In this document: positions 1 through 32,238 of the stretch, piece by piece
Position numbering within the stretch: the stretch's first letter is position 1
Layout: each line of letters begins with the position of its first letter
From: a virus
Taxonomy: Duplodnaviria > Caudoviricetes
Virus record (IMG/VR): IMGVR_UViG_3300048598_000575
Span: 1 to 32,238 of that record
Reading direction: 5' to 3' (one strand)
Length of the DNA stretch: 32,238 bases
The notes under the pieces: model-generated
Told to the model about the DNA's origin: nothing
Database searches by the model: none
The model's input: only the letters and a program-made list of their open reading frames with translations
Translations under genes and position numbers: made by a program

Positions 1-228
1 CTATTTTTTAAGCGGTACTCCCGCTCCGTCTTTAAAATTACCCGCCACGATCACAAAAATATCCACGATCCAGCCAAAACAGATCAGCCCCATGGTAAGC
101 GTATACAGTAGCCCGCGCCCAACCCGACCAACGTAGTAATAGTGTGCGCCAAACATCCCCAGACACAGGCATAGGATAAGCGCCGTCGTTTTGCTTTTAT
201 CACTGGTTTGTATCACGTAATTTGCCAT
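1..228 (-). CDS. TM2-domain membrane protein
   Basis: KSKTTALILCLCLGMFGAHYYYVGRVGRGLLYTLTMG..GWIVD matches the TM2 pattern (KS...A.lL..fLG.fGaH.fY.G). GGGAGG Shine-Dalgarno (SD) on the minus strand near 234-239. Confidence 0.85.
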   Translation of the reverse strand: MANYVIQTSDKSKTTALILCLCLGMFGAHYYYVGRVGRGLLYTLTMGLICFGWIVDIFVIVAGNFKDGAGVPLKK

Positions 229-303
229 TTTATCCTCCCATTGATAATATAGAAAATGTGTGCTATTATATCTTGGCCGATGGGGTCGAGATATGAAAAC
301 TGC

Positions 304-738
304 CTACTGTCTATTACCTGATGGATCCTCGCTAATAATCAAATCGATACCGTATTTTTGGAGTGTCTCTTTGACCACATGCAGCGATTTTACCGGGTCG
401 CCTGCCAAATGTCTGGATGCAACAATTTTTTTGGATTCTTCGAGCGCAGAGCGCAAAGGTTCTGGGAATATTTCAAGGGATTCCGGCGATGCCGGGATCG
501 GATATCCTAAAATCGAGTAGACCTCTGGGCCCAAAACCTGGACGAATTTATCGATTATTTTTACATCCCGGGGAATTTTGCCACCTCGTTTCATATATGC
601 TGACATCTGGCCCTGGCTCACGCCAAATAGAGCGGCAAATTCGCTGATCGTGCGCCGGGAATTTCCGCGAAACTTATAAAACGCCTTATTGATGTATTCA
701 AACCAGGCGGTTGCAATCTCGTCTTTCACTTTTTCCAT
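304..738 (-). CDS. XRE-like HTH repressor (CI-like, no peptidase domain)
   Basis: HTH-like TISEFAALFGVSQGQMSAYMKRGGKIP; divergent from the early operon. Start moved to the ATG at 738, just downstream of a TATAAT. Confidence 0.75.
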   Translation of the reverse strand: MEKVKDEIATAWFEYINKAFYKFRGNSRRTISEFAALFGVSQGQMSAYMKRGGKIPRDVKIIDKFVQVLGPEVYSILGYPIPASPESLEIFPEPLRSALEESKKIVASRHLAGDPVKSLHVVKETLQKYGIDLIISEDPSGNRQ

Positions 739-747
739 GACATATCC

Positions 748-753
748 ATTATA
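748..753 (-). promoter_or_regulatory. -10 box of the repressor promoter
   Basis: TATAAT on the minus strand 9 nt upstream of the ATG at 738; no good -35 or SD. Confidence 0.55.
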
Positions 754-783
754 GTGCAAACATAGTAAAACCTATATAAACAC

Positions 784-812
784 TTGAAAATACATTCTTG
801 TTGTGATAAAAT
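784..812 (+). promoter_or_regulatory. Early rightward sigma70-type promoter
   Basis: TTGAAA (784-789), 17-nt spacer, TAAAAT (807-812) with extended -10 TG at 804-805. Confidence 0.75.
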
Positions 813-846
813 ATTCCTACAGGGATATTAAAACCCTGTAGGAATA
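812..846. repeat. Perfect 13-bp inverted repeat, candidate operator
   Basis: TATTCCTACAGGG-atattaaaa-CCCTGTAGGAATA, covering the predicted transcription start and abutting the AGGAGG SD. Confidence 0.7.
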
Positions 847-858
847 GGAGGGGTTTAC

Positions 859-1056
859 ATGCCCGAACAGAAAAGCATACAAAAAAATTGGGCTTTTCGG
901 CCGACCACAATCGAGGAACTCGATTATTTGTGTGGTATGGAGCTGCGCTCTCAGCAAAACATGATCGAGGCGCTTATCCATCGCGCATATCAACAGGTGA
1001 CCGATACGCCCTATGATCCTCAGATGGCCAAAGATGATTCATCGGAAGGAAAATAA
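859..1056 (+). CDS. Small Cro-like/ribbon-helix-helix-like regulator
   Basis: First gene of the early operon with a strong SD. KNWAFRPTTIEELDYLC..ELRSQQNMIEALIHRAY fits a strand-helix-helix pattern. Confidence 0.6.
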   Translation: MPEQKSIQKNWAFRPTTIEELDYLCGMELRSQQNMIEALIHRAYQQVTDTPYDPQMAKDDSSEGK

Positions 1057-1061
1057 CAACC

Positions 1062-1148
1062 ATGTCATTTGCCACTTGGATCGTACTTTTGACCGTGATT
1101 TATCTCGCCAGCCTGATATATAGTGTCGGCGAGATCAGAGATAACTGA
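1062..1148 (+). CDS. 28-aa single-pass membrane peptide (below the ORF-track cut-off)
   Basis: Translates as MSFATWIVLLTVIYLASLIYSVGEIRDN*; AAGGA at 1046-1050 upstream. Confidence 0.55.
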   Translation: MSFATWIVLLTVIYLASLIYSVGEIRDN

Positions 1149-1211
1149 TCCCCCGCAGGGCGGGGCGCCTTTTCCGGCGAATGATCCAATTGAGATGATA
1201 GAGAGCAGATA

Positions 1212-2120
1212 ATGACAACCGATTTTGACCAGCTTCAAAATTTCGCTTCTTGGATGCGCAAAAAATCTACTCATTCAGTTTCTGACCTGACAATCAATGC
1301 TTATATTTCTGATGTCCGGCAGTTTTCACGTTGGGTATCCGAGCGCATCGGCGCCGAGTTCGAGCTGAGCGACCTGACATCTTTTGATCTTTCGGCTTAT
1401 GCCGACAGCTGCCTGGCAGCCGGGGCGAAAGCGTCGACCTGGAACCGTCGCCGTACGGCGCTGCGCCTTTTCTGCCGATTCTTGGTAGAGTCTGGCCAGC
1501 AGCATGATGACCAGTTTCGCGGGGTGGTGCGCATGATACGCGATCCTGAGGCTCCCAAATCGCTAAGTCAACAAGATTTTTACCGCTTTATGCGCGCGGC
1601 TGATCGCGCGGTGGCCAGCGCTCGCACTGATCTGCAGCGCCAAACGGCCATCCGCAACCGCGCCCTGATTGCAGTCCTGGGATATGCAGGACTGCGGGTC
1701 AGCGAAGCTCGTGAACTTTGCGTGTCTGACCTACTGCTTAGTGATCGCATTGGAGAGCTGACCGTGCGCCGCGGCAAAGGCAATAAACAGAGTACAGCCT
1801 ATTTGCAAAAAAATGGTCGTAACGAGCTGCGCGCCTGGCTAGAGATTCGGCCGCAGACGCTTGGCTCTCTCGTTTTTGGAGCGATCTCATCGCGCCAGGC
1901 AGAGCGCATCGTCAGTGAGATTGCTCGCGAGGCAGGCATCGAGACCACGGTCACACCTCATACCCTGCGTCATACCTACATCTACCGGATCTGGTCACAG
2001 ACCCATGATATAAACCTGTGTAAGTCACTCGGTCGCCACTCGCGTGCCGAGCAAACCTTGCGTTATGCCATGCCACACAAGAGCGACCTGATCGACGCTC
2101 TTGATTCGCTGGCATTTTAG
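1212..2120 (+). CDS. XerC/XerD-like tyrosine recombinase
   Basis: N-terminal SAM-like core-binding domain (TINAYISDVRQF) plus catalytic motifs GLRVSE, KGNK, PHTLRH and LGRHS...TLRY. 302 aa with no arm-binding domain. Confidence 0.93.
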   Translation: MTTDFDQLQNFASWMRKKSTHSVSDLTINAYISDVRQFSRWVSERIGAEFELSDLTSFDLSAYADSCLAAGAKASTWNRRRTALRLFCRFLVESGQQHDDQFRGVVRMIRDPEAPKSLSQQDFYRFMRAADRAVASARTDLQRQTAIRNRALIAVLGYAGLRVSEARELCVSDLLLSDRIGELTVRRGKGNKQSTAYLQKNGRNELRAWLEIRPQTLGSLVFGAISSRQAERIVSEIAREAGIETTVTPHTLRHTYIYRIWSQTHDINLCKSLGRHSRAEQTLRYAMPHKSDLIDALDSLAF

Positions 2121-2128
2121 TTGCCTTT

Positions 2129-2162
2129 CCTGCGGATGGAGCACTCCCCAGCCATCCGCAGG
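2129..2162 (+). promoter_or_regulatory. 11-bp stem-loop upstream of an RBS
   Basis: CCTGCGGATGG-agcactccccag-CCATCCGCAGG; no U-tract follows. Confidence 0.55.
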
Positions 2163-2180
2163 CGGGCATCAGGAGGAGTT

Positions 2181-2396
2181 ATGACTGAGCGCTATACCAC
2201 ACCTGGCACAGTCCAGGTCAGGATCCTCACTGACATAGAGGATACCGACAAGATCGCTGCTTTGATCACGCATGCCATCAAGGACGCTGGCTATAACGTG
2301 ATCGATTGCAGTGGCCAGTTTCCGGACCGCATGGATCCCGATCATCGGCGCAAGGTCCACATTACCGCGATACCCGCAGTAGATAGAGGTGGATGA
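2181..2396 (+). CDS. Hypothetical protein
   Basis: AGGAGG SD then ATG at 2181; ATGA overlap with the next gene. Confidence 0.7.
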   Translation: MTERYTTPGTVQVRILTDIEDTDKIAALITHAIKDAGYNVIDCSGQFPDRMDPDHRRKVHITAIPAVDRGG

Positions 2397-2749
2397 TGGA
2401 TGCAATAGATGTTTTGATCTCTACCAATACAAAATTTAACAATGCGCAATCGACTATAAAAGCACCTTTCCCCGTCGACCCCTGGAATGCTTTTTTGCAA
2501 ATCGCCCGCGATAACGTACCGGCGAAATTTGCAGCTTTCTTGGTCGACGCTAAACCGCACTTCGATAAATGGCCGCCAGCGTTTCTCACGGAATACGACG
2601 GCTTTGAGATTCAGCATGACGGGATAGTCCCCGTCAAGGTCAAGTTCGAAGACTCGGGGGTTTATTATCTTATATATGGGTGGAGTACCAGAAGTCTCGA
2701 GGAGGCCATCATATCGGCGCATAATTTTTGGCTGGCCAAAGAGCAGTAG
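2393..2749 (+). CDS. Hypothetical protein
   Basis: GAGGT SD; coupled to the previous gene; 118 aa. Confidence 0.65.
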   Translation: MMDAIDVLISTNTKFNNAQSTIKAPFPVDPWNAFLQIARDNVPAKFAAFLVDAKPHFDKWPPAFLTEYDGFEIQHDGIVPVKVKFEDSGVYYLIYGWSTRSLEEAIISAHNFWLAKEQ

Positions 2750-2768
2750 CGGGAAGCATTTTAGTCGC

Positions 2769-3137
2769 ATGAAATATTCATTTCTTTTCTCTGCGAGTTC
2801 TATTCCCGCTACGCAGTTGTCAGAGTATCAGACTGCGATCTGCGCATGGTATAGGCAGACATCTCAGATCATAGCAGCTCTAGCCTGGCATGAAGTGGAA
2901 ATAAAAGCAGAAGAAGAAAAACTCCCAAAGTTCTCAACTTCATACCCCCGGGCCCGTCTGGGCGGGTCAGCGCGAAAACCATTGGCCCTGGGTCAAAGTG
3001 AGACAGATACATCTATGTCGCATAACCCCGCATTATGCGACATAGAACAAGCCTTTTCGGCCACTGGCCGGGCAAACCAGGCTGATTATCTCACGCAAAA
3101 CGCGTCGCATAACTCGCAAGCAGACCACCGGGCATAG
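2769..3137 (+). CDS. Possible hypothetical protein (overlaps the dif-like site)
   Basis: Open frame from the ATG at 2769 with a weak SD; the C-terminal half looks like translated regulatory DNA. Confidence 0.3.
   Translation: MKYSFLFSASSIPATQLSEYQTAICAWYRQTSQIIAALAWHEVEIKAEEEKLPKFSTSYPRARLGGSARKPLALGQSETDTSMSHNPALCDIEQAFSATGRANQADYLTQNASHNSQADHRA
3012..3046. other. Symmetric dif/lox-like tyrosine recombinase site
   Basis: TCTATGTCGCATAA-CCCCGCA-TTATGCGACATAGA: perfect 14-bp arms around an asymmetric 7-bp spacer. The inner CGCATAA...TTATG matches the E. coli dif core. Confidence 0.7.
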
Positions 3138-3240
3138 GGGGTACGCCCAAAATGGAGCACAGACACCCCCTACCCCCCACCCCCCTGACGCATACGCTAA
3201 ATTTTGTGAGCAAATTTAAAAAGGTTTGGAGAGAGCAGCC

Positions 3241-4452
3241 ATGACAGACAAAAAAACGAACGACGAACTGGTAGATGATGCGAAACGGCTCAACCCGATC
3301 GAGCAGATCGTGGCAGAGACACCAGGGTTTACCCTGACTGGTCACGGGCGCTATCTGACGACGCGGGAGCATGACAGTCTGATAATCGATACGCACACAG
3401 GCGGGTATCACTATAACTCGGCAGAAGAGCATGGAGACGTGATCAACTGGATCGAGCACCGTAATGGCTGGGATTTTAAAGCAACGGTGGAGTGGCTGTG
3501 TCGGCGGGCAGGGATTGCTGAGCCTGACTGGGGAGCCGGGTCACCCGGGCAGCGCATCGCGGCACGGGCCAGGATGGACGTCTATGATGCTGCTACTGAG
3601 GTGTTTACCAGCTATCTCTGGGCGGATAAGGATGCGCTGGCCTATCCACAGCGGCGCGGCTGGACGGATGAGACGATCAAAACGGCGATGCTGGGGTATA
3701 CCGGTAACGCCGACCAGCGCGAGGCAGTCAAAGGCGCACTGATCAAAACGATCGTTGAGGGTGGAGGCGACCCCCAAAGCCCGGCTGCTGTTGCTATGGT
3801 CGGATACCGCGGGGACGTGCGCCGGTGGATGTTGGATCACGAACTGAACCCAGAGGAGCAATCAAAATGGATCGAACAAGGGTTCATTCCTGGGCTGGTG
3901 GGGCGCGACATGCTGATCTACCCGCACGTGATCGGCGGACGGGTGGTCTACCTCTCAGGGCGTCGGATCCATGTGGAGCCTGGGGAGCATAACAAAAGCT
4001 ACAACCTGCCAGTGACTCTGGCTGGGCAAAAACAGATCTACTGCAACTGGATCTGGTCAAGCAAGGTCATGACCTGCGTGGTGACTGAGGGACAGGCAAA
4101 CGCAGTTACTCTAGCGCAATGGGGACTGCCAGCGGTAGCACTGATGGGGACGTCAGTAGATGAACATACAGCGCGATTTTTGGGTGTGGGTGATGCGGAC
4201 CGCGAGGTAGCCATCTACCTGGCACTGGATAGTGATGCTGCCGGAAAAAAAGCGGTTGGAATGAGCGAAGAGAAATTTAAGCCGGGATTGCTTGCCGAAA
4301 ACAAATACCTTAGATTTTTTGGACCAACGGCCAGGGTGCTTGACTGGAAAGGGATCGGCGGGATCGACACGTATATCGATCAGACTGACCCAGAGCGACC
4401 AGAGCGAGAGGTCACTGACGCCAACGATCTACTGAGGGGGATGATCGCATGA
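3241..4452 (+). CDS. DnaG-like TOPRIM primase
   Basis: N-terminal zinc-binding-domain-like fold (GDVINWIEHRNGWDFKATVEWL), RRGWTDETIK, LIYP..GRVVYLSGR and TOPRIM motifs VTEG, LALDSDAAG, DANDLL. Confidence 0.85.
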   Translation: MTDKKTNDELVDDAKRLNPIEQIVAETPGFTLTGHGRYLTTREHDSLIIDTHTGGYHYNSAEEHGDVINWIEHRNGWDFKATVEWLCRRAGIAEPDWGAGSPGQRIAARARMDVYDAATEVFTSYLWADKDALAYPQRRGWTDETIKTAMLGYTGNADQREAVKGALIKTIVEGGGDPQSPAAVAMVGYRGDVRRWMLDHELNPEEQSKWIEQGFIPGLVGRDMLIYPHVIGGRVVYLSGRRIHVEPGEHNKSYNLPVTLAGQKQIYCNWIWSSKVMTCVVTEGQANAVTLAQWGLPAVALMGTSVDEHTARFLGVGDADREVAIYLALDSDAAGKKAVGMSEEKFKPGLLAENKYLRFFGPTARVLDWKGIGGIDTYIDQTDPERPEREVTDANDLLRGMIA

Positions 4453-6221
4453 CCCATAAAATCATCGCAACTGACGAGCAAATGCGGCTGATCAACGCGG
4501 CGATCAATGAGTCCGAGACGTACATCCAGGTGATCGCGCGACGGGTTGGAACGCTGAAGGGCGCTGAAAAAGATCAGGCACTGCCCGAGTTTGTGCGGAT
4601 CGCGGCGCAGCTCCCCGAGATGACGTATACGCGCTATGAGAGCATGCTGGCGCGAGCGGTGGGGTTGACAACGATGGAGCTGCGCAAGCAGATCAAGGTC
4701 GCTAAAAAAGAGGGCGATAAAAGCGAGGATGGCGAAGACGTTGAGTGTACGTTGGGCGGATATATCGATGGTTACGTGGTGGAGTACCTCTATGACTCAG
4801 ACGACGATACCGCCAGTCTGGCCTGGCGAACCCCAGATGGAAAACTTGAGGCCGGCACAAGTATTTCGATTTCACAAAAAAAATACATGGCGATGATGCC
4901 CAACGAGACGATCAGACGGGGCGCTATTCTCTTTCCGGCAAAGTTGGGAGAGCTGCGCGATACCAAAACTCTAGCTGCCATGATCGAGAGTTTCGTCAAA
5001 CGGGTTTATCTCCTCCCTACACCGCTGTATGCCAAAATCATTAGCTACTATGTTTTGCTCACCTGGATGTATGACAGTTTTCCAGCAATCCCGTACCTGC
5101 GGGTCACTGGAGAGCCTGGCAGCGGTAAGAGTGAGTTGATGCTGCGCATCGCGCTGCTTTGTTATCGCCGGTTTGTGGCCGGTGGAGCGAGTTCAACAGC
5201 ATCCCTTTTTCGCATGGTCGATAAATACAAAGGCACTCTGTTTATGGATGAGATGGATTTGCAAAAAAGCGATGCCAGCGCCGACATGATCAAGTTATTG
5301 GTGCAAGGATCCATGCGCGATGGCGCGCCGATCATCCGCTGCGAAGAAACGATGATCGATGGGGTAAAGGTGATACAAGAGATTATTTTTCCAGTTTATT
5401 GCCCTAAGCTACTCTCTATGCAAGGCGAGTTCTACGACAAAGCCGTGGCCAGCCGCTGTATTACGTTTCCCCTACAAGCGAGGGAGACCTATGAGCTGAT
5501 CGATGCTGGGATCCCGCTGAGCATCAACGAGCCAATGCGACGCGAGGCACAGGCCATGCGCAATCTGCTGCTGGCCTGGCGGCTGAAACACTGGCAGCCG
5601 AACATCGAGATCGACCCAGATTTTTACAATCTTAACATCTCAGCCCGTCTTAACCAGGTTACTGTGGCCATCCAGATGATTGCCGAAGACGATGAGCCAT
5701 TACGGCAAGAGATCAACCAATTTATGGAAGAGTACCAGCGCTATATGACGCAGGACAAAAACATGACCATCGAGGCACGCATCATCGAAGCTATCTGGGT
5801 AATTTATAAATTTAGGGGGGCATCAATGGTGGACCGAGAAGCGGATGGGCGCGAAAAGATCAAAATCGGCTATGTCACGGATATGGCCAACAAGATCATC
5901 AAAGCAATGAATATGGAATCAGACGAGGATGATCAGACTGCGAAGAAAAAAGATTTGCTGTCTCCGCAAAAAGTAGGCCACCGGCTGCGTGAAAAGCTAC
6001 AGATGGAGACATCTCCACGATCACGAGATGGGTACTCAGTATATTGGGATTTGCGGCACATGGAGGCTCTATCAAAACGATACGGTGTCACTCCCAATGA
6101 TCTGACCGACCCAGATGAGGGCAAGAATATTTTACCCACTGCTCAGGTTAACCTGGGTAAACCGATCCCAACGGCGAAGCAAGAAGAACTTCCCGCAGAG
6201 AATAGTGATGGGGAACGATGA
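4449..6221 (+). CDS. P-loop ATPase, probable replicative helicase/origin-binding protein
   Basis: Walker A GEPGSGKS, Walker B TLFMDE, arginine finger ASRC. Coupled to the primase and followed by iterons. Confidence 0.75.
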   Translation: MTHKIIATDEQMRLINAAINESETYIQVIARRVGTLKGAEKDQALPEFVRIAAQLPEMTYTRYESMLARAVGLTTMELRKQIKVAKKEGDKSEDGEDVECTLGGYIDGYVVEYLYDSDDDTASLAWRTPDGKLEAGTSISISQKKYMAMMPNETIRRGAILFPAKLGELRDTKTLAAMIESFVKRVYLLPTPLYAKIISYYVLLTWMYDSFPAIPYLRVTGEPGSGKSELMLRIALLCYRRFVAGGASSTASLFRMVDKYKGTLFMDEMDLQKSDASADMIKLLVQGSMRDGAPIIRCEETMIDGVKVIQEIIFPVYCPKLLSMQGEFYDKAVASRCITFPLQARETYELIDAGIPLSINEPMRREAQAMRNLLLAWRLKHWQPNIEIDPDFYNLNISARLNQVTVAIQMIAEDDEPLRQEINQFMEEYQRYMTQDKNMTIEARIIEAIWVIYKFRGASMVDREADGREKIKIGYVTDMANKIIKAMNMESDEDDQTAKKKDLLSPQKVGHRLREKLQMETSPRSRDGYSVYWDLRHMEALSKRYGVTPNDLTDPDEGKNILPTAQVNLGKPIPTAKQEELPAENSDGER

Positions 6222-6530
6222 ACATTGTGAACAAAATGAACTTCGTGAACAAGTTTTTGACTACTCCTGACGAAATAAAATTCTCGAAAGGTGAAAAAGT
6301 GAAAAATCTCTATTTACGGTCGCATACATGTTCACAAAGTTCACAAGTTCACGGATTCATCTAAATTGGTAATTATTTATTACTGAAAGTTACTAATTAT
6401 TTACTAAAAATGATGTATTTATGTACTTTTGTGAAGTGATATGAGGATAAACGGATTTTTTGAAATCTCGGTAACAGAAAAGTAATAAAAATCCGTGAAC
6501 TTTGAAAAAAGATGTTCACAACATGTTCAC
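6218..6530. repeat. Probable replication origin: TGAAC/GTTCAC iterons flanking AT-rich DNA
   Basis: TGAAC at 6219, 6228, 6237, 6246 (9-bp period); GTTCAC at 6330, 6339, 6347; AT-rich ~6361-6490; GTGAAC at 6495; GTTCAC at 6514, 6525. Confidence 0.8.
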
Positions 6531-6546
6531 AAAATAGGAGGAAAAA

Positions 6547-6777
6547 ATGGGATTAAGAGAAGGATTGTTATGGTACATGAGCCCGCTGCCCACGCTGGAA
6601 CAAAAAATCAGCGAGGGGATCCGACGCTACTGTATGAAATATGGTGATATGCCAACGTTGGTGGAGGGCGCCGAGGGAGAGATCCCGACAGAGGGGATGA
6701 CGGTGGATGGAGTGCGGGTGATGCCTAGCATAGCCATCCGACAAGGATATATTTTGGTGGGGGTAGAGCATGAGTGA
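6547..6777 (+). CDS. Hypothetical phage protein
   Basis: AGGAGG SD; overlaps the next gene start. Confidence 0.75.
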   Translation: MGLREGLLWYMSPLPTLEQKISEGIRRYCMKYGDMPTLVEGAEGEIPTEGMTVDGVRVMPSIAIRQGYILVGVEHE

Positions 6778-7075
6778 TCTGATGTGTATCGTATGCGGCA
6801 AAGTGTTGGCCAGCCCGCTGGATCAGTACGGCCCGAGCGAGAGCGTACGCTGCTGGCAGTGCATTTCCAAAGGAAATGCAACTAAAGAGGATAAGACCAT
6901 CGCCATGGCGCTCACGGAGTTGCAGGATGCGGTGAATTTAGAGACAGGCATATCTGAGATGATGGCACGCGCTGAAGCTAAACATCGCGAGGCTAAAACC
7001 AAACTCAAAAAACTGTATGGAACTCACCCGTGGCTGGAGCTGAGAGTGTCGGAAATCGAGACGCGCTATGGATAA
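6770..7075 (+). CDS. Hypothetical zinc-finger/coiled-coil protein
   Basis: CxxC...CxxC (CIVC, CWQC) followed by a helical segment. Confidence 0.7.
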   Translation: MSDLMCIVCGKVLASPLDQYGPSESVRCWQCISKGNATKEDKTIAMALTELQDAVNLETGISEMMARAEAKHREAKTKLKKLYGTHPWLELRVSEIETRYG

Positions 7076-7871
7076 AATGCTGCGTCCATTGATGAGATAC
7101 CCAGGTGGAAAATGGAAAATCGCGCCGTGGATCATCGAAAACCTGCCGAGGCATGAGGTCTATGTGGAGGTTTGCGGCGGGGCGGCATCGGTGCTGCTAC
7201 GCAAGCCGATGAGCCGGACGGAGATCTATAACGATGTGGATGGGGACGTGGTCAATGTCTTCCGGGTGATGCGCGACCAAGAAAAAGCCATAAAACTGGC
7301 CGAACTGCTGCGATGGACGCCGTTTGCAGTCGAGGAGTATGAAAACTGCTGGGTGCGCGGCATCGATGACATCGATCAGGCACGCAAGTTGATCGTGCGC
7401 AGTTATTTTGGCATTGGGTCCGACTCTGTTTTTCGACGCAATGGGTTCAGGCGTGGATTCAAAAACAAAAAACTCGACGCGAACAACGCTTTTTACTCCT
7501 ATCAGGAGTGCATCCCCTTTTTTCGAGACCGGCTGCGGAATGTAGTCATCGAAAACATGGATTTTGCGAAACTGATCGGGATCTATGACTCGGCGGAGAC
7601 GCTATTTTATGTTGACCCGCCGTATCTCGATGAGGTATGCAGCCGAAACGCTGTGGTGTATCAGCATAGCCTTAGCCGGGAGCGACACATCGAGCTGGCA
7701 GAGCAACTCAATCGCTGCCAGGGTAACGTGGTTTTGAGCGGGTACCCCTCTGAGTTATATGAGCAGTTATACCCGGATTGGATGACCGTGACCAAAAAAG
7801 CGATCGCAGGCGGTGGGCATGTGCGGACAGAAATGATCTGGATCAAACATCCAGATAATCGATTATTTTAG
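7068..7871 (+). CDS. D12-class (Dam-like) N6-adenine DNA methyltransferase
   Basis: RYPGGK, YVEVCGGAASV, EIYND and catalytic DPPY. Target sequence cannot be inferred. Confidence 0.92.
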   Translation: MDKMLRPLMRYPGGKWKIAPWIIENLPRHEVYVEVCGGAASVLLRKPMSRTEIYNDVDGDVVNVFRVMRDQEKAIKLAELLRWTPFAVEEYENCWVRGIDDIDQARKLIVRSYFGIGSDSVFRRNGFRRGFKNKKLDANNAFYSYQECIPFFRDRLRNVVIENMDFAKLIGIYDSAETLFYVDPPYLDEVCSRNAVVYQHSLSRERHIELAEQLNRCQGNVVLSGYPSELYEQLYPDWMTVTKKAIAGGGHVRTEMIWIKHPDNRLF

Positions 7872-7881
7872 GAGGCAGAAA

Positions 7882-8628
7882 ATGGCAATCGTTGCGGTGA
7901 TCAATCAAAAGGGCGGAGTCGGAAAAACGACGACGGCGGTAACGCTGGCGCATGGGCTGGTGCTAGACTGCGGCAAACGAGTTTTGCTCGTCGACCTGGA
8001 TACCCAGGGCAACGCGGCGGACGCGCTGGGGGTCGGAAAAAATGGAGCGCTCATGGAGTGGCTGATGCTGGAGCGGGACATCGCTGACGTGGCCATCGAG
8101 GCGCGGCCGAACCTCAACCTGATCCGGTCGGACAAATCTACAGTACGTCTCAAGGTATCACTGGCGGGGATGGATTTTCGTGAGCGGGTCCTAAGCAGGG
8201 CGCTGCGTGGGTATGAGCGGGAGTATGAGACGGTGGTGATGGACTGCGCTCCCTCGGTGGATGTGCTGCAGATCGCGGCGCTGATGGCGGCCGACCTGGT
8301 GATCATCCCGACCAAACTGGACCAGTTTTCGGTGGCTGGGGTGGTGGACACGATCAAAAGCCTGCGCACGGTGCAGGATGAGGCCGGGGCGCGCGCCAAA
8401 CTGGCGGGGATCGTGCCGACGTTTTACGACCGCGTGACGAGTGAGTCGCACGGCCAGCTCAAAGCGCTGGCGGGGGCGTTTGGCGCCTATGTGTGGCCAG
8501 CGGTGCCGCAGGATGTGAGCTGCCGGGAGGGGTCGCGGCTGGGAAAGACGGTCTGGGAGTATGGCCAGACCGGCAGGGCAGCAGGGGCGTATCGGGAAAT
8601 TTTGGACCGACTGGAAAAGATGTTGTAG
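7882..8628 (+). CDS. parA: ParA/Soj family ATPase
   Basis: NQKGGVGKTT, VLLVDLDTQGNA, VVMDCAP, ALMAADLVIIP. Confidence 0.95.
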   Translation: MAIVAVINQKGGVGKTTTAVTLAHGLVLDCGKRVLLVDLDTQGNAADALGVGKNGALMEWLMLERDIADVAIEARPNLNLIRSDKSTVRLKVSLAGMDFRERVLSRALRGYEREYETVVMDCAPSVDVLQIAALMAADLVIIPTKLDQFSVAGVVDTIKSLRTVQDEAGARAKLAGIVPTFYDRVTSESHGQLKALAGAFGAYVWPAVPQDVSCREGSRLGKTVWEYGQTGRAAGAYREILDRLEKML

Positions 8629-8637
8629 GAGGTAAAA

Positions 8638-9075
8638 ATGGCGAAAGACGCAAAAGGTTTTTTGGACCCATCGGTGGCAGAGCTCTTAGGTGCTGGAGAG
8701 CGGCGCAGCGAGGAGCGAGCGCTGCCACGGGCGGAACGGAGCAAAGTGAAAAAGCGCCGGGCGCAGCAGGATGAGCGCAACGGACGGAGGGCAGTGTATG
8801 ACCTGGCGCCGGAGCTGATCCACCAGGTGGGTGAGCTGGCGCGGGAGCAGGGGACGACGGCGTCGATGGTGGCAGGGATCCTGATCCCGTATGCGCTGCA
8901 GGCGATCGAGCGCGGAGATCTAGATCTCGGGGAGTACCGGCGGCTGCTGGTGCGCAATCCGCGGTATGAGGCGGAGCTGGTATGGGAGGATAAAAATGAT
9001 GGGCTACAAAGGTGTGGCGGTGAAAGGGATGGTGAAAAATGTGTGAATATGAAAAGAAGATCAATGAAAAACTAG
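8638..9075 (+). CDS. Putative ParA partner (disordered basic N-terminus plus RHH-like domain)
   Basis: Directly after parA with an AGGAGGT SD. RRAVYDLAPELIHQVGELAREQGTTASMVAGILI is RHH-like. Confidence 0.6.
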   Translation: MAKDAKGFLDPSVAELLGAGERRSEERALPRAERSKVKKRRAQQDERNGRRAVYDLAPELIHQVGELAREQGTTASMVAGILIPYALQAIERGDLDLGEYRRLLVRNPRYEAELVWEDKNDGLQRCGGERDGEKCVNMKRRSMKN

Positions 9076-9245
9076 CAAAACTTAATTTGAGATTATCAGT
9101 CGATCTGGTGATTGGTGAAAACAGAATTTTAACAAGAATCCCTCTTCGAAAGCCAAAAAAAACGCGGGGAAAAACCAAACCATATCTTCCCCATCTACTG
9201 CCCATTTTGCGGCGAAAAATATCCAGATCTGAACTCGAACGATGA
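9039..9245 (+). CDS. Hypothetical basic protein
   Basis: 68-aa ORF in operon orientation; AT-rich. Confidence 0.4.
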   Translation: MCEYEKKINEKLAKLNLRLSVDLVIGENRILTRIPLRKPKKTRGKTKPYLPHLLPILRRKISRSELER

Positions 9246-9295
9246 AAATGCGGAAGCTGGTATGAAAACCGCCAATAGCATCGAGGAGGAAAATA

Positions 9296-9661
9296 ATGAG
9301 TGAGCAAAAGAAATTAGAAAATATTAAACCGTGCCCATTTTGCGGCGAAGAACCCATAACAAGGACAATCGATGGAGAGGTCCGCGTATATCATGTTGAT
9401 CAGGGATGCCCTATGTCAGCAGGGTGGACAACATTAGAGATTTGGCAAAAGAGACCGCTGGAAGATAAGCTGACGGAAATCAACCCGCGAGCGATGAAAC
9501 TGCTTCGGGCCAAAAAACCATTATTAGTGGTGTCTGAGACCGAGAGCTATTATCTCGTTGTGTATAACATGATCCGCAATAATGAAAAAATGGCAGGCAC
9601 CTGGACAGAGGAAGATGAGAGCCGGTATCAGGCGGCGGTCGAGAAATGGAACCGAGAATGA
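9296..9661 (+). CDS. Lar (restriction alleviation)-like zinc-ribbon protein
   Basis: KPCPFCG motif and W..R motif (WQKR); GAGGAGG SD. Confidence 0.65.
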   Translation: MSEQKKLENIKPCPFCGEEPITRTIDGEVRVYHVDQGCPMSAGWTTLEIWQKRPLEDKLTEINPRAMKLLRAKKPLLVVSETESYYLVVYNMIRNNEKMAGTWTEEDESRYQAAVEKWNRE

Positions 9662-9846
9662 CAGACGAAAAACAGATCGACCCGGAACTGATTGAGCGGG
9701 CAAAAGCGCTGATCCAACCGGTAACGCGACAGGTCTACCTGACGCAACTGCAGCGGGAGCTGCACGTGTCATTTTATCTGGCGCTCGACATCCGCAACGA
9801 GCTGGAGCGGTTAGGGCTGGTGACGGTGCCGAAGAAAAACGGATAA
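9658..9846 (+). CDS. Stand-alone FtsK gamma-domain-like winged-helix protein
   Basis: DPELIERAKALI..VYLTQLQRELHVSFYLALDIRNELERLGLVTVPKKNG aligns by eye with FtsK-gamma (DPLF.QA...QR.F.IGY.RA.RI...E..GIV....NG); ATGA-coupled start. Confidence 0.75.
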   Translation: MTDEKQIDPELIERAKALIQPVTRQVYLTQLQRELHVSFYLALDIRNELERLGLVTVPKKNG

Positions 9847-9855
9847 ACCTCGCCT

Positions 9856-9950
9856 ATGCGGTACCGCTTACATATATATAGCGGTACCGCATGGAAAACA
9901 CGCAGGTACCGACGTGCGGTACCGTATCAATTAACCAAACGGTACCGCAT
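9856..9950. repeat. Array of five (GC)GGTACC(GC) palindromes, candidate parS centromere
   Basis: GGTACC at 9860, 9883, 9905, 9918, 9941 in intergenic DNA. The first two lie within a perfect inverted repeat ATGCGGTACCGCT-N11-AGCGGTACCGCAT. Confidence 0.7.
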
Positions 9951-10039
9951 AACAAACGCAAACGCGCCACAAATGGCGTAATGGAACGAAAACGATGATC
10001 TATAGCGCGAGGTAGAAAATCCGCGGGAAAGGGCAAAAG

Positions 10040-10396
10040 ATGAACGGCGAAGAGAGTATCCAAACAGCGGTAAAAATCCTCGATGGACTGATGCGGGAAT
10101 ATCGAGGGGTTGAAGCGTCAGATATCCCGGCACCGTACGACATGATCGGGCGGGCGCTGAAATATCTCGAGGAACGCGAGCAAAATGAGGAACCAGGAAA
10201 CATCCAGATCTATATGCAGGGGTCGGAAATGTGCAAACAGATCGTTGCCAGAAAGATCATGGATCTGATCGAGGACGAAGATCTGATCCCCGAGTCCGTG
10301 AAGAATTTCCACCTGGAGATAGTTTCCGACATTGAACCAGATGAGGATGGCTGGGGAGATGATGACCTGGAAATGGGAGACGATGACGATGAGTAG
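10040..10396 (+). CDS. Hypothetical acidic protein
   Basis: 118 aa with a very acidic C-terminus. Confidence 0.7.
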   Translation: MNGEESIQTAVKILDGLMREYRGVEASDIPAPYDMIGRALKYLEEREQNEEPGNIQIYMQGSEMCKQIVARKIMDLIEDEDLIPESVKNFHLEIVSDIEPDEDGWGDDDLEMGDDDDE

Positions 10397-10631
10397 AGGT
10401 CCGTGGAGTGAGGATGCGATGCGCAGCAAACGCTCGGAAGGGGAGCGGATAGCACTGATCATATCGGCGCTTGAAGAATTGCCGGTGGAAGAGCGCCAGA
10501 AAATTGACCGGATGGCTGACCAGCTGGTGGTGGCGATGCACGCCATCCGCCCGAAAATGCAGTTTAGCCGGTTAATGGCGCTCGAGACACTATGGGCGAT
10601 CGGGCACGCGATGAACGGAGGTGCGGCATGA
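10389..10631 (+). CDS. Hypothetical protein
   Basis: GGGAG SD; overlaps both neighbours. Confidence 0.65.
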   Translation: MSRGPWSEDAMRSKRSEGERIALIISALEELPVEERQKIDRMADQLVVAMHAIRPKMQFSRLMALETLWAIGHAMNGGAA

Positions 10632-10834
10632 GCGAGAGTATCGGGAGTGTGGCACACATCCACCTGTGTGACATGCGGGCGCGGGAGTTGTTTGCGCGCG
10701 GTGACCAGGTGGAGGTGATCGACCGTCCGCTATCGGGCAGGGTGGTACGGTTTGACCCTGACCGGCGGCTGGCGCTGGTGGATACGGCGTTGGGCAACAA
10801 ATGGTTTTACCTAAAAGATTTGAGGAGACTGTAG
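10628..10834 (+). CDS. Hypothetical small beta-barrel-like protein
   Basis: GGAGGT SD, ATGA overlap; FARGDQVEV..GRVV pattern. Confidence 0.65.
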   Translation: MSESIGSVAHIHLCDMRARELFARGDQVEVIDRPLSGRVVRFDPDRRLALVDTALGNKWFYLKDLRRL

Positions 10835-10842
10835 GAGGATCT

Positions 10843-11397
10843 ATGGACACCCAGATCGCACTGGATGAGGTCGTGCTGGAGGACCTGATCACCTCGAGAG
10901 GGCTGCGGACGGTGCATATCATGCAGCATGGACGTCCGCGGAACGATTTTGCGTGGGCGCAAAAGTGGATCGAGGCGCGGGTGCCTGATCATGCGCGCGA
11001 GTTTGTGACCTGGTACGTGCAGCCTGATGCCAACCAGGCGCTGGACTACTGGCATTTGAGCGTGTGGTGGAACGCGCGTCAGATGGTGGAGTTTGTGCCA
11101 GGGCGCTGGGCAGGGGCGGCGCTGCGCTATGGCGTGCTGTGGTATATCCCGCAAGGCAAAGAAACGGTATCGTTTGCAGTTGATGTGGCGGCGACGCTGT
11201 ACCGGGTAGCGACTGGGCGAGTGGCGACACATGCCTGGCTGCGGGATGAGCCGGTGAGCAAACGAGATAGAGTACAGACGCAGGATGGGCCGGTGGTGCT
11301 GGCGACCGGGTGTACCTGGGTGCCGCAGCGCTATGTGGTAGTGGGGATCCCGCAGGAGACGTGGGATGCGAAGATCATAGGAGGTCGGTATGAGTGA
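10843..11397 (+). CDS. Hypothetical protein
   Basis: AGGAGG SD before the ATG at 10843. Confidence 0.75.
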   Translation: MDTQIALDEVVLEDLITSRGLRTVHIMQHGRPRNDFAWAQKWIEARVPDHAREFVTWYVQPDANQALDYWHLSVWWNARQMVEFVPGRWAGAALRYGVLWYIPQGKETVSFAVDVAATLYRVATGRVATHAWLRDEPVSKRDRVQTQDGPVVLATGCTWVPQRYVVVGIPQETWDAKIIGGRYE

Positions 11398-12109
11398 GGG
11401 TGATATGACCACGAAAAACACGAAAATCACGAAAGAGCGGCCGATTTTGTATGGCGGGGAGATGATCCGGGCGATCCTCGATGGGCGTAAAACGCAGACG
11501 CGGAGGATCATCGCGCTTAGAGATTTTCGACCATGCAATAATATTCTTGGGTCAGACTGGTATTTTCGGGCCAAAAACGGGATCTGGAGCGATGTATCTA
11601 CGGAGCGGTTAATCGCAAAATATTGCCCCTATGGTAAGCCAGGTGATCGGTTGTGGGTAAGAGAAACATTTGTGCTGGAGAAATATATATGGCAATCGGT
11701 TGGAGATGAGGAGATCCTCCATCTACCGACTGACCGACCGTATGATCATCATCCCGCTATCAGCAATGATGATGAGTACTGGCTTATCCCTCACTATCGA
11801 GCTACAGATCCGACGCCGGATTTGGCGTATGAGGGTGTCGATCAGCCAACATGCCGCTGGAGGCCATCGATTTTTATGCCGCGCTGGGCGAGCCGGATCA
11901 AACAACTGATCACCAACATCAGGGTCGAGCGGGTGCAGGACATCACCGAGGAGGATGCGGTCAAAGAGGGATTTGTCTATGAGTACCCGGTAACGGCGCG
12001 GACCGCATTTTTGACGTATTTTGATCAGCATAGCAATAATCAAAAATCCAACCGAAATCCGCGAGTGTGGGTGATCGAAACTAAGCTTGAGGAGCCCGAC
12101 TATGGATGA
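11390..12109 (+). CDS. ASCH/PUA-like phage protein
   Basis: KERPIL...MIRAILDGRKTQTRR, CPYGKPGDRLWVRE, WRPSIFMPRWASRI, ERVQDITEEDAVKEG, NPRVWVI. Confidence 0.85.
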   Translation: MSEGDMTTKNTKITKERPILYGGEMIRAILDGRKTQTRRIIALRDFRPCNNILGSDWYFRAKNGIWSDVSTERLIAKYCPYGKPGDRLWVRETFVLEKYIWQSVGDEEILHLPTDRPYDHHPAISNDDEYWLIPHYRATDPTPDLAYEGVDQPTCRWRPSIFMPRWASRIKQLITNIRVERVQDITEEDAVKEGFVYEYPVTARTAFLTYFDQHSNNQKSNRNPRVWVIETKLEEPDYG

Positions 12110-12590
12110 GATCGTCTATGCGGTTTATTCGCATTTTATGGCGCCGCCGCTGAGCGAGGAGCAACTCGAAACCTATGGCTGCCTGCTGCCTTGGCTGCGG
12201 AGAGAGCAAACCGTGGTGATCCTATCGCCAGAGCCGGGGACCGCGCAGATGGAGGAGGGATGGAAAGTGGTCGCCTGGCCGGGAGCGGGAAAAAATCAAG
12301 GGGAACGAGGAGAAACGATGAACGAAATATTTGAATGGAAATGTAAAAACGGGCATGCTTTGGGGATCGTGCGCGAGACAGGCGCTCATCGCAAACAGCT
12401 CATCCTTTATCGCCAGGCCATCGATGCGCAGAAGCAAAAACCGGAGAACGTCGATGTGATCGCAGTCGTGGATAGCGCGATTGACATCCGCTGTAGCATC
12501 TGCGGGGCGCTGCGTACCTGGGCGCCCTCTCAGGCAGCCTACGAAAAGCTCATGAGCCACTATAATGTTCCGATTCAATCGATTGATTAA
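12102..12590 (+). CDS. Hypothetical protein with C-terminal zinc ribbon (Com-like); likely second start at 12318
   Basis: CKNGH...IRCSICG. An in-frame GAGGAG-N5-ATG lies at 12318. Confidence 0.65.
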   Translation: MDEIVYAVYSHFMAPPLSEEQLETYGCLLPWLRREQTVVILSPEPGTAQMEEGWKVVAWPGAGKNQGERGETMNEIFEWKCKNGHALGIVRETGAHRKQLILYRQAIDAQKQKPENVDVIAVVDSAIDIRCSICGALRTWAPSQAAYEKLMSHYNVPIQSID

Positions 12591-12641
12591 GTTAACTGAT
12601 TGAAATTAATGATTGAAATGGATGATTAAATTTGCTATACT
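12571..12641 (+). promoter_or_regulatory. Late promoter with 13-bp-periodic GATT repeats
   Basis: TTGAAA (12613-12618), 17 nt, TATACT (12636-12641) with extended TG. GATT at 12572, 12585, 12598, 12611, 12624. Confidence 0.75.
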
Positions 12642-12685
12642 ATAAAAGCTGATCGGTGTATCTGATCCGATCCAGACAGAGATGA

Positions 12686-12726
12686 GCGCCTGTCACGGAC
12701 TATCCGTGACGGGCGTTTTTTTATTT
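12686..12726 (+). terminator. Intrinsic terminator/attenuator in the late leader
   Basis: GCGCCTGTCACGGA-cta-TCCGTGACGGGCGT followed by TTTTTTATTT. Confidence 0.85.
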
Positions 12727-12756
12727 AACCTGCGGGTGACCGCAAAAGGAGCTGAG

Positions 12757-13206
12757 ATGCAAAAGTTTTTGAACTGGTTATGGTTAGTTTTGCGCTGGCT
12801 GGGGACCGGGTTGGTCATCCTCGTGATTGTGGTGGGTTTTTTGCTCACGATCAATCGTATTCTGCCGCCGGATGCACAGATCACCATCGACGTGCTGATG
12901 GCGATTGCCGGGGCAGCACTTTCGATCAGTTTTAAGTTTTTGCCCTGGCTACGGGTCAAATTTGCGAAATTGGCCAGTGGCAACAAAGCGCTCATCAACC
13001 TGGTATCAGTAGCCATCATGGCTGTCATCATATATGCGATGGTATGCAGCAAGGTGGTATTGGCATTGCCAGGTATCGAGTGCACACGATTATCAATGCA
13101 GACCATGGCGCTCAACATCTTTTGGGGACTGGTTGCCAACCAAACGACCTACGTGGCCACCACCAAACCAGCGGATGTCATCGCCGCGGAAGCTACCCGA
13201 GAGTAG
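12757..13206 (+). CDS. Multi-pass membrane protein, holin candidate
   Basis: Three to four hydrophobic segments; AAGGAG SD; first late gene. Confidence 0.6.
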   Translation: MQKFLNWLWLVLRWLGTGLVILVIVVGFLLTINRILPPDAQITIDVLMAIAGAALSISFKFLPWLRVKFAKLASGNKALINLVSVAIMAVIIYAMVCSKVVLALPGIECTRLSMQTMALNIFWGLVANQTTYVATTKPADVIAAEATRE

Positions 13207-13209
13207 CGC

Positions 13210-13563
13210 ATGGACCCATCCACTGCGGCAAGCATACCCCTGACCGCCTGGCAACAGGCGGCCGTGATCATCATTTTTACACTGTTTTTAGGCGGTGTTT
13301 TTGCGTTTGTGCGTTGGCTGCTGGGATGGACCTCGCGCCAACAGGCAACCTGGCAAAAATACTCATCGGAGCAGAGCAAACAGTGGCGCGAGTGGATGGA
13401 CGAGCAGCGTGAAAAAGAGCGCGAATCCATGACCGGCGTCGCTGAAGCGCTCAAAGAGCTGGGAAAAAAGATCGACATCCAGAACCAAAAAATCGATGCA
13501 CATGACCAAAAAGTCGATGATCGCATCGAGCGAGTACGCGGAGCACGGAGAGCTGCAAAATGA
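13210..13563 (+). CDS. Single-pass membrane protein with coiled coil, holin/antiholin candidate
   Basis: TM segment AAVIIIFTLFLGGVFAFV followed by a charged coiled coil. Confidence 0.6.
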   Translation: MDPSTAASIPLTAWQQAAVIIIFTLFLGGVFAFVRWLLGWTSRQQATWQKYSSEQSKQWREWMDEQREKERESMTGVAEALKELGKKIDIQNQKIDAHDQKVDDRIERVRGARRAAK

Positions 13564-14255
13564 TTGACCTAGAAAAACTCACGGCGAGCAACATCATCCA
13601 ACTGGCGCTCGATCTCGATATCGATGATCGGGCGATGAGCGATGACGCATTTGTATCGCCGGAGGAGGCGCAGAGACGCTCTATGCTGGCCAAAAGCGCA
13701 TTCGAGGTTGCGATCAAGCGAGACGAGGATTTGATCCGGGATGCGATCCAAAAATATCCACGGCAGCTAAGCCAAAACGAGTTAACTCTAGCCACGATAT
13801 TGCCAAAGGGATCAGTCAGCTGGTCAGCCGACTATTACGTGCTGATCGATGCTGGTTGGCCGTGGCGGATCGCTGTCTACATTGCCTGGGCCTGCTGCCC
13901 ACGCAAAGAGCGCTACCCATGCACCCAGGAGGAGCTGGCGACCAAACATCTAGGGTTGACCAGTGACCGACAGGTCACAAAATGGGCAGCCAACCCGGCT
14001 GTGCGCGAAATGATTGGTATTTTGCAGGCGGCCCCGCTTATGGAAAATCGGCGGGACGTTTTTGCGGCGCTAGCAAAAAGCGCGTCCGACCCCAGTTTTC
14101 ACGGAGCAGCGGACCGCAAAACTTTTCTTACAATGACCGGCGATTACATACCTCATCAAAAAGTGGATATCAGCCCAGAAAAGGTTGATCCAGTTGAGTT
14201 GACAGAGGCGGAACTGGCAAAAGTTGAAAAGAGGAGCCATGGCGATAGCCAGTAG
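13560..14255 (+). CDS. Probable terminase small subunit (HTH)
   Basis: TQEELATKHLGLTSDRQVTKW HTH; directly upstream of terL. Confidence 0.65.
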   Translation: MIDLEKLTASNIIQLALDLDIDDRAMSDDAFVSPEEAQRRSMLAKSAFEVAIKRDEDLIRDAIQKYPRQLSQNELTLATILPKGSVSWSADYYVLIDAGWPWRIAVYIAWACCPRKERYPCTQEELATKHLGLTSDRQVTKWAANPAVREMIGILQAAPLMENRRDVFAALAKSASDPSFHGAADRKTFLTMTGDYIPHQKVDISPEKVDPVELTEAELAKVEKRSHGDSQ

Positions 14256-15801
14256 CCGGATCGCAATTACGCCCCAGCAGGCGCATGAGGAGCGCGTCAA
14301 ACGCCAACAGGCCCGTGAGGATTATGTGGCTTTTCGGCATTACATGGAGCCGAAATATCGGGATGGCAAGCATAACCTGGTATTAGCGGCAAAACTCGAG
14401 CAAGTCTATGCGTATCTGGCCAGCGGCGGGAAAGAGGGAATCGGCAGGCTCATCGTTGAGATGCCCGCCCAATACGGCAAAACGACAGATATCTCACGCC
14501 TCTTCCCGGCTTACTGCATCGGGCGATTGCCCGATCTGCATATTGCCCTCACCGCTTATGGTGCCAATCTCTCAGATGCCAGCTCGGCAGCAGTGCGTAA
14601 CTATGTCACCTCGGAACGATTCTCCAACCTTTTTGGACCGAAAACCGCAGCGCTGATCGATGCACCAATCGAGGTATCGGATACCTCGGCCTCGAGATCA
14701 GACTGGGACCTGGGAGCACCGCATCATGGCGGATGCGTTAGCCGGGGCATTGGCGGTGGTCTCTCGGGCAAACCCGCCGATCTACTCATCATCGATGACC
14801 CGACCAAAGATATCGAGGAGGCGCGGTCAGAATCGCACCAGGCCAAGCTCAAAGATTGGTATGAGTCTGTTGCCTTCCAGCGTTTAAGCGAAGGCGGCGC
14901 CATCATCATCATCCATACCCGATGGGACCCCAATGATCTCATCGGTCAGCTGCTTAAAAAAATGGGCAGCGGAGATCCACGCGCGGAGCAGTGGAATGTA
15001 CTATATCTTCCCGCGCTGGCGCTCGAAGATGACCAGTATCCAAAAACGCAAAGTGAATTCGTCGAAAATCTCATTCGTGGCATCTATATCCCGATGGGGG
15101 GTGACGCGCTGGGACGTCAACCGGGTGAGGCACTGTGGCCCTGGAAATATTCTCGGGATTATATCGAGCGCAAAAAGGCCAACAGCTCAGCATACGTTTT
15201 TGCCGCTATGGACCAGCAACTACCCCGCTCCTTCAGCGGAGGCGTTTTTGATGACGCTGACATTGGCATTATCGAGCCGAGTGAGGTGCCAGATGGGCTA
15301 ACCTGGGTGGCTTATGTCGATGTAGCGTTGGGACGCAACAAAAGCAGTGACTATAACGCTGCATTAATTGAAACGCTTGATCCGCAAAGCGGAAATTTCG
15401 TTGCCCGCAACCTCATCCGCGAGCAGGAACTCAACCTATTTTTGCGCAAACTGCGTCTCGAGATGCTGCGGGCAGAAAATGCCAAAGTGATTTGGGGGTT
15501 GGAGGACGTCTCTTTCCAATCTCTGGCCTGGCAAAATTTTTGGAGGGACCCTGAGCTGGCGCTGGTGTCGATGGTCAACTTTGCGGTGCCGGAAGGCTCA
15601 AAAATGGACCGCGCGCTGAATCTGAGCCTGCGGGCCAAAGAAGGGCATTACAAACTGGTGCGTGGAACCTGGAATTTGCCGGTCATCCGGCAAATGACCG
15701 CATTCCCGCATGACAAACACGATGACATGGTCGACTCAGCCTCTGGAGGTCTGTATATGATCGCAAAATATGGCAAAAAAAGGGAGTCGAAAATTTGGTG
15801 A
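14239..15801 (+). CDS. terL: Terminase large subunit
   Basis: MPAQYGKT Walker A, LLIIDDP Walker B, HTRW...DL coupling motif, nuclease motifs DVA, SDY and FPHDKHDDMVDS. Confidence 0.95.
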   Translation: MAIASSRIAITPQQAHEERVKRQQAREDYVAFRHYMEPKYRDGKHNLVLAAKLEQVYAYLASGGKEGIGRLIVEMPAQYGKTTDISRLFPAYCIGRLPDLHIALTAYGANLSDASSAAVRNYVTSERFSNLFGPKTAALIDAPIEVSDTSASRSDWDLGAPHHGGCVSRGIGGGLSGKPADLLIIDDPTKDIEEARSESHQAKLKDWYESVAFQRLSEGGAIIIIHTRWDPNDLIGQLLKKMGSGDPRAEQWNVLYLPALALEDDQYPKTQSEFVENLIRGIYIPMGGDALGRQPGEALWPWKYSRDYIERKKANSSAYVFAAMDQQLPRSFSGGVFDDADIGIIEPSEVPDGLTWVAYVDVALGRNKSSDYNAALIETLDPQSGNFVARNLIREQELNLFLRKLRLEMLRAENAKVIWGLEDVSFQSLAWQNFWRDPELALVSMVNFAVPEGSKMDRALNLSLRAKEGHYKLVRGTWNLPVIRQMTAFPHDKHDDMVDSASGGLYMIAKYGKKRESKIW

Positions 15802-17840
15802 ATCTCTTTTCGCAAATCAAAAGCTGGGCCGTTGGCAAAATCCAGGATGTATCGCAACTTTTTGCATTTGTGCCGGATTATTTGCGCATTACCTGGCCAA
15901 CAATCAGTTTTTTAAGCCTACTCCGCGAAGGATTTAAGGGATCCTCGGCTGTCAGCGGATGTGTGAGGGCGCTGGCCAATACATTTCCGGAGCCACCGCT
16001 GGTGGTCTATGAAAACGTCGATCAGCCCGTTGACCCGCGTCATCCGCTGCAAAAATTGCTCAACCAACCCAACGCCGATATGGGCATGGCTGAGTTTTTG
16101 CAGTTTTGTGTCGTTTATGCGTCTATTGGCGGCAACGTCTACATTATCAAAATCCGCAATCGCGTCGGTCAGGTGATTGCCTTATGGCCATTTTCGGACC
16201 GCGACATCACGCCGGTACCAGGGCATAACCCTACTGAAGGATTTGTGGCGGGATATGAGTTTGACCCGGGTGATGGGCAAAAAATTTACTTTAGCAAACA
16301 TGACGTGATCCAGTGGAAATGGCAGATCGACCCAGAATTCCCGTGGCGTGGCATTGGCGCCATCGAATTATGTTGGCGGGATATCAGCAGTGATAACGAG
16401 ACCAGCCGGTATACCTATGCCATGCTCAAAAACAATGCGGTCCCGCCGGTGGCTGTGACCCTGGCCCCAGGCGAGATATTGGATGATGCACGCTATGAGC
16501 GGCTGGCTGCAAGCTGGATGAAAAAATATGGCAAAAATGGGCGCGGCATTCCGGCATTTTTGGAAAATGGCATGACGGTGCAAACGCTCGGGTTCAACAT
16601 GCAAGAACTCAACCTTTCAGAGCTTAAGAATATCCCCGAGAGCCGTATTTGCGCGAATTTTGGCGTGCCACCGACCATTGCGCTGCTTTATGTCGGGCTC
16701 AAACGCTCGGATTATGGCGACGGTGAGGCCAGGCGCTCTTTCGCGGAGGCGACACTGGTAGCGCTATGGCGGTCCTATTGCTCTGAGCTTACCAGCGGAT
16801 TGCAAGAGGATTTTGGTGATCAGTTAACCATCATGGCTGACCTTACCAAAGTCAAGGCGCTGCAAGAAAAAGTAAATGAGCTTTGGGATAGGCTGACCGT
16901 TGCGGTCAACAACGGGCTGATCATGCGGGCGGAATGGAGACGAGGTACTGGATACCCAGTTACTGAGCGCGATAACGTATATCGCACCAACCTCATCAAC
17001 GGATGGGAGCCAGCGACCGCTGCGCCAGGTAACCCGGCAGATGCAATGGGCGCGAGCAAAATGATCAGCGGGAAAAGCTATTTGCACAAAGAGGTAAAAG
17101 CGGTCAATGCGGTTTACGCGCGCAGCCTGCAGCGGATCAGGCTGACCACGAGCATGGCCATGCAAGCTGATGTCGACCGCTATTTTGGCACACTCGCAGA
17201 TCGCATCGTATCGCGGGCCGAAAAATCTCTCAAGACCATGAACGAGAGCAAGACTTTGCCAAAAGCAGATGATTTGCTGACCGAAAAAGATGCCACCGAT
17301 CTCGTCAAGCTGATTAAGAAATGGTTTGTAGCTGTGGCGCAGGCAAGCTGGGAGACGATCAACCTGGCCTTAGGAGTAACCATCGATTTTGACCTGACCG
17401 ATCCGGCGATTACCACAATGCTGAGCAAATCAAGCGCTGATGTCAAAGAGATTACAGCCACCACACGTGATGCGCTGCGGGCGGCGCTCAAATATGGCAA
17501 TGATAATGGCTGGTCGATCTCACAATTGGTCAATGGAGACGAAAATCAGCCGGGGATCCAGAGCATCGTCACTGAGACCTATGCCGGGCGAGCCAAAACA
17601 ATTGCCCGCACCGAGCTGGGCACCGCGCAAAACGCGGTAACCACCCAGCGTTATGGCGCCAATGGCGTCAGCCTGGTAGGCGTGCTGGATAACGGTGATG
17701 CTGACGATGATGATGCCTGCAAAATCGCCAATGGCCAGATCTGGACACTGGAGTATGCCAATAATAACGCGCTCGAGCACCCCAACTGCACCCGGTGTTT
17801 TTATCCTGTTTTTGACAACATAACACCCGATAGGAGCTAA
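15798..17840 (+). CDS. HK97-type portal protein fused to a MuF/gp7-like minor head domain
   Basis: Portal motifs HPLQKLLNQPN, GNVY, ICANFGVPP, AEWR, then MuF motifs RAKTIARTE, C..ANG and HPNC in one 680-aa frame. Confidence 0.88.
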   Translation: MNLFSQIKSWAVGKIQDVSQLFAFVPDYLRITWPTISFLSLLREGFKGSSAVSGCVRALANTFPEPPLVVYENVDQPVDPRHPLQKLLNQPNADMGMAEFLQFCVVYASIGGNVYIIKIRNRVGQVIALWPFSDRDITPVPGHNPTEGFVAGYEFDPGDGQKIYFSKHDVIQWKWQIDPEFPWRGIGAIELCWRDISSDNETSRYTYAMLKNNAVPPVAVTLAPGEILDDARYERLAASWMKKYGKNGRGIPAFLENGMTVQTLGFNMQELNLSELKNIPESRICANFGVPPTIALLYVGLKRSDYGDGEARRSFAEATLVALWRSYCSELTSGLQEDFGDQLTIMADLTKVKALQEKVNELWDRLTVAVNNGLIMRAEWRRGTGYPVTERDNVYRTNLINGWEPATAAPGNPADAMGASKMISGKSYLHKEVKAVNAVYARSLQRIRLTTSMAMQADVDRYFGTLADRIVSRAEKSLKTMNESKTLPKADDLLTEKDATDLVKLIKKWFVAVAQASWETINLALGVTIDFDLTDPAITTMLSKSSADVKEITATTRDALRAALKYGNDNGWSISQLVNGDENQPGIQSIVTETYAGRAKTIARTELGTAQNAVTTQRYGANGVSLVGVLDNGDADDDDACKIANGQIWTLEYANNNALEHPNCTRCFYPVFDNITPDRS

Positions 17841-17843
17841 AAA

Positions 17844-18593
17844 ATGATCACAGAAAAAGAGTATGACCCTAATGAGATCATCCAAAAACGGATGGAGATT
17901 AAGATCGACGGCGCCGGGCATGTAAGTGCGGTCGTTGCGACCTTTAAATTAGTTGACCATGATGGTGACATCATTGAGCCTACAGCATTTACGGACGGGC
18001 AAGAAATGGCCATGGTCTGGAGCCATGACTGGTCGGATCCAATCGGCAAAGGTGTCATTCACGTTACCGAAACGCAGGCAATTTTTGAAGGTGATTTTTT
18101 TATGGACACTACTCGCGGGGCGGAGGCCTATAAAACCGTCAAGGCGATGGGAGACCTGCAGGAGTGGAGCTGGGGGTTTATATCGACCAAACGGCAATAC
18201 GAGGACACTCCAGATGGGAGCGTCATCCGCAGAATTATTGAAGCGGAAATCTATGAAGTATCCCCGGTGCTCAAAGGCGCCGGTATCGGTACGGGCACGC
18301 TCACGATTAAACAACGGACCTCGCTCGAAACCGAAATCAAATCTCTGTGCGACAGCGCAGACTCACTGGGGGAGCGCATCCGCTCCGTCGTGGGGCTGAG
18401 GCAGAGCCAGGGCAAAAGTTTCGGAGTCGAAAAGGCCGCAAAAATCCATGAGCTGGCCACAGCATTACGTGACAGCGCTTCATTTCTCGAAAAAAATCTT
18501 GAAGGCGATGAGCCGAGCAACGAAGCGCTGAAAGAATATATCAAATACCAACAAACCGAAGCGCGCCTGAATGGCGTCGGAAAGGACATGTAA
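17844..18593 (+). CDS. HK97-family prohead protease
   Basis: DHDGDII.P.AF, WSHD...PIG, WSWGF, YEVSPV. Confidence 0.9.
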   Translation: MITEKEYDPNEIIQKRMEIKIDGAGHVSAVVATFKLVDHDGDIIEPTAFTDGQEMAMVWSHDWSDPIGKGVIHVTETQAIFEGDFFMDTTRGAEAYKTVKAMGDLQEWSWGFISTKRQYEDTPDGSVIRRIIEAEIYEVSPVLKGAGIGTGTLTIKQRTSLETEIKSLCDSADSLGERIRSVVGLRQSQGKSFGVEKAAKIHELATALRDSASFLEKNLEGDEPSNEALKEYIKYQQTEARLNGVGKDM

Positions 18594-18595
18594 CA

Positions 18596-19819
18596 ATGGT
18601 TACCAAACTGCAAGAAAAACAAGGCGTTCTCGACCAGAAGCGCAAAGAACTGGCTGACATCTTCGAAAAAGCAAAAACTGCCGATGGCGAACTCAAGATG
18701 ACTGCCGCTGAGGCAGCAGACGTCAAAAGCCGCAACAACGAGCTGACCGGCCTGGCTAAAGAGGTCGAAGAGGAAAAATCTCTGCTCGAGATCGAAGAGA
18801 AAAACCGCCATGCCATCGAAGAGGCCGCGAAACCCGCGGGCGGAATTGAATGGCAAAAAGGGAAAAAAGGCGGCGACGAGGAAAAGAAAGAAAAGAAATC
18901 CATCGGTCAGCTTTTTGTCGAGTCAGAGGCGTTTACGGGCTATAAATCGGCGGCCAAGCGCGGACCTGCAGCAGACGTTGACATCGAGCGCAAAACGCTC
19001 GACGAGACCGCCTGGACCCCGCAAGCTATCCGTCTCAACACTGTCGTGCCGGGTGTGCTGCAGCGCCCAGTCGTAGCCGATCTGATCCCGCAGGGTGTCA
19101 CCAATCAGTTTGCCATCGCGTATATGGAGGAGACCACTACCACCAATAACGCTGCCGCGCGTTTGGAAAATGGTCAAGCGGGTGAAAGCGCACTCGGGAC
19201 CATCGAAAAAATTGCCAACGTCATTGAGATCGCGACATTTTTGCCCATCTCGGAGCGGCTCATGGAGGACATCCCGGCCGCAGAAAGCTATGTCACCGGC
19301 CGTCTCAATGTGTTTATGCAATTGGCCGAGGAAAACGAGCTACTCAACGGCCTTGGGAGCGGCGCCAGCATGTATGGTCTGCTGCATGTAGTGGGGATGC
19401 AAACCCAGGCCAAGGCCAGTGACCCAATCCCGGATGCTATTTACAAAGCAATGACTTTAGTGCAGATCAACAGTCAGCTCAGTGCTAACGGCATCGTTAT
19501 GCACCCCTCTGACTGGCAGACCATCGCTCTGCTCAAAACCACTGACGGCGTCTATATCTGGGGCAGCCCAGCCGGGGCCGCACCGGAGCGCATCTGGGGC
19601 CTGCCAGTGGTCAAAACTACCAGCATTGCACAGCATACCGCACTGCTCGGCAGTTATGATATGGCCGCGCAGATCTTCCGCCGCAAAAACGTTACCTTTG
19701 AGGTATCCAATAGTCATAGCGACTATTTCATCAAAGGCAAGCTGGCGATCCGCGCGGCGGAACGCCTGGCCATGCCCGTGTATCGCCCGTCCGGGTTCTG
19801 CACCGTGACTGGCCTGTAA
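18596..19819 (+). CDS. HK97-fold major capsid protein with N-terminal coiled-coil delta domain
   Basis: N-terminal coiled coil, EE..LLNG.G, MHPSDW..I.LLK..DG.Y, IWGLPVV, AIRAAERL..RP..F. Confidence 0.93.
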   Translation: MVTKLQEKQGVLDQKRKELADIFEKAKTADGELKMTAAEAADVKSRNNELTGLAKEVEEEKSLLEIEEKNRHAIEEAAKPAGGIEWQKGKKGGDEEKKEKKSIGQLFVESEAFTGYKSAAKRGPAADVDIERKTLDETAWTPQAIRLNTVVPGVLQRPVVADLIPQGVTNQFAIAYMEETTTTNNAAARLENGQAGESALGTIEKIANVIEIATFLPISERLMEDIPAAESYVTGRLNVFMQLAEENELLNGLGSGASMYGLLHVVGMQTQAKASDPIPDAIYKAMTLVQINSQLSANGIVMHPSDWQTIALLKTTDGVYIWGSPAGAAPERIWGLPVVKTTSIAQHTALLGSYDMAAQIFRRKNVTFEVSNSHSDYFIKGKLAIRAAERLAMPVYRPSGFCTVTGL

Positions 19820-19834
19820 AAACGTTCATTTTTA

Positions 19835-19862
19835 GGGGATGGCTTTTAGCGAGGCCATCCCC
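19835..19862 (+). other. Stem-loop after the capsid gene
   Basis: GGGGATGGCTTT-tagc-GAGGCCATCCCC with no downstream U-tract; possibly a transcript-stabilising element. Confidence 0.5.
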
Positions 19863-19880
19863 CTGGAGAAAGGAAACAAA

Positions 19881-20702
19881 ATGGCTCAAATCGAAGGGGC
19901 CCTCGGGCCCTACGTAAACGCAGGCGCGCCCTCCAACGGCGTGGATGAGGTACAGACAATCACTCCGTCTGCAGCCCCCGCCAGCGGCACTTACAAATTG
20001 CGCTTCGATGGTTTTACCACCTCTGCACTTGATTTTGACGCCTCGGCCGCGGAAGTGCAGACGGCCCTCAACGCGCTGCCGTCGGTAGGAGCGGGCGGTG
20101 TGGCAGTTACCCTGGCCGACGGTGTCTATACCGTCACATTTTCGGGGGCTGCGGTGGCCAAGCGCGCGCAAAACAGCATCAGCGTGGTCGACTCGGCACT
20201 GCTCGACAGCGGTGCTGCCGCCGTTACCCTGACGGTTGCCGAAGGGACCGCGGGTGTGACCGCCACCGCTTTGGGCGCACTCAAGGGCGCTCTGCTGATC
20301 GATACCACCAACGGTCTCCTCTACCAAAATCTGGGGACCGTCTCGGCGCCGACCTGGACCAAAATCCTGGCCGGGATCACGCTGACCTCGACCTTAGTCA
20401 ACCTGCTGATTGCAGGCGTCGCGGCTGGCAAAAAGATCGCCGCCGGGCAAAAAACAACGGAAAGCGCCTCGGACACAGTCGTTACGGGGCTGGCCAGCGT
20501 CAGCGCGGCGGTTGCCGTACTCGACAGCGACCCGGTATTGACCTGTCAATTTGCTACCGCCAGCATCGGCGACCAGGCAGGTACTCCGGCAGCAGGATCC
20601 ATCCTGGTCAAAACCTGGATGCCGACCGCGGCCAACGACGCCACCCCGATCGCTGCAACAACTTTTACCAAAAAAGTTAACTGGATCGCATTTGGGGCTT
20701 AG
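19881..20702 (+). CDS. Ala/Thr/Val-rich virion protein (head decoration/fibre candidate)
   Basis: EVQTIT..GTYKL.F.G.TT..L.FDASAAEVQTAL.AL motif; follows the capsid gene; AAGGA SD. Confidence 0.6.
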   Translation: MAQIEGALGPYVNAGAPSNGVDEVQTITPSAAPASGTYKLRFDGFTTSALDFDASAAEVQTALNALPSVGAGGVAVTLADGVYTVTFSGAAVAKRAQNSISVVDSALLDSGAAAVTLTVAEGTAGVTATALGALKGALLIDTTNGLLYQNLGTVSAPTWTKILAGITLTSTLVNLLIAGVAAGKKIAAGQKTTESASDTVVTGLASVSAAVAVLDSDPVLTCQFATASIGDQAGTPAAGSILVKTWMPTAANDATPIAATTFTKKVNWIAFGA

Positions 20703-20711
20703 GAGGCATAA

Positions 20712-20984
20712 ATGGCGAGCAACAACAAACCCAAGCAAGAGCAAAACAAACCAAAGACCAACAATGACGGTCCATGGCTATGCCCATGTGACCTGTATCG
20801 CACCCCAAACGGAAAAATTGTTGAGGAGACCGACCCGCGGGCAACCAACGGTGCGCGTCTGTGCGAGGTGCGCGGACACGTGCTGCCACACAAACCCGAG
20901 ATCGAGCCCAACCTAAACGCGCCAAAGGCTGTCGTACCGGTTGAGGACAAGGCTATCGAGCCGATTGAGGATAAAGGAGCCTGA
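20712..20984 (+). CDS. Hypothetical protein
   Basis: AGGAGG SD. Confidence 0.7.
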   Translation: MASNNKPKQEQNKPKTNNDGPWLCPCDLYRTPNGKIVEETDPRATNGARLCEVRGHVLPHKPEIEPNLNAPKAVVPVEDKAIEPIEDKGA

Positions 20985-20986
20985 TT

Positions 20987-21484
20987 GTGAGCCTGCTGAC
21001 TGTCGCTGAGCTGCGCACAGAGGTGCGCAGCAGCAAAACAGATGTCCAACTGCAAGCCATCATCGACCGCGTTGAGGGTATCATACAGGACCGCATTGGC
21101 CCCTATCAGATCGACGATGGGTCCGTAGTCGTTACTGAGACTATATCGGGAGGAGGAGAGCATCTGTTTTTGCGCGTCCCGATAGGTACGGTCACCGCAC
21201 TGGCGGAAAATGGGATCGAGCTCGACGAAGCAGAGTATCGTGTCTGGGGACAGAGCGGCATGATCGAGCGTCTGCCAGAGGGTGCCGAATGGGGAGCCAC
21301 CTGTACAGTCAGCTACAAACCTGTCGATCAGCGTTTTGAGCGCAAGCTGGCCACCCTCAACCTGGTGCGGCTCATGCTTGAGCGCACGGCGATGACCAGT
21401 GAGTCAATCGCAGGCGAGTACTCATACAACGCGCCAGAATGGGATCTGGCGATCAAACGTGAGCTTAAAAATTTGAGCTATTAG
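20987..21484 (+). CDS. Head-tail adaptor
   Basis: LLTVAELR N-terminus and SESIAGEYSY motif; gene position. Confidence 0.75.
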   Translation: MSLLTVAELRTEVRSSKTDVQLQAIIDRVEGIIQDRIGPYQIDDGSVVVTETISGGGEHLFLRVPIGTVTALAENGIELDEAEYRVWGQSGMIERLPEGAEWGATCTVSYKPVDQRFERKLATLNLVRLMLERTAMTSESIAGEYSYNAPEWDLAIKRELKNLSY

Positions 21485-21497
21485 GAGGCAAGCAACA

Positions 21498-21830
21498 ATG
21501 GCAAGATCCGCTTTAACTCATCAACAGATCGACCGCGACGGCGTGGTGCCAAGTTATGCCAGCGCTAACGCGGATGGCAACTCACTAGCCAACGACGGCC
21601 GGATGTTTTTGCACGTCAAAAATGGCAGCGGCAGCTCGATCAACGTGACCGTCGAGACCCCGGGAACCGTGGACGGCAATGCCGTCGCGGATAAAGTCGT
21701 CGCTGTGGCAGCCGGGGCTGAAAAAATGATTGGCCCCTACCCGCCGGACGTGTACAACCAGCCCGATGGGATGATGTACATCGACTACTCAGCGGTTACA
21801 ACGGTAACCGTGGGAGTGCTGCGGATATGA
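21498..21830 (+). CDS. Small beta-rich virion protein
   Basis: AGGAGG SD; lies in the head-tail module. Confidence 0.65.
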   Translation: MARSALTHQQIDRDGVVPSYASANADGNSLANDGRMFLHVKNGSGSSINVTVETPGTVDGNAVADKVVAVAAGAEKMIGPYPPDVYNQPDGMMYIDYSAVTTVTVGVLRI

Positions 21831-22183
21831 GTCTCGATAGCCAGCTGATCCATACCTGCCTGATCACCCGACCCCGTACCCAGGGAGAGGACCTGCACGG
21901 CAACGCACCAAGCGGACAGGATGATCTGTTGGCCTACAGCGGCCCATGCCGACTGGCGGAAAAAACTGAGCACATCCTGCGTGATACCGGTGACCGCACT
22001 GCCGTGACGATCTACAAACTGATCCTGCCGCCTGAGGCGGACGTGCGTGAAAAAGACGGCGTCAAAAGCATCCTCCTCGAGGATGGGAACACTCTCGAAA
22101 ATGCGTTTGTGGTCAATGCGGTTTTGACGCGGCGCTCAGCGCAGGCCGCGCTGCAGTCGGTCGATCTGGTAAGAGTATCATGA
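21827..22183 (+). CDS. Head closure/stopper protein
   Basis: HTCLITRP..D..G, YSGPCRL, DVREKD; gene position. Confidence 0.7.
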   Translation: MSLDSQLIHTCLITRPRTQGEDLHGNAPSGQDDLLAYSGPCRLAEKTEHILRDTGDRTAVTIYKLILPPEADVREKDGVKSILLEDGNTLENAFVVNAVLTRRSAQAALQSVDLVRVS

Positions 22184-22611
22184 GCAAAACAACCGTCGAG
22201 ATCAAGTGGAATGGCGATCAACTGGCGAAAGCCAGCCAGGAGATGCTGGAGCAGATCATGGTCGAGTTTGGGCTGGTGGCAGAGGGCGAAGCCAAAAAAG
22301 AGCTGCATAAAGGGCATGGCGTGCTGACCGGTACGCTGCGGCGCAGCATCCACATCGCCGAGGACGACTACGACTATGGTCAGGATAACGTCGAGCCAAG
22401 CGCCTCGAGCCCAGAGCGCGGCGGAAAGCCGGTCAAAGTGACCCGCAGCGGCCGACAGATATCAATCTCACTCGGCAGCGGGCTCTCGTATGCACTGAGC
22501 ATCCATCAGGGCTGGGGCAAGTTTGCAGGCTACCACTATCTGGAAAACGGCACCGAAAACGCCAAAAAGCAGCTCGATGCCATCATTGGGAGGCATCAAA
22601 TCGATGATTGA
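22180..22611 (+). CDS. HK97 gp10-like tail completion protein
   Basis: AK....V.TGTLRRSI and YA..IH.G motifs. Confidence 0.8.
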   Translation: MSKTTVEIKWNGDQLAKASQEMLEQIMVEFGLVAEGEAKKELHKGHGVLTGTLRRSIHIAEDDYDYGQDNVEPSASSPERGGKPVKVTRSGRQISISLGSGLSYALSIHQGWGKFAGYHYLENGTENAKKQLDAIIGRHQIDD

Positions 22612-23014
22612 TCCCCTGGGCGTCATCATCCAGTATCTCAAAGCTGCCAATCTCTCGACGCGGCAGATAGCCGAAAAAGAGCGCTATGGAGATGCCTGGC
22701 AGCCGGGCAGTGCCAGCCTGGTGGTGCGTCTTGACGGAGGCACCCCTGATCCCTACCTGCCTCTCCAGGAGCTGAGGTTTGAGGTGCGCTGCTATGGTGC
22801 GGACTCGCCCGAGGCCATCGGCCTCTACGGTGAGATTGTCGAGCTGGCACGGGTCACTGACCGCGAGATGGTGATCGTTGGCAGCCAGATTGGGTTGTTG
22901 TACTGGCTCATATTGGATGCAGCACCGACCAGCAGCTATGACCCGGATCTCAATCAAGATTTTGTACTCGTTTTTTTGCGAGCCAAAATCGCAGAGCAAA
23001 ATTTAGGAGAATAA
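22604..23014 (+). CDS. Tail terminator
   Basis: V..DGG, RFEVRCYG, YDPD motifs; precedes the tail tube gene. Confidence 0.7.
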   Translation: MIDPLGVIIQYLKAANLSTRQIAEKERYGDAWQPGSASLVVRLDGGTPDPYLPLQELRFEVRCYGADSPEAIGLYGEIVELARVTDREMVIVGSQIGLLYWLILDAAPTSSYDPDLNQDFVLVFLRAKIAEQNLGE

Positions 23015-23016
23015 AA

Positions 23017-23598
23017 ATGAACACTGAACCCTTTGAAATTTTGACTGGTGTGGGCGATCTCTATATAGCCCCGCTGAGTACCGCTTTTCCGGCGGTCAAC
23101 GCGGTGCCGGGCGCCTCATGGCGTCATCTGGGCTACACCCAGGATGGTGTAACCATAAAAAAGACGCAAAAAATCAACCAGGTCATGGTCGACCAGGAGA
23201 CCGGGCCTGTCAAAGCGAGCCGTTCAGAGGAGACTTTGACGGTCGAGACCACTCTCGCCGAGATGACCCTAAGCAACCTGGCCGACTATCTGGGCGGTAC
23301 CGTCACTACCACGGCAGCCGGGTCGGGTGTAATCGGCGAAAAGGAGATAGGCCTGTATGCCGGTGCCGACGTCAAAAACTTTGCCATTTTATTCCGCGGG
23401 AAAAGCGCCTATGGCGATTACCCAGCACAATATGAGATACCCGTGGCGTATTTCGACGGCGATGTCGAAATGAAAGCGGACAAGAGCGACAACACAAAAT
23501 TAAAAGTTGTTTTCCAGGCGCTGGTGGACCAGAACGCCGTGTCGGCGAGCGAAAAGTTTGGCAGGCTGGTTATGCAGACTGCTGAGGCGACCGCATGA
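23017..23598 (+). CDS. Major tail tube protein
   Basis: G.G.LYIAP, W..LGYT.DGV, TLAE.T..NL. Confidence 0.8.
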   Translation: MNTEPFEILTGVGDLYIAPLSTAFPAVNAVPGASWRHLGYTQDGVTIKKTQKINQVMVDQETGPVKASRSEETLTVETTLAEMTLSNLADYLGGTVTTTAAGSGVIGEKEIGLYAGADVKNFAILFRGKSAYGDYPAQYEIPVAYFDGDVEMKADKSDNTKLKVVFQALVDQNAVSASEKFGRLVMQTAEATA

Positions 23599-24086
23599 GC
23601 GAGACCATTCTTGATCTTAATCAGCTGAGCGGACGTGCACGCCCAATCATCGTCGAATATCAGGGCAAACGCTATGAGATGCTGCGCCCGGAGGGGCTGA
23701 CCCTCGCGCAAAACAACGAGTGGGTGCGCCTGGCCGAGCGGCTGCAAAACGCCTATGCCAAAGAGCCAGCCGTCAAAACCGGCTCGAAATCGGTTACCGA
23801 GCACACCCTGGATGAGGTAGGCCGCGCCGTGGATGACTGCATCCGCCTGCTATGCCCCGAAATTTTGGCTGAGGAAAGACCGCTCAGCCTGGCCGAGCGC
23901 ATCCAGCGCAAGCGACACCCAGAGCATTTTGCTGAGCGCACTCCATTTAGCTTTGACATGAAAGTCAGGGTGCTCGAGTTTTATAAAATTGAAGTTTTTG
24001 CGCGCAAAGCGGCGCAGCCCAATGGAGCAGCAAAAAACTCGACTGGGGCACGACATTCGCGCGGCTCACGGCGGTCTACGGACTGA
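23595..24086 (+). CDS. Tail assembly chaperone (gpG-like)
   Basis: Between tail tube and tape measure, with a slippery site near its 3' end. Confidence 0.75.
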   Translation: MSETILDLNQLSGRARPIIVEYQGKRYEMLRPEGLTLAQNNEWVRLAERLQNAYAKEPAVKTGSKSVTEHTLDEVGRAVDDCIRLLCPEILAEERPLSLAERIQRKRHPEHFAERTPFSFDMKVRVLEFYKIEVFARKAAQPNGAAKNSTGARHSRGSRRSTD

Positions 24087-24334
24087 GCTACCGGGAGCTG
24101 TGGAGTGGAATGCCCCTTGCTGCCATCGAGATCTATCTGGAGCGCATCCCAAAAATATTAGCGGAGCGGCGCGTCGAGGCAGCCATGGCCGGCAATCTGC
24201 CATGGATATTTGCGCATCCTGACCAGCGTTATCGTGACTGGGTCGATGAGGCCTATGCGGATGAGATCGTCAGCCAGTCTGCCAGCCCTGGCATGCTCAA
24301 GCTGATGGGTATCGGAGTACAGTATGTCGTTTAA
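24032..24334 (+). CDS. -1 frameshift extension of the tail chaperone (gpGT-like)
   Basis: A AAA AAC at 24032-24038 is correctly phased. The -1 frame reads LDWGTTFARLTAVYGLSYRELWSGMPLAAIE... without a stop to 24334. Confidence 0.85.
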   Translation, partial: KKLDWGTTFARLTAVYGLSYRELWSGMPLAAIEIYLERIPKILAERRVEAAMAGNLPWIFAHPDQRYRDWVDEAYADEIVSQSASPGMLKLMGIGVQYVV

Positions 24335-26177
24335 TCTAGGCGAGGCCGTTTTACATCTCGTTGGAGATGACTCGAAACTGCAAAATGACGTGAAAAGCGC
24401 CAAGACCAGAGTCACCAACATATTAGGCGGCCTGGGGACTGGCATGGCGGCAGTTGCGGGTAGTGTCGGAATTGCCGTCACAGCAGTTGCCGGGATCGGT
24501 GCTGCTCTGAGCACGACCATCGAGCCAGCCTCAGATCTTAATGAGACGGCGTCAAAAGTCGGCGTCGTTTTTGGCTCGGCTGCACAGACCGTGCTTGATT
24601 TTGGCAAAAACGCTGCCAGCTCAATGGGCATGAGCGAGCAAGCGGCGCTTTCGGCAGCCGGGACCTATGGCAATCTCTTGCGCGCGCTGGGGATGACGGA
24701 AGATAAATCGGCCGATATGTCGACCTCGCTGGTGCAGCTCGCAGGCGATCTGGCCAGCTTTAACAACCTTGATCCCACCGAGGTGCTGGAAAAACTGCGC
24801 TCTGGTCTGACCGGAGAAACCGAACCGCTCAAATCGCTGGGCATCAACATCAATGACAATCTGCTCAAGCAAAAAGCGTTTGAGATGGGGTTATCAGATG
24901 GCAAAGCGCAGCTCGATGCCAGCACCAAAGCTCAGGCCGCCTATGCGCTGATCATGGAGCAGACCTCGCTGGCCCAGGGAGATTTTGCACGCACCTCTGA
25001 GGGCGTGGCCAACCAGCAGCGCATCTTGAGCGCGACGATCAGCGACATCAAGGCCAACATCGGCACGTCGTTGCTGCCCATCATCCAAAACGTACTGGGC
25101 GGAGCCTCGAAATATCTCGGGCAGGTGAGTGGGCTGATCGCTAACGACTCGCTGACAATGGAACAAAAGATCTCGGGCGTGACCGACATTGTCAAAGGCC
25201 TGGCCGGGGATATCTCTGCCAATCTTCCGCAATATGCCGAGATGGGGATCAATGTCGTCAAGGGTGTTGTGCAGGGCATCGTCGACTCGATCCCGCAGCT
25301 CATGCCCGCAGTCAATGAGATCATTTTGGCGATTTTGACGTTTGCAATCGAGGTGCTGCCCATGCTGGTGGATGGCGCAGCCAAGATCATCATCGCGCTG
25401 ATACAGGGGATCGCACAGGCGCTGCCGACGCTGATCCCGTCGATCGTCAACGTCATCGTGACCATCGTCATGACGCTGATTGCCAACCTGCCCATGCTGA
25501 TCGAGGCGGCCGTCGAGCTGATCTCGGCTCTGGCGCAGGGTCTGGTCGCGGCGCTGCCGGTGCTGGTGGGCAGTCTGCCGCAGATCATCCAGGCGCTGGT
25601 CAGTGGGCTGGTACAGATGGCTCCTCAGCTCGTCATGGCAGCGATCCAGTTGATCGTTGCACTGGCAGCCGGGATGATCCAGGCGCTGCCGACGCTGCTG
25701 CAAACGACGCCGCAGCTTATCCGCGGCATCGTCAACGGTTTGATCTCAGGCGTCAGCCAGCTGCGCGGAGTCGGCGAGCAGCTAATGGACTCGTTTTGGG
25801 CCGGGCTAAAAAGTAAATTTGCAGCCATCTGGCAGAGCGTCAAAGATTTTGCGGATGGCATCATCAACACGGTCCGCAACGCGCTCGATCTGCACAGCCC
25901 CAGCCCGTTGGCCATCGGCATCGGTGCGCAGTGGACCGACTCACTGGGGATGGGCATCCAAAACCGGGTCGGATCGGTTGCGAGCCTCTCATCTCAGGCC
26001 GCCGGTCAGATCGCAGCAGGTAGCCTGCAGGGCCTCAACGGCGGGCAGTCGGTAACCAATGCTAACCGCGAGACCACCTATCAGATCAACATCACCAACC
26101 CACTGCGCGAAACGGCCGAAACCAGTATCAAAAAATCTTTGCGCAACCTGGCTTATTTTGGAGTGACCAATGAGTAA
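24324..26177 (+). CDS. Tape measure protein
   Basis: DLASFNN, LTGETEPLKSLGI, GDFARTS..ANQQR, amphipathic LP.L repeats, L.LHSPS. Confidence 0.92.
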   Translation: MSFNLGEAVLHLVGDDSKLQNDVKSAKTRVTNILGGLGTGMAAVAGSVGIAVTAVAGIGAALSTTIEPASDLNETASKVGVVFGSAAQTVLDFGKNAASSMGMSEQAALSAAGTYGNLLRALGMTEDKSADMSTSLVQLAGDLASFNNLDPTEVLEKLRSGLTGETEPLKSLGININDNLLKQKAFEMGLSDGKAQLDASTKAQAAYALIMEQTSLAQGDFARTSEGVANQQRILSATISDIKANIGTSLLPIIQNVLGGASKYLGQVSGLIANDSLTMEQKISGVTDIVKGLAGDISANLPQYAEMGINVVKGVVQGIVDSIPQLMPAVNEIILAILTFAIEVLPMLVDGAAKIIIALIQGIAQALPTLIPSIVNVIVTIVMTLIANLPMLIEAAVELISALAQGLVAALPVLVGSLPQIIQALVSGLVQMAPQLVMAAIQLIVALAAGMIQALPTLLQTTPQLIRGIVNGLISGVSQLRGVGEQLMDSFWAGLKSKFAAIWQSVKDFADGIINTVRNALDLHSPSPLAIGIGAQWTDSLGMGIQNRVGSVASLSSQAAGQIAAGSLQGLNGGQSVTNANRETTYQINITNPLRETAETSIKKSLRNLAYFGVTNE

Positions 26178-26964
26178 CTGGCGATTTTCTGGGGTCCCGC
26201 TCTTTGGGGCGGGATCTCTCTACCTCACGACCGATTTTGATGACGCGGATGAGCTGCCCCCCCTGCGCGGAGACAACCCCACCATCCCCATGCGTGAGGG
26301 GCGCATCGACGTGGCGCAGATGTACGATCAGCGCAAGATCAGCATGGGGATCTACGCAGAGGCTAACTCGGTCTCAGGCTATGAGAGCGGCATGGATGCG
26401 CTGCGCCAGGTCATGGGCGTGGGCAAAAGCGGACTGCTCGAGCGCATCATGGAGGATGGCAGCGTGCGTCAGGCTGCCGCTAAGGTGACGGCCATCGCTG
26501 CCAAACGGGTTACCCCAAATGCGGCCAAACTCACGGTCGATTTTTTGCTGGCCAGCCCGTTTTTTAGAGGGCAAACAAAATTTTCACAGACTATTTCGGT
26601 GGCGGCCAGCCCCACGACCGCCAGCTTGACCAACCCGGGCACGGCTGCAGACCGCAGTGCGGTGATCACCCTGACGGGTCCGCTGAGCTATCCCAAGCTA
26701 ACCAATCTCATCACTGATCTGATCGACGGTACCGCTCGAAACGTCTGGATGGCCTACAACGCGGTCATCCAGTCAGGCGAGGTGATCGTAGTTGACGTCG
26801 GCGCGGGTACATGCCTCTCTGGCTCGACCAACAAACTGGCTAACCTCATCCACTCTGGTGACGCCTATCACATGCTAATTTTGGCAGGTACAAACTCGCT
26901 AAAAATCGAGGCCAGCGGCACCGGCGGGTCGATCAAAATCGAGTTTTATCCGCCCTATTTTTAG
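26170..26964 (+). CDS. Distal tail (Dit)-like protein
   Basis: Follows the tape measure; F...PFF, N.GT, L..G.N.L motifs. Confidence 0.8.
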   Translation: MSNWRFSGVPLFGAGSLYLTTDFDDADELPPLRGDNPTIPMREGRIDVAQMYDQRKISMGIYAEANSVSGYESGMDALRQVMGVGKSGLLERIMEDGSVRQAAAKVTAIAAKRVTPNAAKLTVDFLLASPFFRGQTKFSQTISVAASPTTASLTNPGTAADRSAVITLTGPLSYPKLTNLITDLIDGTARNVWMAYNAVIQSGEVIVVDVGAGTCLSGSTNKLANLIHSGDAYHMLILAGTNSLKIEASGTGGSIKIEFYPPYF

Positions 26965-26975
26965 GAGGTCACGAA

Positions 26976-27821
26976 ATGCCTTATCCAACTTTACCGGCAC
27001 TTGCCATGCCTTACGACATCGATGGCACGATAGCCAAGGTGATCAGCGCCACCAGCGGCGTGATCAAAACGCTGAGCGGTGCAGAGCTGGCTGAGCTCAA
27101 CGACACCGATTATTCGTATGTAACCTGGGGGGCGGGCGCATACTATTTTGTGGTTTTTTTTCCGGAGCTGCGCGACATCAGTGCGTTTTTTGGGGTCGCC
27201 TGGCAAAACAATGGCATCTCCGGTAATGGTGCCATCGCCCTGGCGGCGCTGCAGTGGTCGGCAGATACCACCAATGGTCTGGATGGCACCTGGACTAACG
27301 CCGTGGCCGCCTATCCGCCAGCAGTGACCGACCTGGATAGCTGGCGCAAATCTATCAAAGCGTGCAGTGGCATTTCCGGGGCCAGCGCCATCCGTTTCTA
27401 CATATCTAACAATTTTTCCGGGTTGTATGCTCTGCATCTCTACGGCGTCAAACATAGCGGCGAGACACCTGACGACATTCGTTTTTTGGATGCCGAAAAC
27501 AGCGATGCCGAGTTTAGCACCTCGCTCGATTTTGCTGACATCCCGGCCGGATCGAGCGCGTTTTACCATCAAATCAAACTTAAAAACGCCTCTCCGACCA
27601 AGGGCGCCAACAACGTCCAGCTCACGGTTACCGATCCGCTGGATGACATCCGCGTAGGGGAGTCGAGCTCAGGCCCCTGGCAAACCAGCCTGACAATCAC
27701 CTCGATCGCGGCCAATACCGCCAGTGACATGATCTGGGTTAAATGCGAGACCGATGCCCCGCCGACCCCGCTCGGGCCCAACCGCGCATCACTGGCTGTC
27801 ACTGTTGGGAGCTGGACGTAA
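26976..27821 (+). CDS. Tail/baseplate protein
   Basis: AGGAGGT SD; S.DTTNG.DGTW motif; beta-rich. Confidence 0.6.
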   Translation: MPYPTLPALAMPYDIDGTIAKVISATSGVIKTLSGAELAELNDTDYSYVTWGAGAYYFVVFFPELRDISAFFGVAWQNNGISGNGAIALAALQWSADTTNGLDGTWTNAVAAYPPAVTDLDSWRKSIKACSGISGASAIRFYISNNFSGLYALHLYGVKHSGETPDDIRFLDAENSDAEFSTSLDFADIPAGSSAFYHQIKLKNASPTKGANNVQLTVTDPLDDIRVGESSSGPWQTSLTITSIAANTASDMIWVKCETDAPPTPLGPNRASLAVTVGSWT

Positions 27822-28106
27822 ATGGAGCGGGCATTTTACGTCTGCTACAACGTCGGCATGCAGCCGCTCAGCGTTGCCGCGCGTGACCTGAGGCCAACGT
27901 TTAATGTTGGCGTTGAAGAAAACCCGGTCGAGGCGCGTGACCTGGCGTTATATTTCAACATTGGCATCCAGGCGCTGAGCATGCTGGCACGGGCGATCTA
28001 CCTGTTTTTCTCGGTCACCGAAAATGCGGGCGAGGGTGATGGGCTGGAGATGCTCCTGGTGGACAGCGACAATTTGACGGTTGAGGCAATTTTGCGAGGC
28101 AAATGA
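27822..28106 (+). CDS. Small tail protein with four ~18-19-aa repeats
   Basis: ERAFYVCYNVG, ARDLRPTFNVG, ARDLALYFNIG, ARAIYLFFSVT. Confidence 0.6.
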   Translation: MERAFYVCYNVGMQPLSVAARDLRPTFNVGVEENPVEARDLALYFNIGIQALSMLARAIYLFFSVTENAGEGDGLEMLLVDSDNLTVEAILRGK

Positions 28107-30130
28107 TGCAATTTTACATAGAGATTGATAAGCCAGATTCAGGCAGCTTGTCGATCAGCAAAAACGATCCAGTTTACAGTCAGATTGAGATTGGCAAGCT
28201 GATCAAGGTCGTCTATCGCGGTCAACCGCGCGGGTCGGGTGGGTTTTTTGTCGAAAATATCCAGCGCGACGATGTCAAAAGCGGCGATCTGGGCGAGGAA
28301 TGGGTCAAAATCACCGGCAGGGGAGCGCTCTCGATCCTCGAGGATGCGATCGTCGGCTATGACGAGAGCGGCGAGGCGCAGCGCTCTTTTGCCAGCCAGA
28401 CCATGGCCGGGATGCTGATCACGCTGCTTACCGAGGCGCAGGCACGAGGGTGTTTTCCAAAATTGCGCTGGAATTTTTCGGCGGTGATGGATTCAGCCGG
28501 GGATGCCTGGGAAGATCTGCAACCGCTGAGTTTTTCGGTGGAGTCATCGCTGCTGGATGTGCTGGCCTCGATGACCGACCTGGGCATCGATTTTAAAATG
28601 AGTTACGACTGGGTATTGGGCGATTATGTGCTCTATGGCTATGCCCTGGGCATTGGTGATCTGCAATCTGGGGTAGTCTTCCGCAAAGGGCTCAACGCGG
28701 CCGAAGTAACCGATACCCAGGAAAGCGGCGAACTCAAAAATGCCTACCTGGTGCAGTTTTCCGGTGGGTCAACCTGGGTCAATGATGCAGCCAGTGCCTC
28801 CGCCTATCGCAGACGCGAGGCCGCATTTTCGGCCGGATCAGCCGATAATGCCAGCGATGCCTCCATGTTGGCCAACGTACAGCTTGGTGATACCAAGGAT
28901 CCAAAACGCCAGATATCGATCAAGGTCAGCGACGCTGCCGGTCCGCGCGTTTTCGTCGACTACGGCATCGGCGATTGGGTCTACTACGATCGCGGCGACG
29001 GCCAGACGCCCAGCCTGTACCGCATCCGTGCCATGACGCTCGACTGGGGCGACATCCAGTATCCCTCGATCACCCTCGATCTCAACTCGATTTTGCTGGA
29101 GCGCGAGATCAAAAACGAGATCGCGCTGCGAAAAATCGGCGGCGGCAACATCGGCTCAACGCTCAGCTCGCCCACCGATGCCGGGGCAGAGCTCACGCTG
29201 CATAAAACGGATGCCACTGCTCACTCAAGCCGTCCGCTGGGGGGCGATCTGGCCGGTACGCTGGGAGTGCCTGGTGTGGCCAAACTGCGCGGGGTTGCCC
29301 TGGATAATCCATTGACGATCAGCAACCACCAGGTGCTCAAATTTGACTCAGCCCTATCCAAACTGGTGGGCGCGGATGTGGACTGGACGGAGATCGCCAG
29401 CAAGCCAGGCACTTTCCCGCCCGCGGCGCATACCCACGTCGAGGCGGATATCACCGATCTGGATGCCGTGCCTGAGGCGCCGGTAGATGACAGCGAATAT
29501 GTACGCAAAAACGCGGGTTGGGTAGCCAACAGTGGCGGCAGCGGGGCCGACGTCAACGCGGTGCACGTCAACGAGGCGGCCGAGATCAATGGCATCACCG
29601 AAAAAACCTCCATTGCCACTGATGACTTGTTTTTGATCGAGGACTCGGCCAATAGTTATAACAAAAAACGGGTCAGAGCCAGCAATTTACCCGCAGGCGG
29701 GGGAGGATACGTTGGCAGTTTTGTGGTGCTGCCGCTGGCTTACTATACGTCGTCGGTCGGGACATGGATCCAGGAGATCCAGTCAAACATGTATACCTAT
29801 TTTCGGGTGGTTAATTCTTCGGGTGCCCAAAATGATTATCTTGAGTGGCATGAGATATTGCTGAGAGCTGGCACCTATAAAGTAAAACTTTTAACTCACG
29901 CCGACAACAACCGCGGCATAGTGACGATCACAGTCGACAGTACAGATATCGGCACGATTGATCTATATGCTGGCTCGACGACGCTTAACACGTATCGGAC
30001 GGCGACGGGGTTGGTCGTATCGACAACCGGATTACATGCAATACGGTTGACGGGAAAAACAAAAAACGCATCATCGAGCGGCTATTCATTACCGCTCGGT
30101 GATGCAATATTCATACGCACTGGAGATTAA
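28103..30130 (+). CDS. Tail tip (Tal/hub-like) protein with fibre extension, foldon-like motif and CBM-like C-terminus
   Basis: Hub-like N-terminus (DYGIGDWV), KP.TFPP..HTH..DI.DL fibre repeat, PEAP.D..YVRK..W, and a beta-sandwich C-terminus. Confidence 0.75.
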   Translation: MMQFYIEIDKPDSGSLSISKNDPVYSQIEIGKLIKVVYRGQPRGSGGFFVENIQRDDVKSGDLGEEWVKITGRGALSILEDAIVGYDESGEAQRSFASQTMAGMLITLLTEAQARGCFPKLRWNFSAVMDSAGDAWEDLQPLSFSVESSLLDVLASMTDLGIDFKMSYDWVLGDYVLYGYALGIGDLQSGVVFRKGLNAAEVTDTQESGELKNAYLVQFSGGSTWVNDAASASAYRRREAAFSAGSADNASDASMLANVQLGDTKDPKRQISIKVSDAAGPRVFVDYGIGDWVYYDRGDGQTPSLYRIRAMTLDWGDIQYPSITLDLNSILLEREIKNEIALRKIGGGNIGSTLSSPTDAGAELTLHKTDATAHSSRPLGGDLAGTLGVPGVAKLRGVALDNPLTISNHQVLKFDSALSKLVGADVDWTEIASKPGTFPPAAHTHVEADITDLDAVPEAPVDDSEYVRKNAGWVANSGGSGADVNAVHVNEAAEINGITEKTSIATDDLFLIEDSANSYNKKRVRASNLPAGGGGYVGSFVVLPLAYYTSSVGTWIQEIQSNMYTYFRVVNSSGAQNDYLEWHEILLRAGTYKVKLLTHADNNRGIVTITVDSTDIGTIDLYAGSTTLNTYRTATGLVVSTTGLHAIRLTGKTKNASSSGYSLPLGDAIFIRTGD

Positions 30131-30131
30131 C

Positions 30132-31154
30132 ATGATCAGTCTTACCGAGCTATACCGATACCAGGCCGGCGCCAGATATGATCTCATGCGCAGCGTCGTT
30201 GGTCTGCGCGGTGTCTATGCCAAGATCACCCAGGGCATCAACTGGGTCGATCCGCTCTATGCCATCCACCGCGACGGCATCGTCGACGTGGCTGGGCTCG
30301 ATTTTGGGGTGCTGCATTTTTTGGATTATGCCAACTACACATCTGGGCGCGAGGCTGCCTTCGGAGCCGCGCAGGCAGAATTTTGCTTTACCCAGTACAT
30401 GCAGCGGCCGGTGGCCAACCTGCCAACAGTGCTGGATATGGAGACCAACGACGGTGTAGGGTCGTGGCCAGCACTCTCGAATAATAATATAGGCCGCGTC
30501 CTGACGATCGCACTGGCTTTTTGCAACCGCTGGCAGCAACTGGCTGGATATTTTCCGTGGGTGTATACCCACCCGTGGATAACGGACCGGATGTGGAATT
30601 TTTTAGAAGGGGAGTGGTTTTTGCCGCGTTATCAACTTTTGCAGGCCCAGCATAATTTTTACCAGGCCGGAAAGCTAATTAAAAAAGGCGAATATTACCA
30701 GCCCGAGATCGATCACTTTTTAGGGGATCGAGAGCTGGAGGCATACATCCCGCCGACGGTCGAGACAAAATACGCGAAGCAGGTCAAGATTTTTCAGTAC
30801 GCCTCCACGCTCCTGGCGCGCGGGGTGATCGGTATCCCGGGCTACATCGATGCCGACGTCTGGCTGGGCACAGATGACGAGTACGAGGTTTTTGCAGGGC
30901 ATAAAAGTGCTCCGCTGGCATCCGCTGAGGACGGCCCCGCGATCACGCGCATGCAGGTGGTCAACTGCTGGCTGGGGCTCACCATCCGCGAGGGACCGTC
31001 GCGTTCCGCGCGTAAGATCGGCGGGCTGAGCAACGGCACGAAAATCGAGACCATCGAGCGCGTCCAGGAGGGCGCGAATTGGTGGCGCCACCTCAAATCT
31101 GGTGGTTATGCGGCCGAGCAATATGGCAGCGCAGTCTATCTCAAGCAGGTCTGA
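30132..31154 (+). CDS. GH25-like endolysin with C-terminal SH3b-like domain
   Basis: YQ..YAKITQG, G..HF, VLDME, VYT, FQY..GI.G..D.D; then LTIREGPS...IG.L..G...GY. Confidence 0.82.
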   Translation: MISLTELYRYQAGARYDLMRSVVGLRGVYAKITQGINWVDPLYAIHRDGIVDVAGLDFGVLHFLDYANYTSGREAAFGAAQAEFCFTQYMQRPVANLPTVLDMETNDGVGSWPALSNNNIGRVLTIALAFCNRWQQLAGYFPWVYTHPWITDRMWNFLEGEWFLPRYQLLQAQHNFYQAGKLIKKGEYYQPEIDHFLGDRELEAYIPPTVETKYAKQVKIFQYASTLLARGVIGIPGYIDADVWLGTDDEYEVFAGHKSAPLASAEDGPAITRMQVVNCWLGLTIREGPSRSARKIGGLSNGTKIETIERVQEGANWWRHLKSGGYAAEQYGSAVYLKQV

Positions 31155-31208
31155 TCATCATGATCCACGAGAGAGATCCCACCCTGTAGATATATCCGTA
31201 TATGTATA

Positions 31209-31243
31209 GACAGCGCCTCTGATTCCGAGGTGCTGTTCTATTT
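31209..31243 (+). terminator. Probable late-operon terminator
   Basis: GACAGCGCCTC-tgattcc-GAGGTGCTGTT followed by CTATTT. Confidence 0.6.
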
Positions 31244-31272
31244 ATAGAACAAAAGATTAGAGATTGAAACGA

Positions 31273-31315
31273 ATACCGTTATATGTATTGACAAATACAT
31301 ATAACGGTATATAAT
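31273..31315 (+). promoter_or_regulatory. Consensus promoter inside a perfect 17-bp inverted repeat
   Basis: TTGACA (31288-31293), 16 nt, TATAAT (31310-31315). Repeat: ATACCGTTATATGTATT-gaca-AATACATATAACGGTAT. Confidence 0.88.
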
Positions 31316-31360
31316 AATATATGTAAGCGAAACAGACAATAAAAAAAAAGGAGATAAAAA

Positions 31361-31714
31361 ATGGAAACGACATTCGCAGCTTTACCGATCAAAGCACACT
31401 TCACGGCTCTCTATAACGGCACCTCATATACTAAAATCGATGGAAAACGAGCTCAGGAAAACGGATACAACGCCGGTTATATGGCCCCAGACACAAAAGT
31501 GGAATGCGCCGAGCTCGACAACAATGTATCTTCTACCCAAACAGTGGCCTCAACAGTTCGCATGGCAACAACCAAACAAATCGCGTACATCACTGATTTG
31601 ATGGCTCGCTACGGGAGAGAGTTCAAAAAACCAGAAAATTTCACGCTGGAAGACGCGAGTAATTTTATCGACACAATTTTGCATGAACCGACCGCTTTGA
31701 ACCTTTTTGACTAA
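31361..31714 (+). CDS. Hypothetical protein
   Basis: AAGGAG SD; C-terminal ATxKQ..YI..L...T..AS..ID helical motif. Confidence 0.8.
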   Translation: METTFAALPIKAHFTALYNGTSYTKIDGKRAQENGYNAGYMAPDTKVECAELDNNVSSTQTVASTVRMATTKQIAYITDLMARYGREFKKPENFTLEDASNFIDTILHEPTALNLFD

Positions 31715-31727
31715 GCCCGAAAGGGCT

Positions 31728-31776
31728 GGTCTATCGGCTGAACGCCGGTACTGATGAGCCCCAGCAGGGCGAAACC
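31728..31776 (+). ncRNA. Type III hammerhead ribozyme
   Basis: GGUC (cleavage after C31731); stem I UAUCGGC/GCCGGUA with loop UGAAC; core CUGAUGA; stem II GCCC/GGGC with loop CAGCA; GAA; ACC pairs with GGU to form stem III. Confidence 0.9.
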
Positions 31777-31794
31777 CAAAAAAAGGAGAAAAAA

Positions 31795-32238
31795 ATGCAC
31801 CCGAACGATGATATGAGCCGCGTTGTCAGCGGAAAACGCTACACTGTAAAAACTGCCATCCTCCTGGCCTCAGACGAATACTGGGACGGCAACAATTTTG
31901 AGCATGGTGGCCGCAACATTTTCCTTTACAAAACCCGCGGCGGAGCATTTTTCCAGGTCACGCTTACCCAGTGGCAGGGAGAAAAAGACACGATCACCCC
32001 ACTCTCCCGTGAAGAAGCGATGGAACTTTATGAAAGTCTGCGCGAGCATGACGTTGATTACGAAAAAGCCTTTGACGCAGTCGTCGAAGAGGCGAACTCT
32101 GGCAGACCCACCTATTTTGATCAGCCGATGCGGCAAACCGCGATCTGGCTGCCTGAGGACATGATCGCCTGGCTAAAATCCACTGGGGGGATGGGGGACA
32201 AAGTCCGTGATTTGATCGCGGAGGCAATGAAAAAGTAG
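31795..32238 (+). CDS. Two-domain protein: uncharacterised N-terminal domain plus C-terminal RHH/BrnA-like DNA-binding domain
   Basis: GKRY...TA..L, LYKT..G.FF, I.PLS.EEA; then GRP...MRQTAIWLPEDMIAWLK....VRDLI..AM. AAGGAG SD. Confidence 0.75.
   Translation: MHPNDDMSRVVSGKRYTVKTAILLASDEYWDGNNFEHGGRNIFLYKTRGGAFFQVTLTQWQGEKDTITPLSREEAMELYESLREHDVDYEKAFDAVVEEANSGRPTYFDQPMRQTAIWLPEDMIAWLKSTGGMGDKVRDLIAEAMKK

Follow-up and report, generated by a model that had tools for sequence, protein, structure and literature searches.

A phage-borne Xer-like recombinase and a three-armed site ahead of the primase gene: a candidate multimer-resolution module in a family of integrating phages

Our analysis of a 32,238-nt viral record (the window, used here for the whole stretch), classed as a 74% complete provirus, indicates that a phage-encoded Xer-like tyrosine recombinase and a three-armed DNA site placed just ahead of the primase and helicase genes belong together as a unit. 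We favor, with about even confidence, the reading that this pair is a self-contained module for resolving multimers, independent of FtsK and anchored in the replicon, in the manner of Cre/lox or TnpI/IRS. The phage family it comes from likely comprises prophages of Chloroflexota bacteria. When an Xer-like enzyme is found on a phage, it is commonly taken for an integrase or for the sign of a plasmid prophage, and its site is in most cases not known. The present family of integrating phages supplies dozens of natural recombinase–site pairs, with arms that differ from clade to clade, a constant third arm and a constant location at the replication genes. It thus becomes accessible to experiment why a phage that integrates should need another recombinase, and whether a single additional arm suffices to impose direction; the pairs are also candidate orthogonal Cre-like tools. 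We found no paper on such a module in the openly accessible literature.

The recombinase (1212..2120, plus strand; 302 aa) displays a core-binding domain (PF02899, residues 20-93) and a catalytic domain (PF00589, residues 132-288, E 1.7e-20), with no arm-binding domain, as in the simple arm-less type. It retains R162, E165, K189, H250, R253, H276 and Y285, i.e., the full R-K-H-R-H/W-Y active site, and all seven residues are invariant in 25/25 aligned sequences. Its description as Xer-like in the earlier note holds. Among proteins of solved structure, XerA and XerD are closest to it in sequence; against the NCBIfam models it scores 122 bits for XerC (cut-off 335), 110 for XerD (330) and 113 for XerA (220), and by these curated cut-offs is not an orthologue of any of the three. 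In a quick tree, the phage recombinases form their own clade, apart from the Xer-like genes found in genomes of Chloroflexota and Patescibacteria (SH-aLRT 93).

The dif-like repeat proposed to lie about 0.9 kb downstream is likewise real: a perfect 14-7-14 inverted repeat with an asymmetric 7-bp spacer (3012..3046, strandless) begins 892 bp past the recombinase stop, and its arms contain TGTCGCATAA (3016-3025) and TTATGCGACA (3033-3042). The longest arm arising by chance was 11 bp in 20 simulated windows, and the pattern was found in 0/100 shuffles. At GCGCATAA/TCGCATAA, the inner arm agrees with the XerC arm of E. coli dif (sequence taken from PMC3025954). Whereas dif of the XerCD system is a 28-bp site with unlike arms and a 6-bp centre, the present repeat has equal arms and a 7-bp centre. 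The conserved arm spans just 10-11 bp, with contigs of close strains regaining identity from position 3015. Across relatives the arms are conserved and the spacer varies, measuring 7 bp in 24/40, 6 bp in 15/40 and 8 bp in 1/40. A single core per genome was seen in the 23 records scanned.

A larger site is built around this repeat, which forms its core. Exactly 60 bp past it lies a third arm (3103-3112, plus strand), a direct repeat of the left arm which, together with a partly conserved TTATC (3086-3090) preceding it, makes up an element at 3086..3112. The gap between core and third arm is 59-61 bp in 31/34 loci (a count that excludes L260, because no core was found there), and the third arm is present in 25/27 helicase-picked phages of the main clade and in 0/7 of the two outer clades. 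On the other side of the core, alignment revealed a conserved motif (CAGTAGTAG-like, followed by an A-run and AAGTTC.C; 2908..2945, plus strand), recovered with ≤2 mismatches in 36/50 loci and mostly 70-120 bp ahead of the core. The earlier note had overlooked both the third arm and this motif.

The surrounding layout is that of an early operon. A TM2 gene (1-228) and a divergent repressor-like gene (304-759) lie on the minus strand, followed by an operator-like 13-9-13 repeat (812-846) and a rightward Cro-position gene (859-1056), and beyond them the recombinase gene comes third in the rightward run. It was correctly placed away from a prophage edge, yet the left provirus edge, where relatives bear an integrase, is cut off in this record. 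Downstream, a Toprim primase (3241..4452, plus strand; Pfam Toprim_2, PHROG primase) starts 199 bp past the core and is followed by a P-loop protein (4449..6221, plus strand) that is likely a DUF3631-like replicative helicase, as judged from its Walker motifs and Atlas look-alikes; it has no Pfam family of its own, its Walker motifs are invariant in 17 sequences, and the two proteins are fused in many relatives. Beyond it, 8 of the window's 9 GTGAAC/GTTCAC copies cluster around an AT-rich centre at 6217..6530 (strandless), a likely replication origin about 3 kb from the site; such repeats past the helicase number a median of 8 in 48 loci versus a mean of 0.97 in random windows. The motif upstream of the core weakly resembles them (median 5.3 versus 3.2 bits). 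Further on, a ParA-family ATPase (Pfam AAA_31) and a small partner gene (7882..9075, plus strand) are present; ParA occurs in just 7/27 records, and a plasmid state is therefore no general feature of the family. No Rfam family was found within the window, and a search of sequencing runs listed no RNA dataset for the locus.

The case for a functional pair rests on relatives. A single-protein scan of viral contigs with the recombinase yielded none; they were recovered instead by DNA pattern and alignments. Among relatives picked by the helicase alone, one per 90% cluster, a symmetric core lies no farther than 330 bp from the primase in 40/49, against a background of 21/640 random windows. Of those with at least 5 kb of flank, 31/35 carry a co-oriented recombinase upstream and 24/35 carry both; 3/35 show a core, with 6-bp spacers throughout, and no co-oriented recombinase, and 7/35 a recombinase and no core above threshold, three of these having a weaker but recognizable one. 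Trees of the recombinase resolve three clades, each with an arm type of its own in an unchanged location (TGTCGCATAA-like, TGCAACATAA and GTTCCGATAA), a covariation in which host and phage clade are confounded. Third-arm variants also mirror the core variants of their own genome (summed distance 11 versus 36 permuted, p 0.0002, 18 phages), a result inflated by pre-filtering of the rows at ≤2 mismatches. The pair co-occurs in relatives obtained by three independent routes. Co-occurrence and covariation of arms with clade thus bear out the suggestion that recombinase and site form a unit, with an own recombinase and an own symmetric site inherited together as in Cre/lox-type systems. The core pattern (6-8 bp spacer, no mismatch) was absent from five Chloroflexota genomes. 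Certain loci that looked informative were set aside: two sites 38 kb apart (L129/L140), considered as attL/attR, lie in loci identical over 16.7 kb, and the contig is a repeated or circular assembly; paired sites 3.3 kb apart in L153, considered as an inversion switch, have different spacers, the second belonging to the att region of another integrase; and the GenBank phage Rctr41k has a different layout.

Does the recombinase integrate the phage? Arm-less tyrosine integrases are known (PMC8138268) and the present record holds no second integrase, so the site might be taken as an attP, although integration there would sever the replication genes from the early promoter. This reading is already contradicted, and we give it next to no credence. 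A separate integrase is found in 22/27 relatives (a serine recombinase in 18/27, a second tyrosine recombinase in 4 more), and in the integrated prophage L204 host genes are followed by a large serine integrase, TM2, the repressor (from TM2 on, the gene order of 1..1056 in the window) and an intact recombinase–site–primase run; the window, too, is a provirus with an intact site. Integration at the site, which the earlier note had entertained, is therefore dropped. Nor does the family resemble IMEX, which have no recombinase of their own and a split dif-like attP, as these phages have their own recombinases and the L204 site is intact. Plasmid prophages are recognized by a circle, partition genes and no integrase; here we found a provirus record, an integrase in 22/27 and ParA in 7/27, a result with which a facultative circle would be compatible.

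The third component that had been proposed, a free FtsK-gamma domain, fared less well. The 62-aa ORF (9658..9846, plus strand) resembles the FtsK-gamma winged helix at the level of fold: its Atlas feature score to the FtsK_gamma cluster is 0.91, and the best nine Foldseek rows for its AlphaFold model (pLDDT 86) are all FtsK-gamma structures (TM ~0.65). Its Pfam match to FtsK_gamma (PF09397; E 0.005, 16.9 bits) is below the gathering cut-off of 30.6, and the Foldseek E-values of 0.16-0.42 include none at ≤0.001, so the predicted fold is consistent across methods but weak in each. In the contact stretch (RELHVSFYL versus RQFRIGYNR) it keeps Q1288 and R1289, the latter being the most critical gamma contact with XerD (PMC5052618), has V for I1293, and lacks R1292, G1294 and N1296. 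The XerD E183/E184 positions are K/N in this recombinase, so the contact set is eroded on both sides. Searches for its kin retrieved a 97% twin and four distant proteins, and no viral locus.

That this protein activates the recombinase at the site, as the earlier note had modeled, is accordingly very improbable. In its favor are the fold, the two kept residues, the retention of the ORF in close strains despite swapped neighboring genes, and a canonical gamma domain inside the primase-helicase of two distinct relatives. However, the co-occurrence check, which the earlier note had set as a refuting condition, failed: a free gamma ORF was found in 0/22 whole relatives and 0/64 helicase-picked loci (with profiles that, built on 5-9 sequences, may miss divergent winged helices), and Pfam FtsK_gamma occurs in 1/27 relatives' records, there fused inside the primase-helicase, versus 1/49 unrelated phage records. 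Moreover, most gamma-less relatives keep E at the E183/E184 region, free gamma genes occur in other phages (PMC8190038), and detached gamma yields catenated products that hinder unlinking (PMC3130261). A complex prediction for the two proteins scored 0.00, which counts neither way. The small protein thus probably lies outside the recombinase–site module. The fused gamma domains leave a small opening for replication-coupled activation, in which a primase-helicase, once loaded at the motif lying 100 bp away from the core, would trigger the recombinase as FtsK triggers XerD, in two relatives via the built-in gamma and in the present phage maybe via the free domain. Such a switch, unlikely in our estimation, would tie crossover to the onset of phage replication.

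We return to multimer resolution, a proposal that draws on features observed in the sequence, namely the anatomy of the locus, the co-occurrence, the covariation, the intact catalytic residues and the relatives' separate integrase. The recombinase gene would be transcribed from the early promoter and shut off in the lysogen; its product would bind the three-armed site ahead of the primase-helicase genes, a single protein occupying both core arms as in Cre/loxP. Once the phage circle has been excised and replicates, the enzyme would reduce its multimers to monomers, with no need for FtsK or for the small gamma protein. The asymmetric spacer would set direction, and the third arm would have an accessory or control function like that in TnpI/IRS; the monomers might then enter a plasmid-like carrier state or integrate again. 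In plasmid prophages, Xer-like enzymes are usually interpreted as resolvases (PMC8026635). P1-like cyclisation on entry would be unlikely, given that the site lies about 11 kb ahead of the terminase gene. Several observations speak against resolution: ParA is found in a minority of records, some phages have a core without a co-oriented recombinase or the reverse, plain dimer resolution needs no fixed position beside the primase, the two outer clades miss the third arm, and the covariation is confounded as described.

The position of the site bears on other roles. It is tied to the primase start (66-263 bp) rather than to the recombinase gene (0.45-4.7 kb), and the third arm falls immediately before the primase ribosome-binding site in L249, L006, L256, L257, L258 and L011, so the recombinase might mainly be a regulator whose three arms over the primase leader repress or loop the replication operon and set copy number. 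MrpR (PMC10516654) and TnpI, which controls promoters within its own site (PMC7157771), offer precedents. The invariant catalytic residues, a core with the geometry of a crossover site (conserved arms, spacer variable at 6-8 bp) and the failure to detect a sigma-70-like promoter at the site make this rather unlikely as the main function, though the protein could well regulate in addition to recombining. Nearness to the likely origin and to the conserved motif (~100 bp), together with an early-operon location suited to lytic expression, would also fit a module that makes multimers, with crossover between sister copies near the origin giving concatemers or rolling circles for packaging. No annealing protein was named among the window's 46 proteins or 51 picked from five relatives, a weak point since most small early proteins are unannotated, and accessory sites usually enforce resolution only (PMC3130261); we hold this to be unlikely. 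Finally, the host Xer might work on the site, as on plasmid cer/psi, leaving the phage recombinase to do something else. In 87/119 metagenome loci without phage homologues of the present clade, the same arms flank 6-bp spacers, 47/87 of these spacers being ≤2 mismatches from the E. coli dif spacer versus 6.5% expected; a few host-class genomes have symmetric 6-bp sites, three adjoining a recombinase; and the three phages with a core and no co-oriented recombinase would fit as well. Yet a match with ≤2 mismatches is found in only 11/201 host-class genomes, which does not exceed the reversed-pattern control, the arms track the phage recombinase clade and most phage spacers are 7 bp, rendering this reading improbable.

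Among known systems, the replicon of phage P4 (alpha/ori/crr) combines a primase-helicase, short GTTCAC-type repeats and a second conserved element across the gene, all of which recur here; unlike P4, the present helicase is DUF3631-like and the similarity between the upstream motif and the origin is weak. The loxP site has a 13-8-13 geometry. As in P1 Cre/loxP and the Xer-like resolvases of plasmid prophages (PMC8026635), the phage encodes a single arm-less tyrosine recombinase, the site is symmetric around an asymmetric spacer, the presumed role is to resolve multimers, and some members carry ParA; unlike these, the present phages have a dedicated integrase and occur integrated, and their site has dif-like 10-11-mer arms, a mostly 7-bp spacer and a third arm, and is fixed to the primase start. 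TnpI/IRS of Tn4430 and Tn5401 (PMC7157771) shares the core inverted pair with directly repeated extra binding site(s) and the overlap with the control region of neighboring genes, but its direct repeats number two and its substrates are transposon cointegrates, whereas the present site shows one clear extra arm with its TTATC and lies away from the recombinase gene, and no transposase was seen. XerA/dif, XerS/difSL and XerH/difH (PMC5357621) likewise pair a single recombinase with symmetric 11-bp arms, and XerA works without FtsK; the present module differs in being phage-borne, off the chromosome terminus and in a clade of its own. With XerCD/dif/FtsK-gamma (PMC5052618, PMC3130261) it shares the XerC-like inner arm and the gamma-like fold of the small ORF, but not the two recombinases, the unlike arms, the 6-bp centre or the full contact set. 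XafT of the TLC phage activates the host XerD for integration (10.1101/2021.09.09.459576), a layout unlike the present one. Finally, MrpR of phage SPbeta (PMC10516654) shares the tyrosine-recombinase fold and comes from a temperate phage whose integration relies on another enzyme, but most of its catalytic residues are gone and its binding sites are many, whereas the present family is set apart by keeping all of them and a single core per genome.

The Xer-like recombinase, the site repeat and the small FtsK-gamma-like ORF singled out in the earlier note are all genuine features of this phage, and the first two form a real module. The tyrosine recombinase (1212-2120) has a core-binding and a catalytic domain and no others, and it falls far short of the XerC, XerD and XerA cut-offs. 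All seven residues of the active site are conserved without exception in the 25 aligned sequences, namely the window's own and 24 of the 39 matches. Directly 3' of its stop codon lies an 11-12-11 repeat (2129-2162). The 14-7-14 inverted repeat at 3012-3046 exceeds chance expectation, and the site is larger than previously described, with both a third arm and an upstream motif. The third arm, a direct repeat of the left arm (3103-3112 in the window), is found 59-61 bp 3' of the core in 31/34 loci of mixed origin, and in several phages a few bases separate its 3' end from the ribosome-binding site of the primase; 36/50 loci have a CAGTAGTAG-like motif 5' of the core. The core spacer is variable, even between L256 and L257, two loci with helicases over 90% alike. 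Tracts of G-runs and C-runs between the third arm and the primase (3130-3190) recur in relatives, and a repeat-rich, AT-centred stretch 3' of the helicase is likely the replication origin.

An exact search of viral contigs for the 11-bp arms recovered five loci, four of them flanked by a recombinase homologue on one side and a primase homologue on the other. In metagenomes, this recombinase-site-primase context was seen in 12 of the 13 loci of at least 5 kb with a 7-bp spacer, several of which represent the same phage. Loci with 6-bp spacers account for 87 of the 119 metagenome loci; many are short, no recombinase of the phage clade was found in them, and the spacers of this class are dif-like. 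To avoid circularity, relatives were then chosen by the helicase alone and clustered at 90%. Where the flank sufficed, a symmetric core lay no more than 330 bp from the primase in 40/49, compared with a random-window background of 21/640. A co-oriented upstream tyrosine recombinase is present in 31 of the 35 phages with 5 kb of flank: 24 have both elements, seven the recombinase only, three the core only and one neither. Site and recombinase travel together. Further, arm sequence tracks recombinase clade: two outer clades feature the arms TGCAACATAA and GTTCCGATAA at an unchanged position and lack the third arm, which is present in 25/27 main-clade phages of this set. In the main clade, third-arm variants match the core variants of their own genome, a result inflated by the pre-filter (at most two mismatches). 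The anatomy, co-occurrence and covariation of the module are observed. Symmetric 6-bp-spacer sites also occur in genomes of the hosts' class (L315, L317, L318, L319, L321, L324); three adjoin an Xer-like gene, and they are candidate single-recombinase dif sites.

The window, an entire virus record, is classed as a provirus, 74% complete, with stop codons at both ends; its genes, among them those for terminase, portal, protease, capsid, tape measure and endolysin, mark a temperate tailed phage. As relatives sit in named genomes (L204, L222, L227, L231) and one related protein is from Bellilinea, the host is likely a member of Chloroflexota. A perfect 17-4-17 inverted repeat with TTGACA (31273-31310), 5' of the last two genes, is likely an operator-promoter. 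At 31700-31790, CTGATGA...GAAAC with flanking stems resembles a hammerhead ribozyme core, with no Rfam match at gathering score.

We rejected recombinase and site as an integration system, given the separate integrases of relatives and the intact site of prophage L204. A serine recombinase in a frame of 333-582 aa is coded by 18 of 27 related records and a second tyrosine recombinase by four more; 12 of the 13 records at least 90% complete have one or the other. In L204, host genes give way to a large serine integrase, followed by the TM2 gene, the repressor, the early genes, the recombinase, the intact site and the primase. Since the window starts at the TM2 gene, its first gene, its own integrase likely lies beyond the cut left end. 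In tyrosine-integrase phages, similar arms beside the integrase start (L153 4766-4920; L131 9700-9950; L012 6480-6760; L009 6700-6730) are probably attP; in three cases they surround a tRNA-like sequence, which in L012 amounts to a complete tRNA-Arg.

The earlier note further cast the 62-aa ORF (9658-9846) as a possible activator of this system. Three weak but concordant methods point to an FtsK-gamma-like fold, yet co-occurrence fails: profiles built here found no free gamma copy in 22 whole related records or 64 helicase loci. Pfam FtsK_gamma matched 1/27 related records, with the window's own ORF recovered as a control, and one of 49 unrelated phage records. The XerD-activating peptide is given as RQFRIGYNR, with R1289-E184 as the key pair (PMC5052618); in the phage protein Q1288 and R1289 are retained but R1292, G1294 and N1296 are not, and the recombinase residue corresponding to E184 is N. 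Phages with free gamma genes are already on record, with no assigned role (PMC8190038), and detached gamma is reported to yield catenated products (PMC3130261). A three-part, gamma-activated system is therefore not supported. Against dismissing gamma altogether, close strains retain the ORF while neighbouring genes differ, and two distinct relatives have a canonical FtsK-gamma domain between the primase and helicase parts of one protein (G008, L262 1-2850, minus strand; L335 6384-9683 and L347 2341-5706). Directly 3' of the ORF, five GGTACC palindromes crowd into 100 bp (9855-9951), a 13-11-13 repeat among them; this block is missing from close strains, which retain the ORF. One relative (G025, L290 7990-10005) codes for a 671-aa FtsK/SpoIIIE-like protein 3' of the helicase, without a Pfam gamma match.

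We consider it about an even prospect, by analogy with characterized recombinases, that the phage enzyme alone would resolve multimers of the replicating phage circle, the third arm acting as an accessory or control site. Plain resolution leaves the fixed position at the primase unaccounted for, and hence two other roles stay alive: a regulatory one, which is unlikely but deserves consideration, and the making of concatemers, which is somewhat less likely still. Use of the site by host Xer is consistent with the three phages whose core has a 6-bp spacer and which lack a co-oriented recombinase, but appears improbable. For multimer resolution by the phage enzyme, the binding, catalysis, direction and biological role would follow those of Cre/lox, TnpI/IRS and XerA, and the two-part module is apparently a previously undescribed variant among phage-encoded resolution systems.

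Follow-up and report, generated by a model that had tools for sequence, protein, structure and literature searches.

A type III hammerhead ribozyme at a phage gene junction that probably splits an operon transcript without a dedicated switch

What does a self-cleaving ribozyme do between two genes of a phage operon, and does the cut depend on translation of the gene before it? The question is raised by the end of a viral record of 32,238 nucleotides (IMGVR_UViG_3300048598_000575, Caudoviricetes), analysed at full length and called the window in the following. Its integrase, primase, terminase, portal, major head and endolysin genes are the gene content of a temperate phage. A preliminary description had proposed that a complete hammerhead separates two genes, here A and B, and that its folding may be coupled to translation. 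The cassette lies 3' of the endolysin gene in the order terminator-like hairpin, promoter in an inverted repeat, gene A, junction and gene B, and the hammerhead is placed between the co-oriented genes A and B, as is typical of intergenic prophage hammerheads. The cassette consists of the following parts:

31209..31237, + strand: terminator-like hairpin after the endolysin gene, from a consensus scan alone, for which shuffles give 1.4 such sites per region
31273..31310, no strand: perfect 17-bp inverted repeat spanning the promoter, candidate operator for the ribbon-helix-helix (RHH) domain of gene B
31288..31315, + strand: sigma-70-type promoter, TTGACA-16 nt-TATAAT, consensus match 12/12
31361..31714, + strand: gene A, 117 aa, whose slot is occupied by different genes in relatives
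31712-14, + strand: gene A stop codon, TAA
31783-88, + strand: Shine-Dalgarno (SD) sequence of gene B, AAGGAG
31795, + strand: gene B start codon, ATG
31795..32238, + strand: gene B, 147 aa, an N-terminal domain and a predicted RHH domain (residues 110-147)

The element at 31728-31776 is a real type III hammerhead ribozyme by its core, its stems and a family model. All core elements were located where the preliminary description had put them, between the stop codon and the SD sequence:

31728..31776, + strand: type III hammerhead, predicted cut 3' of C31731 (31731/31732)
31728-30 / 31774-76, + strand: stem III arms, 3 bp
31729-31, + strand: GUC cleavage triplet
31732-38 / 31744-50, + strand: stem I arms, 7 bp with one U.G
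31732..31750, + strand: stem-loop I, with C at position 1.7; first structure of the predicted downstream product
31751-57, + strand: CUGAUGA
31758-61 / 31767-70, + strand: stem II arms
31758..31770, + strand: stem-loop II, GCCC-CAGCA-GGGC, its loop ending in A as in 67/93 copies of the family below
31771-74, + strand: GAAA

The conserved core (CUGANGA, GAAA and NUH) occurs in order, with the pairs G10.1-C11.1 and A15.1-U16.1. The three helices have 7, 4 and 3 bp, loops close stems I and II, and stem III is open. Loop 2 ends in A, and the U of loop 1 sits at 1.8, with C at 1.7; across the family, position 1.7 is U in 71/93 copies and C in 4/93. A structural descriptor gave a single type III match in the whole window, and dinucleotide shuffles of the window produced a loose match in 2/1000 cases and the 7/4/3 stems in 0/1000.

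The Infernal search with Rfam models, which had been suggested as a check, found nothing in the window at the gathering threshold, where RF00008 scored 23.0 bits (E 0.039). A covariance model of 50 other phage copies, however, gave 53.7 bits (E 2.6e-15), and its next match reached 9.3 bits. The training rows of this model were 50 of the 56 copies with typical domain lengths, the window being left out. Four further copies, two from other phages and two from orthologous loci, also score under the RF00008 gathering level; the low score of the window thus reflects model coverage, and current Rfam thresholds miss this hammerhead class. RF00008 (clan CL00010) has the same CUGAUGA/GAAA/GUC core, open stem III, hairpin-closed stems I and II and loop 2 ending in A. 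The window copy differs from it in its score (23 bits vs the 48.5 of the gathering level), its 3-bp stem III, its 7-bp stem I with C1.7 and its setting in a DNA phage mRNA. On 20 related loci, Rfam at the gathering threshold returned just a tRNA. The freshwater-2 RNA (RF02980) was rejected as a candidate, as it scored 21.8 bits (E 1) against the 49.9 needed and matched mostly the hairpin and the SD-AUG tail.

The family to which this copy was compared holds 93 non-redundant copies with enough flank, the window included, from 101 distinct cores gathered from sequence-only scans. The stem filter was passed by 30/32 and 10/10 phage loci found with sequence-only patterns and, among the matches listed from larger viral-contig scans, by 49/122 and 56/132 loci. 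Run on chromosomes of the likely host class, the patterns matched in 29/401 genomes, and 0/30 loci had the stems; annotated phages gave two weak partial matches. The phage-copy model, run on 151 genomes of the likely host class, gave two weak matches, L458 and L459 (28.3 and 26.6 bits). In 50 aligned copies, whose rows were pre-selected for pairing, 95.5% of cells are paired (shuffles: 63.5%), and both partners vary in 12 of the 15 pairs. The covariation analysis across related phages envisaged in the preliminary description therefore found a conserved core and covarying stems. Multiple matches were seen on some phage contigs, two or three at a spacing of 0.4-1.5 kb (L285/L286, L347-L349, L398-L400, L364/L365 and L214/L215), and where checked (L286, L353 and L357) they proved to be paired hammerheads lying between small genes. 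A 581-nt contig of run X10 carries the window ribozyme core at both ends, one letter apart, so another genome may have tandem copies at a spacing of about 550 nt.

The arrangement hairpin-hammerhead-SD-ATG is a widespread phage layout. Within the 36 nt that precede stem III, 69/93 copies have a hairpin of -7 kcal/mol or lower, compared with 33-43 for stretches of flank further upstream, and the upstream hairpin reaches z ≤ -2 in 36 copies, compared with 5-10; 47 of the 69 hairpins end within 1 nt of stem III. On the other side, 89/93 copies have a frame that begins with ATG no more than 66 nt away, and 58 have an SD-like word. A role of the upstream hairpin as a terminator was rejected, a U tract being present in just 6 of the 69. 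With upstream frames assigned mechanically, some surely wrongly, the hairpin starts 5-15 nt after the upstream stop in 38/67 copies and within 3 nt of it in 5/67.

How could this element act on the cassette? We propose, as the probable reading, that the hammerhead cuts the operon transcript after C31731 without a dedicated switch, and probably more slowly than its relatives. Hammerhead cleavage leaves a 2',3'-cyclic phosphate and a 5'-OH. The strong promoter, likely autorepressed by the RHH domain of gene B, would give one message, and the cut would release a gene A message with its 3' end, which carries the 2',3'-cyclic phosphate, buried in the upstream hairpin; this end is predicted to be fully paired at -12.7 kcal/mol. 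The gene B message would begin with a 5'-OH at stem-loop I, with an anti-SD stretch gone and the SD more open (predicted openness 0.6-0.7, as against 0.4 in the precursor). Stem-loop I would cap this product, as had been expected from the first reading of the DNA, and its predicted pairing is 0.89. Decay and translation of the gene B message would then be independent of gene A. It has been reported that 5'-OH ends slow end-dependent decay (10.1101/2020.07.22.216051).

The setting of the cassette gives this message a likely regulator to encode. Gene B had been called a regulator, and its predicted RHH domain and the co-occurrence of a palindrome make that likely. The model of residues 110-147 is a strand-helix-helix of about 40 residues that aligns with CopASO (Z 4.7, rmsd 1.1, 38 aligned) and PutA52 (Z 4.6, rmsd 1.1, 36), and also with NikR, omega and Arc, all at low Z values; the atlas neighbours of the C-terminus are RHH families (0.78-0.81). 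For the N-terminal domain, Foldseek gave no match at E 0.001 or better, and a sequence search gave no solved relative; the best VIA Z was 5.6. A palindrome related to that at the promoter lies upstream in 10/16 distinct full-length gene B loci vs 3/96 loci with the N-terminal domain only, which makes autorepression likely: the RHH domain of gene B would repress the palindrome-bearing promoter. Similar promoters are found upstream of full-length gene B orthologues. The terminator-like hairpin at 31209..31237 likely shields the cassette from late transcription. About 80 nt upstream of the palindrome, at 31190-31212, there is a degenerate second copy of one arm (81% identity), possibly an auxiliary operator. 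A hairpin-loop motif, GGCA-N-R-G-N-CC, was seen in 42/92 N-terminal-only loci (30 with two or more copies), in 0/15 full-length loci and in 0/91 background windows; it is positioned 110 nt before the gene B match (L046-L162, e.g. L055, L057, L091, L092 and L154), Rfam gave no match in those of these loci that were scanned, and it is possibly a binding site for autoregulation.

Gene B has 63 relatives at E 0.001 or better, itself included; the named ones are mostly from Chloroflexota, and the best full-length one is from an uncultured Anaerolinea, so the phage host is probably an anaerolinean. A homologue search with gene A gave no relatives. Its second half, residues 57-110 (31529-31690), weakly resembles DUF3072-like small helical domains (atlas score 0.78; phrog_636 at E 0.0012). 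The record stops at the gene B stop codon. In 5/12 full-length relatives, a third frame overlaps this stop and starts 8-20 nt before the end of gene B, which may mean that the operon does not end with gene B. Four of these five frames look HTH-like by eye, and in the window itself GGAGG followed by an in-frame ATG is seen in the last codons of gene B (32219-32238).

Before the ribozyme, the junction has a hairpin and further stretches that can pair:

31702..31708, + strand: CCUUUUU within the last codons of gene A, pairing partner of 31780-86
31709..31731, + strand: 4-bp extension of the hairpin, GACU 31709-12 / GGUC 31728-31, covering the cleavage triplet
31714-31727, + strand: upstream hairpin, 5 bp, AGCCC 31714-18 / GGGCU 31723-27

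This hairpin does begin on the stop codon, as had been noted, 31714 being the last base of TAA; when extended, it also uses the last codon of gene A. Before the cut, pairing of CCUUUUU with AAAAAGG at 31780-86 can make part of the SD inaccessible. Neither this pairing nor the GUC-covering extension appeared in the preliminary description, which had instead pointed to two alternative pairings, GGGCU of the hairpin with AGCCC of the ribozyme and GCUGG with CCAGC. Both are exact 5-bp complements, but the second one falls away, with a pair probability of 0.0 in every folded context and a fold of only -14.9 kcal/mol. The first one is part of the predicted ground state of 31700-31800, which is inactive: the hairpin arms are swapped with the stem II arms, and CCUUUUU lies on the SD region. 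This swapped fold, which also hides the SD, is predicted at -31.7 kcal/mol, the hairpin extended over GUC at -29.8 and the active fold with the hairpin at -25.2. In co-transcriptional fold snapshots, the extended hairpin appears first. By ViennaRNA, the active fold lies 8.2 kcal/mol above the ensemble in free RNA, the 8th worst penalty among the 93 copies (family median 2.95 kcal/mol).

With such a penalty the window copy could be nearly silent, and it is conceivable, though on balance unlikely, that it is effectively off and that the junction acts like the hairpin-only junctions of other orthologues. The two inactive folds that beat the active one, and the early formation of the extended hairpin, speak for this, as do the 3-bp stem III, which is the shortest class (16/93 copies), the C at 1.7 and the lack of a hammerhead in most orthologues. 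Natural hammerheads have a pair between the U that opens loop 1 and the A that closes loop 2, and in viroid hammerheads loss of this U lowers activity (PMC2632901). In the same report, however, U-to-C changes at that position have smaller, if significant, effects, and the energy model leaves out tertiary contacts and Mg2+ stabilisation, so the penalty suggests slow cleavage and stops short of proof. A further point against a silent copy is its perfect core and fully paired stem I despite divergence from its close relatives, which points to recent selection. Contigs of three public runs differ from the window junction by 7 substitutions and 3 indels, all within stem-loop I, which in these contigs, read by hand, has a 6-bp fully paired stem and U at 1.7; no change is listed in the hairpin, the core or stem II. 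Taken together, the poor fold, the 3-bp stem III and the C at 1.7 suggest that the window copy may be slow.

Could the inactive folds instead be the off state of a switch? In that case, a translation gate specific to this lineage would operate: the ribosome terminating on gene A would strip away the hairpin, a mimic of stem II that also conceals the cleavage site, thus choosing the active core over the swapped and sequestered folds, so that cleavage would occur only when gene A is translated and would set the output of the repressor. The position of the hairpin on the stop codon, with an extension that uses the last codon, would suit such a gate, and the swapped fold would hide the SD as well. 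When the RNA is masked to stop+12, the penalty drops from 8.2 to 2.2 kcal/mol, near the 1.7 of the core alone; masked to stop+6 or stop+9, however, it is 11.1 or 7.6 kcal/mol. The RNA is predicted to be off when free and also when masked to stop+6 or +9, and near the core level at stop+12. A ribosome at a stop codon more likely covers 6-9 nt past it, although this is uncertain. The drop itself is no evidence of design: of the 57 copies with a nearby stop, 20 had a penalty more than 2 kcal/mol lower when masked and none had a higher one, and removal of sequence tends to lower the penalty.

The comparative data speak against this gate. The swap between hairpin and stem II is found in 4/93 copies vs 7.8 ± 2.4 in permuted combinations of flanks and cores, and with longer flanks in 7 vs 9.6 ± 2.6. 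Only the window has a 5-bp match (1.5 ± 1.1 expected), and among the 29 copies with the same stem II it alone has the swap. In L037 and L038, the orthologous loci with a hammerhead, and in L007, the swap is not the main fold. In L037 the hairpin arms do resemble its own stem II, with a swap probability of 0.45 when masked to stop+12, a point for the gate. The hairpin and stem II are also unchanged in the three-run contigs, and this persistence of swap-competent parts in the closest relatives fits shared ancestry and also fits selection; one low-depth contig, uncertain in alignment, keeps the hairpin but has a changed stem II that has lost the swap target. The alternative pairing is neither conserved nor covarying across relatives, family hairpins usually start well after the stop codon, as given above, and gene A differs between phages. 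The translation-coupled switch of the preliminary description is therefore not upheld, the swap being neither enriched in the family nor the main fold of orthologous hammerhead loci, and we regard the gate as improbable. Most likely the hairpin matches stem II by coincidence, and the match reduces the share of active RNA. Since masking to stop+12 leaves a penalty of only 2.2 kcal/mol, ribosomes may still modulate the cut incidentally.

Other possible designs of the flanks were compared with permuted families. An apparent protection of the active fold by the flanks (1.07 vs 1.55 ± 0.17) disappeared once stem III was counted entirely in the core (1.57 vs 1.58 ± 0.15), and we take the signal as a boundary artefact. 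A hairpin built to cover the cleavage triplet was likewise rejected (20/93 vs 22.8 ± 3.6; in a second test, 32 vs 26.8 ± 3.3). Across the family there was no enrichment of a fully paired product end (35 vs 39.7 ± 3.4) or of flank-to-tail pairing of the CCUUUUU:SD type (36 vs 36.7 ± 3.7).

It is also instructive to ask where the hammerhead occurs at orthologous junctions. By descriptor, it is present in 4/127 gene B loci, L037 and L038-L040, the last three being one sequence; the phage-copy model, run on 100 of the 127, confirms the descriptor calls, with L037 and L038 themselves among its training rows. Counted over distinct full-length loci, it is present in 2/16 (two of the 16 loci have short flanks), and it is thus an optional module of the gene A/B junction. 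Several orthologous junctions have a single plain hairpin before the SD and no hammerhead, and L117, whose gene A family is shared with L037 and L038, has the hairpin alone. A recurring hairpin with a CCGG stem and a purine-rich loop was seen before gene B in L001, L042, L117, L151 and L152, and in L287 together with a hammerhead before another gene; in those of these loci that were scanned, there was no Rfam match at the gathering level. Such patchiness could mean that the hammerhead is a mobile passenger, spreading between phage gene junctions by recombination with little effect on its neighbours. The same hairpin type does occur with the hammerhead (L287) and without it (L042, L117, L152), and the three hammerhead-bearing gene B rows grouped in 0/200 bootstrap trees. 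However, no branch of these trees is well supported, so the hammerheads may have a single origin, and the fixed place between hairpin and SD together with the maintained pairing would need selection on cleavage. We therefore hold a mere passenger to be very improbable.

Is the cut transcript of the preferred reading in line with known systems? In prophages, hammerheads have been described on the flanks of single genes, which vary in identity; they were shown to cleave in vitro and in E. coli, and a role in processing long transcripts to the length of single genes was proposed, with regulated cleavage raised as a possibility (Perreault et al. 2011, PMC3088659). The splitting of a polycistronic message, our best reading here, was thus already proposed in that work. 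Compared with those elements, the window has a single copy, and its fixed upstream hairpin and RHH-autoregulated cassette have no counterpart in the main-text passages of that paper that were compared. A search of titles and abstract openings, with few subscription journals, found no translation-gated natural hammerhead and no such hairpin layout. The glmS ribozyme, which self-cleaves in a bacterial mRNA leader, was named in a 2019 review as the sole well-understood bacterial case, the roles of bacterial hammerheads being called largely elusive (PMC6765202). Unlike the ligand-dependent and destabilising glmS ribozyme, the window element has no sign of a ligand site. RNAs cut into units are also familiar from synthetic and phage systems. 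In phage T7, RNase III cuts the polycistronic early transcript into units with structured ends; that processing needs a host enzyme, whereas the window RNA would cut itself and leave a different end chemistry. The RiboJ-type synthetic insulator is a type III hammerhead upstream of a ribosome-binding site that gives a defined 5'-OH end. The window element differs in being natural and intercistronic and in having its extra hairpin 5' of the cut, while that of RiboJ lies 3' of the ribozyme.

If cleavage did depend on translation of gene A, the element would matter much more: gated cleavage would free a stable, SD-open message for an RHH autorepressor and close a feedback loop on the cassette promoter. 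The comparative data make this dependence unlikely. What the family offers in any case is a natural comparison, as the same cassette exists with a hammerhead (the window, L037 and L038) and with a plain hairpin (L001, L042, L117 and L152), so the effect of the ribozyme would be measurable against natural controls.
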